NCBI GenBank assembly: GCA_964514585.1
Contig: CAZETU010000001.1
Location: 225,309-289,308 of the forward strand
Direction: 5' to 3'
DNA: 64,000 nt
DNA from: Candidatus Woesearchaeota archaeon
GTDB lineage: Archaea; Nanobdellota; Nanobdellia; Pacearchaeales; GW2011-AR1
Shown here in pieces: positions 1 through 64,000 of the stretch. Below the pieces are notes generated by a model. It worked only from the letters and a program-made list of their open reading frames with translations. It ran no database searches and had not been told where the DNA came from. Both the position numbers and the translations under genes were made by a program. Positions within the stretch are counted from its first letter, which is position 1. Each line of letters starts with the position of its first letter.

Positions 1-3000
1 AATGCGTCTCCCCTACACCAAGCATTTCACCACTGTCCCAATCAAACCTACAAGTGCTAGTTGAATACCGACAATCCGCATCTTCATTCGTCACAATATA
101 CATCGTCCCACCATTCTGCCAAACCCGAGCAACCTGCGGCGTCGAAGTATCATGAATAATCCTAAACTCAGTCTCGCCCCTCACAAAATCCCCAGTCTCA
201 TCCGTACACTCAATATAAATATGATTAGTCACAGCCGGCCGATTCAACATCTGCTCATGACTATTACTCTCGCCAGTCTCAAACATCTGAATCATATTCT
301 CATATCCCGAAAACGAATAAGAACACCAATGATACTCGGCCCCACCAGAAGTATCAACTTCAACATAAATCGTCGTCACAGTCGTATTAACCTCAAAGTC
401 TTCACTCGGTTCAATTGAATCAATCGCAATCTTTCTCTCAGGCTTCCGAAGCTCATAAACAAAACTCTCAACATTAGCATTCCTCTCAGTCTCATCAACA
501 ACCCACGGCTGATCCATACACTTCACATAATATGTATTCGTCCCATTAGAAACCGGTAAAATATCACTACAAGTATATCCCAAAGGATTCGACGGCCGCG
601 CCAAAGTATCATTACAAATCATAGAGTTAGCCATGGCTCCATAATCAACATCCGTAGAACTCCACTTACAAGTCGACAACTCATTCGTCACAATACTAAC
701 ATCCTGCGAAGTTTTCTCAAACCCAATAATCAAATCATTCTTTGGCTCACTCCCACGAATCATCGGCGCAGTCACATCATCACCCTCGACAACACAAAGA
801 TCAACCGTATAAAATCCAGGACTCTCATGCCCCTTAACATCTCTACATTTCACATACAGCGTCATATCCCCATTCCAATCAGCACCCTGACTCTGCCCAT
901 GACTAGGATCAGGCAAAAGAAAACTAGTCGTATGATTCCGAATATAAGAATTCCCACCAAGGTCAAATTCCATATTCTCAAACTCATTCATAGCAATATC
1001 AAACTTACACTGCGCCGGCTCATCAGTCGTAATCCCAAAAACCAACTGAGTATAAGCATCAATGCAACCCCCTCCAGAAGTAATACTAAAACCGCTTTCA
1101 CTAATACTAGTATATTCCTCATCTTCAGAAATCATACTTATCGAAGGCCCCAAAACAGGCGGATTAACATCATCAGGACTCCCATCAACACACATCTCAT
1201 CCTCAGTCCCCTTATTGATAATCTCACACGCAGCCCCCAAGCTCGCACAACGATATTCAGAGCACGGTTTCAACGGGTCACCATTACACTTCTCACAATC
1301 ATCAGCCCCACTCGGAGCCTGCCACGGCTTACACTCAAACTGAACCTCAATCGGGTCACAATCATCCCCTCCAAAAAATAAAGAAACAATAACCAAGACA
1401 ACACCTATTATAAATAAAGCAAGACCAAGCACAGGGATGCCCAAAAGAGGAGCGCTATTAGTCAAAAGAGCATACCCAGCAATTCCACCTATAAGCCCGC
1501 CACCAATAGACATAAGTAAAGATCCGCCGGGACTAAGACCCAAAGATTTCGCAATCATAGCTCCAGCAATCATTCCAATTCCAAGTCCAATAGCAAATCC
1601 AGCGAAAGGAGCCAAGCTTCCAGCCGCCCCAAGTACACTCGTGGACTGAGAAATTGTAGCAACTGCAGAAATTCCCTCGAGCGCAAGGGCTCCACTCAAA
1701 GAACCAATAGTAGAAACAAGTGAAATAAATCCTGCAGCATACCCAATACCAACAGCCCCCATTCCAATATTATTCATTAAAGTATCCTCCCCCAATTCCC
1801 CAACAGGAGTTTCCAAATCCCCAATCAATCCAGCAGCCTCCAAAAATTCTGTATAATCTTCGACTTCAGCAATTTGTCCAGGAACAGGCGCAGACATTTT
1901 AATCAAATCAGAAATATATTTAGTGCTTAAATCTGGAGAGTTCCTAAGTTTATAATTATCATTATATTCCCCCAAAATATTTACAGAGCCCCCACAATCC
2001 CCAATACCTCTACACATATCATTCATCTCCTCAACAAATCCCGCTCCCAAACATCCTTTATTCGCAACAATCTCGCATCCTCCCCATGTCTTAGGCTTAT
2101 ACACAACCGTACACGTCTGACTCGCAATCCCACAAAGTTGTTTAGCTGTCATCTCATACCTCTCGTCCCGAAGATTAAATCCGCCAGGATATCTAGGCAT
2201 ACAAACATCAAAACTAAACTTATCAGCAATTTTAACTTCCTCAACTCGACAATTCAAAGTATCCGCACATTCTTCCATCACATCTTTATCCCCATTCATA
2301 TCAAGACACTTCCTCCAATTATTAGCAATACAAGCCGCATTCCTAAATTCAACTTCATTCCCCTGGACATCAAAAGTATTAGTCTGCACACAAATCTGAT
2401 TTCTATAATCAGCACAAGGCTCTATTTGGACAACACCTTGAGAACAAACATATTTCCAATGCCGACTCCCAACAACATCATCTCCATCATCAATCTTCCC
2501 ATCATACTCACACCATGATTCACCATTCCCATAAATCTCACCCTTAAACTCACAAGACGTTGACCGACAATAAAAATTTCCATTATCTACATTAAAATTA
2601 TCTTCCGAGGCAGATGCACAAATCCCCCCAATAAATCGATTACAATTCCCGCAACTTTCAGAATTAGCATTGCCAGTTTTGCTAAAATCCCCACAAACAT
2701 CTTCAGGCTCAGCAACCCTCTCCCAATAATTATAATCATTTAACTTCGACGAATCATAAATATTAGCATAATTCCCACAAGAATCCAAAAAATAAACCTC
2801 ATCCTTGCCATCAACACAAGTCGTTTGATCAGTCTTCTCACAAGACGTATTCAAAACCTTAGCTGTACATAAATACCCCTCATTAAACTCACCATTATAA
2901 CTAAAACAATCGCTCTCCGTAATAAACTTACAATTACCCCCGGCCAAAACACAAGCTCCCTCAGTCTGAATCGAAGACATCGCCGCACATTGCCCCTCAT

Positions 3001-3691
3001 TAACCTCAGGCCTCCAATCAGTTACAGAATTAGGCCCAAGTGCCAACTGCGTCGTATCAACCTCACATTGTCCCCGTGTTTCAAAAATAGTTTCAGTTCC
3101 AAGAATACAACAGCCAAGTCGCGCCTCAAGCATATTACAATTAGGATCAGCTACCCAACTCGTCGGACAATCACCCTCTAAAACACTCCTATCATAAATT
3201 CCCAAACTCTCATCATAGCAACACCCCTTCTTACAAAAAGAAGTAGAAGCGCACAGACTCCCCTCGGCAAAAGGGGACGTCTCTACGCAACTCAACGGAG
3301 CAGAAGTGGCGCATTTCTCTCCATTCTTAGCTAAAAAGCAACACCCGACATTAGCGGCATTGGACGAGATTGAGAAAGATTCCACAGTAACTTCCTCAGT
3401 TAAAATATAACCGGTTTCGAGTGTCAAATTTATTTCTCTTGCCGAAGCCAACGGCAAGATTGGTTCTTTCAAACCCTCCACAATTGCATCTGAAAGTTTC
3501 CTAAAAATCGACTTCGCCGGCTTAATATCCAACGTAGCCATTCTTTCCGCTATCTGTCTATCTCTCTCTTCATACTGCTTATCCAATTCTTCAAAAACTC
3601 CATCCGTTGCAGCAATCCCATAAGAAAATGCAAACATAGCCAAAAGCATCAAGGTCAATTCAAAACTCGCAACTATCTTTTTACCTTCCAT
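1..3691 (-). CDS. Giant Cys-rich exported/membrane protein (>1230 aa, runs off the left edge of the window)
   Basis: Missing from the ORF track because no stop lies in the window. Manual translation from ATG at 3691 (TAATG overlap with the upstream gene) gives MEGKKIVASFELTLMLLAMFAFSYGIA... and stays open to base 1. It has many CC/CxxC-type motifs, a ~135-aa Gly/Ala-rich hydrophobic block (~1385-1790) and a further Cys-containing C-terminal region. Confidence 0.85.
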   Translation of the reverse strand, partial: MEGKKIVASFELTLMLLAMFAFSYGIAATDGVFEELDKQYEERDRQIAERMATLDIKPAKSIFRKLSDAIVEGLKEPILPLASAREINLTLETGYILTEEVTVESFSISSNAANVGCCFLAKNGEKCATSAPLSCVETSPFAEGSLCASTSFCKKGCCYDESLGIYDRSVLEGDCPTSWVADPNCNMLEARLGCCILGTETIFETRGQCEVDTTQLALGPNSVTDWRPEVNEGQCAAMSSIQTEGACVLAGGNCKFITESDCFSYNGEFNEGYLCTAKVLNTSCEKTDQTTCVDGKDEVYFLDSCGNYANIYDSSKLNDYNYWERVAEPEDVCGDFSKTGNANSESCGNCNRFIGGICASASEDNFNVDNGNFYCRSTSCEFKGEIYGNGESWCEYDGKIDDGDDVVGSRHWKYVCSQGVVQIEPCADYRNQICVQTNTFDVQGNEVEFRNAACIANNWRKCLDMNGDKDVMEECADTLNCRVEEVKIADKFSFDVCMPRYPGGFNLRDERYEMTAKQLCGIASQTCTVVYKPKTWGGCEIVANKGCLGAGFVEEMNDMCRGIGDCGGSVNILGEYNDNYKLRNSPDLSTKYISDLIKMSAPVPGQIAEVEDYTEFLEAAGLIGDLETPVGELGEDTLMNNIGMGAVGIGYAAGFISLVSTIGSLSGALALEGISAVATISQSTSVLGAAGSLAPFAGFAIGLGIGMIAGAMIAKSLGLSPGGSLLMSIGGGLIGGIAGYALLTNSAPLLGIPVLGLALFIIGVVLVIVSLFFGGDDCDPIEVQFECKPWQAPSGADDCEKCNGDPLKPCSEYRCASLGAACEIINKGTEDEMCVDGSPDDVNPPVLGPSISMISEDEEYTSISESGFSITSGGGCIDAYTQLVFGITTDEPAQCKFDIAMNEFENMEFDLGGNSYIRNHTTSFLLPDPSHGQSQGADWNGDMTLYVKCRDVKGHESPGFYTVDLCVVEGDDVTAPMIRGSEPKNDLIIGFEKTSQDVSIVTNELSTCKWSSTDVDYGAMANSMICNDTLARPSNPLGYTCSDILPVSNGTNTYYVKCMDQPWVVDETERNANVESFVYELRKPERKIAIDSIEPSEDFEVNTTVTTIYVEVDTSGGAEYHWCSYSFSGYENMIQMFETGESNSHEQMLNRPAVTNHIYIECTDETGDFVRGETEFRIIHDTSTPQVARVWQNGGTMYIVTNEDADCRYSTSTCRFDWDSGEMLGVGETH

Positions 3692-4452
3692 TAAATCCCA
3701 GGCGCAAACGCACAGCTCCTCACAGCAAATTTAAACTCAATCCCACTCCGACGGTCAATCAATCGATACAACTTACTATCACTATAATCAACCCTCCGAA
3801 TATCAAACTCAGGATACAACAACATATACCCATTATACTCAAAGTGGCAATACTGCGACTCACTATTCACAACGTCCCGCGCAACCCTAATCAAATCGTA
3901 AATCGGCGAAATAATTTTCGTATCAAAATTCTCAAAATCCTGAGTAGAACCTTCTCCCGTAACATGCAACTTCTTCTTCAAGCTAACTTCAACAGCACCA
4001 GGCAAAACATCAACAGAATAACTAGCCGCTCCACCGCTAACATCAAAACCCCGATTCTCAAAATCCTCTCTCATAGAATCAAAACAATCCTGAACCGCGC
4101 CTTGAGTATCCGCAACAATCTCGTCTTCTATTTCCATTTCCAACATCGGATGAATATTATAGCAACCCTGATAATAGTCCGCCTGATAACACAAATAATT
4201 CCATTCCTCATCCTGATACATTATCGCCCTTTTCGGTATAATCACGCCACCATTAGACAAAATAGTCTCAACAGATTCCTTTACAGCGTCACGAACACAT
4301 TTGTCAACAGATTCCTTGGGGTTTAAATCAGAAGGCTCTATAGAAGTATTTCCACCCATAAAAAACAAAGCAGCTATAATCCCAGTTACAATCACGATTC
4401 CCAAAATTATAAACATCGTCACTTGCCCCCCTTTCTTCATTTCATTTACCAT
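3691..4452 (-). CDS. Type IV pilin-like protein with class III signal peptide
   Basis: N-terminus MKKGG/QVTMFIILGIVIVTGIIAALFF fits the basic-G/Q-hydrophobic prepilin pattern; Cys pairs in the body. Confidence 0.75.
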   Translation of the reverse strand: MVNEMKKGGQVTMFIILGIVIVTGIIAALFFMGGNTSIEPSDLNPKESVDKCVRDAVKESVETILSNGGVIIPKRAIMYQDEEWNYLCYQADYYQGCYNIHPMLEMEIEDEIVADTQGAVQDCFDSMREDFENRGFDVSGGAASYSVDVLPGAVEVSLKKKLHVTGEGSTQDFENFDTKIISPIYDLIRVARDVVNSESQYCHFEYNGYMLLYPEFDIRRVDYSDSKLYRLIDRRSGIEFKFAVRSCAFAPGI

Positions 4453-5162
4453 TAACTTAACTCCACATACAAATAATATGCCGTCATTTCCACCGAAGAG
4501 GATTCATTCGCATTCTCCGGAACAATCATTTGAAAATCATAATTAACTCCATCAAAACCTGTTTTCCCACCATCCTCTAATAGCGTTGCAAAAATAATAT
4601 CCGAATTTGTATAATCATATAATAAAATTTCTTCAAAATCTGATGTCTGTGAAGCATCATTTACATAAGTATAAATTGCGGAACAATTTTGAGCCCCTAT
4701 CTCAACATCACCAACTCGAATTATTTCAGTATTATTCTCTAAAAATGTAGAACTAATATTATCATTCCCCGTATGCTCAAGGGCCGCATCTTCTGCGTCT
4801 ATGTGAGTCTGATTCGCACAATTAACCATTGACCACTCAACAGTTCCAGACGCTCTCGTAGCATAAACCTCACCACTCACACTAGCCAAAGACCAATCAT
4901 AAATAGTTGATCCACCTACATCATCCAACGTAAAAAGTCCATCAATCCAACCAACAAAAGCTTTCCAGTGAGAATTCTGGGTTGATGCAGTAACATTTAC
5001 CGTTGTTATGTTACCGCCAGAAACATTAATTATTTTCGATGCCGCCGTTGATCCGCTTTCATTAGCAGTAATATTGATTGAGTCAGGTCCAGTAGGTATA
5101 GCAACAACAAACGAAATAGACATAACCAAAATCATAACCAAAATCAAGCCCTTAAAATCCAT
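4452..5162 (-). CDS. Secreted beta-rich protein of unknown function (paralog of 26342..27121)
   Basis: Signal peptide; motifs GNIT..W..F.G..L.D..G.TIYDWS..GEVYA, FEEILLY and DFQMIVPE are shared with 26342..27121. Confidence 0.85.
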   Translation of the reverse strand: MDFKGLILVMILVMSISFVVAIPTGPDSINITANESGSTAASKIINVSGGNITTVNVTASTQNSHWKAFVGWIDGLFTLDDVGGSTIYDWSLASVSGEVYATRASGTVEWSMVNCANQTHIDAEDAALEHTGNDNISSTFLENNTEIIRVGDVEIGAQNCSAIYTYVNDASQTSDFEEILLYDYTNSDIIFATLLEDGGKTGFDGVNYDFQMIVPENANESSSVEMTAYYLYVELS

Positions 5163-5344
5163 AAATTAACCCCCACCTTTTTTATTTTATCAATCTTCCC
5201 ATCAATAATCAATTCCAACAAATATTTTTCAGCCGTATTCCAAGAGACCCCAAGGTGACCAGCAATCTCACTACTTGTTACAATTTTCTCTTTTTTTATC
5301 AAGTTTATTATCTTTGAATTATGAACATTCATAATAGTATACAT
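5144..5344 (-). CDS. Small winged-helix HTH DNA-binding protein
   Basis: VTSSEIAGHLGVSWNTAEKYLLELIIDGKI is an HTH plus wing; start at 5344 or 5332. Confidence 0.75.
   Translation of the reverse strand: MYTIMNVHNSKIINLIKKEKIVTSSEIAGHLGVSWNTAEKYLLELIIDGKIDKIKKVGVNLWILRA
5318..5335. promoter_or_regulatory. Palindromic operator-like site over the wHTH start region
   Basis: ATTATGAA-CA-TTCATAAT is a perfect 8-bp inverted repeat; a related TATGA-ATAC-TCATA lies at 5500..5513. Confidence 0.45.
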
Positions 5345-5480
5345 TGTAATATTAATAGCAACTTTAATAGCAATCTTAGTATTAAGATTAATATCAATAT
5401 TATCTCCAGTACCAATACTAATATTAATATTAGTATCAATAACATTACTAGTACCAGTATCATTACCAGTATCAGTAAGT
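5345..5480. repeat. AT-rich low-complexity tract with triplet periodicity
   Basis: Runs such as attaatatcaatatt, accagtatc and attagtatcaat; open on the minus strand in frame with the wHTH gene but has no start codon. Confidence 0.6.
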
Positions 5481-5483
5481 GTT

Positions 5484-5513
5484 TAGTTATGCAGATAACT
5501 ATGAATACTCATA
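5484..5513. promoter_or_regulatory. Two adjacent inverted repeats next to a TATA-like element
   Basis: TAGTTAT-GCAG-ATAACTA (5484..5501) and TATGA-ATAC-TCATA (5500..5513), followed by tatataaag. Confidence 0.4.
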
Positions 5514-5598
5514 TATAAAGGTTACGGAAATATAATTTTTGAAAAATAAATAACAATTAATTAACTTTATAGACGGTAAAAATCAAAATAAAAACAGC

Positions 5599-6321
5599 TT
5601 AATCATTTTCAACTCGCGGAGCCAATACAAATCCAATACCCATTTTCTCCCCAGGGAAATCCAGCTTCAAAGGATAGTCATTAGAAAAATTAACAACAAC
5701 TCTTTCACTAATCTTAATCGCCTTAATGAACTTCATCAAATACTCCAAAGAATACTTAGACTTCCCACTCCCAAAAATCTCCATATCCTCACTAGAAAAC
5801 TCCGCCCTCGCCGAATTCAAATTCCCACTTCCCGAAACCTTAAACATACCTTCCTCCGCAGAAAAAGCACAACTATCAGCCACAACATTAGCGTCCTCAA
5901 CAGCCTGAGCAAACCCAAGCGCACCCATCTCAACACGAGCCCCAAAATTCAATTCAGGGATTTCTTTATCTTCCGTCGACACCTCAATCAAAGCCAAGGT
6001 AAAAATCCTCTTAACCTTATCCAAAATCGTAATTTTCAACTTATTATCCTCTTGCTCAAAAACAACACTAGAAGAACTCGACGCCCTCTTCAAAATCTTT
6101 TTCAAATCATCCAAATTAACACCCCAAACCTCATCTCCAGTTTCATACTGCGAAAAACTCGTATTAGGCAACTTGAAAATCGCCAAAGCAACATTCGCCG
6201 GATCAACAGCAACAATACTAAGTCCCTCAGGATTCAACTTAATCCGCACCTCGTTCACAATCTCAGAAATTATACCAATCGCGTCACTAACTAACTTCGG
6301 ATCATCCAATTTTAATATCAT
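5599..6321 (-). CDS. pcn: PCNA sliding clamp
   Basis: AVDPANVAL, YSLEYLMKF, DYPLKLDF and C-terminal FVLAPRVE; 240 aa. Confidence 0.97.
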   Translation of the reverse strand: MILKLDDPKLVSDAIGIISEIVNEVRIKLNPEGLSIVAVDPANVALAIFKLPNTSFSQYETGDEVWGVNLDDLKKILKRASSSSSVVFEQEDNKLKITILDKVKRIFTLALIEVSTEDKEIPELNFGARVEMGALGFAQAVEDANVVADSCAFSAEEGMFKVSGSGNLNSARAEFSSEDMEIFGSGKSKYSLEYLMKFIKAIKISERVVVNFSNDYPLKLDFPGEKMGIGFVLAPRVEND

Positions 6322-6379
6322 AAAAAAGAAAACTCCTCTCCTTATTTAAAGATTATTACACTCAAGATTATTCATTCAA

Positions 6380-6622
6380 CTAAACCGGCAAAGGAGGAGG
6401 CTGAGGTATAGAATTCCCAATCAAACTTCCACCATCTCCACCACTAAGCAACAACCAAACACCAACGACAATTCCAACCAAAATCAAAGCAATGATTAAC
6501 CAAATCCACCACTTAGATTTCTTCACAACTGGCTCAGTCGCAATTTCCGTAGCAATTGGTCTTGGTTTCACCTCCTGCATATTAGGTTGCTCTGGCGCCA
6601 TTTGCCCCTTTTTATTTTTCAT
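6380..6622 (-). CDS. Small single-pass membrane protein
   Basis: KKSKWWIWLIIALILVGIVVGVWLLL transmembrane segment; Pro-rich tail; start overlaps the upstream stop. Confidence 0.65.
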   Translation of the reverse strand: MKNKKGQMAPEQPNMQEVKPRPIATEIATEPVVKKSKWWIWLIIALILVGIVVGVWLLLSGGDGGSLIGNSIPQPPPLPV

Positions 6623-7866
6623 TATATAAATGCCTCAATCACTGTAGTGGATATAGAGCCGGTAGAAGCCAACTGTGTTGTATCACCTTCTCGAGTATAT
6701 TTAATACTTATATCTCCCTTAAAACTATCTCCAAGAGTTAAACCAGCATCGCAAGTAAAAGGAATATCTATCGTAGCTTCTGAAACAATTGCTACCGGCG
6801 TAGAATCAGCAACACATATAATTCCCCCATCAGTATCCACAGTAGCCTCAGAAAGAATTAAATCATCCTCAGCATTATTTTTCAATCCTAAATCTATAGT
6901 CCCTGTATTGTCATCAGCTCTCACACCCCAAGCTTCCAAATAAAAAGGGGCATTTATCATAGCAAAATTAGGAATATTAGAATCCAAGCAAGCCCCATCC
7001 TCACAGCCATTAGGACACATATAAGCTTCATCATCATATTCCCCAGATTCTTTACAAATAAATTCAAACAAAGTATCTCCACTACAAGTATCACTAGCAG
7101 AAGTAATTCCTTCAACTGGAGCATCTTCATTTTGACCAGTTACAGTTCCCTTGGTATAGTAATTCAATCCCCCATCACTATCAACACAACCATCATCACT
7201 AACAGGTAAACTAGGAGGTCCTACTTCACTCGGCTTCTCTAACTTACAATCTCCTGAAACTTTCACGATCATACCCATTCCTAAAAAATCATTTAAATCA
7301 AAATGTTCAAGATCAGGAGCAATTGACATCCATTCACCATCTTCGGGATTCCAAGCATATATCTTTTCATAATTACAATTTCCCTTTATCTTATCCCACG
7401 AGAAAGTATCATCATAAAAAATATTAGTTGTAAACCCAATAAAATTCCACCCACTAAACAGCGAAACATATTCTAAAGGAATAAATTCAAGTGTTTTATA
7501 GGTCATTTCCCCTCTAACATCCGAATAAACCCAAAAGGAACTAGCACTAATGTAAGTATCCCACCGAGTATTACTTCCTCCCATTTTCTCTCTTTCAGGA
7601 CTAGGATAAAATCTAACGTACTCTTGAAGTTGAGAATTCCAAGCATAAACAGCTTTAATATTTTCCGAAGAAATATCTCCAGATTCTATCCAATCGGGAT
7701 TTCCAAAACCATGAAGCAGATTCCATCCCTTTTCTACATTAACAGTAACGCTATCTATTTCAGTATCAATAGAACCACCATCTGTATAATCTAGATTATC
7801 CCTTATTGCCCCCACAAAAACACTCAAAACCAAAACAAATCCAAGAACCAAAAATAACTTTTTCAT
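6622..7866 (-). CDS. Secreted multidomain surface protein (two GWN motifs, Cys-rich module, pilin-head-like C-terminus)
   Basis: Signal peptide; GWNLLHGF and GWNFIGF; CVDSDGG...CPNGCEDGAC; C-terminal LGLKNNA...GDISIKY...GSISTTV. Confidence 0.7.
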   Translation of the reverse strand: MKKLFLVLGFVLVLSVFVGAIRDNLDYTDGGSIDTEIDSVTVNVEKGWNLLHGFGNPDWIESGDISSENIKAVYAWNSQLQEYVRFYPSPEREKMGGSNTRWDTYISASSFWVYSDVRGEMTYKTLEFIPLEYVSLFSGWNFIGFTTNIFYDDTFSWDKIKGNCNYEKIYAWNPEDGEWMSIAPDLEHFDLNDFLGMGMIVKVSGDCKLEKPSEVGPPSLPVSDDGCVDSDGGLNYYTKGTVTGQNEDAPVEGITSASDTCSGDTLFEFICKESGEYDDEAYMCPNGCEDGACLDSNIPNFAMINAPFYLEAWGVRADDNTGTIDLGLKNNAEDDLILSEATVDTDGGIICVADSTPVAIVSEATIDIPFTCDAGLTLGDSFKGDISIKYTREGDTTQLASTGSISTTVIEAFI

Positions 7867-7943
7867 AAAACCACAACCCCATTATATTATATAAAACTTC
7901 CCATCACAACAATCTCTAAAAACCAACATTTCTTAATTTTAAC

Positions 7944-9572
7944 ATGGACAATAACAAAAAAGAAGGTCATGACAAAAGTCCCGAATATTCCAAAAAACCT
8001 TTAACAAAGACCCAGCTAATCGCCCCATCATATTACAACAGAAAAGACATTCAGGCAAAAATGTTCGAATTCTGCCGCCATAGAGAAAGCGTCGCAAGTT
8101 TCAACTATGATTATTGGGCAAAACGCCCCGACACCTTCGACTACCCAACCGATATCCCAAATGCTGCAAGAAACGGCGCAACATCATTCCACTGCTCCGA
8201 AGAAATCTGGACTAACCCACTCGACATCAAAACCGACATGACCCCACAACAGTACAACGAAATCAAAACAGGCTGGGACTTCCTAGTGGACATCGACTCC
8301 CCATTCCTCGACTACGGAAAAATCGCCGCAAAACTAATTATCAACGAACTAGAAAAACACGACATCAAAAACTTCGGAATAAAATTCTCCGGCGGCAAAG
8401 GCTTCCACATCATCGTCCCATTCAAGGCATTCCCAGAAGAAGTAAACGGACAACTAACAAAAGACCACTTCCCAGAATGGCCACGACTAATCGCAGGCTA
8501 CATCTTCAGTCAAATCCGAGAAAAAATGAACCAAGAAATCCTAAGGCTAACAACCCGAGACAAACTCCGAGAACAAGGCGAACTAGTCTCCGAAAACCTC
8601 TGTCCAAAATGCCACAGTCCAACAGTAAAAAAAGTAATTGGCAAATACGTCTGTCCCGACATCAAATGTAAAACCGAAGTCGAATCAATGAAATCAAACA
8701 GAAAAGAAATGCTCTGCCCTTCTTGCAACGGAAAAATGAAAAGAGTCTCACAACGAGAAATCGACTTCTGCGAAACCTGCAAAATCAGCACAGCCAAACT
8801 CGAAGCAAGTTCAAGCACATACGGCGGACAAGTTAGACAAAACACAACCCAGTTCAAAGTAGAAGACACAATCAAATCAACTGAAGACTCAGTCGACGTC
8901 GTCTTAGTTTCTTCCCGCCACCTTTTCAGAGCCCCATATTCCCTCCACGAAAAAACCGCTTTCGCCTCAATCGTAATCGACAAAGACCAAATCGAAGACT
9001 TCAAACCAACCGACGCCGACCCCCTAAAAATCAAAGAACCAAAATCATTCATGCCAAACGTGATAGAAGGCGAAGCAAGAAAACTCCTCTCAGAAGCCCT
9101 TGAGTGGGGAAGAGAAAACGCGCCAAAAGAAGAAAAGAAAAAATACGAAGGCGGGCCAATCGACATGCAAGGATTAACAATCACCGAAAACATGTTCCCG
9201 CCAGTCATCCAAAAAATTCTAAAAGGAATCCCAAAAGACGGCCGAAAAAGAGCCCTATCCCTACTCCTAGCTTTCTTCACATCTCTCGAACTCCCCGAAG
9301 ATTTCATAATAGAAAAAATAGCCGAATGGAACAAGAAAAACTACCACCCCCTAAAAGAAGGATATATCAAATCCCAAATTTCATGGTCTCTAAAAAACAA
9401 ACGACTCCCTCCAAACTACGACAAACCCCTATACAAAGAATTCGGCATCACAAACCCCCCAGAACCCGGCATGAAAAACCCAATAAACTACACAATCAAA
9501 AGAGCCATGCAAGCCAAAAACAAATCCTCAGGAAATTTCTACGTCAAACCAAAACACAAAGGCGAGATTTAG
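7944..9572 (+). CDS. priS: Fused archaeal primase PriS-PriL with zinc-ribbon insertion
   Basis: PriS motifs DFLVDID, KFSGGKGFHI and HLFRAPYSLHEK; PriL-CTD-like FPPVIQKILKG..DGRKR..WN..N..PL; insert carrying CPKC/CPDIKC/CPSC/CETC. Confidence 0.92.
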   Translation: MDNNKKEGHDKSPEYSKKPLTKTQLIAPSYYNRKDIQAKMFEFCRHRESVASFNYDYWAKRPDTFDYPTDIPNAARNGATSFHCSEEIWTNPLDIKTDMTPQQYNEIKTGWDFLVDIDSPFLDYGKIAAKLIINELEKHDIKNFGIKFSGGKGFHIIVPFKAFPEEVNGQLTKDHFPEWPRLIAGYIFSQIREKMNQEILRLTTRDKLREQGELVSENLCPKCHSPTVKKVIGKYVCPDIKCKTEVESMKSNRKEMLCPSCNGKMKRVSQREIDFCETCKISTAKLEASSSTYGGQVRQNTTQFKVEDTIKSTEDSVDVVLVSSRHLFRAPYSLHEKTAFASIVIDKDQIEDFKPTDADPLKIKEPKSFMPNVIEGEARKLLSEALEWGRENAPKEEKKKYEGGPIDMQGLTITENMFPPVIQKILKGIPKDGRKRALSLLLAFFTSLELPEDFIIEKIAEWNKKNYHPLKEGYIKSQISWSLKNKRLPPNYDKPLYKEFGITNPPEPGMKNPINYTIKRAMQAKNKSSGNFYVKPKHKGEI

Positions 9573-9961
9573 CCTTTTTTCATATCTAAATATTTTCGAA
9601 TTAGTTTTTCAGTTCTCTTAGAAACCTTCGTCTTACTCCCAGGTTTCCAGTAAGAAATATGTTTTATTTCATGTCTTGGTCTTGATTTCCCCGAAGCCTT
9701 AACTAAAAAGACCTTTGCATGATTAACAATCCTTCTCCCTTTATTGTCATGCCATTGATATCCTTTATAACTAAAAAGATATTTCATACTCTTAGTCCAC
9801 AATCCAGTCTCTTCTCTTAATTCTCTCATTGTTGCTTTTTTTCTTGACTCACCTTTATCCGCTCCTCCCCCAGGCAAGGCAAACACCTCTCTTCTTCCAG
9901 CTACAACCAAAACCCCTTTTCTAGATTCAACAATCGCCACACCTTTTCTTCTTATTCTCAT
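9569..9961 (-). CDS. NUDIX hydrolase
   Basis: Nudix box GGGADKGESRKKATMRELREETGL. Confidence 0.92.
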   Translation of the reverse strand: MRIRRKGVAIVESRKGVLVVAGRREVFALPGGGADKGESRKKATMRELREETGLWTKSMKYLFSYKGYQWHDNKGRRIVNHAKVFLVKASGKSRPRHEIKHISYWKPGSKTKVSKRTEKLIRKYLDMKKG

Positions 9962-10510
9962 CTACCCCAGCTCCTCAAACCACTCCCTCATCATCTTCGG
10001 CATCCGCTTATACAACCAAGCATTAAACTTCACAAACTCCCGAGTCTCCATCGTCACATAATCAATAATCTTATCATAATCCCCATGCTTAAACCAAATC
10101 GGCACCATCATCCCATCACGATCCTTCCCAGTAATCTTATTCAACCCCGACCCCTTAAACTCACCACCCTTCATCAAAATCCCAATCACCCTCAAATCAA
10201 TAAACGGCTTCGACAAAATATCAATCTCAGCCAACCCATGAATCTCAGCCCGCCTCTTCAAAAAATTATGCTCGAAAGTCAAATTATACCCAACAGGCAC
10301 GAAACTAAAATCATAATCATCAAGAAAGCTGGTCTCTCTCAAAAATTTCTCAATAATATCTTTCTCACAACTCTCCCAAGACTTCAAAATCACCAACGGA
10401 CCAATAGCTTCCCCAGTCCCACGACTTAGTTCCTGATATTGAATCGTCACAATCTCATCAACATTCGGATTCAACCCCGTCGTCTCGATATCCAAATAAA
10501 AATTCCCCAT
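9962..10510 (-). CDS. RNase H-like DEDD 3'-5' exonuclease (YprB/DnaQ-like)
   Basis: YLDIETTGL, GYNLTFE and FIDL motifs; likely start MGNFYLD at 10510. Confidence 0.8.
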   Translation of the reverse strand: MGNFYLDIETTGLNPNVDEIVTIQYQELSRGTGEAIGPLVILKSWESCEKDIIEKFLRETSFLDDYDFSFVPVGYNLTFEHNFLKRRAEIHGLAEIDILSKPFIDLRVIGILMKGGEFKGSGLNKITGKDRDGMMVPIWFKHGDYDKIIDYVTMETREFVKFNAWLYKRMPKMMREWFEELG

Positions 10511-10577
10511 AAAACTATATACTAACCAACTATAAAAATTTAACAATATTTATAAACAACTTGTCCTATATCTACAC

Positions 10578-12491
10578 ATGAAAAAGACAGGGGTGATGAT
10601 AGTGCTATTCTTATTAGTATTCTCATTAGTCCCACTAATTCTCTCAGCAGAAAACGACACATGTGAAGCAAACGAAGATTGCGGAACTGGAGAAATATGC
10701 GACAACGAATTATGCATCATCGAAGACGACACAACAGATGACGATGACGAAACAGAATCCCAACAAGACCCAGAAAAAATTGACGAAGCCTTTCTTTGTC
10801 TAGAAGATAAGGCCGACGATTGTTCAGGGTTAACAACTCAAGAAATCGCACTAACAATACTAGCAACTCCAGACAACATATTCGACGACTGCGTAGAGGA
10901 ATTAATCGACAAAGAATCTTCAGATAACTGGGGAAACGTCCGAGACACCGCACTAGCAATCATAGCCCTAAAACACGCAGGTGAAGACACAACCGACTAC
11001 GAAGAATGGCTACTCGAACAAGAACAAACCCCAACAGAATTAATCTGGTACTTGCAAGAAGATTCAAACGAACAAACAGAATGCCACATCGGCTACGACG
11101 CAAAAGATTACCTAATAACAATAGGTGAAAACAAAAAGATCGACAAGAACGCTGGGTCATGTTTAACAAGAGCTCAATCAAACTTCTGGTTACAAATAAA
11201 CTCAAACTGCTTCGAAGAAGAATTCATAATCGAATGCGACAAAGATTTCATAGCAAACCTATTATACAGAAACCAAAAATCCTCAACAATATATGTATTA
11301 GAAGGAACTGAAAGCTCTCCAGCCTTCGGATCAATATCACTATCAGTAAAATCAAAATGCTTTGGAAAAAACTCATGTGAATATGAAGCAACAGCATGGG
11401 CAACACTAGCACTTTTATTAACCGGTCACAACGTCGAAGAATTCATACCATACGTAATCGCAATGTCCGACACAAACGAAGGATACCTACCAGAAGCATT
11501 CATCTACATGCTAACAAACTACGAAGATTATGCAAGCCAACTAGTCGCAAGCCAAAAATTAGGAAACTATTGGGAAGCCGAAAATTCTGCATACAACCGG
11601 CACTACGACACATCACTAGCATTACTTGCATTAGGCAGCTCATCCTCATCAGAACAAATCACAAAAGCACGAGACTGGCTGTTATTTTCACAAGGTTCCA
11701 ACGGTTGCTGGTCAAACTCAATAAAAGATACGGCAATGGCTTTATGGGCACTTGAAGGGCGAGCAGGACGAGCTTCATCAGGCGGCGGCGTAACATACTG
11801 TTCAGAAGCAGGTTATTTCTGTGTCCCAACATTCGAATGCCCAGCCTCAGAAGATGTAGGAAATAATTATTTCTGTGGTTCACTTTCAGACACATGCTGT
11901 ATGTCAGAAAACCTAAAAAGCTGTTCAGAATATGGCGGCTCACAATGTGAGTCAACTCAAGTCTGTGCAGGAAATTCCAGAAAATCAACAGATATAGAAA
12001 CATGTTGCACAGGAGAGTGTGTAGAAAAGCCAACAGAATCAGAGTGCGAAGAGAATTTCTACACATGTATGGACGAATGCTCAGAATTTCAAGAATCAAT
12101 ATCAACATATTCTTGCGACGGTGTTCAAGTTTGCTGTCGAACCAAAACTGAATCAGAACCTAGTTCATCTTGGTGGATTTGGATGCTAATTATTTTAATC
12201 TTAATAACACTAGGAGCAATAGGATATATTTACAGAGAAAAAATAAAGTTATGGTGGTTTCAATTTAGATCAAAGTTCAAAAAAGATAAAGGCAAAAAAG
12301 GCCCAGGCCCAAGACCAGGTATGCCACCAAGACCAGGCCCAGGCCCAAGACCAGGTATGCCACCACGACCTGGATTTCCTCCAGTAAGAAGGGCTCCTAC
12401 CCCAGTAGCTCAACAAAAAGGAAGACCTTACGACAGAAGAGATCCTCAAATGTCAGCAACATTCAAAAAACTCCGAGAAATGTCAAAGTAA
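10578..12491 (+). CDS. Membrane-anchored surface protein with alpha/alpha-toroid-like repeats, Cys-rich modules and Pro-rich tail
   Basis: Signal peptide; repeats DTALAIIAL/ATAWATLAL/DTSLALLAL and ARDWLLFSQGSNGCW; Cys-rich stretch; transmembrane WWIWMLIILIL; GPGPRPGMPPRP x2. Confidence 0.75.
   Translation: MKKTGVMIVLFLLVFSLVPLILSAENDTCEANEDCGTGEICDNELCIIEDDTTDDDDETESQQDPEKIDEAFLCLEDKADDCSGLTTQEIALTILATPDNIFDDCVEELIDKESSDNWGNVRDTALAIIALKHAGEDTTDYEEWLLEQEQTPTELIWYLQEDSNEQTECHIGYDAKDYLITIGENKKIDKNAGSCLTRAQSNFWLQINSNCFEEEFIIECDKDFIANLLYRNQKSSTIYVLEGTESSPAFGSISLSVKSKCFGKNSCEYEATAWATLALLLTGHNVEEFIPYVIAMSDTNEGYLPEAFIYMLTNYEDYASQLVASQKLGNYWEAENSAYNRHYDTSLALLALGSSSSSEQITKARDWLLFSQGSNGCWSNSIKDTAMALWALEGRAGRASSGGGVTYCSEAGYFCVPTFECPASEDVGNNYFCGSLSDTCCMSENLKSCSEYGGSQCESTQVCAGNSRKSTDIETCCTGECVEKPTESECEENFYTCMDECSEFQESISTYSCDGVQVCCRTKTESEPSSSWWIWMLIILILITLGAIGYIYREKIKLWWFQFRSKFKKDKGKKGPGPRPGMPPRPGPGPRPGMPPRPGFPPVRRAPTPVAQQKGRPYDRRDPQMSATFKKLREMSK
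12299..12370 (+). repeat. 36-bp in-frame tandem repeat x2 (GPGPRPGMPPRP)
   Basis: aggcccaggcccaagaccaggtatgccaccaagacc followed by a copy with one mismatch. Confidence 0.95.
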
Positions 12492-12538
12492 TTCTCCTCG
12501 GGCAAAGGATTTATTAATCCCGAAAACCTTTTCTCCAA

Positions 12539-13843
12539 ATGAGGTGCGTAGCAATTTTGTTATCAATATTTCTAATATCCATGGCATCAGCCCTTCCTTT
12601 ATTAGAATTCCAACACGAACAAACTCAACCAGGCGAAACAATTCTTGCAGCAATTACAACAACAGGAGAATTCTCAGAAGAAATAAGCAATGACCAGGTC
12701 AAATTCTACGAAGGCCGAAAAGAAATATTTTTAGAATCAGGCATAAAATTCTACGAAGACACTCATTACTTATATGTTTATACGACAAGAGAAGGAAACT
12801 TTTCAATGAAAATCTCAAATATATTATACACAGAGAAGGGCGAACTAAAATCAACAACAATCACAACACCTCTACTTATTCAAACAAACGAATTAACAGA
12901 CGACAACACTACCTACACTGAAATCCTATCAATAAAACCAGGAGTAGTAATAGCAAACCCAGAAGCAAAAGTAAAACTAATAAACAAAGGAACCTCCCCT
13001 ATAGACGTAACTTACGACGAAAACGAAATAACGATACAGCCACTCCACACAGAAGAAATAATAACATATCCACAAAAAATATTCTCCGAACTAAAAATTT
13101 CAACATACAAAGATTTTACAGTTTCAATAATATACCCAACATTTAACTCAAGCCTAAATGAAACACCATTTATAGAAGAAAAATTCGATCTTAAACACGA
13201 CCCAGACTTACTTTTTGCAGAGTTAATCGTAGATAACGACACAACAGAAACAATTCAACTTTTCAACTTCGGAAACGAATCAATAACAAATATGGTGTTC
13301 GTAACAGATATAGACTTCATAGAAATCAAAACAATAGAAAACATGACAGGAAAAGAAATCCACAACCTATCACTCTCATTCTCACCAAACTATCCAGGCC
13401 ACATCCAAGGCGACATCAATATAACATACACACAATACGATGAAGAAAAAACAATCTCAATTCCACTCAGTATATTCGTCCTACCAAAAGGAAGCACAGT
13501 AGAAGACTTCAACGTCACCGAAGAAACTTGTTCCGACCAATTCGGAATAGTCTGTGCAGATAGTGAAGTCTGCGACGGCAAAGCAATCTTCACCAAAAAG
13601 CAAGACTCAATAGACCGAGAATATTGTTGCCTAGGAAGTTGCCTTCCAATAGAAACAGACGAACCAGGAAGCGGCGGTTGGGGTTGGCTAATTGGACTAG
13701 TCATTTTAATAATTCTAGGAGCAGGTGGATTTTACTTCTACAAAAAATCAAAAGGGATCAAGCAAAAAACTCCAGATCAACAAATCAAAGAAACTACAGA
13801 CAAATATTCGAAAAGATTAACTGGCGGACTAGAGCGAGGATAA
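12539..13843 (+). CDS. Membrane-anchored surface protein (Ig-like beta regions, Cys module, C-terminal TM)
   Basis: Signal peptide; CSDQFGIVC...CCLGSC; transmembrane WGWLIGLVILIILGAGGFYFY. Confidence 0.7.
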   Translation: MRCVAILLSIFLISMASALPLLEFQHEQTQPGETILAAITTTGEFSEEISNDQVKFYEGRKEIFLESGIKFYEDTHYLYVYTTREGNFSMKISNILYTEKGELKSTTITTPLLIQTNELTDDNTTYTEILSIKPGVVIANPEAKVKLINKGTSPIDVTYDENEITIQPLHTEEIITYPQKIFSELKISTYKDFTVSIIYPTFNSSLNETPFIEEKFDLKHDPDLLFAELIVDNDTTETIQLFNFGNESITNMVFVTDIDFIEIKTIENMTGKEIHNLSLSFSPNYPGHIQGDINITYTQYDEEKTISIPLSIFVLPKGSTVEDFNVTEETCSDQFGIVCADSEVCDGKAIFTKKQDSIDREYCCLGSCLPIETDEPGSGGWGWLIGLVILIILGAGGFYFYKKSKGIKQKTPDQQIKETTDKYSKRLTGGLERG

Positions 13844-14320
13844 TTATTTCTTTTTCTTTTTGCTAGTAACCTTCTTCTTAGCAACCTTCTTCGGCTTCTC
13901 TTTCTCCTCTAACTTCTTCTGAGCTTCTTGCAACTGCGCATTAAGCTGATTAATCTTAATGTTAGCAATCTTTGCAATCTCATCATAACGATGCATTCGT
14001 CCAGAAATATTATTCAACAAAGCAGTAGCTTCAACCATATCCATCGTAACCTTCCCAGGCTCAATCACCTCAACCGAACTCGGCATAAAATCAAACATCG
14101 TCTCAGCCAACCGACCAAAATTAGGCGTCTCAAAATCAGCCTCGGCAAAACAAGTAAACATATCCCTATGTCCCTCAATCTCCTTAGGCTCACTAAGCTT
14201 AATCGAATGAACCTCTATATCATTAACCTGATTCAAAATCCCAATATGTTGCGACAAAGCCTCTTTCAAATGACTCGCAGGCCGCCCCGCAATCTCAACA
14301 ATCATAATAGCTCTTACCAT
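13844..14320 (-). CDS. Conserved-looking archaeal hypothetical protein with coiled-coil/Lys-rich tail
   Basis: IVEIAGRP...FDFMPSSVEVIEP; full-length ORF with genome-typical codon usage. Confidence 0.65.
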   Translation of the reverse strand: MVRAIMIVEIAGRPASHLKEALSQHIGILNQVNDIEVHSIKLSEPKEIEGHRDMFTCFAEADFETPNFGRLAETMFDFMPSSVEVIEPGKVTMDMVEATALLNNISGRMHRYDEIAKIANIKINQLNAQLQEAQKKLEEKEKPKKVAKKKVTSKKKKK

Positions 14321-14344
14321 GAATCGATAAACCCAATTCCCCTT

Positions 14345-14944
14345 TTAACCTTTTCCCCAAATCAAAACCGCAACGACAAAAATCATGAACAAAGAAAAAA
14401 CATAAGGCAAATAATCAAGAGCCTTAGAATCCCTAGACTCAAAAACAACAACCTCATCCTTACTTTCACCACCAAAATCAACAACCTCCGGCTCCCAAGA
14501 TTTCTTCAAAACAATCACTTCGTCATACTCTTCAATCTCAACAACCTCCTCCAAAACCCCTACTTCCTCTTCCTCAGCCTCCTCAACTTCAATCTCAATC
14601 TCAAAAAACTCCCGCTTATCACCCTGCCTCAATTTCACAAACCCATCAAAATTCCCATCATCAGAAACCTTCAATAAAACATCTTCTTCATCCCCACTCT
14701 CAACAAATTCCTTCAAATAATAATACCCAGACTTCCACTCATCCTCATCCTCATCCCAAATCTTCAAAACAGAATCCCGCTCCTCATCCAACTCAACCTT
14801 AACGTCATAAACCCCATCACCATCAAAAACCTCCAACGAACACTCAAACTCTTCATCGACAAAAATTTCATCAGGACAATCAAAATCAATATCAACCGCA
14901 GAAACAAAAGAAATCATCAATAGAAAAAGTAATAGATATTTCAT
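14345..14944 (-). CDS. Acidic membrane-anchored exported protein
   Basis: Signal peptide, very Glu/Asp-rich, C-terminal transmembrane segment. Confidence 0.7.
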   Translation of the reverse strand: MKYLLLFLLMISFVSAVDIDFDCPDEIFVDEEFECSLEVFDGDGVYDVKVELDEERDSVLKIWDEDEDEWKSGYYYLKEFVESGDEEDVLLKVSDDGNFDGFVKLRQGDKREFFEIEIEVEEAEEEEVGVLEEVVEIEEYDEVIVLKKSWEPEVVDFGGESKDEVVVFESRDSKALDYLPYVFSLFMIFVVAVLIWGKG

Positions 14945-15061
14945 ATAAAATACATAATATCAAAGCATATAAATTATCCGAAATCAATTTTACATACCAA
15001 CAAATAGAAAAACAAATATTCCAGCAAAACATTTATATACTACTATTAAGTTAATACAATT

Positions 15062-15415
15062 ATGGCAAGTGATAATGATACACTTAGAAAGCTCGAAACT
15101 TTAGAAAGCTTGGAAAGCGTACCTGTTGGTAGTGAAGTTGTACTTGTACACAGAAATGGGCGTCCCGGGAATTCTTTTACAGTTCATGGTAATTTTGAAG
15201 GTGTAGATACGAGAGTAGGTGCATATGTGGATGTTACAAATCATTTAGATCTACCCATCGAGCTAAACTTTGATCCAGCATACCCCGGGAAGCTTTTAAC
15301 TTTTTTAAGAGGATTTCAAGACCCAAGATTTGAAAGAAAATCCGAATCCACGGGCTATAACCACTTTGCAAATCCCGGACCCAGATATGAAGCTTATCAA
15401 GTTGTCGAAAAATAA
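15062..15415 (+). CDS. Hypothetical protein
   Basis: 117-aa ORF with an upstream TATA-like tttatata; no motif recognised. Confidence 0.6.
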   Translation: MASDNDTLRKLETLESLESVPVGSEVVLVHRNGRPGNSFTVHGNFEGVDTRVGAYVDVTNHLDLPIELNFDPAYPGKLLTFLRGFQDPRFERKSESTGYNHFANPGPRYEAYQVVEK

Positions 15416-15485
15416 ATTTTTTATCACTAATCCCTCATTCGTTCTTCAATGCCCCAAAAATTAACATACTCAATCTAAAGCCATC

Positions 15486-15815
15486 TTAATACATCAAAGT
15501 CCCAATAAGAACAGTCATATTAGTAATAAATCCAAGCGAGTACGCAATGGCAATAGGTTTATCCTTATGAACAATACCGTAAATGAACCAAGGAATATTA
15601 AACAAAGCATAAAGCCCCCAAGACAAACCCGACACTCCCATAGCGCTCTTATAAATAAAAATCTGTAAAATCTGAGGCAACGCAATCAACGGACCAATCA
15701 CAGCAATAACAACCAAAAACCTATCTAAAAACCGAACCCACTTATTTTCATGCGGATATATCTCCAACTTTTTATGCACTCTCTTCCTTTTATGCATATG
15801 ATGAATACCATTCAT
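15486..15815 (-). CDS. SemiSWEET/PQ-loop family transporter
   Basis: IALPQILQIF..KSAMGVSGLSW; three transmembrane helices; likely start MNGIHH. Confidence 0.8.
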   Translation of the reverse strand: MNGIHHMHKRKRVHKKLEIYPHENKWVRFLDRFLVVIAVIGPLIALPQILQIFIYKSAMGVSGLSWGLYALFNIPWFIYGIVHKDKPIAIAYSLGFITNMTVLIGTLMY

Positions 15816-15925
15816 AGAAATCCCTAACAAACTTTCTTTAAATAATCTCCCTACTACATCCGCCCCCAATCTAAACAGTAGAAATATCTACAATCATAAA
15901 CAAAAGCAAAATCTCCAATTAGCTT

Positions 15926-16879
15926 TTATTTTAATTTTTGACATTCCTTTAAAATTTTCTCTGATAATTTCAATTTATCTTTAATCATATTTTCATTAAT
16001 TTTATCAATCCCCAAAACTTTCAAAAGAATTTTTTTAAGTTCAGTTCTCTCGCTTTTTATTATCTTTTTATCAAAAGCCCACGTTACTAAACATCCCACA
16101 ATAAATCTATATGCAAAAACAAAAGGATAATTTTCAAAAGTTTTTCTTAATCCCTCTATATTATACCTAATTTTTATCTTATCAAAAAAACCAAAGTTTT
16201 CGCAGCTTGGATTTTCAGACTTTTTTATTTTATTCATTAGAAGATATGCTTTTTTAAAATCCCTTAAAATCTGTTTTTCATTTTCATTTTCAAAAGTATA
16301 CAATCTTTCAATATTCTCATAGGTTTTAATTTTATATTTCCTATCAATTTTCTTCAAACTTGTCAATAATCTAAAAGTTGGAAAGGGAAAATTAAACCTT
16401 GGAGGCAAAGTGTGCATTAAAATAAATGCAGGGCTTTCGAGTCCATACAAATGATGAAAAGATTTTTCATAATCTTTATTCCTAAAAGATTTTTCTGCTG
16501 ATTTCTGGTACTTTTTTGATTCTTCTAATTCATTATTAAATCTCTTTTTTGCCACTTTTTCATTAAACTTACTTTTCTTTATCTTACCTGTCTTGTCGTA
16601 AAGAATTTTTTCCTCTGGCAAAATATTTTCATTATTCAAATTTTCTATTTCAAAATAATGTTCTTCAATATATTTTCCTCCAAACCTATAAAACCTTCTT
16701 GGGTTTTTTGGCATATCTTTTTTCTTAACATAAAAAACTATATCAATATCACTATGTTCAGTTTCGTCTCTTCTAGCAACACTTCCTCCAAGAATGATTG
16801 CTTGAATAAAACCTTCATTAATCTTTTTATCAACTAAGGCATTGACAACCTCTACAAATTCTTCATGTATTTTTCTCAT
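15926..16879 (-). CDS. Pol-beta-fold nucleotidyltransferase fused to a helical C-terminal domain
   Basis: GGSVARRDETEHSDIDIV is the GS..DxD motif. Confidence 0.75.
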   Translation of the reverse strand: MRKIHEEFVEVVNALVDKKINEGFIQAIILGGSVARRDETEHSDIDIVFYVKKKDMPKNPRRFYRFGGKYIEEHYFEIENLNNENILPEEKILYDKTGKIKKSKFNEKVAKKRFNNELEESKKYQKSAEKSFRNKDYEKSFHHLYGLESPAFILMHTLPPRFNFPFPTFRLLTSLKKIDRKYKIKTYENIERLYTFENENEKQILRDFKKAYLLMNKIKKSENPSCENFGFFDKIKIRYNIEGLRKTFENYPFVFAYRFIVGCLVTWAFDKKIIKSERTELKKILLKVLGIDKINENMIKDKLKLSEKILKECQKLK

Positions 16880-17382
16880 CGCATTCGCCCCTCAATCTCC
16901 CCAAAATCAATATACTCAACCCGCACCCGATTCTTCTCCTTCTCCTTAGACGCAACCAAAATCTCCGAAAAAATCCCACGATCCAAATACCATTTACATT
17001 TCTCCTTCTCAATCCTAGACAAAGTTCCATTCATCTTAACCTCAACCCCAATCACCTTATACAAATCCCCTCGCTTTTCAAAGCAAACAAAATCAGGAAA
17101 CCCAGTCCCAATCGTCATCACCCCCATATTATTTCTAAACTTCCTAAAAAGCCTCTTACACGGCACCAACTTATCCTCGTCAATATCAATATTATTAGAC
17201 CACTTATCAACAACCCAACCTTTCTCCTCCAAATCCTTTCGAACCCTAAGCTCGAACGCCCCACCGGCAGCCTTACTCTTCGCCCCCCGTTTCATATCAG
17301 ACTTCTTCTTCAACTTAACAGTCCCATCATCCAACACAACCGGCTTATACTCAACCTCTTCCTCCTGACTCTTCAACTCCAT
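16876..17382 (-). CDS. Hjc-like PD-(D/E)XK nuclease / Holliday junction resolvase
   Basis: FELRVRKDLEEKGWVV...FPDFVCF...VEVK; start 17382 is preferred over 17439. Confidence 0.7.
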   Translation of the reverse strand: MELKSQEEEVEYKPVVLDDGTVKLKKKSDMKRGAKSKAAGGAFELRVRKDLEEKGWVVDKWSNNIDIDEDKLVPCKRLFRKFRNNMGVMTIGTGFPDFVCFEKRGDLYKVIGVEVKMNGTLSRIEKEKCKWYLDRGIFSEILVASKEKEKNRVRVEYIDFGEIEGRMR

Positions 17383-17454
17383 ACCAACACCAACAAACCA
17401 AGAATTATAAAACTTTATATAATCCCCAAATTTTAACATATCAGGAGATCATAA

Positions 17455-18687
17455 ATGTTAGGAATCCAAATTTTAATTCTATTAGTACTACTCTTCTTGT
17501 CAGCATTTTTCTCAGGCATTGAAACAGCGCTAATGTCAATTAACCAAATAAAAGTAAAATCTCTAGTTAAACAAGGCAAAAAAGGAGCATCAGTCCTACA
17601 CAGAATAAAACAAAGCCCCCACAAACTAATAATCACCATACTCATCGGAAACAACCTAGTCAACATTGGGGCAGCTTCCCTGGCAACAGTTCTGTTCATG
17701 GACTTATTCGGCTCAGCAGGAATAGGAATCGCAACAGGCGTAATGACTTTCTTAATCTTGGTCTTCGGAGAAATCACACCAAAAACTTTTGCAGCACAAA
17801 ACTCAGAAAAAATTTCCCTAATAGTCGCACGCCCAGTCGAAATACTCTCAATTATACTTTCACCATTCGTCTGGTTCTTCGAAAAAATATCAAAAATGAT
17901 GTCAAGTCTATTGAACTCTGAAGAAGACGGCGGACTTTCAGAAAGCGAACTAGAGACCGTCGTTACAATGGGAAGAAAAGAAGGACTCCTTGAAAAAGAA
18001 GCAGCAGAAATAATGCACAACGTTCTAAAGTTCGGCGGAACAGTCGCAAAAGAAATCATGACACCAAGAGTCGAAATGGTAATGATCGACGGAAATAAAA
18101 AAATAAGCGAAGCTCTAGATCTAATTGTAAAAACGCCATACTCAAGATACCCAGTTTACATCAAAGAAAACCAAATCGAAGGAATCTTAGACATCGACGA
18201 CGTCCTGAAACAAGTAAGAGATAAAAAACTCGGCAAAAAAGTAAAAGAACTCCTAAGGCCAATATTATTCATCCCAGAAACAAAAGAAATAGACGACCTC
18301 TTAACAGAATTCGAAGGCAAAGAAGTCCCAATGGCAGTTGTGGTAGACGAATACGGCGGAATCGAAGGACTAGTAACAGTTGAAGACATCCTTGAAGAAA
18401 TAGTCGGAGATATATTCGACAAAAGCAAAGCAAAAAATCTCTACTTCAAAAAACTAAAAGAAAATATCATAAAGGTAGATGCGAAAGCACCAGTCGATGA
18501 GCTAAACAAAATTCTAAAATTAGGAATCAGGGGAGAACACTTCAACACAATCGGAGGCTATATTCAACACAGACTCCAAAGAATTCCTCATCAAGGAGAA
18601 AGAATAAAATTACGAAACGCAGTAATTGAGGTCGGAGAAGTAACAAATCAAAGAATCAAAAACGTAAAGATAATCAAAAACATCTAA
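17455..18687 (+). CDS. CNNM/CorC (HlyC-like) protein: DUF21 + CBS pair + CorC domain
   Basis: SAFFSGIETAL, ITILIGNNLVNI, FGEITPK, EIMTPR and VVDEYGGIEGLVTVEDILEEIVG. Confidence 0.95.
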   Translation: MLGIQILILLVLLFLSAFFSGIETALMSINQIKVKSLVKQGKKGASVLHRIKQSPHKLIITILIGNNLVNIGAASLATVLFMDLFGSAGIGIATGVMTFLILVFGEITPKTFAAQNSEKISLIVARPVEILSIILSPFVWFFEKISKMMSSLLNSEEDGGLSESELETVVTMGRKEGLLEKEAAEIMHNVLKFGGTVAKEIMTPRVEMVMIDGNKKISEALDLIVKTPYSRYPVYIKENQIEGILDIDDVLKQVRDKKLGKKVKELLRPILFIPETKEIDDLLTEFEGKEVPMAVVVDEYGGIEGLVTVEDILEEIVGDIFDKSKAKNLYFKKLKENIIKVDAKAPVDELNKILKLGIRGEHFNTIGGYIQHRLQRIPHQGERIKLRNAVIEVGEVTNQRIKNVKIIKNI

Positions 18688-18848
18688 AGATCTCTTGCGT
18701 ACACAGTTCGTCGCCCATTTGCCTTCGCCCGTTCAACTGCTTTCTTTAGCGCCTCATCAGTCTTCTTTTCAAGCGCCATCGCCAAATCCTCGCCCAAATT
18801 CAAACCTTCCAAGTTCTCCCGAATATTACTTTTTACAATCAATCCCAT
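18684..18848 (-). CDS. Minimal histone-fold protein (54 aa; short alpha3, DUF1931/face-to-face-like)
   Basis: Not in the ORF track. Manual translation: MGLIVKSNIRENLEGLNLGEDLAMALEKKTDEALKKAVERAKANGRRTVYARDL; the ERAKANGRRTVYARD segment is the histone L2/alpha3 signature. Confidence 0.88.
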   Translation of the reverse strand: MGLIVKSNIRENLEGLNLGEDLAMALEKKTDEALKKAVERAKANGRRTVYARDL

Positions 18849-19494
18849 CTTTCTTTATCTCGCATTTAGTTCCACCATTAGTCGGCCTAAGAGCATTAAA
18901 CAAATAATAAACATAAAATCCACCGACAATCGCAATCGTCGTCCAAAGAACAAAACTCTCCATTTCCTTAACACCAGTAAAATTTCCACCAAACATATAT
19001 CCAATAAACAAAAACATAACAACCCACAAAATACTCCCAATAATATTAAAAAATAAAAACTTAGAAAACTTAACTCTTTCAGTCCCGACGATAAAAGGCG
19101 CAATAGAACGAGTCACAGGATTAAGCCTACCAAAAACTAGCGCTTTCCCCGGATGACCATGAACTACAGAACCAACTCTCTCAAGCGTTGCCTTCCTCAC
19201 AAATAACTTATTAGCAAATCTATGAAAAAAGTCCTTCTTCACAAACCTCCCAAAACAATAACTAAAAGTATCAATTGAAATTGAAGCAACAATCGCAACC
19301 ACCGCAACTTTCCACAAAACAAAAAATTCAAACCGAGCCAAAACTCCAGCTAGCAAAAGAACAATAGTACCCCCAGGAATAAAAGCCCCAATAAACGGAG
19401 TCGACTCAATAAAAAGCGCAAGAAAAACTATCAAATATCCCCAAAAAGCAAAAAAGCTCCGATTCATTCCAAGCAACGTTTCAACAAACACCAT
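18826..19494 (-). CDS. DedA family membrane protein
   Basis: FIESTPFIGAFIPGGT; LVFGRLNPVTRSIAPFIVG. Confidence 0.9.
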   Translation of the reverse strand: MVFVETLLGMNRSFFAFWGYLIVFLALFIESTPFIGAFIPGGTIVLLLAGVLARFEFFVLWKVAVVAIVASISIDTFSYCFGRFVKKDFFHRFANKLFVRKATLERVGSVVHGHPGKALVFGRLNPVTRSIAPFIVGTERVKFSKFLFFNIIGSILWVVMFLFIGYMFGGNFTGVKEMESFVLWTTIAIVGGFYVYYLFNALRPTNGGTKCEIKKDGIDCKK

Positions 19495-21009
19495 CTATTT
19501 CTTAACCTTCTTATCACTCTCTTCTACTTCAGACCTCATGAAAGGAAATAAAAGAACATCTCTAATTGAAGGTTGATTAGTAAAAAACATCACAATTCTA
19601 TCAATACCAATCCCTATTCCACCAGCAGGAGGCATTCCCACCCTCATAGAATCAATAAAATCCTTGTCTATAACATTTGCTTCAAAATGTGCCTCAAACT
19701 TTTCAAGTCGCCCCTCACCTTTTAATTGATCCTCTAGTCTTTTTTTCTGCTCTTCTGGATCATTTAATTCACTATAGGCATTGGCAATCTCAGTACCGTT
19801 GATAAATAATTCAAACCTTTCAACAGTGCCTTCTTTTTCCCTATGATCCTTAGTTAAAGGGCAAGTGGATTTAGGATAATCAATAATAAACGTTGGCTGT
19901 ATAAGATTGTGCTCAACTCCTTCATCAAACACAAAATGAATAAGTTGATCCCGAGTCCCAGAAAATCCAAGTTTTTTACCATAATCTTTCAATTCAGCTT
20001 CATTACATGGATCAATCTTACAATATTTTTTTATAGATTCCTCAATCGTCATCACTTTAAACGGAGCCTTAAAATCAAGGACCTTGCCCTGATATTCTAC
20101 TTTAGTTTTACCATATACTTTTTTCGCAATACTCTCTAATAACTGTTCAGCCATCCTCCTAATATCATTGTAATCCCAATAAGAAGCATAAGCCTCCATC
20201 ATAGTAAACTCAGGATTATGTGTTGCATCAATCCCCTCATTTCTAAAATTTTTACAAATAGTAAAATTCTTTTCAATACCTCCAACCAACAATTTCTTCA
20301 GATAAATTTCAGGAGAAATAGACAAATATAATTTCATCTTCAAGGCATGCAATTCTGTAATAAATGGCCTTGCTTCAGCTCCTCCATAAAGAGGCTGTAA
20401 CGCAGGAGTTTCAACTTCCAAAAAATCTTTTTTCTTTAAAAAATCCCTCATGATATCAACAATTTGTGCACGTCTAACAAAAACCTCTTTCACATCAGGA
20501 TTAATAATCAAATCTAAATATCTCTTTCTATACCTCTCCTCTTTATCCTTCAGCCCCTTATGTTTATCTGGCAACGGCAAAATCGACTTAGTCAAAATAA
20601 ACAACTCCTTAGCCATAAGTGAAATCTCCCCAGTACGAGTCTTCATTACCTCCCCCTTAACACCAACAATATCTCCAGCATCAATCCTGCTAAAACTATT
20701 AACAACCTCCTGCGGAACCTCACCCTTCTGAACAACAATCTGAATCGTCCCCTTCAAGTCCTGTAAATTAAAAAACGACAACTTCCCAAAACTCCTCTTA
20801 GTCATAACCCGACCAGCAACAACTCTCTCTTGCCCAGATTTCTCCTCATCCTTCAACTTCCCAAACTCATCCTTAATATCAGTAGAATGAACTCTGTCTT
20901 CATGTAAATCAAACCGATGCGGATACGGATCAATCCCCTCCTCTCGAAGCGACGCTATCTTCTTAATTCTCTCATCAACTATCTGCTTCTCACGTCCCTT
21001 AAGCTCCAT
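19495..21009 (-). CDS. lysS: Lysyl-tRNA synthetase, class II
   Basis: OB-fold AGRVMTKRSFGK; FRNEGIDATHNPEFTMME (motif 2); GMPPAGGIGIGIDR (motif 3). Confidence 0.97.
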   Translation of the reverse strand: MELKGREKQIVDERIKKIASLREEGIDPYPHRFDLHEDRVHSTDIKDEFGKLKDEEKSGQERVVAGRVMTKRSFGKLSFFNLQDLKGTIQIVVQKGEVPQEVVNSFSRIDAGDIVGVKGEVMKTRTGEISLMAKELFILTKSILPLPDKHKGLKDKEERYRKRYLDLIINPDVKEVFVRRAQIVDIMRDFLKKKDFLEVETPALQPLYGGAEARPFITELHALKMKLYLSISPEIYLKKLLVGGIEKNFTICKNFRNEGIDATHNPEFTMMEAYASYWDYNDIRRMAEQLLESIAKKVYGKTKVEYQGKVLDFKAPFKVMTIEESIKKYCKIDPCNEAELKDYGKKLGFSGTRDQLIHFVFDEGVEHNLIQPTFIIDYPKSTCPLTKDHREKEGTVERFELFINGTEIANAYSELNDPEEQKKRLEDQLKGEGRLEKFEAHFEANVIDKDFIDSMRVGMPPAGGIGIGIDRIVMFFTNQPSIRDVLLFPFMRSEVEESDKKVKK

Positions 21010-21042
21010 ATTAACATCAACTAAACCATATTTATAAAACTA

Positions 21043-21321
21043 TCAAAACCGAAGTATCTTAAATTCCTTAAAATCGCCCTGCCACTTCCGCTCCTCAATT
21101 TGAACATGACGAATCTGCGAATGCTCAGGTCCCTTCCGAACAAACCCAGCCAACCTATCAATCTGATCCTGCTCACCCTCAACAAGTATCTCAACATTCC
21201 CACCATTCAAATTCCGAACAAACCCACTCAACTTTAAATTATCAGCATGCTCCTTGACAAACTGCCTAAAAAAAATCCCCTGAACAGTCCCCTGCACAAC
21301 AAACCTCGCCGCCTTCTTCAT
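21043..21321 (-). CDS. acyP: Acylphosphatase
   Basis: VQGTVQGIFFRQF and GFVRNLNGGNVE. Confidence 0.92.
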   Translation of the reverse strand: MKKAARFVVQGTVQGIFFRQFVKEHADNLKLSGFVRNLNGGNVEILVEGEQDQIDRLAGFVRKGPEHSQIRHVQIEERKWQGDFKEFKILRF

Positions 21322-21345
21322 ATTGTAAGAAATCAAACTTACTTT

Positions 21346-22152
21346 TTATTCCTGTCGGTCAGGTATTTCATTATGTTCTTTGGCTCTATCCCAAGCTTCC
21401 CAAAACCCAGCATGATAATTATCATAATTAGCGACGACCTCTGTCAACCTTTTTTCAATCTCTACTTCCTTCGGAAAAGAAACGTCAAACATATTACGAT
21501 ATTTATCCAAAACATTCGAAATTTCCAAACATGCCTCTTCGTCAAGTTCTCTTTCAAATTCCCCTTCTTCCTTAGAGGAGTATCTTATTATTGCGTTCCT
21601 TTTGTTAATAAGTTCCCCAGCAATTGCATCAGCAGAATGACTATATTCATAAGGTATAGGAACTTTCGGCTCAACAAAAAAATCAGTATCCGAAAGACCC
21701 CCCATACAAGATTGCAAAATACCCCTCAAGAGAAACCCGCTACTCCTTTTTTCAGCCATAAGTTCTTCTAAAATGTCTCTTCTACTAATGTAATCATTTA
21801 AGCGCAATAATATTTGAGGAACGTAATAAATAAATGCCTTCTCAATTGATTTATTAATATAATATGTCGGTCTAGATCCATTAGACCTATATTTCTTAAG
21901 TCGTCTCGGATCAATATTATAAGCATACCACTCAGCCGCATACTCAACCAACTCAGGATTATCCCTAGCGGCATGATAATTATTAACATGTTTACGCATC
22001 TCTTCTTTCATCTCCCGCAAGGTTTCTCTTTTAAACTTAGCCCTAAACCTTCTAGGTATACCCGCTCCCCTATCCTGCGACAAAAACTCATCATCCAATT
22101 CCATAATATAGTAATCATGAATACATACAAAAAACTTTTCATAAAAAAACAA
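21346..22152 (-). CDS. Hypothetical protein
   Basis: Long ORF with no motif recognised; true start uncertain (possibly MELDDEF). Confidence 0.55.
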   Translation of the reverse strand: MFFYEKFFVCIHDYYIMELDDEFLSQDRGAGIPRRFRAKFKRETLREMKEEMRKHVNNYHAARDNPELVEYAAEWYAYNIDPRRLKKYRSNGSRPTYYINKSIEKAFIYYVPQILLRLNDYISRRDILEELMAEKRSSGFLLRGILQSCMGGLSDTDFFVEPKVPIPYEYSHSADAIAGELINKRNAIIRYSSKEEGEFERELDEEACLEISNVLDKYRNMFDVSFPKEVEIEKRLTEVVANYDNYHAGFWEAWDRAKEHNEIPDRQE

Positions 22153-22197
22153 GACATAATAACAAAACTTATAAAGAATATTCTATTATGTCTTAAT

Positions 22198-23160
22198 ATG
22201 GAGGCAAAAATAAATCTAAAAGATAGAAAGCTATTATCCCAATTAGAACAAAATTCCAGGCAATCAAACATAAAAATAGCAAAACAAATCGGAACAAGCA
22301 AAGACTCAGTTGCCTACAAAATAAAAAAATTAATAGACATAAGAATCATAAAAGAATTTTCATCAGTTACAAACCCTTCAAAACTAGGTTACACTTCGCA
22401 CAGAATCCTTCTAAAACTCATAGACACTGACACAAAAAAATTCGACTCCATAATAAAACACTTAAAACAAAACAAACAAATTTGGTGGATCTCAAAGCTA
22501 GACGGTGCATGGGATATGGTCTTCGCAACTTGGACAAAAAGCAACACTGAGCTCCAAGAAATACTTGCAGACTTAAATCTAAAATTCAAACCACAAATCG
22601 GGGAACAGCAAATCTGCCCAGTCATAAAATATGAACTTTCCTCAAGAGGACACCTAACAAACGCCCCTTCAAAAAAACTCTTCACAATAGGCGGCGAACC
22701 AACAGCAGAAAAAATAGATGAAACAGATAAAAAAATTCTAGAAGAATTATCAAAGAACTCAAAAATCCCCCTAATCGATTTAGCCGAAATTCTAAAAATC
22801 GACAATATGACAATTCATCATCGGATAAAAAAACTAGAAGAAAAACAAATAATACTAGGATACACAATCCATCTAAACACAAGAAAACTAATGAAAGTCT
22901 TTTATTCGGTAAAAATAAATTTAAAACAGACAACTCAAAAACAAGAACTAATTGAATACATCCAAAAACTTCCACAAATAACAGCCACAACAGAAACAAT
23001 CGGAGGTTACGACATAGATTTCGACATCGAAGTAGAAAATTCAGAAGAATACTTTCAAATCATAGAAAGAATAAGAGACAAATTCCCCCTCATAAGAAAC
23101 ATAATCTATTTTAGAATTCTAGAAAATTACAAAATACTCAGAATACCAAGGCTATCTTAA
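22198..23160 (+). CDS. Tandem (double) Lrp/AsnC transcriptional regulator
   Basis: Two HTH-RAM units: KDRKLLSQLEQNSRQS..IAKQIG and TDKKILEELSKNSKIPLIDLA; start MEAKINL. Confidence 0.9.
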   Translation: MEAKINLKDRKLLSQLEQNSRQSNIKIAKQIGTSKDSVAYKIKKLIDIRIIKEFSSVTNPSKLGYTSHRILLKLIDTDTKKFDSIIKHLKQNKQIWWISKLDGAWDMVFATWTKSNTELQEILADLNLKFKPQIGEQQICPVIKYELSSRGHLTNAPSKKLFTIGGEPTAEKIDETDKKILEELSKNSKIPLIDLAEILKIDNMTIHHRIKKLEEKQIILGYTIHLNTRKLMKVFYSVKINLKQTTQKQELIEYIQKLPQITATTETIGGYDIDFDIEVENSEEYFQIIERIRDKFPLIRNIIYFRILENYKILRIPRLS

Positions 23161-23747
23161 TAACCCATTTTCTCCTGTCGGTCAATCTCATTATGAATAA
23201 CAGTAATAACTTGACTCGCAAAAAGCGTTAAAGGCCCAACCGAAACCCCATCAATCTTTTTCAAAAACTTTTTCTTATCCGACGGAAACCCATCATGATC
23301 CCCAATAATAAAAACCTCATTCCCTTTCAATTTCAAATCCCGTACATCCTTCCCACGACCTTCCAACAACAAAACATCCTTCCCATCTTTATCCAACTCT
23401 TTAGCTAAATGCTCAAAACTTTTCTTCTCAATTAAAGCCCCAGGAAAAACCTCTAACAACCCCTCGCTGTCAGGCGATTTATACAACATCCTCTTTATCA
23501 ACCCCGCAACATTCTTCTTAGAAATTGGCATCTCTTTATTCGATTCCAAAACCAAATGACGAGGAGCACTAGGTGGCCCATCAAAAATCAAATGCAACCG
23601 AACATCATCCCTCATCGCATTCGAAACAAAAAATACAGAAATTATCACATTACAAACTATATCCATCCGCCCAGCCTTCATCAAATCATCCTTAATCATA
23701 TTCCCAGCCGTCACAGCACTCTTCGAATAATAAATAAATTCTCTCAT
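23157..23747 (-). CDS. trmY: tRNA (pseudouridine54-N1)-methyltransferase, SPOUT fold
   Basis: AGRMDIVCNVI, FIIGDHDG and VSVGPLTLFASQVITVIHNEID. Confidence 0.9.
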   Translation of the reverse strand: MREFIYYSKSAVTAGNMIKDDLMKAGRMDIVCNVIISVFFVSNAMRDDVRLHLIFDGPPSAPRHLVLESNKEMPISKKNVAGLIKRMLYKSPDSEGLLEVFPGALIEKKSFEHLAKELDKDGKDVLLLEGRGKDVRDLKLKGNEVFIIGDHDGFPSDKKKFLKKIDGVSVGPLTLFASQVITVIHNEIDRQEKMGY

Positions 23748-23787
23748 TTAAAAACCAAGAGAAAACACTTTAAGAAACTAACCCAAC

Positions 23788-23982
23788 TCATCTCTCCCAA
23801 GTACAATTAGGACTAGGAGTTTCATGCATCCCATTTCTTAACAAATTTTCTCCCATAGCATCCAAATCATCAAGGACATAAACTAAATTATCAGAGTCAG
23901 GAAGGGGACGCCTCAAGCCAGGAACAGCAATATAACAACCATAAACATCCGTTCCCATTTCTCTCCTCGGTAATAAACTCAT
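23788..23982 (-). CDS. Small hypothetical protein
   Basis: Fills the gap between rbcL and trmY on the same strand. Confidence 0.35.
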   Translation of the reverse strand: MSLLPRREMGTDVYGCYIAVPGLRRPLPDSDNLVYVLDDLDAMGENLLRNGMHETPSPNCTWER

Positions 23983-24046
23983 GAGTCAACATCATCAGTA
24001 TTCCTTTAAAAATATTATTATCCCGAAATATACTATTTTATCCCAA

Positions 24047-25315
24047 CTAGAATCTAACTTTTCCCCAAAACTTCAAGGCATTTCTCAACTCAGAATTAGT
24101 CTCACTATAATCCCCCAATGTTCTACCCTTCATAACAGCGTCGACAGATTGTCTCATTGCAGTCGCTCCAACTCTAGTCCCCTGAGGATGACCATGACAT
24201 CCCCCACCAGCCTGAATAATAATATCCTCGCCAAAATTCTTCATCAAATAAGGAACATGCCCAGGATAAATTCCCCCACTACAAACAGAAAAAACAGGCT
24301 TAATACTCCCCCAATTCTGCTCAAGCCGATGCTTAGTCCTCTTAACTTCCATAGTCTCCATCTCCTCATTAATCTCACCAACCTCTCTCTTGCCTCCTCT
24401 CATTTTCCCAATTCCAGTTCCAATATGCAAGCTATCTACCCCAGCAATCCGTGCAAAATCAGCAACACTCATCATCGACAAGCCATGATTAGGGTTCTCT
24501 GTAAACGCACCATGCATCGCCCTATGCGCATGAATCCCAAGCGTCGTATTTTCACGCAAAGTCTGTAAGCTCGCAAAACCAGCAGTAATAATATCATGCA
24601 TTACAAACTTCCCGCCAAGCTCCTTCGCCAAATCAGCCCTCTTCATCATCCTCATCGACTCCGCAGTCACATTAATCAAATAACCCTTCTTCTCTCCAGT
24701 CTCCTCGCTCGCCTTATCACACATCTCCAAAGTCTTAGCCGCCCTCTTTTCAAACAAATTAAATTTTTGCGAAGACAAATTCTCATCATCCTTAACCAAA
24801 TCGCAACCCCCAACCCAAGACTCAAAAGCAACCTTAGCATGATCCTTAGTTTTCAATCCCAACTTTGGTTTAACAATCGTTCCAACCAACGGCCTTTTCC
24901 TAACTCTCAAAATCTTACGATAACCTTCAATACCATAACGCGGCCCAGGAAAAGTCTTCAATAACTTTCTAGGAAACTTAATATCCTCAAGTCTCAATCC
25001 CTCAACACACTTCATCCCAAAAACATTACCCGCTATCGACGACAAAATATTAGCAACAGAACCATCCTCAAACAAGTCCTGTGGATAAGCAATCTTCACA
25101 TAATTCCCAGAAACCGCAAAAACCTTAGCCCCCAACTTATTTACATACTTCTTATTAGATGAAACATTACACCACGTCCCAATACTCGACTCCAAAGCAA
25201 CATTGTTAGCAGCCTCATTCAAACTCATGCCACTAGGAGTCACCTTAAATAAACAAATCAAGTCCTTTCTCGTAGGCTTATAATTCAAATCAACAAAATC
25301 AAATTTCTTTCCCAT
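24047..25315 (-). CDS. rbcL: RuBisCO large subunit, form III-type
   Basis: ALESSIGTW, GTIVKPKLG, GGCDLVKDDE, HAHRAMH, GTGIGKM, SGG and QAGGG.HGHP; catalytic Lys/Asp/Glu/His residues present. Confidence 0.96.
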   Translation of the reverse strand: MGKKFDFVDLNYKPTRKDLICLFKVTPSGMSLNEAANNVALESSIGTWCNVSSNKKYVNKLGAKVFAVSGNYVKIAYPQDLFEDGSVANILSSIAGNVFGMKCVEGLRLEDIKFPRKLLKTFPGPRYGIEGYRKILRVRKRPLVGTIVKPKLGLKTKDHAKVAFESWVGGCDLVKDDENLSSQKFNLFEKRAAKTLEMCDKASEETGEKKGYLINVTAESMRMMKRADLAKELGGKFVMHDIITAGFASLQTLRENTTLGIHAHRAMHGAFTENPNHGLSMMSVADFARIAGVDSLHIGTGIGKMRGGKREVGEINEEMETMEVKRTKHRLEQNWGSIKPVFSVCSGGIYPGHVPYLMKNFGEDIIIQAGGGCHGHPQGTRVGATAMRQSVDAVMKGRTLGDYSETNSELRNALKFWGKVRF

Positions 25316-25316
25316 T

Positions 25317-25616
25317 TTACTTTTTCTTTGACAGAAGAGGCAAATTCTTATTTTCCTTTTCTTCCCTCATGTCTTCTTTAATATCATTAATATCCCCCGC
25401 TATATCTACCTCAGATCTCTTTATATTATAAATATTAGTCACAATACTCTCAAGAGAATGAACACCCCATCCAGCAAGATAAATCACCGCAGCCCAAGGA
25501 GAATGTTTCAACCATAAAGGCATTTCAACAAAAACAAATATCTCCAAGGCCAACCAAACCAAAAGAAAAGCTAGGGCAAGCCAAGCCAAATAATCCCAAA
25601 TCGATCGCCCCTCCAT
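25317..25616 (-). CDS. Small two-TM membrane protein
   Basis: Two hydrophobic segments plus a charged tail; ends 1 nt before the rbcL start. Confidence 0.55.
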   Translation of the reverse strand: MEGRSIWDYLAWLALAFLLVWLALEIFVFVEMPLWLKHSPWAAVIYLAGWGVHSLESIVTNIYNIKRSEVDIAGDINDIKEDMREEKENKNLPLLSKKK

Positions 25617-25772
25617 CCCAACAACAAGCAGAATTAGTTTTTATATCTTATCAAAATTCAAAGTTAAAGACGACAAAGAATTTTCTCACACCTCTATTTA
25701 ATAATTTAGTTAAATATATCAAGTAAATTAAGTTAACGAAAGACTTAAATAGTATTACATATTAAAAGAATC

Positions 25773-26345
25773 ATGGAATTTGATGATTTTTTAACACAGC
25801 CAAAATGGCAGATACTAGAATTAATTGCCAAAAAGCCTTCCTCTCCTGTAAAAATCTCCGAAGAAATAGGAACTTCCGTCGCATATGTAAGCCAACAACT
25901 AAAATTTCTAGAAGCAGCAGGAATAATAAAAAAAGAAAGAACAAGAGAAGTAGGTAAAGGAAAACCCCGTCTAATTTATTCAATCTCTGAAGATATATTC
26001 CACATAACCGCTCTAATAAACAAAACCCCAGAAAAGAAAAAAATAATCCCAAGCATCCATCAAAAAATAGTATTAAGAATTTGGATGCTAGATGACAAAG
26101 ATCTAATTTACTTTTCAGAAAAATTATTATGGAGAGTCGAGCCATTTTTAGAAGACATAACTCAAATATCCATCGACACAAAAAAATCCAAAGTCACAAT
26201 CTCTTCAAAAAACAAAAAAATAGAATCAATTATACAATCCTTTCTTAAAGAAATCAATAACAAAATAAGTTGTGAGATTTCCCCTGCTACCAAAGACCCA
26301 AATCTTTTTCATCAAATTTATAATTCGGAGGCAATAACAGTATGA
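25773..26345 (+). CDS. ArsR-like winged-HTH regulator
   Basis: KWQILELIAKKPSSPVKISEEIGTSVAYVSQQLKFLEAAGII...GKPRLIYS. Confidence 0.85.
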   Translation: MEFDDFLTQPKWQILELIAKKPSSPVKISEEIGTSVAYVSQQLKFLEAAGIIKKERTREVGKGKPRLIYSISEDIFHITALINKTPEKKKIIPSIHQKIVLRIWMLDDKDLIYFSEKLLWRVEPFLEDITQISIDTKKSKVTISSKNKKIESIIQSFLKEINNKISCEISPATKDPNLFHQIYNSEAITV

Positions 26346-27121
26346 AACAAGAGACTCTAAAAATAATTTCAATAACACTCATCTTAATATTAACATTACA
26401 TCTAATGCCAGCAACGCCTAACGGGGCCTCAATTACTCCGGGAGCATCCGAAAGACCCGACTCTGGCCAAGCATCAAACCATTCCGCAATCGCAGGGAAT
26501 ATAACCGAACTAACAATTTTCTCAGGAGACGGAGCATCACAAACTTGGCAAGGTTATTACGGAAACGTCTCAGGGGGACTAAGCCTAGGAGACGGCTCAA
26601 ACAACATCCTATATAACTGGAGCCTTATAACGCCAAGCGGCGAAGTATACGCCTCGACAAACTCATCAATAACATGGGTAAACATCCAATGTTTCAACTT
26701 CTCAGCAAACGGAAGCTACATAGACGAGTCAGGAAACGGCGGAACAACAAACCAATACGGAACAAACATAACGATACTCGAAAGCGAATACGGAATTTCC
26801 ACAACAGACCTAGACGGAATAAATGAAACCTTCACTATAAAAAATCACGACCTATTTTACACTTCAAACAAAGAATTCTCAGCAGACGAATGCCGAAGCC
26901 TACAACTTTTTACAAACGAAACTCAAAGCGAAGACGGTTCCTTCGAGGAATTGATTCTATACGAGCCAGCAACAAGAAGCGTCATATTCTCAACAATTTT
27001 AGAAAATTCGAAGAAAGGTTTCAATAATAAAGAGGTAGACTTTCAAATGGTAGTCCCAGAAGACGGCCACGACGCCGACACCCAAACAACAATGTACTTC
27101 TTCTTCATAGAGATAGAATAA
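26342..27121 (+). CDS. Secreted beta-rich protein of unknown function (paralog of 4452..5162)
   Basis: AGNITE, WQGYYGNVSG, LYNWS..SGEVYAS, FEELILY and DFQMVVPE; ATGA overlap with the HTH gene. Confidence 0.85.
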   Translation: MKQETLKIISITLILILTLHLMPATPNGASITPGASERPDSGQASNHSAIAGNITELTIFSGDGASQTWQGYYGNVSGGLSLGDGSNNILYNWSLITPSGEVYASTNSSITWVNIQCFNFSANGSYIDESGNGGTTNQYGTNITILESEYGISTTDLDGINETFTIKNHDLFYTSNKEFSADECRSLQLFTNETQSEDGSFEELILYEPATRSVIFSTILENSKKGFNNKEVDFQMVVPEDGHDADTQTTMYFFFIEIE

Positions 27122-27748
27122 TCAAAAATCAATCCCAAATCTTTTCAATTCTCTTTTCAGTTGCCTCGGATTTTCAAAACGAATAGTATTTATTCCCAAC
27201 TTTTTCGCAGGACGAATATCATCAACCAAACTGTCTCCAATCATCAAAACCTCGTCGGGTTTCACCCCATATCTCTTCATAATTTTTTTAAAACCTTTCA
27301 ACGAAGGCTTAACTTCTCCATCTTCAAAAGAAAACATCGTATAATCAATAGAGTTTAATAAAGAAGTATTCTTCCTCAAATATTCAACCGAAAAAATACT
27401 TGTATTAGAAAGCAAAGCAATTTTGTACCCATCTTGTTTCAACTTTTTAATCAAAGGTAGCGAATGAGAATATAATCTAGCCCTTTTCTCCCTCTTATCC
27501 CTAATTCCCAAAACAGTATTCACATTTTGCTCACAAGCATCTATCCCCATCTTCTTACATAAAAATTCATAAGCGGAATACTTGTCTTTCCATTTTCTAG
27601 TCTGAAGAGCCATTTCAAATTTTTTCCGAAGAACTTCCCTTGACCCTTTCAAATTAAATTCCCTTCTTATAACATCTATAGTCCCATTTCTCAAATCCTT
27701 GTAAACAAGTGTCTTCCATAAATCAAAAATAACCACCTTAATTTCCAT
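27122..27748 (-). CDS. HAD-superfamily hydrolase
   Basis: VIFDLWKTL, LLSNT, KPS and MIGDSLVDDI; likely start MEIKVV. Confidence 0.9.
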   Translation of the reverse strand: MEIKVVIFDLWKTLVYKDLRNGTIDVIRREFNLKGSREVLRKKFEMALQTRKWKDKYSAYEFLCKKMGIDACEQNVNTVLGIRDKREKRARLYSHSLPLIKKLKQDGYKIALLSNTSIFSVEYLRKNTSLLNSIDYTMFSFEDGEVKPSLKGFKKIMKRYGVKPDEVLMIGDSLVDDIRPAKKLGINTIRFENPRQLKRELKRFGIDF

Positions 27749-27865
27749 CCTACTTCCCACAACTAGTACAGTCCCCACATTTTCTATGATATGCTTGGCA
27801 CTCCGAACATCTCCCATGTCGAGGACAATCCCACGTACACGGACAATCTGGATTCTCAACTTCAC

Positions 27866-28201
27866 TCATATTTTTTTAATATTTTTTATTTCAATAACTA
27901 TCGCCCCCTTAACATCAAACTCCTCGTTCTCAGGCAACTCTTTTACAAAATCAAACCATTTCCCAGAATCAAAATACTCAACGATACCATCAATTTCAAT
28001 ACCTTCATCATTTTCCCAGAAAACCAGAGAAACATTAGGATTGCTTTTAATATTTTCAATAGTAGTATTCATAAAATTATTTGTAATTATAATTTTATTA
28101 TCCCTAATATCATTAATCTCCACAGCAATATTGTGAGGACAATTGTCTCGACCGACACTCGCCAACGCAATATTTTTATTTTTCAAATCTTCAACTTCCA
28201 T
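27866..28201 (-). CDS. Pyridoxamine 5'-phosphate oxidase-like FMN-binding protein
   Basis: ALASVGRDNCPH...TTIENIKSNPNVSLVFW. Confidence 0.8.
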   Translation of the reverse strand: MEVEDLKNKNIALASVGRDNCPHNIAVEINDIRDNKIIITNNFMNTTIENIKSNPNVSLVFWENDEGIEIDGIVEYFDSGKWFDFVKELPENEEFDVKGAIVIEIKNIKKI

Positions 28202-29558
28202 TCTCCAACACATACCCTTCTTTACTATCCTTAATAATCCATCCCATTTCTTTCAACTTATCCCGCAACTCATCAGACTTCCCCCAATTCTTTTCAGCCC
28301 GAGCTTTCTCCCTCTCATCAGCAATCTCTCTAATCTCCGAAGGAACCTCAACTTCCTCAGTCTCCAACAACTTCAGCCCAAAAACCTGATCCATCTTTTT
28401 TATCGTCCCAATCTTACCCTCAGCCTTCTCATCCCTAACCAAACTCCAAAGCACAGCCAAAGCCCCAGGCATATCCAAATCATCATTAATCCTCGCCTCA
28501 AACTCTTTCAAATATTTCTTATTAATCCCACGAACATTCTCCAATCCCGAAATAATATTCCTCAACTTCCTATAAGAATCAACAGCACTCTGCATAGCCT
28601 CATTACTCCAAGTCAAAGGCTTCCTATACTTCGCCGAAAAAGTAAAATACCGATACGCCAAAGGATCAATTCCCTCTTCTTCCAACTGACTAATCGTCTT
28701 AATCTTTCCAGCCGACTTAGACATCTTCCCACCTTTAATATTCAAAAACGCTCCATGCATCCAAGTCTTCACCCACGGCTTTTTCCCAAAAGCACACTCC
28801 GACTGTGCAATCTCATTCTCATGATGCACCGACGCCAAATCCTCGCCGCCAGTATGAATATCAAACTGCTTTCCCAAATATTTAGAACTCATAGCCGAAC
28901 ACTCAATATGCCATCCAGGAAAACCAAGTCCCCAAGGGCTCTCCCATTCCTGTTGCCTCTCTCCCGGCGTCCCACTAAATTTCCAAAGCGCAAAATCCGT
29001 CTTATTTTTCTTCTCCTTAGCACTAATCCGTTTCCCCTCTTTAAGCCCCTCAATTTTCTTATTCGTCAACTTCCCATAATCACCAAACTTAGAACTATCA
29101 AAATAAACCCCGTCACTAGTTTTATAAGTATAATCTTTCTTCTCCAAAATCTTAATCAAATCAATCTGTTCCTTAATGTGTTCAGTAGCCCTAGGCCAAA
29201 AATCAGGCTCAATCAAATTCAACTTAGCAAAATCCTCTTTAAACGCCTTAAAATAAAACTCACTAATCTCCTTAGCCGTCTTCCCTTCACTAGCCGCCGC
29301 CTTCTCTAACTTATCGTCCCCCTCGTCACCATCCGAAGTCAAATGCCCAACATCCGTCACATTAATCACATGCTTAACATCAAAACCATTATACATCAAA
29401 ACCCGTTTCAAAACATCAGCAAAAACCGAACTCCGAAAATTCCCAACATGCGCATACCAATAAACCGTCGGCCCACAAGTATAAATCCCAACCTTCCCAT
29501 CTTTAATCGGAACAAAATCTTCCTTTTTCCGCGTCAACGTATTATACAATTTTATCAT
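28191..29558 (-). CDS. cysS: Cysteinyl-tRNA synthetase
   Basis: YTCGPTVY..AHVGN, GFPGWHIECSAMS, DIHTGGEDL..HHENE and KMSKS. Confidence 0.97.
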   Translation of the reverse strand: MIKLYNTLTRKKEDFVPIKDGKVGIYTCGPTVYWYAHVGNFRSSVFADVLKRVLMYNGFDVKHVINVTDVGHLTSDGDEGDDKLEKAAASEGKTAKEISEFYFKAFKEDFAKLNLIEPDFWPRATEHIKEQIDLIKILEKKDYTYKTSDGVYFDSSKFGDYGKLTNKKIEGLKEGKRISAKEKKNKTDFALWKFSGTPGERQQEWESPWGLGFPGWHIECSAMSSKYLGKQFDIHTGGEDLASVHHENEIAQSECAFGKKPWVKTWMHGAFLNIKGGKMSKSAGKIKTISQLEEEGIDPLAYRYFTFSAKYRKPLTWSNEAMQSAVDSYRKLRNIISGLENVRGINKKYLKEFEARINDDLDMPGALAVLWSLVRDEKAEGKIGTIKKMDQVFGLKLLETEEVEVPSEIREIADEREKARAEKNWGKSDELRDKLKEMGWIIKDSKEGYVLENGS

Positions 29559-29590
29559 ATCCAAGTGAAATAAATTAGATTAATAAAACT

Positions 29591-30280
29591 TTAGAATTCA
29601 AGAATTGTGAAATCCCCTTCAGAACCTAAATTAATAACCTTAGTTTTCCCAATTTTTGATTGTCCTCGAGCCTCATGGATATGTCCACACAAAACAAGTT
29701 TAGGCTGATATCTACGAATAGCTTTCAATAATATTTTGGAACCAACATGCTTCCCAGAGTGAATTTTATCAACATGACCAAAAGGTGGAGCATGAGATAG
29801 TAAAACAGAATTTTTGTATTTCTTCAGCAATTCAGAAAGTTTCAAAAATCTCTTATTATTCAAATCATTACTATAAAATCCCTTAAATTTTTCCTCAAGC
29901 CAAAAGTGAGAATGCTTTTCATAAATCATATCGAACAAAACAAAAACTTTTTTCTTTATTTTAACTGCCCCCGTTTCCCTATAATAAAGATTCTTATTTT
30001 TGAATTTTCTAAGCAAGTCCTTAAAATATTTAGAGCCCTCCTGTGTTAAAAACATATTGCCCTTAAAAATAATTAGAGGAAGCCCACAAGAAAGAAGTTT
30101 TTTCAAAACCGCCTCACCTTTTTTCAAATCAGGAAATCCTCCTTTATTCTTACTTCTCTTGATTGGGAAAACTTCCCCAACGCAAATAATCAACTCAATC
30201 TCATACTTCTTAATCAAACTGTCAATATTCTTTGGAAGCTTTCCGTGAGGATCACCAAGGGCAAGAACTTTCATACTCAA
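29591..30280 (-). CDS. Calcineurin-like metallophosphoesterase
   Basis: GDPHG, SHAPP and CGHIHE. Confidence 0.9.
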   Translation of the reverse strand: MSMKVLALGDPHGKLPKNIDSLIKKYEIELIICVGEVFPIKRSKNKGGFPDLKKGEAVLKKLLSCGLPLIIFKGNMFLTQEGSKYFKDLLRKFKNKNLYYRETGAVKIKKKVFVLFDMIYEKHSHFWLEEKFKGFYSNDLNNKRFLKLSELLKKYKNSVLLSHAPPFGHVDKIHSGKHVGSKILLKAIRRYQPKLVLCGHIHEARGQSKIGKTKVINLGSEGDFTILEF

Positions 30281-31809
30281 CTAAGAAATTTCACACTTTT
30301 AACTCTTCCTTTCTTAGAATCAAAATCAATCATAACCTGCGCCCGCTTCCCATAACCAGGATTAATCAACAAAGTCTTTCCCAATTTATCCCGCCCAGGA
30401 TGATCATGAATATGTCCACCAACACAAACCACAGGTTTAAACTTCGTGCAAAATTTCCGCGCAATCGTCGACCCTAAATGTTTCCCATAAGCATAAGACT
30501 TTTTGTCCATCACCCTATCCAACTTCGTCCCATTCGGAATATTATGACTAATAAAAAAAGTCGGCAACCGTTTATTTTTCCGACCCTTATGCGCCCCCTC
30601 CAACTTCCCAACAATCCTATCATGAGCTCTCTTTAATTTTTCAACCTGCTTCTTGCTATACTCCCCATTTTTTCTCTTACCAAAACTCTCCGGCGCACTA
30701 CTTAACCCATAACCAACAAAATTAATCCCACCAAACGGGGCGTTATGTAACATACAATTATGAACATTCTTCGTCCCCTTAATCAAATTAGAATTAATCT
30801 CATCTCCAGCCCACGAATCATAAAACCATTTCAAATAGCTATAACTACTTGCATCCAAATTCTTAATCCTCGACTTTCCATAACTCTGATCCCAATTCCC
30901 CCCAACCATAAAAATCGGTTTTCCAAAAGAATCAAGATACTTCAAAACCTTATTACCTTCCTCAACGGACATCTTCTCATAACTCTCTAGCTTCTTTCTG
31001 CTTCCCAAAATTTTAGAAGCAAATGCCTCAAAATCCAACGACGTATCAGTCGCCCCAACTTTTTTCAATTCCCTAAACCACTTCTTGTAAATCGGCGCAA
31101 TCTTCCGGTCATCACAAATATCCCCAACCAAAACCATACAACCAAAATCCCTATCCTTAATCACAGGTCGTCTCCCATGCAAATCACCAATCACTAGAAT
31201 TTTCATGCTATTCACTTTATGAGCAACCAAAACAGGATTATACCCCTGTCGCTTATTAATCTTAAACCCCTTCAGTAAATCTTTCTTAGAAAGAGTAATC
31301 AACCCATCTCTCGAGCACATAAAAAAATACTTATCCCCTTCCTTCTTGTAGGCAACAATCCAATGAGGGACCGAAGGTTTACCATTCTTCATATAAAAAC
31401 TAGAAGTCAGCACTGCAACACGATTTCCCGCAGCCAACAAAGCGTCTAACTTGTTCATAGGATCATCAAGCGCCTTAACCATTGAAGAAAATTTCTTATT
31501 CAAACCATTAAACCTCTTCCTAGCTGCAGCCTTATATTCAGTCTGTAACTTTTTAGGAATTTTCTCATGACGAATCATCAAGTCGAACATTTTATTATTT
31601 AATTTTTTAGAGCAAGTATAAATCGTCAAATCTACATTATGTTCTTTTGCCCAAACCAAAAAAGCAGAATAAGAAGACGCCTTAAATGGTTTAAGTTTCC
31701 CTGTCCGTGAAAGTCCCATCTCAATTTCTTTATTTGCCTTAATCCCAGCGAGGTTAATAAAAGCACAAGGTCCACAATTAAATGAAGATTTAGTAGTATA
31801 AACTTTCAT
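30277..31809 (-). CDS. Peptidase C39-like domain fused to a metallophosphoesterase
   Basis: N-terminal FNCGPCA...HWIV; C-terminal GDLHG, GDICD, GGNWD, SHNIP and GGHIHD; the junction HKVNS-MKILV is in frame. Confidence 0.75.
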   Translation of the reverse strand: MKVYTTKSSFNCGPCAFINLAGIKANKEIEMGLSRTGKLKPFKASSYSAFLVWAKEHNVDLTIYTCSKKLNNKMFDLMIRHEKIPKKLQTEYKAAARKRFNGLNKKFSSMVKALDDPMNKLDALLAAGNRVAVLTSSFYMKNGKPSVPHWIVAYKKEGDKYFFMCSRDGLITLSKKDLLKGFKINKRQGYNPVLVAHKVNSMKILVIGDLHGRRPVIKDRDFGCMVLVGDICDDRKIAPIYKKWFRELKKVGATDTSLDFEAFASKILGSRKKLESYEKMSVEEGNKVLKYLDSFGKPIFMVGGNWDQSYGKSRIKNLDASSYSYLKWFYDSWAGDEINSNLIKGTKNVHNCMLHNAPFGGINFVGYGLSSAPESFGKRKNGEYSKKQVEKLKRAHDRIVGKLEGAHKGRKNKRLPTFFISHNIPNGTKLDRVMDKKSYAYGKHLGSTIARKFCTKFKPVVCVGGHIHDHPGRDKLGKTLLINPGYGKRAQVMIDFDSKKGRVKSVKFLS

Positions 31810-31839
31810 ATCCAACCATCCAAAAACAATTATTTAAAT

Positions 31840-32385
31840 TTAAGCAAGTACTTCAACATCAAAGAAATCAGTAGCATAAGCAGAGCCGTCCATCTTCACA
31901 TCAATATGCATCCTAAACGTACAAAGCGGCGCATTCTCAGGAATAAAAAATCTAACAATCCCAAAATAAGAATCCCCAGGAGCAATCGTCATCTGATCAC
32001 TTCGCCCAGTCTTAAGCCAACCCTCAATCGCCTTTTCATCAACCCCACATTTCTTTCGAACATCAGGATCAGAAACAGTAACCTCATAACTAAACTTCCC
32101 AACCTCAGCAGTCCCCCTCACCAAATTCTTTATACCAAACGCAATACCCCAGTCCTCATTCTGCTCAATCTTCGCAATCTGATTCGGCAAATAAACAACA
32201 GTCCTCTTATCCTCAACAAACAACTTATTTATCTGCGCCTTAACCTTATCATTCATCTGCAAAATATTCTCACTCGACCCAGTAAAAATATTCTTAACCA
32301 AAACCAACCCCAAAATCAACATCGACATCGCCAAAACAATCACAACAATCGTCCCAATAGACAACTCTATCGCACCCTTTTTCAT
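31840..32385 (-). CDS. Type IV pilin-like protein (class III signal peptide)
   Basis: MKKG/AIELSIGTIVVIVLAMSMLILGLVLV, with Glu at +3 after the presumed G/A cleavage. Confidence 0.75.
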   Translation of the reverse strand: MKKGAIELSIGTIVVIVLAMSMLILGLVLVKNIFTGSSENILQMNDKVKAQINKLFVEDKRTVVYLPNQIAKIEQNEDWGIAFGIKNLVRGTAEVGKFSYEVTVSDPDVRKKCGVDEKAIEGWLKTGRSDQMTIAPGDSYFGIVRFFIPENAPLCTFRMHIDVKMDGSAYATDFFDVEVLA

Positions 32386-32432
32386 ACAAGTCTATCGTTT
32401 CTTTTCTTTATAAAAGTTATGGGAAAATAAAA

Positions 32433-32504
32433 TGGGACTGGGGAGAATCGAACTCCCTACACCACGGTCTTCAGCCGTGTGCTCTCCCAATGAGCTACAG
32501 CCCC
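32433..32504 (-). tRNA. tRNA-Phe (GAA)
   Basis: GGGGCTG/CAGTCCC acceptor stem, CACGG-CTGAAGA-CCGTG anticodon arm, GGGAG-TTCGATT-CTCCC T arm; no encoded CCA. Confidence 0.97.
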
Positions 32505-32704
32505 ATTCAATATCAAGAGAAAAGTTACTTTTTAAGTTTAATCATGAGGAGTGCGAGAATCGAACGTCTACACCGAACGATTAGGTCTGAACAAATTTAG
32601 AAATAATTGCAGACATGATTGTGAGTAGGTCTTCAGCCGTGTGCTCTCTCGGGTGAGCTACAGCCCCATTCAATATCAAGAGAAAAGTTACTTTTTAAGT
32701 TTAA
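32466..32704. repeat. Direct repeat of tRNA-Phe 5' half plus promoter (32466..32541 and 32628..32704)
   Basis: ~76-bp copies, identical except in the D-loop (ccaat vs tcgggt on the + strand). Confidence 0.95.
32545..32667 (-). pseudogene. Degenerate tRNA-Phe-like copy with an ~50-nt insertion after the anticodon
   Basis: Intact 5' half to GAAGAC, then an insertion, then the eroded 3' half CGGTGTAGACGTTCGATTCTCGCACTCCTCA. Confidence 0.65.
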
Positions 32705-32761
32705 TTACAAATAGTAAGGCTCTTCCAAAAACAATAAAAAGAAACTTTTCTTAACTCTACT

Positions 32762-33349
32762 ATGTCGAAACTAGGATTCGAAGCAAAAAGAAAATTAATC
32801 CACCTTCTTGGTCTCACATATGTTCTCATCTACTGGCTAGCCCTAAAACTTCTCGGCCACCGAATCGCAATGCTAATACTCCTTTGTATTTTAATAACTT
32901 TCATCACAATAGAATTTTTCAGAATCAAAGAACACATGAAAATCCCGATATTCCACGTTCTCTGGCGATCAAAAGAAGAAAACACCCTCGGCGGACAAGT
33001 TTATTTCATGCTCGGAATAATTATAGCACTAGGTTTATTTGAGTTCAACATAGCACTCGCAGTAATTTTGATGACAGTATTCGGAGATATGGCAGCCGCA
33101 ATATTCGGAATCGCCTTCGGTAAACACTGGATCAAGAGCCTACCAGACACAGCATGGGAGGGTTGCATCGCAGAATTCATAGTTGACGTTGCAATAGGAC
33201 TTTTCATAATCGGCGACCCAATTATCGCAATCCCAATGGCACTAATGGCAACAATCGTAGAAACAATCTTCCCTCACATTGACGACAACTTAGCAATTCC
33301 AGTCTTCGCAGGTTTCGTCGGCCAAGGATTAAAATTACTTTTCCCTTAA
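32762..33349 (+). CDS. Dolichol/phytol kinase-CTP transferase family membrane protein
   Basis: KRKLIHLLG, FGDMAAAIFG..FGK, WEGCIA and IDDNLAIP. Confidence 0.85.
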   Translation: MSKLGFEAKRKLIHLLGLTYVLIYWLALKLLGHRIAMLILLCILITFITIEFFRIKEHMKIPIFHVLWRSKEENTLGGQVYFMLGIIIALGLFEFNIALAVILMTVFGDMAAAIFGIAFGKHWIKSLPDTAWEGCIAEFIVDVAIGLFIIGDPIIAIPMALMATIVETIFPHIDDNLAIPVFAGFVGQGLKLLFP

Positions 33350-33365
33350 TCCAAGAAAAATAAAC

Positions 33366-33666
33366 AGTCAGTAGGAAATAGGCCGTGTTCTGTCAAATTC
33401 CGTAATCGGACAATTTGTACTAACATCTGACTAAGCGGGTGCAATAACCCTTGCATCAATCAGGGTGCTCGTTCCAGCCGAATTAAATCGGATCGTTTCT
33501 ATACCAGAGCCACGCCTCGCGACGCACGATTTTCATCGTTAATTCCCCTTCGGGCTTTAGCAAACTAAATTGCTAAGGATGCACGGACCTTCCTCAGCGT
33601 CCAGAAATCATTTCATTTCTCCAGCCTTTTAGACCAGGACACCGACAGTTAGCTATCCTACTGACT
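33366..33666 (-). ncRNA. rnpB: RNase P RNA
   Basis: Terminal P1 helix AGTCAGTAGGA/TCCTACTGACT; GAGGAAGGTCCG and ACAGAACACGGCCTAT form P4; ~300 nt; Pop5-like protein at 55099..55380. Confidence 0.93.
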
Positions 33667-33684
33667 AATATATCAAAGTAAAAA

Positions 33685-33700
33685 ACCTTTTTAAGTTTAG
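33685..33700 (-). promoter_or_regulatory. BRE/TATA-like promoter of rnpB
   Basis: CTAAACTTAAAAAGG about 20-35 nt upstream of P1; the same TAAACTTAAAAAG precedes both tRNA-Phe copies. Confidence 0.6.
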
Positions 33701-33716
33701 TTGTTCTACAAATTTC

Positions 33717-34205
33717 ATGATAAACAAAATCAAAGACAACGTCTTTCAATTAGGCTTTCAGATATTCGGCAGCACAGTATACCTAATAAAATTAAACAAT
33801 CAAAACATTCTAATCGACACATCCAGCGAAGAAAACAAGCAAGAACTAATCAACGACTTAAAAAAACTAAATATAACCCCAGAAAAAATAAACATATTAA
33901 TTCTAACCCACGATCATTGGGACCACATAGGGAACAACAGCCTTTTCACAAACGCAAAAATCATAACTAACGAAAACACATCCGACCTCCTACAAGAATT
34001 CAAAACAATTCAAACTCCAGGTCACACCACAGACTCATTCTGCATCCTCTACGAAGACATACTTTTTTCAGGCGACACGATTTTCCATCACGGTGGCAGA
34101 GGCAGAACAGATTTACCAGGCGGCAGCGAAGAACAAATATTAAACAGCATAAGAAAATTAAAAGACATAGATTACAAAATATTATGCCCAGGACACATCG
34201 ATTAA
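33717..34205 (+). CDS. MBL-fold metallo-hydrolase (glyoxalase II-like)
   Basis: [22 protein letters not shown] and LCPGH. Confidence 0.92.
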
Positions 34206-34206
34206 A

Positions 34207-34623
34207 ATGAAAATCCACACAAAACAACTCCACATAAAAACCCCAAACCGAATAGACTTCGTAAACATAACAAACAAAATTCAAGAAATAGTCGACGAAT
34301 CAGAAGTTCAAGACGGCTTAGTCCTAATCAACCCAATGCATATCACAGCCTCAGTCTTTATCAACGACGCCGAATCAGGATTAATTCAAGATTTTAAAGA
34401 ATGGTTAGAAAAACTAGCTCCAAAAAATTTCAACTACCATCACCACCAAACAGGTGAAGACAACGGCTTTTCACATCTCTGGAGAACAATCATGGGAAGA
34501 GAAACAACTGTGGCAATAACAAACGGACAACTCGATTTCGGCACATGGGAACAAATTTTTTACGGCGAGTTCGACGGACAACGCGACAAAAGAATTCTAG
34601 TTAAAATAATTGGAGAACAATAA
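34207..34623 (+). CDS. yjbQ: YjbQ/UPF0047 family protein
   Basis: [18 protein letters not shown] and [15 protein letters not shown]. Confidence 0.9.
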
Positions 34624-34654
34624 TTCTTAAATAGTTTGTATTTCTGATTAATTT

Positions 34655-34780
34655 ATGGAAAAACTTGAGATTGCGACAGATATGGACGGCGCAGATCTCC
34701 GATGCAAAGGATGGTGCCACGATTTTAGCCCAGGAACTGTTGGTTACAAAAGTACTCCAGCAATAGAATATTTTGAATAA
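34655..34780 (+). CDS. Putative RiPP precursor peptide (41 aa)
   Basis: Manual translation MEKLEIATDMDGADLRCKGWCHDFSPGTVGYKSTPAIEYFE; fills the gap 32 nt before the rSAM/SPASM ATG. Confidence 0.7.
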   Translation: MEKLEIATDMDGADLRCKGWCHDFSPGTVGYKSTPAIEYFE

Positions 34781-34812
34781 ATTTTTATTTAATATTCTAG
34801 GAATAACCATAG

Positions 34813-36195
34813 ATGAAACTTTCCAAATTAGCCAGAATCTACGAATTTGGAGGTGAAGATAAATTTTATTATGTCATCCGCCATAGTATATTAAACAAGT
34901 CCTTCATTTTTTCCGAAGAAGAATATGAACAATTAATTGATTCTTTAAAATCAGGCGAAGACAACGATGTAATTCAAGAGCTAAGAGTAAATCATATAAT
35001 TGTCGGAAACAACTACAAAGAAGAAAAGTTTATCGATTTTTTAAAAGATAATTATAATTCCAACAAATTTAGTTTAGAAATTGTTTATCTAATATTTAAT
35101 TCCAATTGCAATCTAAAATGTAAATATTGCTATGTTGAAAAAAGTACAGACCCAAAATTCTCTCATCAATCAATGGATGAGCCTACCTTCGAAAAAACAA
35201 TGACATGTATAGAAAGAATAATATCTAAAGCAAACAAAAAGAAAATCAATTTCATTTTTTACGGATCAGAACCCTTAATGGCAAAAGATATGATTTCAAA
35301 AAGTCTAGAAAGAATATCGGCGGCCTGTAAAAACACAGAAACAGAAACAGAATTTAATATTACGACAAACGGGACATTATTTGATAATCAGATTCTAGAA
35401 ATATTCAAAAAGTACAAAGTCAAAGTTTCGGTGTCACTAGATGGACCAAAAGAAGTCAATGACCAAATGAGAGTGACCCAAGAAAACCATGGAACTTTCG
35501 AAGAAATATCCTCATCTCTAGAAATGTTAAATGAAAAAGAAATCCCTTTCGGTATATCATGTACGATAGGACCGCATAATATCAACACCCTAAAGGAAAA
35601 TATAGAACTCTTTAAAAAAATGGGGGCGACAAGCATCGGGTTCAATATATTACTCAATGCACGTTACTACAAAATTCCTCAAGTGCCATTAAACAAATTA
35701 AATGATAATCTTATTGCAGCTTCAGAAGTAGCAAGATTACAAGGCATTTATGAGGATCGCGTTCAAAGAAAATACAGAGCATTTCATAATTCAATCCCAA
35801 GATTAAAAGATTGTGGAGGTGTAGGAAATCAACTAGTTTTTTTCCCAAATGGAGACATTGGCGTTTGCGAAGCCCATTTGTGTAATCGAAAATACGAAGT
35901 AGGAACCGTCGACGACTTTGAATTAGACAACATTAAAAACAATGACATAATAAAACTCTGGACCGAAAGATATCCCCTTAATATGCCTGAATGCACATAT
36001 TGTCCAGCAATCGGAATCTGCGGAGGAGGCTGTCCCTTCAACGCCGAAACAAGAATGAAGAATTTAAAAAAACTAGACAAACCATTTTGCATTCACACAA
36101 CAAAAATTTTAGATTGGCTACTGGAAAAATCTGTCTCAGAAAAAACTGGAGAAAAAGACCTTTACATGAGAGACATTTCATTTATGTTCCAATAA
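34813..36195 (+). CDS. Radical SAM/SPASM-domain enzyme (probable peptide maturase)
   Basis: CNLKCKYC; SPASM C-X12-G-X4-C ... CX2CX5CX3C ... C; ~75-aa N-terminal extension before the rSAM motif. Confidence 0.93.
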   Translation: MKLSKLARIYEFGGEDKFYYVIRHSILNKSFIFSEEEYEQLIDSLKSGEDNDVIQELRVNHIIVGNNYKEEKFIDFLKDNYNSNKFSLEIVYLIFNSNCNLKCKYCYVEKSTDPKFSHQSMDEPTFEKTMTCIERIISKANKKKINFIFYGSEPLMAKDMISKSLERISAACKNTETETEFNITTNGTLFDNQILEIFKKYKVKVSVSLDGPKEVNDQMRVTQENHGTFEEISSSLEMLNEKEIPFGISCTIGPHNINTLKENIELFKKMGATSIGFNILLNARYYKIPQVPLNKLNDNLIAASEVARLQGIYEDRVQRKYRAFHNSIPRLKDCGGVGNQLVFFPNGDIGVCEAHLCNRKYEVGTVDDFELDNIKNNDIIKLWTERYPLNMPECTYCPAIGICGGGCPFNAETRMKNLKKLDKPFCIHTTKILDWLLEKSVSEKTGEKDLYMRDISFMFQ

Positions 36196-36229
36196 ATAAT
36201 TTTAAATGCTGCATAACCCTTTGAATTTA

Positions 36230-36679
36230 ATGAAAATAAGAAAAGCAACAAATAAAGATTTTGATCAATATCTAAAATTACGAAAAGAAGACATCTCAGA
36301 ATACTCCAATTTAATAAAAAAGAAAATTTCCTTAGTTCAAGATTTACAAATCAAAAAAGAGTTCGAAGGAATGTCAAAATCAAAAGAGCACCTTATCTTG
36401 GTCGCAGAAAAAGAAGGAAAACTCCTGGGCTATCTCACGGGATCAATTATTAAAAACATTTGGCAAAAGAGCGGCTATGTAGACGACATTTTCACCTCAA
36501 AAGAATTAAAAAGAAAAGGAATCGCCACGCACTTGATGAAATCATTTATTAAATTCCTCAAAGCAAAAAACATCAAAAAATGCAAGCTTGGGGTGAACAT
36601 AAAAAATAAAAAAGCAATAAAATTATACAAAAAACTCGGATTCAAGCTTTCTCATTACGAAATGGATCTTTCAATCTAA
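36230..36679 (+). CDS. GNAT N-acetyltransferase
   Basis: YVDDIFTSKELKRKGIATHLM...N.KAIKLYKKLGF; start at 36230 or 36206. Confidence 0.92.
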   Translation: MKIRKATNKDFDQYLKLRKEDISEYSNLIKKKISLVQDLQIKKEFEGMSKSKEHLILVAEKEGKLLGYLTGSIIKNIWQKSGYVDDIFTSKELKRKGIATHLMKSFIKFLKAKNIKKCKLGVNIKNKKAIKLYKKLGFKLSHYEMDLSI

Positions 36680-36690
36680 TCGACAACTAA

Positions 36691-37041
36691 TCAACCAGTC
36701 CGCTCTCTTTGCCCAGCGAGCCTAATAACAAACCTATACTCTTTCTTCCTTTTCGCATGTTTACTTCGATTCCAATTTTGCTTAACATACCTAATATGGG
36801 CCTTTCTCCCAGGGTAGTACTTAACATTTCCCAGGTCAGTTTCCAAATAACACTTCCTTGAACCCCGAGCCGAAAGATAAATACTCCCCCCTGTATATAA
36901 ATTAGAAATACTATCTACATGAACATCAGGGAAACTCCCATCCGGAGCAACAATATCTGCCCGCATCCTTTTAAGAAGACCAGTCACCTTTTCATTTTGC
37001 CTATTAGGCAAAACTCTCGTTGCAACAATATTATTTCTCAT
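36691..37041 (-). CDS. Hypothetical basic protein
   Basis: ORF only. Confidence 0.55.
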   Translation of the reverse strand: MRNNIVATRVLPNRQNEKVTGLLKRMRADIVAPDGSFPDVHVDSISNLYTGGSIYLSARGSRKCYLETDLGNVKYYPGRKAHIRYVKQNWNRSKHAKRKKEYRFVIRLAGQRERTG

Positions 37042-37078
37042 AAAACTACATAAAACAAAACACTTTAAATTTTTCTAA

Positions 37079-37438
37079 TTAAGCAAATTCCCTAACTTCA
37101 AAATAATCAGGTCTTATATTGATTTCAATTTGTTTTCCAAAATGGTTTTCATAAAGATTAACATATCTTAACGCAGCAACCCTAAACCTTCTTGTATTTT
37201 GAATAGTAATTGAAGATCCATCAAGATTAACAAAGCCAGCAACGCCAGACCCTCTTCTCGAATCCCCAAGTTTCCATCTAGTAGCGATAGTCCCAAGTTT
37301 CCCAGTTTCCATTCGAGGACTTCTAGAGTCTTTAGTTATAACAGTATCAGCCCTGTATTGTGGCCCAAAACTCTTACTAACAAATCGATTAACAACCCTA
37401 ATAGTTTCTTTGTGATCTCCAGGCGCCATACAATCCAC
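37079..37438 (-). CDS. Hypothetical protein
   Basis: ORF only. Confidence 0.55.
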   Translation of the reverse strand: MDCMAPGDHKETIRVVNRFVSKSFGPQYRADTVITKDSRSPRMETGKLGTIATRWKLGDSRRGSGVAGFVNLDGSSITIQNTRRFRVAALRYVNLYENHFGKQIEINIRPDYFEVREFA

Positions 37439-37500
37439 AGAAAATTAACCTATATAAGAATTATTGCGATTAACTTCATTAATCTCAATAATTTCATGAT

Positions 37501-37815
37501 TTAAAGAACTTCATAAAAATGACCATCACCAGTATATATAAAATGTCTAGCCTTCGTATCATATTTCTTGTTCAACCCAAAACAACCTAGCGCACAACCT
37601 CCAAGCATAAGAACAATATAAGGCCAAGTATCCCTCAATTTATCACCTGCCTGCTCCACCACTTTATTCAACGGAACAAACTTAAAATCATAATCATCAT
37701 GAATTTTCTTAGCCAAGCCAATAGTTCCAGCAGCCTGAATTAAGATACCCAAAATCAAAGCATTTCTTGCAAGGCCACGTCTACTCTTCCTAATATAATC
37801 TTTAACCATAAACAT
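37501..37815 (-). CDS. Hypothetical two-TM protein
   Basis: Two hydrophobic segments. Confidence 0.55.
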   Translation of the reverse strand: MFMVKDYIRKSRRGLARNALILGILIQAAGTIGLAKKIHDDYDFKFVPLNKVVEQAGDKLRDTWPYIVLMLGGCALGCFGLNKKYDTKARHFIYTGDGHFYEVL

Positions 37816-37885
37816 ACCAAGAAAAATAACTACTTAAAAGTTACTACACTCCCACATCTCAAATTCCAAAAAAATTATAACGATA

Positions 37886-37910
37886 TTGAGAACAGTATAA
37901 GAAATGCACT
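37886..37910 (-). other. 3' arm of the 23S pre-rRNA processing stem (pairs with ~40929..40953)
   Basis: tgagaacagtataagaaat is the exact reverse complement of atttcttatactgttctca upstream of the 23S. Confidence 0.8.
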
Positions 37911-37978
37911 AAAGAATAGCTCCTCACCAAGACTTACGTCTTAGTTAAAATCACTATGTCTAGATTTAATCACTTTCT

Positions 37979-38058
37979 CTCGGAATAAATTCCTCAAAAT
38001 TAAGTGAAGTGTAGATAAATAATATGCTTAATCATCCTCGAGAATAAATTCTCTCAAA
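37979..38058. repeat. Two similar hairpin units in the 23S trailer
   Basis: ctcggaataaattcctcaaa and ctcgagaataaattctctcaaa. Confidence 0.6.
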
Positions 38059-38069
38059 CAATCAAACAA

Positions 38070-40862
38070 AATGTGGCTTTTAGTAGACGCGAACTGAACA
38101 AATCGCGAAAGCTCAATGCTTACATTCCGTCTCTATCAACGCAGTCTTTTACTGCGGCCTATATTGATTCGTTTTGCGGACCGCTTCGTGCTTAGATGCT
38201 TTCAGCACTTATCGGTATAGTGTGTAGCTGCCCAGCCTGCTCATAACAACTGGTAGACCAGAGACACCGAACCCACGTTCCTCTCGTACTGGAGGGTCCT
38301 TCCACTCAATCAATAACACATCTAGTAGATATCATACAAACTGTCTCACGACGTTCTTAACCCAGCTAACGATCCCTTTTAATGCGTGAACTCCGACACC
38401 CTTGGATGCTTGTGCACATCCAGGATAGGAAGAGCCGACAGCGATGTACCAAACCGCCCCGTCAATGTGAACTATCGGGGGCGACAAGCCTGTTATCCTT
38501 GAGGTACCTTTTCTGACATTTACCTGACCCATTAAAAGTCATGGTAAGTTCGTTAAGCCCAACTTTCATTCCTGCATCTCTTGCTGTTGAAGATACAGTC
38601 AGATAAACTTTTGCCTTTACACTCTACTCCAGATTTCCGAACTGGATGAGTTTATCTTTGGGCCCCACAGATACATTTTCTGCGGGGTGCCGCCCCAGCC
38701 AAACTACCCGCCAATTGCTGTCCCAGTAAGGTTAGTGGTTCTATTAAAAATGGGTGGTGTTACACTTTTGCTCCACTTAAGCCGAAACTTAAGCTTCAAC
38801 GCTCCCACCTACTCTGAGCATTCATAATAAAATCACAACAACAGGTTGTAGTAAAGGTCTACAAGGTCTTCGCTTCCCACTAGACGACACCGGCCTTTTC
38901 ACCGGTAAATGATTTCGGAGGGTGCAAGTTAGGGACAGTGACAACATCGTTAAGCCGTTCATGCACGTCACCATTCAGATGACAAGGCATTACGCTACCT
39001 TAAGAGCCTCATAGTTAGGCCCGCCGTTTGATGGGCTTTCGACAGGTTGAAACCTGTGTTTAGACACCACCACTGGGCAGACTTCACCAAGCATACTTAT
39101 CCTTTCGGAGCTGCGCTTAGCTACGTTTTTGGTAAACAGTCGTGCCATCCTTGTTACTGAGATCTACTCCCCCATACAATGAATCATACAAAAGAATAGA
39201 CATCCCTTCTACCGAAGATACGGGACTATTTATGCCGAATTCCCTTAACTTGATTAACCCTACACGTCTTAGCCTTCTCAGCTAGGGTACCAGTGCCAGT
39301 TCTTGGTACTGCTCAACTCTTTCTATTTTCCAAACTTTTCACTGACTCTTGGACTCAGCGGATTCTACAGGGATTCTCAAACTTCTCTTCATTACAATCC
39401 ATAAAATTCTCCATGTATATGCCTCTCGGCACTCCACCTATCCGAAAGCGATTTGGAAACTTAACAAAAAAGTTAAGTACAGGAATATTAACCTGTTCTC
39501 CGTCGTCACATTCAGTTAAGGTGTGACTTAGGTGCAGACTAACCCTTGGCTAATTGTTAGTGCCAAGGAAACCGTACCCTTTCGACGTCTTTCGGTTCTC
39601 AGAAAGATCAGATCCTACTCACACCAGGATTCGCATTACTAGTCGCTCCACCCTCGCTTACGCGAAATCTTCTGCGCAACTAATACGCCTGCTTACCATA
39701 ACATCCAACTGGATGTATCCGAAGTATCGGTAATTTGCTTTAGCCCCGTCCATTTTCGAGGCCACTATTCTCAATGGGTGAGCTGTTACGCTTTCTTTAA
39801 ATGATGGCGGCTTCTAGACCTACATCCCCACTGTCTCAGAATAATGACTCCCTTCGTTACACTTAGCAAATATTTTGGGACCTTAACTTCGGGCTCCCTT
39901 GTTCGGGTTTCGTAACGGTATCTTACATACCGTCGCTGTTTCGGGAATTACGCAGTTTACAAGTTCTGAGTTAGAAAAGTTTCCGTAACAATTATGCTCT
40001 GCAAAACTTATCTGTACTTTACCTCATAAACGAACTGTACTCAACTATACCTAGGCATATTTCAGCAGGAACCAGCTATCGCCAGATTAGAATGGCTTTT
40101 CACCCCTATTCCCAAATCATCCGAGTACATGCACGTAACAACGGTTCGGACCTCCATTTCTCTTTCAAAAAACTTCATCCTGTTCAGGAATAGATCATCT
40201 GGCTTCAGGTCTTACCCGTGTGACTAACGCAATTTCGTACTCGCTTTCGCTTCGGCTTCATTTATTAACCTTGCCACACAAATAAACTCCCTGGCTCGTT
40301 CTTCAAAACGCACGCTACAACTCCGTAAAGCCGTAGCTATTTTGTAACTATTAGATTTCAAGTCTTTTAACTCTCTTGTGAGAGTACTTTTCAGCTTTCC
40401 CTCGCGGTACTCGTTCGCTATCGGACTTAAATTACTATTTAGGGTTAGGAGTTAATTCTCCCATATTCAGACGACTAATCCAAGTCGCCCTACTCTTTTA
40501 AGAACTGACATATACTCTTCATTTACGGGGCTGTCACCCTCTAAAGCGGTTCTTTCCAGAACACTTCAACTCAAGTACTTAGTCATTATATCTCACCACA
40601 TCTCTACCCTCGTTTCCAAGGGAGATTCAGCTTGCCCTGTTTCCTTTTCGCTCGCTGCTAATAAGGAAATCATTATTATTTTCTTTTCCTCCCGGTACTA
40701 AGATGTTTCAATTCCCGGGGTAGCTTTGCCGTTAGGCATTATTGTGTTTCACATTCGGAGATCTAGGGGTCAAAAGTCGCATGCACCTCACCCTAGCATA
40801 TCGCAGCTTGCCACGTCCTTCATCAAAATTTAAGCCAAGCTATCCATCTAATAGTTTCATAG
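38070..40862 (-). rRNA. rrl: 23S rRNA (ends approximate)
   Basis: Peptidyl-transferase and sarcin-ricin regions (reverse complement of ttcctctcgtact = AGTACGAGAGGAA); archaeal-type sequence. Confidence 0.97.
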
Positions 40863-41079
40863 AATCTATCCTTCTTCACTTTGATTTAATCAAATCATTT
40901 ACCTCCCTCCTAAGAGGGAAGTGTCTTTAGTGAATTTCTTATACTGTTCTCATCGAATATAAAACTTGTCGCCAAGTTATTCTCAAACTCCCCAAACCAA
41001 CAAAGTTGAATTCGGTTCATCGTTAATTTTTTTAAAAGCTTGTTCTGCTTTTTCTTCCCAAAAGAGGGTTGAATATGAA

Positions 41080-41150
41080 TGGACCTGCCGCGAATCGAAC
41101 GCGGGTATCTTCGGTGCAAGCGAAGTATTCTACCACTAGACTACAGGCCC
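41080..41150 (-). tRNA. tRNA-Ala (TGC) in the 16S-23S spacer
   Basis: GGGCCTG/CAGGTCC acceptor with G3:U70; CTTCG-CTTGCAC-CGAAG anticodon arm; CCGCG-TTCGATT-CGCGG T arm. Confidence 0.96.
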
Positions 41151-41211
41151 TTGTCTTTTGGGCATGTTGTCTTCGTGAATTGTCTTGGACAATCCTCTAG
41201 ACTACGGGCCC
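41151..41211 (-). pseudogene. Degenerate tRNA-Ala-like fragment immediately 5' of tRNA-Ala
   Basis: GGGCCCGTAGTCTAGAGG vs GGGCCTGTAGTCTAGTGG (16/18 identical); GTCT/AGAC and GGGC/GCCC can pair. Confidence 0.5.
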
Positions 41212-41400
41212 ATGTTTCAGTGCTCGTGTCAAACTTGCACTGACTACAAAATGATGAGACCGATGATCAATTCTAACACTTGCTTAATATAATTTAATTT
41301 TTTATTTTTGTCAGTTAAATTCGCAGTGTTAAAATTTCCGAAGTGTACATAAGTACTCGAGGAAAATTTAACCAAGAATTTAACGTCAACAATAAAAAAT

Positions 41401-42842
41401 AGGAGGTGATCCATCTGCAGGTTCCCCTACAGATACCTTGTGACGACTTAACCTACCTTGTCATGAAAAGGTTCTTCCCAAAAAGGGCTTCACCCCTACA
41501 TAACTCGGTTGGTTTGACGGGCGGTGTGTGCAAGAGACAGGGACTTATTCACCGGACAGTGCTAATATCCGATTACTACGAATTCCATCGTCATGAGGGT
41601 GGGTTGCAACCCTCAATCTGGACTGAGATATGCGTTAGGGGATTAGCTTCTCCTCTCGGAGTCGCATCCATTTGAACATACCATTGCCGCGCGCGTGTAG
41701 CCCAGGGGATTAGGGACGTACTCACCTAACGTAGCCCGCACCTTCCTCCTTGTTACCAAGGCAGTCTCGATAAGGTACCCATTTCTGTAGTAATTATCGA
41801 CACGGGTCTCGCCTGTTACCTGATTTAACAGGTCACTTCACAGCACAGGCTGACGTCGGCCATGCATCTCCGCTCAGCGTGTCAGGTAAGCCCTTTAGAC
41901 TGACCTTCATCCTGCTGTCGCTCCTGGTGAGGTTCACGGTGTAAAATCTAATTGAACCGCACGCGTCACTCGTTGTATGTCTCCCCGCCAATTCCTTTAA
42001 GTTTCGATCTTGCGACTATACTTCCCAGGTAGCTCACTCTTCGCCTTCGCTTCAGCACCGAATCCTCCCGAAGAGGGCCCGATGTTTAGTGAGCAGTGTT
42101 TACTGCCAGGACTACACGGGTATCTAATCCGTTTTGCGCCCCTGGCCTTCATCCCTCACTGTCAGATTCGTCCTCGTAAGGTGCCTTCGCTCATTGTTAG
42201 TCCACCGAAGATTAACATATTTTACCATTACCTCCGGCGTACTCCTTACGTCTACCGATCTCTAGCCGCTCAGTATCTCCTGCAAGCCCTACGCTTGAGA
42301 CGTAGGATTTCACAAGAGACTTAAACGGCAAGCTACGGATGTTTTAGACCCAATAAAAAGGGATGCAACTTGAACTGCTGGTATTACCGCGGCGGCTGGC
42401 ACCAGTCTTTCCCAGTCCTTATTCTCCTGGTTTTTTACACTAAGAAAAAGTTTTTCTAAACGAAAAACACTTTGGTTCGCTTTATCACACTTGCGTGCAT
42501 TGTAAAAGTTCCGCGACTGCTGCACTCCGTAGAGCTAGGAATAGTGTCTCAGATTCCTTCTCCGGGCAACTCCGCTAAGAGCCCGTAATGATCATTGCCT
42601 TGGTAGGCAGTTACCCCACCAACAAGCTAATCATACGCAGTCTCATCCTTAGGCTCGAATTTCAAGGTAAATACGTTCCAGTATTTTACCTCTATCAAGT
42701 GTTAGCCTCAGTTTCCCGAGGGTATCCTTGACCTAAGGTTAGATTAACTACGTGTTACTGAGCAGTTTGCCGACTATAAATCAGACTTGCATGTCTAAAC
42801 CCAAACCAAATAGCTGCATCCTCCAGCAGGATAAACTGGAAT
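41401..42842 (-). rRNA. rrs: 16S rRNA
   Basis: 5' ATTCCAGTTTATCCTGCTGGA; GTGCCAGCCGCCGCGGTAA; 3' GGATCACCTCCT with the anti-SD intact. Confidence 0.98.
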
Positions 42843-43094
42843 TAAACAAAATTGTTTATTTATGAAATAAATTCAAATCCTTTTTGCTTCCAAAAGATTA
42901 AAGGTAACCTCTTGGAATTTGCTACTAATATAAATCAATGTATAATAATATCTAAATAACATAACTACGACATCGCACTGATGTTCCTACCCGATTCAAC
43001 TTCACAGAATCGAATAATAATTATTTAGAAAGATCGCTCCATTGCTTTAAGACATTCTTGCAATTTCAATAATAAATTATTAAAATCACACAAC

Positions 43095-43108
43095 TAGAAT
43101 TGATCATC
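43095..43108 (-). other. 5' arm of the 16S pre-rRNA processing stem (pairs with 41261..41274)
   Basis: tagaattgatcatc is the exact reverse complement of gatgatcaattcta. Confidence 0.75.
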
Positions 43109-43251
43109 ATCACACTCGACAGAATCGTCGGGCGCTCATTCTAGCCTCAAAATTATCAATTGAAGCCTTGGATATTATCTCCAAAGTTATCATTTTGTAA
43201 TATTACGGACAAAAATCGATTTATAAATGTATCGATAAAATAAGAACAAGA

Positions 43252-45831
43252 TTACCGACGGTCAGAAAGAAAATATTTCCCAATTTTCCAACCCTCAAAA
43301 ACAACCAATCCAGAAAGACTAGCCAAAACAGAATACCCAAGCTGAGAACCACTCAAAGCCACAAATCCAAACACGCTTCCAAACACAGTATAAACAGCCA
43401 CCAAGTGCAATGCCCCCGAAACCAAGACAGAATAAATCAAATATTTGTTATTCAAAATCCCAACACGAAACAAACTCCTATTAGACTTGCATGAGAAGAC
43501 AAAAAACAACTCAAAGAAAATTGCCGTCGTAATCGCCATCGTTCTAGCTATCTCCAGCCCAAAATTATTCATACCAAAATTAAAAATCATCAATGAAGAC
43601 ACAACCATTAACACTCCAGCAACGACAATCCATTTCCAAACCCCAGTCAACAGCCCGTCCCCACGCGGCTTTCTCTTCATAGAATCCTCTTCAGCAGGCT
43701 CAACCGCCAACGCCAAGGCAGGCAAGCTATCCGTTACAAGATTCATCCACAAAATAGCCAACGGTAAAAACATTAGCGGCATTCCCATCATCAGTCCCGC
43801 CACAACAGCCAAAACTTCACCAACATTTGCAGCCAGCAAAAACTTAACCGACTTCTTCATGTTATCAAAAACTCTTCGGCCCTGTCTAACAGCCTTAACA
43901 ATCGAGGCAAAATTATCATCCAGCAAAACAATATCAGAAGAATCCCGAGCCACATCACTTCCACGAATCCCCATAGAAACTCCAATATCAGCTTTCTTCA
44001 GAGCCAAAATATCATTAACACCGTCGCCAGTAACAGCCACAGTTTCATTCTGCTTTTTCAAAACCTCAACAATCTTAAGCTTCTGTTGTGGGGTAACCCT
44101 AGCAAAAATAACCTTATCTCTAACAACTCTATCCCATTTATCATCACTCAGGCGATCTAGTTCCCGACCCTCAACAATATCACCCTCGAGCCCAATTTTT
44201 TTAGCAATAGCCCTTGTCGTAAAAGCAGAGTCTCCAGTTATAATCTTAATCTTAATGCCAGCCTCAATAGCTTCACGAATAGCGTCCTTAACCTCTTCTC
44301 TCGGCGGATCAATCATCCCATCGAACCCAGCAAATATCAAATGATTCTCAGCCGTCGCCTGGTCAACCTTCGTAACTTGCCTAAACGCCAACCCCAAAAC
44401 TCTAAGTCCCGACCCTTCCATCTCCAAAGATATTTTCTTCAACTCTTTCTTCCTCTTCGAATCAAGAATCTTAACCTTATTACCGACGAGCTCACGAGTA
44501 CATCTCTCCAAAATAAACAAAGGCGCTCCCTTAACATAGCTAGTTTTAATATTACCCTTGGCCCGAACAATAGACATCATCTTACGCTCGCTATCAAACG
44601 GGAATTCCTTAACTCTAGAATTAGCAGCAGTCAATTTCTTTTTATCGACGCCAAACTTCTTCGCAGCCTTAATTAAAGCAACCTCTGTCGGGTCCCCAAG
44701 AATACTATCTTTCTCATCCCTAGCATTATTACAAAGAACACCAACCTTCAAAGCCTGACCAAGAGCAGTATCAACTTTATCAACCTCGCTCAAAAGATAG
44801 GTCTTGTTAGAATAAATCTTATCAACATTCAAATCCTCCTCAGTCAAAGTCCCAGTCTTATCCGTACAAATAATAGTTGCCCTCCCCAAAGTCTCAGCCG
44901 CAGGAAGCCGGCGGACCAAAGTATTAACCTTGTTCATTTGCTTTATAGCAACAGCCAAAGTTATAGCAATAATAGCAGGAAGCCCCTCGGGAATAGCCCC
45001 AATCGCAAGACTAACAGAAACCAAAAACATTTCAACCTTATCAATCCCAGAATAAATCCCTAAAAGAAAAACAAAAAACACAAAAACCAAAATCGCAATC
45101 GAAATATTCCTAGAAAATTCATTAATTTTTTTCTCCAAAGGCATCTTCTCAGATTCCGTCGTTTGAACAAGGGCAGCCAACTTCCCAAACTCAGTATTAT
45201 TAGCAGTCGCAACAACCATAGCAGTAGTCTTTCCCTTGACAACAGTCGTCCCAGCATAAAGCATATTTTTCCTATCTGCCAAGACAACATCCTTCTCTAA
45301 AATTGATTCATTCTTATCAACAGGAAAACTCTCCCCGCTCAAAACAGCCTCATTAGTTTGCAAATTTTCCTGTTCCAAAATTCTACAATCCGCAAGCACT
45401 CTATCTCCAGAATCAAGCAAAACAATATCCCCAGGAACCAAAAACTTTGAATCAATCTCCGACTGAACACCATCCCTCAAAACAAGAACCTTATACCTAA
45501 GACTTTTTTTCAATTTCTCAATAATTTCCTCAGCCTTATATTCCTGAAAAAAACCAATCCCCCCATTCAAAAGAACAATCACACCAATCACCGCAGCATC
45601 GATAAAATGACCAATAATCGCAGAAACAATCGCAGCCAAAATCAAAATATAAATCAACAAAGAATTAAACTGACCTAAAAATAAAAAAACTTTACTTCTA
45701 GTTTTCTGCTTTCTAATAACATTTTTCCCATACTTAGCAAACCTTTTCTGAACCTCAGATTTAGTCAAACCATCTTTAGACCCCTCCAAATTTTTCAAGA
45801 CAGCCTCAGGCGATAACGTATGCCAATTCAT
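43252..45831 (-). CDS. P-type (P2A, Ca2+-type) cation-transporting ATPase
   Basis: LSGES, IPEGLP, DKTGTLT, TGDGVND and LWMNLVTDSLPALAL. Confidence 0.96.
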   Translation of the reverse strand: MNWHTLSPEAVLKNLEGSKDGLTKSEVQKRFAKYGKNVIRKQKTRSKVFLFLGQFNSLLIYILILAAIVSAIIGHFIDAAVIGVIVLLNGGIGFFQEYKAEEIIEKLKKSLRYKVLVLRDGVQSEIDSKFLVPGDIVLLDSGDRVLADCRILEQENLQTNEAVLSGESFPVDKNESILEKDVVLADRKNMLYAGTTVVKGKTTAMVVATANNTEFGKLAALVQTTESEKMPLEKKINEFSRNISIAILVFVFFVFLLGIYSGIDKVEMFLVSVSLAIGAIPEGLPAIIAITLAVAIKQMNKVNTLVRRLPAAETLGRATIICTDKTGTLTEEDLNVDKIYSNKTYLLSEVDKVDTALGQALKVGVLCNNARDEKDSILGDPTEVALIKAAKKFGVDKKKLTAANSRVKEFPFDSERKMMSIVRAKGNIKTSYVKGAPLFILERCTRELVGNKVKILDSKRKKELKKISLEMEGSGLRVLGLAFRQVTKVDQATAENHLIFAGFDGMIDPPREEVKDAIREAIEAGIKIKIITGDSAFTTRAIAKKIGLEGDIVEGRELDRLSDDKWDRVVRDKVIFARVTPQQKLKIVEVLKKQNETVAVTGDGVNDILALKKADIGVSMGIRGSDVARDSSDIVLLDDNFASIVKAVRQGRRVFDNMKKSVKFLLAANVGEVLAVVAGLMMGMPLMFLPLAILWMNLVTDSLPALALAVEPAEEDSMKRKPRGDGLLTGVWKWIVVAGVLMVVSSLMIFNFGMNNFGLEIARTMAITTAIFFELFFVFSCKSNRSLFRVGILNNKYLIYSVLVSGALHLVAVYTVFGSVFGFVALSGSQLGYSVLASLSGLVVFEGWKIGKYFLSDRR

Positions 45832-45979
45832 AAATTATTCAACGAATCCAGAATTATAAATCTACCTAAGATTTAAAAATCAGATATATAAGATATTGTA
45901 CAAGATTTACTCTTGGGAGATATTCCTAAAATTCATAGAATTTCTCCAACGATTTTTTCGTCAGAAAAAATGTTGATAT

Positions 45980-46879
45980 TTAAACTCCCTGCTCTACAGC
46001 CGCACCAACAGAAACACTTTCTTCAGTTTTCGCAGCCATCTCTTCCTTAACTTCATCATCAGCCCTTTCTAACAAAGTCTTCATCTTATCTTCAATCGCA
46101 CTCTCCCCACTCTTCAAATCTCTCTCTTTCTTCTCTCGAGCAAGTCTCTTCTTCTTTGGCTCTTCCAAAATAAGCTCCTCACCAACAAAGTCTTCTAGTG
46201 TTGGAAGCGGCTTATCTATCCCATGCGCCTTCATGTATTCCCTAGCCATCAACCAGAAAAACAGACCCATAGATTTATTCGACTTATTATTTCCAATCAT
46301 AACAACATCAATATCCGCAGTATGATTATTAGTATCACAAATCCCAACGACAGGAACTCTAACATTCTTAGCATCAGCCAAAGCGTTCTTGTCTAACCAA
46401 GGATCAGAAATCAAAATCATCTTAGTCTCAATAAAATTATCAAGCATTGTGTTAGTCAAAACACCACTAGGATATTTCTTCGTAAAAACCCTAACACCAG
46501 TCAACTCAGCAAACATCTTAGCAGCTCTCCACCCAGCTTCTCTCTTACAGACAAGTGTCCACTCATCAGGCTTATACTGCTTAATAAAATCAATACCCTC
46601 AGCCAATTTCTTATCAACAAGCAACGTATTCAAAATCGCAAGCCCATCAAGTCTCCTCCGATAAACATACTTCCTCATAGAAGGCGTAATAACCTTTGTC
46701 CCCAAATACGAGGCAGTCTTAATATAATCTTCAAGAGGAGTTAAAATCGTCTGATCTTCTTTTTTTTCGCCATCACTTACGCTTGGCGTTATTTCTTTTT
46801 TATCAGGTTTCACTTCCTCTTTTAAAGTATCATCTACAACAGCATCTTCCTTAACAGTTTCTGTTTTTTTAGCTACCAT
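45980..46879 (-). CDS. rps2: 30S ribosomal protein uS2
   Basis: YVYRRRLDGLAIL, ALADAKNVRVPVVGICDTN and GNNKSNKS. Confidence 0.95.
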   Translation of the reverse strand: MVAKKTETVKEDAVVDDTLKEEVKPDKKEITPSVSDGEKKEDQTILTPLEDYIKTASYLGTKVITPSMRKYVYRRRLDGLAILNTLLVDKKLAEGIDFIKQYKPDEWTLVCKREAGWRAAKMFAELTGVRVFTKKYPSGVLTNTMLDNFIETKMILISDPWLDKNALADAKNVRVPVVGICDTNNHTADIDVVMIGNNKSNKSMGLFFWLMAREYMKAHGIDKPLPTLEDFVGEELILEEPKKKRLAREKKERDLKSGESAIEDKMKTLLERADDEVKEEMAAKTEESVSVGAAVEQGV

Positions 46880-47030
46880 TTGTATATAATTCCGCTCAGG
46901 AGTTTACGCTACTACTTGTTATCCAAGCCCCGCACCTGATACGTATAACTGAAGAGAATTTTGACTATTTAAAGTTTAGGGTCAAAAAAAAGTATATACT
47001 CGAGTATACAAATTAATTCTGAACTCATCG

Positions 47031-47447
47031 CTATCTATCATCTGGGAGAACATTGGAATCGTCACCTGGCTGCAAAATCGTAGCAAACTTACCCTTACAT
47101 TTTTTACTCTTACAATCACATAGAATCAATGTCCCATCTTTCTCAGTCTCATCATAATCAACAGTAATTTCCTTATTCTCTTTAATATTCCTTGCAGCAA
47201 TCAACTTAGGAATATCTCCAGAAATATCCAAAATAGTATTTGGGTCACAAGAATGATTAACATAATTCAAAACAAATTTATCAGAAACCCATGTATTATT
47301 ACCAATATAAACACATCCCCCTTTAGCATAATGCAATATGTCATCATTAGGAACCTCGTAAAACACATCCCCCTTCAATATTACCTTAGATGTAAAAACA
47401 CCAAGCCCATGAATCTTACTCGGCTTTCTTACTAGAAAATCCACCAT
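47031..47447 (-). CDS. SET-domain protein lysine methyltransferase with post-SET Zn motif
   Basis: GLGVFT, NYVNHSCDPN, EITVDY and CDCKSKKC. Confidence 0.92.
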   Translation of the reverse strand: MVDFLVRKPSKIHGLGVFTSKVILKGDVFYEVPNDDILHYAKGGCVYIGNNTWVSDKFVLNYVNHSCDPNTILDISGDIPKLIAARNIKENKEITVDYDETEKDGTLILCDCKSKKCKGKFATILQPGDDSNVLPDDR

Positions 47448-47493
47448 ATTCACACAAATAATTAACCATATATAAGATTATCTAAAAACTATT

Positions 47494-47757
47494 TCAACCC
47501 CCATATTTCTCTAACCAAATTCTCTTGAAAAATGAAAGAGTTATAGTAGACAACAAAAAAGCAACAGCCGGCACAATCGAATTAACAAAAGGTTTAGGTA
47601 AGTCCGCAAAATAAAAAAACAAAACAATAACAAAATAAGTCAAAACAGCAACGAGAATTCTCCTAGTAAAACTTGTTTCCCAAGCCTTATCGCCCTCAAC
47701 TTTTTTATTCCTAGACTTAATACTTCTAATTTCTTTTTCCAAATCTTCTAATTTCAT
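47494..47757 (-). CDS. Small membrane protein
   Basis: RNKKVEGDKAWETS followed by two transmembrane helices. Confidence 0.65.
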   Translation of the reverse strand: MKLEDLEKEIRSIKSRNKKVEGDKAWETSFTRRILVAVLTYFVIVLFFYFADLPKPFVNSIVPAVAFLLSTITLSFFKRIWLEKYGG

Positions 47758-48965
47758 TTCAGCTTCCGTTCAATATCAACAACCCGCTTCAACTTTATCA
47801 AACGCTCCCGACCATAAATTCCAGCTTTCAAAAATTGACCACCAAAACCAACACAATAATCAGCCAAAACATCATCCATAGTCTCTCCACTACGATGCGA
47901 AAAAATCATCGTAATATCATGCTTCTTACAAAACCGGACAACCTGCTTAACTTCCAAAATCGACCCAATCTGATTCGGCTTAATAATCATCGCATTCATC
48001 GCTTTCCCCTGAACAGCCCGCCTAACCAATTTCATATTCGTCGTCGTTAAATCATCACCAACAACAAGGCTTTTCGTAGAATTCTTTTCAACAGCACTCA
48101 AAACTCCCTTAAACCCAGAAAAATCTTGCTCATACATCGGATCTTCAACATAAAAAATCCCAAACTTTCTCACTAGTCTCTCAATATAATCAGCCTGATC
48201 AACCTTATCCCGAATTAGCTCCTTATTCTTATATTTGTAATAACCACCCCTCTCATAAAATCCAGAAGCAGCAATATCAAGACCAATTCTCAAATAATAC
48301 TTATCTGCCACCTCCCTTAAAATTGCCAAAACTTCCTCATTAGTCTTCTTGGTTATCCACGCATTCTCATCATTCCGCTTCCTGGTCTTCAATAATTTCT
48401 GAGCATGTTGATAAGCTCTCAAGTTAACAGTTATCGCCCTAGAAAAAGTATTCTCTTTTGGAATCAACAAAAACTCCTGAAAATCAGGTCTCTTTCCTTC
48501 GACCGCTCTCGAATGCAAACCACCACCAATACAATTCCCAACAGGCATCGGCATCTTCGGCTTCTTTCCCTTATTCACATCATCATTAATCAATTCCCAA
48601 AGTTCCTTGTTATTATCTTTAGCCGCAGCCTTCAAAAAAACACCCTCAAGCACATAAATCACATTCCCACCAAGCTTTCCAAATCGCGCCTCAAACCTTT
48701 TCACTAATTCAACAACCTGCTTCAAGTCATCAACCTTCTTTATAATAAAATTCTGATTCTTTAATTTCTTACAAAAAACCCGCAACATCTTCATGCTCCG
48801 ATCAATCCCATTAGAATTATATGAAGGAACCTCTGACTTCCCCTTAGACTTCCCCGAGGGTGCCGAGCAAACAAACCTCCCCTCATAAGTCTTCAATTCA
48901 ATCTGAACAGTCCTCTCCCCTCTTGAATTCTTAATCAAACTCGGCTTCATCTCTCTAATAAACAT
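47754..48965 (-). CDS. eno: Enolase (divergent)
   Basis: QEF, DIAAS, VEDP, VGDDL, KPNQIGS and SHRSGET. Confidence 0.93.
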   Translation of the reverse strand: MFIREMKPSLIKNSRGERTVQIELKTYEGRFVCSAPSGKSKGKSEVPSYNSNGIDRSMKMLRVFCKKLKNQNFIIKKVDDLKQVVELVKRFEARFGKLGGNVIYVLEGVFLKAAAKDNNKELWELINDDVNKGKKPKMPMPVGNCIGGGLHSRAVEGKRPDFQEFLLIPKENTFSRAITVNLRAYQHAQKLLKTRKRNDENAWITKKTNEEVLAILREVADKYYLRIGLDIAASGFYERGGYYKYKNKELIRDKVDQADYIERLVRKFGIFYVEDPMYEQDFSGFKGVLSAVEKNSTKSLVVGDDLTTTNMKLVRRAVQGKAMNAMIIKPNQIGSILEVKQVVRFCKKHDITMIFSHRSGETMDDVLADYCVGFGGQFLKAGIYGRERLIKLKRVVDIERKLK

Positions 48966-49226
48966 AACAATAAAAATAGAAATTACTTAATAAATCTTAC
49001 TCAAGCCGTTCTCCATAAATCTTACAATAAAGATCTTCCACTTTTCTACAAGACATCTCTCATCTCTTCCTGTTAGCTCGCTTGTCTGATTCATCTCCCA
49101 AAGGAACAGGCTCAGAAAATATTTTATCTATACCAGGATTCTCAGAACAACGAGGCCGAAGCCGAAGCCGAGCTCCCAATCTCACAAACATTACTGGACA
49201 AAAAACCAAAACCACATTAATAAAAC

Positions 49227-50312
49227 TTACTTTTTCTCATTGGCAACAACCGCCTCAGAATATTCTTTCCCCAATGTATCCATTAACTCCCTTACCGGAA
49301 TAATCTTGTCACACCGATAAGCATTAGTTCCAGCAAAAGCAAACCCATGATGAAGATCCCCCTCTCCCGCATTCTTAAGAGCAGCAGCAATACAGTAAGG
49401 CGACTCCTTAGGCTTACAGGCATTAAGACAATGATAAGGACATGAAAAATTATCTCTTTCACCACTCATAACCCTTTCCAAAAACGCATTATTTACGGCA
49501 CGACCCGGAAACCCAACTGGACTATCTATCAAAATAATATCTTCTTTTTTAGCATCAAGATAAACTTGCTTAAATCTAATATTCGCATCGCATTCATCAG
49601 TCACAACAAAACGCGTTCCCATTTGAACTCCCTTGGCGCCCCAACCCAAAGCTTCATAAATATCAGCACCAGTATAAATTCCCCCGGCAGCAATAATCGG
49701 AATATTAAGTCCCTTAACTTTCTCTACTGCTCTCTTAACTTCCCTCTCAAGAGAACTCTCAACAAATGGAGGATCCTCTAATCTCTTTCTACCATAACCC
49801 AAATGACCTCCCGCCTTAGGTCCTTCAATAACAATCGCCGCCGGGGAATAATTATAATTACCCCACTCTTTAAGAATATGCGGAATAAACCTAGCATAAG
49901 AAATAACCGGCACGGCCATCGTATCAGAATCTTCAATTTTCTTTGGAAGATTCGCATCAAATCCAGCACCAGTAAACAACAAAGGAACTTTTTCCTTAAC
50001 AATAGTTTCAATTAATGTGTCATAATCACTTAAGGCATACATAACATTCGCAGCAATAACACCTCTCCCATTAGACATCCCTCTCGCCTTATTAATCTCA
50101 GACACCAAAGCAACCACATTGGCCTCAGCATAAGACCCATCAAAATTCTCATGGTTCCCAAGCCCAACGGTAGCAATATTCCCAACTCCACCATTATTAG
50201 CAACAGCACTCGCCAAACCCGCTTTAGAAATATTAACACCCATGCCCCCCTGAATAATACAAGTATCAATCTCCAACCCACCAATATTAATCCCAGATAT
50301 TTTTTCTTCCAT
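49227..50312 (-). CDS. Nitronate monooxygenase / FabK-like flavoprotein
   Basis: IIQGGMGV, EGPKAGGHLG, IIAAGGI and GVQMGTRF. Confidence 0.9.
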   Translation of the reverse strand: MEEKISGINIGGLEIDTCIIQGGMGVNISKAGLASAVANNGGVGNIATVGLGNHENFDGSYAEANVVALVSEINKARGMSNGRGVIAANVMYALSDYDTLIETIVKEKVPLLFTGAGFDANLPKKIEDSDTMAVPVISYARFIPHILKEWGNYNYSPAAIVIEGPKAGGHLGYGRKRLEDPPFVESSLEREVKRAVEKVKGLNIPIIAAGGIYTGADIYEALGWGAKGVQMGTRFVVTDECDANIRFKQVYLDAKKEDIILIDSPVGFPGRAVNNAFLERVMSGERDNFSCPYHCLNACKPKESPYCIAAALKNAGEGDLHHGFAFAGTNAYRCDKIIPVRELMDTLGKEYSEAVVANEKK

Positions 50313-50380
50313 GCAATAATATTCTAGAGCACTACTTAAAATTTTATATACTATTTCACTCCAGAACGCCAGTAACTTAA

Positions 50381-50770
50381 TTACTCAATATCCTCAGGAG
50401 TTTTAACTGGCGCTTCGATCTTCTCAACTTCCTCTTCAGAACCAGTAAGTTCCATCATCTCACCACTTTCAGCAATATTCTTTTCCTCTTCCTTCTCAAC
50501 CCTAATCTTTTCAGCGTCAGAAACCTTGCTATCTTCAACCTTAATCTTACCTAAATCTTCCTCTCTCTTTTGAGGCATTGGCTTATTAACAGAAATAGGC
50601 AAAACACCAGTATCCAATTCTCTCTCCGCAATTCTCAAAGGATCATAATTAGCACCTTCCAACTCTTCCTCACTCATATCAGTCAAAAGCGGCGCATCCA
50701 TAGAAATCTGCAAACCCCTAGCTCCAATAATCCGAGCCCTTTCATACTTAGAAAATTCTTGTTTATCCAT
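50381..50770 (-). CDS. rpoK: RNA polymerase subunit Rpo6 (K) with acidic C-terminal extension
   Basis: SKYERARIIGARGLQISMDAP...IAERE. Confidence 0.93.
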   Translation of the reverse strand: MDKQEFSKYERARIIGARGLQISMDAPLLTDMSEEELEGANYDPLRIAERELDTGVLPISVNKPMPQKREEDLGKIKVEDSKVSDAEKIRVEKEEEKNIAESGEMMELTGSEEEVEKIEAPVKTPEDIE

Positions 50771-50774
50771 GTTA

Positions 50775-51596
50775 TTATCCAAACACATATTCCTTAACTT
50801 TAGGGAATAACTCTGACCATTTATCTTCAACAAGCTTTAAAATATTTTGCATATCCTCACTGTTAATAGTCCCAGCTTTCCCTTTCTGCATAGCAGTAAT
50901 TCTAGGGCTCCCATTGTTATCACCAACAGCAATAGTTAATCTGAATTCCGAAATTTCTTCTTCCTCTTTGCCAACATCCGCAACAATCTTCCCACCAATC
51001 TTGTGAAAAGTCATGCTGAAAGATAAAACATCTTTGTTTAATGGAATTCCTTCTTCGCCAAAGCCTTCAACCTTATCTTCTTCCTCGTTGTAGATTGGCA
51101 TTCTTGCTCGACCTAATGCAATGATTGCAGCAAGACCTGCTACATCCAATAAATTTCCATCATCGTTAATAGCAATAATATCTACAAATACTTGCCATAC
51201 CTTTTCGCCTTCCTTAATACAAAGACCCTTAAAATCAATAAATCCTGATTCCCGGATACCCCTATCAATTACTCGACTCATTTCGATAGCATTAATTCCA
51301 GGTCTTCCAATATCAAATTGCTGTGAAGACATAGGATGTAATTCTGCGCTAGTCATAAAAGTTCCCTCATTAGGTGAATCAGGGTATGGGGTTGCAAGAG
51401 CTAAATGAACACCTGCTATAACTTCAGTCTTACCAATCTTAACACTTACTGCAGAAGCAGAATTCTCACTAATTCCTTCCTTAACTATAATCTCTCGGTA
51501 ATCTTCAGCATTTCTTCCATCAAGCCTCTTTCCAGACTCAGCTAGACAAGATTCAATCTTTTCCCTCTGTAAGTTAGGTATAATATATTTACTCAT
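50775..51596 (-). CDS. rrp42: Exosome subunit Rrp42
   Basis: GKRLDGR, IGKTEVIAGV, SRVIDRGIRES and DDGNLLD. Confidence 0.95.
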   Translation of the reverse strand: MSKYIIPNLQREKIESCLAESGKRLDGRNAEDYREIIVKEGISENSASAVSVKIGKTEVIAGVHLALATPYPDSPNEGTFMTSAELHPMSSQQFDIGRPGINAIEMSRVIDRGIRESGFIDFKGLCIKEGEKVWQVFVDIIAINDDGNLLDVAGLAAIIALGRARMPIYNEEEDKVEGFGEEGIPLNKDVLSFSMTFHKIGGKIVADVGKEEEEISEFRLTIAVGDNNGSPRITAMQKGKAGTINSEDMQNILKLVEDKWSELFPKVKEYVFG

Positions 51597-52320
51597 TGTC
51601 TTTATCCTCGCCATTTACATTCTTAAGCGCTTCCATTTGAACCTTTAAAATATCTTCACATGCAACCTTAGCTAATTCAATAACATCTTTAAATTCTGGA
51701 ATTGAAATCTTTCCATCAAGCTGCAAAAGAGCAATCTCTTTGCTTCGAGAAGTTAATACCACTGGGATATCTGTAGATCCTTCAGCATCGTGGAATTCAG
51801 AATCTTCATATTTGTCTAAATCAACAACTAAAGTCTTATCAATCTTACCAACACCAATAGCTGAAACCATTTCCTTCATTGGGATTCCTGCGTGTGCTAA
51901 GGCCATAGCTGCTGCATTGATACCTGCAACTCGCGTTCCAGCATCTGCTTGTGGAATTTGAATGAAAACATCAACAACAGTGTTTGGGAATTCAGATAAA
52001 TCAACAACAGAGCTCAAGGCCCACTCAGTAACCTTAGAAATTTCTTCACTTCTTCGATTAGGTCCTGGTCTAATTCTATCCTCAACAGAAAATGGCATCA
52101 TACCATAGTTAACTCTTAAAATTCCAGTTTGTGCATTTTGCATATGTTGCGGATGTAATGTCCTCGGACCCCGAACAACAGCAATAGCCTTTGTCTTTCC
52201 AGTCTCAAAGATAGCAGAACCATCTGCGGAAGGGACAACCCCCACCTTAGCGATCATAGGACGAACCTCAGTCATCTTTCGACCATCATTTCTCTTAGTA
52301 TAAATTCCTTTATCTGCCAT
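51589..52320 (-). CDS. rrp41: Exosome subunit Rrp41
   Basis: RNDGRKMTEVRP, ADGSA, RRSEEIS and ADAGTRVAGINAA. Confidence 0.96.
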   Translation of the reverse strand: MADKGIYTKRNDGRKMTEVRPMIAKVGVVPSADGSAIFETGKTKAIAVVRGPRTLHPQHMQNAQTGILRVNYGMMPFSVEDRIRPGPNRRSEEISKVTEWALSSVVDLSEFPNTVVDVFIQIPQADAGTRVAGINAAAMALAHAGIPMKEMVSAIGVGKIDKTLVVDLDKYEDSEFHDAEGSTDIPVVLTSRSKEIALLQLDGKISIPEFKDVIELAKVACEDILKVQMEALKNVNGEDKDNE

Positions 52321-53084
52321 TATTCTTTATCCTCCATATTTTCTGACTCACCAGAGTCATCCCGAGATGGGGACCCATCAGTATTTTCTGCAACAATTTC
52401 TACCGTATCAACATTCATCCCAAGTCCCTTAATAAACTTTTCAACCTTCTCAGTCAATCCAGTAATAGTAGTATTCTCGACGATAAATTCAACAATTTTC
52501 TTTGTAGAAATTTCCTTTTCAGCAGAATTACCACTAATCCAAACCTTACCATTCTGTCCAACTGTAATATCACATCCAGTCGCACCCTTAATCATCTTAA
52601 CCATACTTCCTTCCTTGCCAATAATTCTAGGAACCTTATTCGGACTTACAGAAATAATCATTCCACCGTCAATCTTTCCAAATCCTCTCATCTTCATAGA
52701 AGCATCAATTCCTCGAGACTTAACATCCCAAACCTTAACAACAACAGATTCGCCGAAATCCAAAAATTCCCTCAACTCATTTCTATTAATATATCGTGGC
52801 ACTTCAGCAACAGGCAAAAACGCGTTCTGAGCTCCGCCAAAATCAATCAACCATCCATTAAATGTAATATCAACAATAGTCCCAATAATCGTATTCCCTC
52901 GTCTTGGGTAGTAAGCTCCAGAAACCGGAATCACCCTAACGTGCTTTTCAAAAATATTCAAAATTCCATATCGACCCGCAACAACATCCGCACCATCTCG
53001 GTAAGCACCATCGCCAGGTAAAAACTCATTCCCTGTCGCTACAACCTCTCCGGGTATAACGATTTGTCTTTTTTCCTTAACCAT
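52320..53084 (-). CDS. rrp4: Exosome RNA-binding subunit Rrp4
   Basis: VIPGEVV, S1 domain and KH VPRIIGKEGSM...GQNG.VW. Confidence 0.95.
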   Translation of the reverse strand: MVKEKRQIVIPGEVVATGNEFLPGDGAYRDGADVVAGRYGILNIFEKHVRVIPVSGAYYPRRGNTIIGTIVDITFNGWLIDFGGAQNAFLPVAEVPRYINRNELREFLDFGESVVVKVWDVKSRGIDASMKMRGFGKIDGGMIISVSPNKVPRIIGKEGSMVKMIKGATGCDITVGQNGKVWISGNSAEKEISTKKIVEFIVENTTITGLTEKVEKFIKGLGMNVDTVEIVAENTDGSPSRDDSGESENMEDKE

Positions 53085-53180
53085 ATTATTTTTTCGAGAT
53101 AATCTATAATTTTATGATGCCCAGTGACATCCAATTTTTCTTCTCGTGTAATTATTTCTAAGAAAAAGGGTTTATAAAGT

Positions 53181-53858
53181 TTACGCCTTCAACTCTTCAC
53201 TCAAAACAGACCCATGAGTCGCCCCATTAATCCTATCATAAAAATCAAAAATCATCGCCGTCGGCATCTCAACAACAACTTCCAAATCGCCATTATTCTT
53301 CCAACTCTCTTCCTTCATAAATTCCTTAACAATCCCATAAGCCTTCCCAGTATGAATCGCCGGAACAGTCAACTTCACCCTCTTCATCTCAATCTTAATC
53401 GGCAACACCTTAGATAACTGATCCATAATATCCTGAACCTGCGACTCAATCGGTTTATTCTTAACATTAACATTAGCCTCACCAAGAGCCTTCATCATCC
53501 TATCCGGAGTATACGGCCGACCCTCAGGACTAACCGCATTCTTACTCAAGAAATCAACCACCTGTTTATACTTCTTATCGTGCTCACTCTTCATCGACTC
53601 AGCTGTCCGAACAACCTCACCCTCCTTAATAATTTTCTCAGCAACACTCATAACATCACTAGTCCCAAAAGCACTCTCTAAATCAATAATGCCAGCATTC
53701 TCTCCAGCTTTCAAATTATGAAAAATAGCATCAGTCAAAACAGCCGCCCCAATATTAGCACCAGCCTCGTCCTTCCTAACCTTCATAGCCTCTTCCAAAT
53801 CCACAAGAATCTCAAAATGCTTCCCGCCCTTCTTAACACGTGCCGTAGTCTGCCCCAT
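53181..53858 (-). CDS. sdo1: Ribosome maturation factor SBDS/Sdo1
   Basis: ARVKKGGKHFEILVD; position within the exosome superoperon. Confidence 0.93.
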   Translation of the reverse strand: MGQTTARVKKGGKHFEILVDLEEAMKVRKDEAGANIGAAVLTDAIFHNLKAGENAGIIDLESAFGTSDVMSVAEKIIKEGEVVRTAESMKSEHDKKYKQVVDFLSKNAVSPEGRPYTPDRMMKALGEANVNVKNKPIESQVQDIMDQLSKVLPIKIEMKRVKLTVPAIHTGKAYGIVKEFMKEESWKNNGDLEVVVEMPTAMIFDFYDRINGATHGSVLSEELKA

Positions 53859-53892
53859 ATTACAATCAAGCCTCTCGAGTATTTATATTTAA

Positions 53893-54270
53893 TCATCGAT
53901 TCAAAACAAGACCGGGAGCAATAGATATTTCGTCGTAAAGACCATCATCAACTAAAGTATCATCACCCTTATAAAATTTTAAATTCGCATATGTTGTTAA
54001 AACCAGTGCTGGTAATGCCGGCGTAGCAGCAATCGCACATAATTTATAGGGCCATGTGTCATGCCGAAAATCATCGCTAAATATTTTAATAGAATGCTCT
54101 ACGCTCCTAGCAAAATCACCATTTTCAAATCTTCTACCAATAGAAGTATAATTAATTCTTTTAGAAAGCCCCCAGTCATTAACCCATAGTCTCAATCCCA
54201 TAAAACAAATACGCAAACAGTCTTTATATTCATTATTACACTTAAACATTAGTTTTGTTGAACAAATCAC
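53893..54270 (-). CDS. Hypothetical protein inserted between psmA and sdo1
   Basis: ORF only; start uncertain. Confidence 0.45.
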   Translation of the reverse strand: MICSTKLMFKCNNEYKDCLRICFMGLRLWVNDWGLSKRINYTSIGRRFENGDFARSVEHSIKIFSDDFRHDTWPYKLCAIAATPALPALVLTTYANLKFYKGDDTLVDDGLYDEISIAPGLVLNR

Positions 54271-54316
54271 TATAAATCAAATCGTCTGCGACCCTGACGG
54301 TAAACGATTTGGTATC

Positions 54317-54336
54317 TAAAATTCTTTAGAATTTTA
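54317..54336. terminator. Perfect inverted repeat downstream of psmA
   Basis: TAAAATTCT-TT-AGAATTTTA; a second IR AAATCGT...ACGATTT is adjacent. Confidence 0.4.
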
Positions 54337-54365
54337 ACTAACGATTTTTAACGAAATCAAAAATA

Positions 54366-55064
54366 TTAATCCAACAACTCTTTCCCGCTAACCTTCGTAA
54401 TCTTCCCTTCTTCCAAAATCCCAGCATCAAATCTCTCAACGCTAAATTCCTCACCCTGAATCTCCTTAAAAATATCCAAAGCCAACTTAACACCTTCCTT
54501 CTTTGTCAAACCTTCCTGGTATTTAGCTCTCAACAGCTTCCGAATCTTTTCGTCATTCTCCCCAATCGCGTTCGCCTTATACTTCAAATAATTCCCAGTA
54601 ATATCAGTCGTATACAAAACAGGCTCCCCGTTAATACCAGCAAACAACATCGAAACTCCAAACGGCCTAGCCCCACCATACTGCGTAAACTGCTGCTTAA
54701 CATCCGCAATATCCCGAACAATAGACTCAGTAGTCGGAGGCGAATCATAAGTCATCCTATGCTGCTGAGAAAGAATTCTAGCTTTCTCAACCAAAACTCT
54801 AGCGTCCGAAGTAATCCCAGCCGAAACCGCAATAATATGATCATCAATTTCCTGAATCTTATTCGCCGATCCTTCAACAACCAAAGAATCTCGACTTCGT
54901 CTGTCAGAAACAATCACGACAGCGTCCTTACAAACAATTCCAATCGAAGCCGAACCCAACCGAATCGTTTTCTCCGCGTACTCAACCTGCAAAATGTGAC
55001 CATCCGGTGCAAACATTGTCGCCGCCCGATCGTATCCCATTTGTTGATGCTGTATATCTTCCAT
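54366..55064 (-). CDS. psmA: Proteasome alpha subunit
   Basis: MGYDRAATMFAPDGHILQVEYA and GARPFGVS. Confidence 0.97.
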   Translation of the reverse strand: MEDIQHQQMGYDRAATMFAPDGHILQVEYAEKTIRLGSASIGIVCKDAVVIVSDRRSRDSLVVEGSANKIQEIDDHIIAVSAGITSDARVLVEKARILSQQHRMTYDSPPTTESIVRDIADVKQQFTQYGGARPFGVSMLFAGINGEPVLYTTDITGNYLKYKANAIGENDEKIRKLLRAKYQEGLTKKEGVKLALDIFKEIQGEEFSVERFDAGILEEGKITKVSGKELLD

Positions 55065-55098
55065 AACAATAATCAAAATTCGCCCTTAATAAAACTTA

Positions 55099-55380
55099 TT
55101 ATTCTAGACTTTTCAACGTTCCGGACACTTTTTCAACAGAAATCCCAGCCAAAGCAAGAGCAGCCCTCACATCATTAAGCGAACCAACCAAACAACTCCC
55201 AACAAGCCGCCCAGGAAATTTATCAGAATTAACTTTTCTATAAGCAGCCTTAGAAAACCCAAGAACCCCAATGTACTCCAAAATCGCAGACTCAACTTTA
55301 GCATTAGAACTCTTAATCAAAAAATACCTTCTCTTATCTCTTGCCGACGGTTTTAACTTTAGCCTTTTTATGCCTGCCAT
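55099..55380 (-). CDS. pop5: RNase P protein Pop5/Rpp14
   Basis: LKPSARDKRRYF...DVRAALAL..KVSGTLK; adjacent to psmA as in the conserved superoperon. Confidence 0.8.
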   Translation of the reverse strand: MAGIKRLKLKPSARDKRRYFLIKSSNAKVESAILEYIGVLGFSKAAYRKVNSDKFPGRLVGSCLVGSLNDVRAALALAGISVEKVSGTLKSLE

Positions 55381-58012
55381 GTTTCCTTCTCCTTTTAGAG
55401 TGTCTCAAGACTTTTAACTTCTTCGGCTTCTTAGTGAGAGAATTCAAAAAAGATACAACAAGAAAAATCGTAGCAATTATAAGAAAAACAGTAATCCAAG
55501 AATTCTCCCAAAGCTTCCTATAATTTATCCATTTTTCTTTCACTTCAGCAACTTCATCTCCCTCTTCAATAATACTCCCATTTCTAACAATCTTCGCAAG
55601 ACCGGTCTCTTCATAAATTTTCATAATAGTAACGTTAGCTTGATTATTCCCAATACTATTCAACTTAACAAGCAAATTATAATAATAAGGAGAAGTAAAA
55701 TTAATCTTCTTTTCCTGCCCAGCAAATAACATAAATTCAATAGGCTCACTTTCAACCAAAATTTTAACAGAACTAGTATTAACTCCCAAAACTCTCAACT
55801 CATGTCCGACACTACTAACATTAAAAATAATTTTCTCATTTTTTCTAAGCTTAAAACTAACGCTTTTCCCATCACTTATTTCAGACTCCTCTACGATATG
55901 ACTCTTAGGATTAGCACCACCAGTACTAGTACTAGTTCCACCACCAGGAGTCACAACTGCAGCAGAAGTCGTAAAACTATTCCCCTCAGAAACATTGCAA
56001 TTGTCAGCCCGATCACAAGAAGTAACATTGTAAGTATAAATTGTAGAAGAGGCAAGCCCAGAAATTACAACAGAATGATTAGCTTCATAAGCTGAGGAAG
56101 TTCCTTCCAAGCTAACAGAAGAATTCGCAATCTCATCAGTCGTCCAAGTTATAGTGGCTGAAGACACAGTAACACTAGCAGAAACACCGCTAATCACAGG
56201 AGCAGTCGCATCATAAGTAATACTATAATTCCTCTCGGCAAAATTCTCATTAGAATTATTATTAACAACAAAGCAACTCCATAAATAATCACTCTCGTTT
56301 TCAAAAGTATAATTAAAAATTGTCTCGTTTTCAACACCCGAAATATTAACGGTCTCATTATAAATCAAATAAGAAGAGTTCCATAAATAAAAAGTAAGAT
56401 TACTTAAGCCATAATCAGAATCGCTCCTGGCAGTACAATTAAAATTAGTTTCATTTACATTGGTATACGTCCCATTACTAGGAGAATTCAAGGTAACCTC
56501 AGACCCAGCAATAACAATACTATAATTAGAAGCAGTAGCAAAATTATTTTGCAAATCATAAATCTCACAACTCCAGTTATAGTTATCTTGAAACATCCCA
56601 GTCACATTAAAACTCGTCTCGTTAGAAATCCCCGTCAAATTTACAGTCTCATTATAATAAAACACACTTGAATTCCAAATTTTCAATGTCACATTCCCAA
56701 GCTGCCAATCTGTAGCATTACAAACAAAAGTCTGATTCTCCAATAAACTAATCTTATCATCATTAGGAGAAACAAGCGAAACATTCGGAGCAATATTATC
56801 AATAGACAAAATAGCGTCATAAAGATTTATTCTAGAATAATTATTCCCAAGCTCACTAATAGTCTCGCCAGTGTCATAAAAAATATCTTCAATCTCTGAA
56901 GGAGTTTTAGATTGACTAGTCAAACTCAAAACTTGATTCAAAACCGAAATCGCGCCCGCAACCATAGGAGTTGCCATCGAAGTGCCACCCCTTTCTTCAT
57001 AGCTTCCCAAATAATCAGTTGAATTAACATCTCTACCAATCCCTAATAATTTTAACAAAGAATTACGATTATACCACAAGACATCAGATTTAGAAACAGC
57101 CCCAACGGGGGTAGCACTTGAAATACAAGAAGGCCAAGTAATCCCGTCATCCCATCCATCATTCCCAGTAGCCACAGTAACAGAAATCCCAGCCGCAACA
57201 GCAGCATTAATAATCGAAGTCGTCGCATTCACGTCAGCATCACAAGAACTAGTTTTTTTAGTAGCAGCCCCGAGACTCGCAGTAATAACCGAAATATTAT
57301 AAGTCGCAGCATTATCAATACACCACTGCAATCCATCCTCAAAATCACTAGAAGAACCGTCTCCATTGTTATCCATAATCTTCACAACAACTAATCCAAC
57401 ATCAGTCGCAATTCCACTAATACCACCATTCGCCCCGACAATTCCCGCAACATGAGTCCCATGCCCATCATCATCACTAGCATTATTATCCTCCGTCGTA
57501 GTATCAGGGCAACACCCGCCCCCACCATAATCACTATATTCGCAAAAACATTTTTGAGCTAAAATTCTCCCAGCAAAATCAGGATGATCAATATCAATCC
57601 CGGTATCCAAAATACAAACAGACTGAGAACCCCCCGTCAAATTAATCCCATCAATTTTCAAATTCCAAGAATTATTAACCCCAACAATTCCAACAGAATC
57701 CTGCATAAAAACTTTCAACGGAATATTTCTTCTAACCTCAGAAACGCTAAAATCAGATTTCAAAATTTTCAATTCCTCCTCGGTCACAAAAGCAGTATAC
57801 TTATTCCCCCTCTCCGAAATTTTCCTAATACTATGATTAACAGAATTCATACTCTTTAATCCCCTTTCCCTCAAAATATTTTTCTCAACAATCACAGCGA
57901 CCCTATTTTCACCCTCATCAAATTTTTCCAAAATAGACTTATCAACCTTAGCTCCACTAACGAATCCAATCGCCAACAACCCAAAAACAAAAACAAAAAT
58001 CCATCTATTCAT
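55334..58012 (-). CDS. Membrane-anchored S8 (subtilisin-like) serine protease with Ig/FN3-like repeats
   Basis: Catalytic triad ILDTGID, GHGTHVAG and GTSMATP; start MNRWIF at 58012; many NxT/S sites; C-terminal transmembrane segment. Confidence 0.93.
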   Translation of the reverse strand: MNRWIFVFVFGLLAIGFVSGAKVDKSILEKFDEGENRVAVIVEKNILRERGLKSMNSVNHSIRKISERGNKYTAFVTEEELKILKSDFSVSEVRRNIPLKVFMQDSVGIVGVNNSWNLKIDGINLTGGSQSVCILDTGIDIDHPDFAGRILAQKCFCEYSDYGGGGCCPDTTTEDNNASDDDGHGTHVAGIVGANGGISGIATDVGLVVVKIMDNNGDGSSSDFEDGLQWCIDNAATYNISVITASLGAATKKTSSCDADVNATTSIINAAVAAGISVTVATGNDGWDDGITWPSCISSATPVGAVSKSDVLWYNRNSLLKLLGIGRDVNSTDYLGSYEERGGTSMATPMVAGAISVLNQVLSLTSQSKTPSEIEDIFYDTGETISELGNNYSRINLYDAILSIDNIAPNVSLVSPNDDKISLLENQTFVCNATDWQLGNVTLKIWNSSVFYYNETVNLTGISNETSFNVTGMFQDNYNWSCEIYDLQNNFATASNYSIVIAGSEVTLNSPSNGTYTNVNETNFNCTARSDSDYGLSNLTFYLWNSSYLIYNETVNISGVENETIFNYTFENESDYLWSCFVVNNNSNENFAERNYSITYDATAPVISGVSASVTVSSATITWTTDEIANSSVSLEGTSSAYEANHSVVISGLASSTIYTYNVTSCDRADNCNVSEGNSFTTSAAVVTPGGGTSTSTGGANPKSHIVEESEISDGKSVSFKLRKNEKIIFNVSSVGHELRVLGVNTSSVKILVESEPIEFMLFAGQEKKINFTSPYYYNLLVKLNSIGNNQANVTIMKIYEETGLAKIVRNGSIIEEGDEVAEVKEKWINYRKLWENSWITVFLIIATIFLVVSFLNSLTKKPKKLKVLRHSKRRRKHGRHKKAKVKTVGKR

Positions 58013-58283
58013 CCCAAATAACCTCACAATTACCGTCAATAAATTCACAGTGACCCTGTCCACAATCCATAGTCTCGGGCCTGCAATCCATAGTGCAAAG
58101 CGTTGAATTGCAATCTGGAGCCTCACTTGCCAAAACACAAGAATCAGAATGACAACAACTTGCCAACACACATTCTTCAGACAAAATTTCACCAGAATTA
58201 TAATTAGCAACGAACCAGAAAAACCCAATCACTAATAAGACTACGACGAAAATAAGCGTGCCAAGTAAACCTTTCTTGTTCAT
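58005..58283 (-). CDS. Small Cys-cluster membrane-anchored protein
   Basis: MNKKGLLGTLIFVVVLLVIG followed by 10 Cys in about 50 aa. Confidence 0.7.
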   Translation of the reverse strand: MNKKGLLGTLIFVVVLLVIGFFWFVANYNSGEILSEECVLASCCHSDSCVLASEAPDCNSTLCTMDCRPETMDCGQGHCEFIDGNCEVIWDE

Positions 58284-58360
58284 AATATCAACAGCCTCTT
58301 TACTGTTAAAAACATTACTACAAATCTTTAAAAACTTCATCCACTAAAAATTAATATAAG

Positions 58361-59692
58361 ATGGTGAAAATACATACGGTCGGCGGGTTCTCAGAAGTTG
58401 GAAAAAACATGGTAGTTATCGAATTAGAAGAAGATGCGTTCATCTTCGACGAGGGATTTTTCTTACCAGCAATAGTTTCAATGGAAGAACGAGATAAGGT
58501 TATGACCGAAAAAAGATTAAAATCAATAAAGGCAGTACCAGAAGATTCTGTAATCAAAAAAATAAAACACAAAGTCCGAGCACAGTTCATAAGTCACGCA
58601 CATCTTGATCACGTCGGAGCAATCCCCTTTATGTCAGACAAATATAACGCCCCAATTTACGGTACCCCTTTCACAATCGAAGTCCTAGGATCTTTACTAA
58701 GGGACAACGACATAGTCCTAAGAAACAAAACCTACTCAATAAAACCAAACACAACATTCTATGTAAACGGGAAAAACCAAAAATACAAAATTGACTTCAT
58801 CAACATAACGCACTCAACCGCCCAATGTCTAATGATTGCAATCCATACCCCAAAGGGCGCAATACTTTATGCCCCAGATTTCAAACTTGACGACACCCCG
58901 ATATTCGGATTAAAATCAAATTACAAAAGACTAAGAGAAATATCAAAAGAGGGAGTCCTTGCATTTATATGCGACTCACTTTATGCCCCACACGAAGGAA
59001 AGACCCCGTCGGAAAAAATAGCTAGAGCACTATTGGAAGAAGTTCTACTAACAATCCAAAATAGACATGCCGGGATGATAGTAACCACATTTTCTTCACA
59101 CATTGCAAGACTAAAAAGCATAGTAGAATTCGGCAAAAAATTAAACAGAGAAGTAGTTTTTCTAGGAAGAAGTTTGGACAAATATTCAACAGCAGCAAAA
59201 AATGCAAAAATAGCCCCATTCCTTAATGATGTCAATATTTCTAAATACCGAAGACAAGTAGAAAAAACACTACACAAAGTTGAGAGAAGAAGAAAAGATT
59301 ATATGATAGTTTGCACAGGACACCAAGGAGAACCAGGTTCAATTTTAGAAAGATTATCACGACATCAACTCCCATTCAAATTAAACCGAGATGACAACAT
59401 AGTTTTTTCATCGAGTGTAATTCCAACACCAGTTAATCAAGAACAATTCGCAAAAATGGAAGGACGTCTAAAAAGATCTAAACCAAGAATTTTTAGAGAT
59501 GCTCATGTTTCGGGACATCCAAGAAAAGAAGACCTTAGAGACATTATGCAAATTGTAAATCCTCAGCACGTTATTCCAGCTCATGCAGGAATAGAAAAAA
59601 CAAAATATATGGCCGACCTCGTAGGAGAAATGGGGTATAAGTTGGGAAAACAATGCCATCTAATGGCTGACGGAGAAGTTCTAAAATTGTAA
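58361..59692 (+). CDS. rnj: RNase J (MBL/beta-CASP)
   Basis: GGFSEVGKN, SHAHLDHVG, FSSHIAR, TGHQGEP, HVSGH and IPAH. Confidence 0.93.
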   Translation: MVKIHTVGGFSEVGKNMVVIELEEDAFIFDEGFFLPAIVSMEERDKVMTEKRLKSIKAVPEDSVIKKIKHKVRAQFISHAHLDHVGAIPFMSDKYNAPIYGTPFTIEVLGSLLRDNDIVLRNKTYSIKPNTTFYVNGKNQKYKIDFINITHSTAQCLMIAIHTPKGAILYAPDFKLDDTPIFGLKSNYKRLREISKEGVLAFICDSLYAPHEGKTPSEKIARALLEEVLLTIQNRHAGMIVTTFSSHIARLKSIVEFGKKLNREVVFLGRSLDKYSTAAKNAKIAPFLNDVNISKYRRQVEKTLHKVERRRKDYMIVCTGHQGEPGSILERLSRHQLPFKLNRDDNIVFSSSVIPTPVNQEQFAKMEGRLKRSKPRIFRDAHVSGHPRKEDLRDIMQIVNPQHVIPAHAGIEKTKYMADLVGEMGYKLGKQCHLMADGEVLKL

Positions 59693-59736
59693 TATCAGCA
59701 GGTAGCAAAAACAAGGAAAAAGACCTCGTCGGAGGT

Positions 59737-60060
59737 TTGCAAAATGCCCTTGAAAGAGGCGATAATTTGGAGAAAGCCAAACAAAGTTTCATAAATTCTG
59801 GATACACATCCGAAGAAGTCGAAACTGCCACGGCAAAACTCTCTCAATCACCAGAATCACAATCAACACCACAGCCAGAAGTGGCAGTACCAAGTCCCCA
59901 ATCAGCACCAGTAACCCAACCACTACCAGCTCAGCCACAAGTCAAACAACCACCAAAACAAGCATCAAAAACATTCTTAATAATATTAGTCATTATATCG
60001 ATATTAATTCTAGGAGTCGCTGGAGCCGTAGGATTATTCTGGGACAAAATATTCGGTTAA
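59737..60060 (+). CDS. Hypothetical protein with Pro/Gln linker and C-terminal TM
   Basis: NALERG..LEKAKQSFINSGY; start codon unclear (TTG, or non-canonical upstream). Confidence 0.6.
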   Translation: MQNALERGDNLEKAKQSFINSGYTSEEVETATAKLSQSPESQSTPQPEVAVPSPQSAPVTQPLPAQPQVKQPPKQASKTFLIILVIISILILGVAGAVGLFWDKIFG

Positions 60061-60061
60061 A

Positions 60062-60589
60062 ATGGAAATTTATCAACCCGCAGAAGACTCATACCTTTTC
60101 CAAAATTTCCTAGAAAAATATCTAACAAAAAATAAAATCAATTCCTATCTAGATATGGGAACAGGATCGGGGATATTAGCCAAAACAGCTTCGAAATTTA
60201 TAAGTAAAAAAAATATCCTAGCAACAGACATCAACCCAGAGGCAATCAAAATTCTTAAAAAAGAAAAATTTAACGCAACTCAAACAAATCTTTTTTCAAA
60301 AATAAAAAGCAAATTCGATATTATAACTTTTAACGCACCATATTTGCCAAGAGACCCAAGAGAACCAAAATCATCACAGTTAGCAACAACCGGAGGTAAA
60401 AATGGAGATGAAATTTCATTAAAATTTATAAAACAAGCAAAAAAACACATAAAAGAAAACGGGAAAATATTCTTATTAATTTCATCCCTGACTCCAACAA
60501 ATAGATTAAAAAAATTCAAATATAAAATCGTAGCAAAAAAGAAAATTTTCATGGAAGAACTCCTAATTTTAGACATATTCCCAAACTAG
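60062..60589 (+). CDS. prmC: HemK2/PrmC-type SAM methyltransferase (release factor Gln methylase-like)
   Basis: YQPAEDSYL, LDMGTGSG and FNAPY. Confidence 0.85.
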   Translation: MEIYQPAEDSYLFQNFLEKYLTKNKINSYLDMGTGSGILAKTASKFISKKNILATDINPEAIKILKKEKFNATQTNLFSKIKSKFDIITFNAPYLPRDPREPKSSQLATTGGKNGDEISLKFIKQAKKHIKENGKIFLLISSLTPTNRLKKFKYKIVAKKKIFMEELLILDIFPN

Positions 60590-60663
60590 ACATTAAACCA
60601 TAACTATCTTTATATACGCCTCACAGCTTCTCAATTCATGGTAGCAAAGGAGGAATTATTGTA

Positions 60664-61857
60664 ATGAAATTTGCGCATTTAGCAGATTGTCACCTAGGAA
60701 GTTGGCGCCAAGAAGAGCTCCAAAAATTAAATTTCCAATCATTCCAAAAAATAGTCGATCGGTGTATTCAAGAAAAAGTCGACTTCGTTTTAATCTCAGG
60801 AGATTTATTCGATTCAGCGTACCCACCAATAGAAATATTAAAAGATTCATTCGCAGAATTCAAAAAAATAAAAGATGCAGGAATCCCAGTTTATTTAATC
60901 GCAGGCAGTCATGATTTTTCAGCCTCGGGAAAAACATTTCTAGACGTTCTTGAAAAAGCAGGATTCTGTAAAAACATAGAAAACTGGGAAGTTCAAGAAG
61001 ACGGCAGAATAAAACTAAAAGCCCACATGCACGAGAACATAGCTATCTACGGTTACCCAGGAAGAAAATCAGGAATGGAAATCGAAGATCTAAGAAAAAT
61101 TTATTTCGAATCGGTCCATCCATTCACAATTTTCATGATTCACACAACAATCAAGGATGTTATAGGAACGCTACCAATCGATTCAATAGAAAAACAGAAA
61201 CTCCCCATCGCAGACTATTACGCAATGGGTCACATTCATCAAAAATTTGAAACACAAGAAGGAAGCTCAAGATACGTTTACCCCGGCCCAACATTCCCAA
61301 ACAACTTCCAAGAATTAGCAGATTTAAAACACGGTAGTTTTCATCTAGTCGAAATTTCCGGCGGGAAAATCAAAACACAAAGTATACCAGTCCCACTAAA
61401 AGAAGTTGCCTATATTGAAATCGAAATCAGCAACGGACTAATCGCAACTCAACAAATAATTTCAGAACTCGACAAGCTAAATCTCAGAGATAAAATCGTG
61501 TTACTAAAACTAAAAGGAATATTGACCCAAGGAAAAACAGGAGATATTAGATTTAACGAAATCGAAGATTTCATAAACAAAAAAGAAGCACACGTATTTC
61601 TAAGAAATATATCCTCAATAAAAGTTCAAGAATCCGAATTTGAAATAGAATCATCCCCAACAGACAATGTCGAGAACATAGAAAAAAAAATATTAGGCGA
61701 ATACTCTAAAAAACATCCAACAGATTTCAATAAATATCTTCCACAATTAATGACGGCATTATCTCTAGAAAAAAACGAAGACGAAAAATCCATAATATAC
61801 GAAGATAGGCTTATATCAGAATTAAAAAACATTTTAGGGATCACAGAAGTATTATGA
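60664..61857 (+). CDS. mre11: Mre11 nuclease
   Basis: HLADCHLG, ISGDLFD, AGSHD, AMGHIH and YPG. Confidence 0.95.
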   Translation: MKFAHLADCHLGSWRQEELQKLNFQSFQKIVDRCIQEKVDFVLISGDLFDSAYPPIEILKDSFAEFKKIKDAGIPVYLIAGSHDFSASGKTFLDVLEKAGFCKNIENWEVQEDGRIKLKAHMHENIAIYGYPGRKSGMEIEDLRKIYFESVHPFTIFMIHTTIKDVIGTLPIDSIEKQKLPIADYYAMGHIHQKFETQEGSSRYVYPGPTFPNNFQELADLKHGSFHLVEISGGKIKTQSIPVPLKEVAYIEIEISNGLIATQQIISELDKLNLRDKIVLLKLKGILTQGKTGDIRFNEIEDFINKKEAHVFLRNISSIKVQESEFEIESSPTDNVENIEKKILGEYSKKHPTDFNKYLPQLMTALSLEKNEDEKSIIYEDRLISELKNILGITEVL

Positions 61858-63902
61858 TATTCAAAAAGTTAACAATTCAAAATATTAGAAGTTACGAAAA
61901 TCTCACAATTGAATTTCCAAAAGGCTCAGTTTTATTGGCAGGAGATATTGGATCAGGGAAAACTTCAATTTTATTAGGACTTCAATTCGCATTATTCGGT
62001 CTTCAGCCAGGTCAAAAGGGAATGTCAATTCTAAGACAAGGAAAAGAGAGCGCATACGCATGTGTTGAGCTAGATATCGACGGGGAAGTTATAACATTAG
62101 AAAGATCAATAAAAAAAGCAAAAAACGGAAGCATTACCCAAGACTCAAACATCATCACGATAGGAACATCAAGAGAAGAACTTTCAACCTCAGAAATGAA
62201 AGACAGAGTAATCAGACTTCTAAACTATCCAAAAGAATTCGTCAAAAAATCAAATCTCCTTTACAAATTCACAGTATATACTCCCCAAGAAGAAATGAAA
62301 TCAATAATACAAGAGAGACCAGAAATCAGACTCGACACATTAAGACACATCTTCGGAATAGACCGTTACAAAAGAATTAAAGACAATTCACAAATCCTTC
62401 TACAAAACGTCAAAGAAGCTATAAAAATAAAAGAAATTCTAGCCGCAGAACTAAATCTCTTAAAAGAAAAATTCACAGCAGAAAATGAAAATAAAATAAC
62501 ACTAGCAAGAGAAACAAATAACCTAAACCTTGAATATCAAAACCTCTTAGTTTCCAAAGAACAATCCGAAGAAAAATTAACCTCAAATCAAAAAATCCTA
62601 GATGAGAAGAAAGATTTACTCTCAGAAATGTCCAGACTTCAGGTTTTCATTCAAGGAAAAAAAGATTTAGAATCAAGAATGAAAAAAGAAATGATGCTAA
62701 TGCAAAAACAAACCCAAGAAAAAATAGATTTTTCTGAAGACAGACTCCAGGGAGTATTAGACCTTTTAGAAAAACACAAAAAAATCCTAGAAGAAAAAAA
62801 CTCTAAATTCTTAGAATTAACTTCAAAAATATCTGCATTAAACGCCCAAAAAGAAACCCCACAAAAACTTCAAGACAAAATAACATCACTAGAAAATTGT
62901 CCAACATGTTTTCAAACAGTAAGTTCAGATCACAAGGAGAAGATCACAAAACGAACACAATTTGACATCGAAGAAATTACTAGAGAACTAGAACAAAAAC
63001 TCCAAGAAAGACAATCTTTAGTTGGTGAAATAGAAAGAGAAAAAGAATTAACTTCAGGCTATGAAACAGATAAAAATAACTTCCAGCAAAATAAAATAAA
63101 ATACGAACACCAGAGATCAATCGAAACCAAAATTAAAAGCGACGCATTCGTACTTGATAGAACAACCAACGAAATAATAGAATTGCAATCACAAATGGAA
63201 CAATTAAAAACAAGAACTCAAGATTGTACAGAGTTCCAAGAGATATTCGACAAGTCTAAAGCAGAATTTCAAGAAATCAACGAAATACTCAGAAAAAAAG
63301 AAATCACCCTAGCAACAAAAAACAAGGAATTGGAAATTCTGAAAAAAACTCTTGAGAGCTTATCTTTAGAAATCAAAAACAAAGAAAAAATCAGAGAACA
63401 AATCAATTATCTTAGAGGACTTCAAGATTGGATTCAAGAAAAATTCATAACAATGATAAACTTAACAGAAAAAAATGTCATGGCAAAACTTAGAAGCGAA
63501 TTCTCGAAAATATTTTCTGAATGGTTCTCAATGCTAGTCTCAGAATCTCTCTCAGTCAGACTCGACGAAGACTTCACTCCAATCATCACAAATCAAGATT
63601 ACGAAATCGACTACGACTTCCTTTCTGGCGGTGAAAGAACAGCAACAGCCCTAGCATACAGACTAGCACTAAACCAAGTCCTGAACTCAATGCTCTCACA
63701 AATAAAAACAAAAGATGTAGTAATTCTAGATGAACCAACCGACGGCTTCGCAAGCGAACAAATAGATAAAATGCGAGACATCTTCGAACAACTCAAAGCC
63801 GAACAAACAATCCTAGTAAGTCACGAAGAAAAAATCGAAGGATTCGTAGATCACGTAATCAGAATAAGAAAAGACGGAACCAGCTCAATCCAAAACACTT
63901 AG
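61854..63902 (+). CDS. rad50: Rad50 ATPase (short coiled coil, 682 aa)
   Basis: GDIGSGKTS, zinc hook CPTC, LSGGE and ILDEPT. Confidence 0.95.
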   Translation: MIFKKLTIQNIRSYENLTIEFPKGSVLLAGDIGSGKTSILLGLQFALFGLQPGQKGMSILRQGKESAYACVELDIDGEVITLERSIKKAKNGSITQDSNIITIGTSREELSTSEMKDRVIRLLNYPKEFVKKSNLLYKFTVYTPQEEMKSIIQERPEIRLDTLRHIFGIDRYKRIKDNSQILLQNVKEAIKIKEILAAELNLLKEKFTAENENKITLARETNNLNLEYQNLLVSKEQSEEKLTSNQKILDEKKDLLSEMSRLQVFIQGKKDLESRMKKEMMLMQKQTQEKIDFSEDRLQGVLDLLEKHKKILEEKNSKFLELTSKISALNAQKETPQKLQDKITSLENCPTCFQTVSSDHKEKITKRTQFDIEEITRELEQKLQERQSLVGEIEREKELTSGYETDKNNFQQNKIKYEHQRSIETKIKSDAFVLDRTTNEIIELQSQMEQLKTRTQDCTEFQEIFDKSKAEFQEINEILRKKEITLATKNKELEILKKTLESLSLEIKNKEKIREQINYLRGLQDWIQEKFITMINLTEKNVMAKLRSEFSKIFSEWFSMLVSESLSVRLDEDFTPIITNQDYEIDYDFLSGGERTATALAYRLALNQVLNSMLSQIKTKDVVILDEPTDGFASEQIDKMRDIFEQLKAEQTILVSHEEKIEGFVDHVIRIRKDGTSSIQNT

Positions 63903-64000
63903 CTCACCAGAGATACCTACTGGGTAAAAACTCGTTTTTAAGAACATCCAAAACACTTAGCTCACCAGAGATACCTACTGGGTAAAAACTCGTTTTTAAG
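63888..64000. repeat. 58-bp exact tandem repeat (at least 2 copies; cut by the window edge)
   Basis: Unit atccaaaacacttagctcaccagagatacctactgggtaaaaactcgtttttaagaac at 63888 and again at 63946. Confidence 0.95.

Follow-up and report, generated by a model that had tools for sequence, protein, structure and literature searches.

A candidate RiPP-type radical SAM cassette with an acetyltransferase partner in a DPANN archaeon

Does a 41-codon open reading frame that precedes the genes for a radical SAM/SPASM enzyme and a GNAT acetyltransferase in a Candidatus Woesearchaeota genome encode the substrate of a genuine peptide-modification pathway? DPANN archaea are presumed to live on other cells and have tiny genomes; the ways in which they communicate with or fight their partners are, to our knowledge, poorly understood. 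The host genome studied here (1.04 Mb, with an archaeal rRNA operon; its relatives bear the names Pacearchaeota, Woesearchaeota and Nanoarchaeota) was analyzed through a stretch of 64,000 nucleotides, referred to below as the window, in which the three genes of the putative cassette occupy about 2 kb (Table 1). The precursor stop codon is separated from the radical SAM start by 32 nt, and the radical SAM stop from the GNAT start by 10 nt. The coordinates bear out the initial annotation of the locus, both in the position, strand, ATG and TAA of the short reading frame and in the same-strand order of the enzyme genes at the 32-nt distance. Beyond the GNAT gene, the ORFs between 36691 and 37815 on the minus strand match no protein family, and no Rfam RNA lies there; a search of the whole 64-kb window for an exporter, an immunity gene or a peptidase found none.

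Table 1. Features of the cassette and its surroundings (window coordinates).
Feature	Position	Strand	Details
MBL-fold gene			upstream side of the cassette
YjbQ/UPF0047 gene	34207..34623		5' neighbor of the precursor gene
TATA-like box TTAAATA	34627..34633	+	21 nt before the precursor ATG; sequence reading
Precursor peptide gene	34655..34780	+	41 aa, ATG start, TAA stop
Leader M-E-K-L-E...			about residues 1-15 of the 41-aa precursor
Core R16-C17-K-G-W-C21-H-D			single unit in the window's precursor
Conserved tail P-A-I-E-Y-F-E			C-terminal part of the precursor
Radical SAM/SPASM maturase gene	34813..36195	+	460 aa
RRE-like N-terminal domain	34813..35067	+	about residues 1-85; predicted structure
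Radical SAM core and SPASM	35068..36195	+	Pfam, invariant Cys
C99-x3-C103-x2-C106	35107..35130		radical SAM cysteines
C334, C352, C394, C397, C403, C407, C426	35812..36090		SPASM cysteines
GNAT acetyltransferase gene	36206..36679	+	157 aa; Pfam Acetyltransf_1 (PF00583), 68.1 bits against a gathering threshold of 20.7

A homologous short ORF adjoins every radical SAM ortholog (42–81% identity) that has enough flanking DNA, and beside the close homologs it has the C-x-G-W-C core that the initial annotation had proposed to look for; the contig of locus L035 is too short to show one. The usual place of this ORF is on the same strand, 1–76 nt upstream of the enzyme gene, with two exceptions: in L059 the precursor lies on the other strand, shifted to the front of the HExxH gene discussed below, and in L030 the copy contains an internal stop. 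The 34 distinct peptides recovered have in common an M-E-x-L-E leader, an R-C-x3-C core and a P-x-x-E-Y-F tail, the last present across all three classes into which the cores fall, namely RCKGWCH (class A), RCxGMC plus four more cysteines (class B) and RCRDSCPC (class C). In the alignment only M1, R16, C17 and C21 are invariant, E2 and F40 being at least 90% conserved; W20 and H22 are limited to one class, the cores of classes B and C contain no Trp or His and are richer in Cys, and the Asp that follows C-H, common in class A, is absent from the other classes. The unit RCKGWCH occurs in one to three tandem copies across precursors, and its residues are spelled by synonymous codons (four for Arg, two for Cys, two for His and three for Gly), which indicates purifying selection at the protein level. 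A TTTAAATA/TTTATATA equivalent of the TATA-like box is present about 22–30 nt before the ATG in 25 of the 25 loci listed, suggesting that the gene has its own archaeal promoter and that the precursor mRNA would be leaderless or nearly so. Within a set of 5.8 billion proteins the precursor forms 62 unnamed clusters, the peptide is already called as a gene by some annotation pipelines, and its motif has a single copy in the host genome. These data show that the 41-residue ORF is a real gene and not a chance frame.

Some further properties of the peptide can be read from its sequence. No signal peptide is seen, and the sulfatase motif C/S-x-P/A-x-R is absent. The aromatic tail P-x-x-E-Y-F could be the real modification site. 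Two functional readings were discarded: a heme-binding C-x3-C-H, as classes B and C have no His in register, and a proteasome-docking Hb-Y-X motif in the tail, as variable residues come after Y-F.

The neighboring enzyme had been credited with a CxxxCxxC motif, a full seven-cysteine SPASM set and an N-terminal extension serving as an RRE. Both groups of cysteines proved to be invariant in 35 radical SAM orthologs, and those of the SPASM domain align with their counterparts in CteB; the Pfam Radical_SAM model (PF04055) matches at 64.5 bits (cut-off 29.5), the SPASM annotation of Pfam being precomputed on some of the orthologs only. One close relative has a frameshift immediately ahead of the SPASM domain that breaks the gene in two. 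At its N-terminus an AF2 model of the enzyme (pLDDT 93) has three strands (residues 7–13, 18–24 and 30–34) followed by three helices (35–47, 52–59 and 70–80), an RRE-like topology predicted at pLDDT above 90. Two RRE-bearing enzymes superpose on the model over almost its entire length, CteB on residues 4–444 (Z 32.8, 410 residues aligned) and TigE on residues 1–445 (Z 30.4), and the alignments of anSME and ChlB begin only at residues 85–88. Since the Pfam PqqD model gave no sequence match to this domain, even at E values up to 1, the assignment of residues 1 to about 85 as RRE-like is a prediction from the fold. The structural neighbors also include enzymes of other chemistry (TigE, ChlB and anSME). 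The invariant Cys motif, the SPASM domain, the predicted RRE and a co-varying precursor are together the attributes of an RRE-dependent radical SAM/SPASM maturase.

Comparison with curated NCBIfam models places the enzyme near maturases of Cys-containing peptides. The FibroRumin maturase model (TIGR04136) scores highest, with 217.5 bits over residues 52–437 (cut-off 400), followed by PapB (NF047865; 161.1 bits, cut-off 340), and the best scores belong to the Cys-peptide maturases FibroRumin, PapB and CefB. The anSME model (TIGR03942) reaches 137.2 bits (cut-off 349), the cyclophane and dynobactin maturase models 110–135 bits and the SCIFF maturase model (TIGR03974) 107.5 bits (cut-off 425), and the MftC and PqqE models are far below the Cys-peptide maturases. 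As all of these scores lie below the respective cut-offs, the chemistry is not transferable by family membership. It seems hardly credible that the short ORF arose as a chance frame and that the enzyme is a protein maturase of the anSME type whose substrate gene lies elsewhere. The anSME score and the match of anSME structures to the core (Z about 31) are what such a reading would draw upon, but that score is below its cut-off, anSME lacks the RRE-like domain that is predicted here, and synonymous codon variation accompanies the conservation of the ORF, which has its own putative promoter element and diversifies together with the enzyme. Each computational test by which the initial annotation had exposed its own reading (the conserved short ORF, the RRE fold, the relation to anSME-type enzymes) had a favorable outcome, the best family scores being those of peptide maturases and not of anSME.

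The phylogenetic tree recovers the whole DPANN enzyme family as monophyletic (support 100/100), with three enzyme clades that match the three precursor core classes, a correspondence that shows the co-evolution of precursor and enzyme. Among the representative genomes, 36 from the same genus and 24 from the same order, none yielded a close ortholog of the enzyme; members of the family came solely from metagenome and MAG collections and from 10 of the order's 401 genomes, in 7 of 153 genera, so the cassette is rare and patchy. Second-tier homologs (31–35% identity) lack this precursor, their apparent upstream ORFs being the N-termini of the enzymes themselves. This is a small, unnamed modified-peptide family that, so far as found, is present only in DPANN archaea, and a literature search returned no paper describing it. 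The distribution bears on the possibility that the product is not a secreted one and instead stays in the cell as a cofactor or metal-binding factor derived from the peptide, comparable to PQQ or mycofactocin. That neither an exporter nor a signal peptide is seen would be compatible with such a role, as would a C-x3-C-H motif that could bind metal and an E-Y-F tail reminiscent of the Glu/Tyr site of PqqA and the Val-Tyr site of MftA. A rare and patchy cassette, however, is more in keeping with an accessory trait used in conflict or communication than with a cofactor, the neighborhood contains no other conserved genes of a cofactor pathway, and the low MftC and PqqE scores also speak against this reading, to which we attach little probability. 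RiPP clusters of DPANN archaea are already included in the counts of bulk genome-mining surveys (PMC12144867, PMC9902471); one of these remarks on the small number of archaeal RiPP products identified (PMC12144867). The initial annotation had regarded a modified-peptide pathway as unexpected in such an organism; the cassette is real, but as radical SAM peptide cassettes recur in the DPANN genomes surveyed, the find is less unexpected than had been assumed. What is new here is the variant in which a GNAT stands in place of a peptidase.

In most of the family, the gene that adjoins the radical SAM gene downstream encodes an HExxH zincin-like protein (24 of 33 loci). This protein family comprises 75 clusters, all recovered with E values below 1e-30 and with no weaker relatives, and its invariant residues are H115, E116, H119 and the D152-E153-G154 (DEG) triplet. 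It has no sequence match in Pfam, NCBIfam or the PDB, and its fold matches are weak: the best Foldseek hit has an E value of 4.8e-3, of the 50 best hits in a wide structural comparison nearly all are domains of zincin peptidases (Z 5.4–8.0), and an HExxH oxygenase domain is also among them (Z 5.5). The earlier statement that no leader protease is adjacent thus holds for the window and fails for the family, most loci of which carry this dedicated zincin-like gene. Single-protein and profile searches did not find the HExxH partner in the host genome, which is 89.65% complete, so that its absence from the host is not proven.

The GNAT had been proposed as a member of the cassette, and its conservation next to the radical SAM gene in loci with differing flanks agrees with that proposal. 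Orthologous GNATs (52–66% identity) lie directly 3' of the enzyme gene in L035, L052, L135 and L136, that is, in five loci when the window is included; the precursor–radical SAM–GNAT order, with gaps of 10–45 nt, is kept at 64–81% enzyme identity, with flanks in L135 and L136 that bear no relation to those of the window. The GNAT clade is monophyletic in the tree (support 100/98), and in L039 a second, unrelated GNAT occupies the slot of the HExxH gene. On this pattern, consisting of one clade and one independent GNAT replacement, the GNAT of the window's clade is a candidate for a tailoring or self-protection function within the cassette. There is a serious possibility, although not the one we expect, that it is a bystander, inherited beside the cassette in one lineage, with a target such as the N-terminus of a ribosomal or another protein or a small molecule, the system proper consisting of peptide and radical SAM enzyme. 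Its best NCBIfam match is RimI (TIGR01575; 54.4 bits, below the cut-off of 86.4), the RiPP N-acetyltransferase HaaN (NF041716) scores 18.9 bits (cut-off 250), GNATs are common, with nine GNAT-domain matches in the host genome, and relatives at 38–45% identity exist in same-genus genomes, where no radical SAM or YjbQ match was present in the 2–3.4 kb loci fetched; moreover, 24 of the 33 family loci work without a GNAT. These points have to be set against a gene order and spacing that persist amid different flanks, a GNAT identity that tracks that of the enzyme, and the independent arrival of a different GNAT at the same slot in L039.

Altogether, we consider it likely that the cassette is a genuine RiPP-type system, with leader–RRE binding, thioether links between cysteines and other residues of the peptide, and acetylation by the GNAT. 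The precursor would be transcribed from its own promoter, and the RRE-like domain of the maturase would bind its M-E-x-L-E leader. Through 5'-deoxyadenosyl radical chemistry and with the help of two auxiliary Fe-S clusters, the enzyme would then introduce cross-links into the core at R-C-x3-C. The product would most likely contain Cys thioether bridges of the sactionine or ranthionine type, as in the reactions of CteB, PapB, QhpD and CrpC. In most members the HExxH zincin-like protein, probably a peptidase acting on the leader or between repeats, would finish the product; in the window's clade the GNAT would most likely acetylate the peptide instead, for tailoring or self-protection, and the finished molecule may act outside the cell. 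A different chemistry is conceivable, if rather unlikely, such as a C-C, C-N or C-O cross-link on W20, H22 or Y39/F40, or epimerization or cyclopropanation, the cysteines then serving as metal or Fe-S contacts or forming a disulfide. The strong conservation of F40 and the presence of the tail in every class could be explained in this way, TigE and ChlB are structurally as close as CteB (Z 30–33), and the cyclophane and dynobactin models do give scores. Yet, apart from M1, the invariant residues are R16, C17 and C21 alone, classes B and C dispense with Trp and His and are merely richer in Cys, tandem duplication multiplies the Cys unit and not the tail, and the top sequence-family scores are those of Cys-peptide maturases. 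More speculatively, and in our view unlikely, the enzyme might install an undescribed cross-link, for example from the paired cysteines to Trp/His or to the Tyr-Phe tail, in a contact-dependent signal or weapon of a DPANN episymbiont toward its host or competitors, with zincin and acetyltransferase as two routes of activation or detoxification.

The two alternative partner enzymes, HExxH protein and GNAT, constitute a natural experiment, and the small cassette, with a delimited precursor family and a repeatable core, offers a practical entry for expression in E. coli and for study of the chemistry and of its role in symbiosis. If the thioether reading is true, it would extend archaeal radical SAM chemistry of this type, shown for a methanogen protein substrate (PMC13692751), to short DPANN peptides.

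Among known systems, the closest is CteB/CteA, the SCIFF ranthipeptide/sactipeptide pair of Clostridium thermocellum (PDB 5WGG/5WHY). CteB is the best PDB match of the maturase both by sequence profile (E 1.1e-33) and by full-length fold (Z 32.8); like the window enzyme, it combines RRE, radical SAM and seven-Cys SPASM domains in one chain and acts on a short precursor with Cys residues that a neighboring gene encodes. In contrast to SCIFF, to which the precursor has no family match, the window peptide has a different leader, a tandem-capable R-C-x3-C core and an aromatic tail, the hosts are DPANN archaea, and the HExxH and GNAT partner genes are foreign to SCIFF loci. The FibroRumin system (TIGR04136 with TIGR04135) likewise has a Cys-rich target peptide, and a FibroRumin-named enzyme, P0091, is 32% identical to the window maturase; the DPANN enzymes nevertheless form their own clade (100/100), apart from a protein of FibroRumin name and from other second-tier bacterial homologs. 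The target-peptide model TIGR04135 does not match the window peptide and matches 1 of 33 family precursors marginally (E 0.055), and a literature search found no paper on FibroRumin chemistry.

The one to three tandem core units resemble other radical SAM substrates with repeated motifs. In the case of PapB, which makes the ranthipeptide freyrasin from PapA, each unit of a short, repeated Cys motif is cross-linked in turn, but its C-x3-D is not the conserved unit here. TigE (PDB 8VPO) matches the maturase over its full length, including the N-terminal domain (profile E 4.1e-31, 21–23% identity), and its substrate also carries tandem short repeats; its reaction, however, forms cyclopropanes on aliphatic residues of the repeat units and does not involve Cys. 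Finally, CrpC of Methanococcus voltae is an archaeal SPASM radical SAM enzyme that installs ranthionine links (PMC13692751). It is likened here by description, and its methanogen host and its substrate CrpA, a cysteine-rich protein and not a peptide of roughly 40 residues, set it apart (PMC13692751). CrpC resembles the window maturase in being archaeal, in its predicted RRE, in a SPASM domain with two auxiliary clusters and in modifying a Cys-rich substrate whose gene belongs to the same cluster (PMC13692751).

The cassette in the window is an RRE-dependent radical SAM/SPASM (rSAM) modified-peptide system, in which the gene for a short precursor peptide ends 32 nt before the rSAM gene and a GNAT gene follows after a further 10 nt. 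The initial annotation had read these genes as a candidate RiPP cluster, and its 41-residue peptide, the spacing and the downstream GNAT were all recovered as described; the conserved short ORF, the RRE-like domain in the enzyme model and the co-evolution of enzyme and precursor provide computational support for that reading. Genes for YjbQ/UPF0047 and an MBL-fold protein (Pfam) lie 5' of the cassette, and an archaeal rRNA operon, beside which no 5S rRNA was detected, adjoins the region. The host genome is archaeal (1.04 Mb, 89.65% complete), and MAGs with close homologues carry the names Pacearchaeota, Woesearchaeota and Nanoarchaeota. Three minus-strand ORFs of 104-119 aa occupy window positions 36691-37815, between the GNAT gene and the 23S rRNA gene; no Pfam families were found in them and no Rfam RNA in the interval.

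Features of the cassette, with positions in the window
Feature	Position	Strand	Basis
Precursor ORF, 41 residues	34655-34780	+	read from sequence
rSAM gene, 460 aa	34813-36195	+	Pfam Radical_SAM/Fer4_12
GNAT gene, 157 aa	36206-36679	same as rSAM gene	Pfam
TATA-like box TTAAATA	34627-34633		

About 55 close relatives of the rSAM protein (42-81% identity, 460-475 aa) are present in public metagenomes and MAGs, and a close orthologue (at least 42% identity) is encoded in ~49 of the 95 related loci retrieved. With the exception of locus L059, every close-orthologue locus with sufficient flank has, on the strand of rSAM, a short ORF that ends 1-76 nt ahead of the rSAM start; the copy in L030 contains an internal stop, and the upstream sequence of L035 is limited to 71 nt. 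Among the 34 distinct precursor peptides recovered, 33 were aligned, with M1, R16, C17 and C21 (window numbering) invariant and E2 and F40 at least 90% conserved. The codons of the core vary synonymously, 27 distinct DNA versions using four codons for Arg, two for Cys, three for Gly and two for His. The short ORF is a gene, and its conservation beside close homologues, with a C-x-G-W-C-type core in one class, is as the initial annotation anticipated. A TATA-like box about 22-30 nt 5' of the precursor ATG in all 25 loci displayed is compatible with a promoter of the precursor's own and a leaderless or near-leaderless transcript. A set of 5.8 billion proteins contains 62 clusters of the peptide family, all devoid of a functional name or Pfam domain; no NCBIfam model fits the precursor, one of the 33 peptides marginally matching the FibroRumin target model.

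The precursors begin with the leader M-E-x-L-E, which is followed by one to three tandem units (one in the window peptide), each ending (E)-L-R-C-K-G-W-C-H-(D), by a variable linker, and by a conserved P-x-x-(E/K/D)-Y-F tail. In the two sister classes (B and C) of this class A, the core is R-C-x-G-M-C followed by four more Cys, or R-C-R-D-S-C-P-C.

The cysteines of the enzyme, C99-x3-C103-x2-C106 and seven in the SPASM domain, do not vary across 35 orthologues and line up with those of CteB, the closest solved relative by sequence. In an AlphaFold2 model (pLDDT 93.2), residues 7-80 form three strands and then three helices, the topology of the RiPP recognition element, so that an RRE-like domain is predicted. 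CteB (5WGG; Z 32.8, 410 residues, model 4-444) and TigE (8VPO; Z 30.4, model 1-445) superpose over the whole chain, whereas anSME and ChlB, which lack such a domain, align only from residues 85-88. The interpretation of the N-terminal extension as an RRE is thereby reinforced, and an anSME-type enzyme, the alternative considered initially, is disfavoured, as peptide-maturase models also lead the scores: FibroRumin maturase (217.5 bits vs a cut-off of 400) precedes PapB (161; 340), CefB (138, below its cut-off), anSME (137; 349) and SCIFF (107.5; 425). The enzyme is of the RRE-rSAM-SPASM kind and, since the best curated models all score below cut-off, outside every named family. In one relative (68% identity; L052:2348-3726 and L137:5001-6382, contigs from JGI and ENA with an identical split), the gene is broken by a frameshift near residue 330, immediately ahead of the first SPASM cysteine, into 336-aa and 99-aa ORFs, and in L028 (genome G066) it is split into 82 + 387 aa; decay or assembly error could account for these cases.

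A maximum-likelihood tree that includes 29 enzymes of the family and 5 outgroups recovers the DPANN enzymes as monophyletic (100/100), and their three clades match the three precursor classes. The cassette is a rare, patchy accessory trait: of 401 genomes of the order, 10 were found to have it, and these fall into 7 of 153 genera and a single family. A search of the first 36 same-genus representatives gave no instance; the wider order-level draw added one same-genus genome, G066. The core motif occurs once in the window's genome. The G+C content of the cassette (window 34600-36700; 26-39%), mostly lower than that of the upstream flank (32000-34500; 37-44%), fits, and does not prove, an acquired module. 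In two genomes of the same order (G049, G059), short Cys-rich ORFs with cores different from the R-C-x3-C family (L003:1211-1324, L004:1327-1431) directly precede distant rSAM/SPASM homologues (27-32% identical).

In 24 of 33 loci, a gene for a ~245-aa HExxH protein faces the rSAM gene in convergent orientation, the two overlapping at the 3' end of rSAM. Sequence searches of Pfam, NCBIfam and the PDB gave no match to the protein; its H-E-x-x-H and D-E-G motifs are invariant, and the top structural matches of its model (pLDDT 94.5) are almost all zincin metallopeptidase domains, at Z of only 5.4-8.0, a direction with which the Atlas leads agree. The family is closed (75 clusters, every one with E below 1e-30 and lacking a functional name), and we infer that it is the cassette's private peptidase. 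In L059, the class B precursor (7192-7365, minus strand) lies 5' of the HExxH gene on the strand opposite to rSAM, which indicates that the peptide accompanies both the HExxH protein and the enzyme. The HExxH gene is absent from the window, where no adjacent leader protease had been noted initially either, and single-sequence and profile searches found none in the 89.65% complete genome.

The particular addition of the window is a variant in which the HExxH gene is replaced by a GNAT gene, directly 3' of rSAM on the same strand. This holds throughout its clade (enzyme identity to the window: L035, 81%; L052/L137, 68%; L135, 65%; L136, 64%); the full-length GNAT copies are 52-66% identical, and the window's GNAT clade, with three members placed in the tree, has support of 100/98. 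YjbQ is upstream in L052/L137 as in the window, and L135 and L136 have unrelated flanks. Furthermore, in L039, nested among HExxH-type loci, an unrelated GNAT (28-30% identity by blastp) occupies the HExxH position. Conservation in differing flanks, together with this replacement, makes it probable that the GNAT is functionally linked to the cassette, as initially suggested. An unconnected GNAT is the less favoured possibility; in its favour, the genome has nine GNAT-domain matches, and in the 2-3.4 kb retrieved around relatives from same-genus genomes (38-45% identity), neither rSAM nor YjbQ was matched. At the position three residues ahead of the first core Cys (D14 of the window peptide), 16 of 17 HExxH-type class A peptides have Glu, and the five GNAT-clade peptides have D, S, V, G or A in the first unit; an acidic residue here might be part of the HExxH protein's recognition site, for which the pattern, reflecting one evolutionary event, is weak evidence. 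The same genome may contain a second rSAM-plus-GNAT peptide system: a 368-aa rSAM/SPASM gene (L002:1594-3461; contig C3, about 22.3-24.2 kb), whose best models (AhbD, NirJ2, MftC) are all under cut-off, is preceded by two overlapping short ORFs and translationally coupled to a 253-aa protein with a ~95-residue extension of unknown fold before its GNAT domain (residues 100-190).

Bulk surveys list antiSMASH-type rSAM RiPP clusters in DPANN and Nanoarchaeota (PMC12144867, PMC9902471), and the number of archaeal RiPP products identified so far is small (PMC12144867); our literature search found no paper on this precursor/enzyme family. As a mechanism, the leader would dock on the RRE-like domain, and H-atom abstraction would lead to a bond between the sulfur of a Cys and a carbon atom in a nearby residue, once per R-C-x3-C unit; the product would then be finished or neutralised, by the HExxH protein in most lineages and by the GNAT in that of the window. 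A live rival is radical chemistry at Trp, His or the Tyr-Phe tail, which is conserved in the family. A Cys thioether is the best reading of the sequences on indirect grounds: only Arg and two Cys are invariant after the initiator Met, the sister classes are simply Cys-richer, and Cys peptides are the substrates of the nearest sequence families. Such a cross-link would parallel those of CteB, PapB, QhpD and the archaeal CrpC (PMC13692751).
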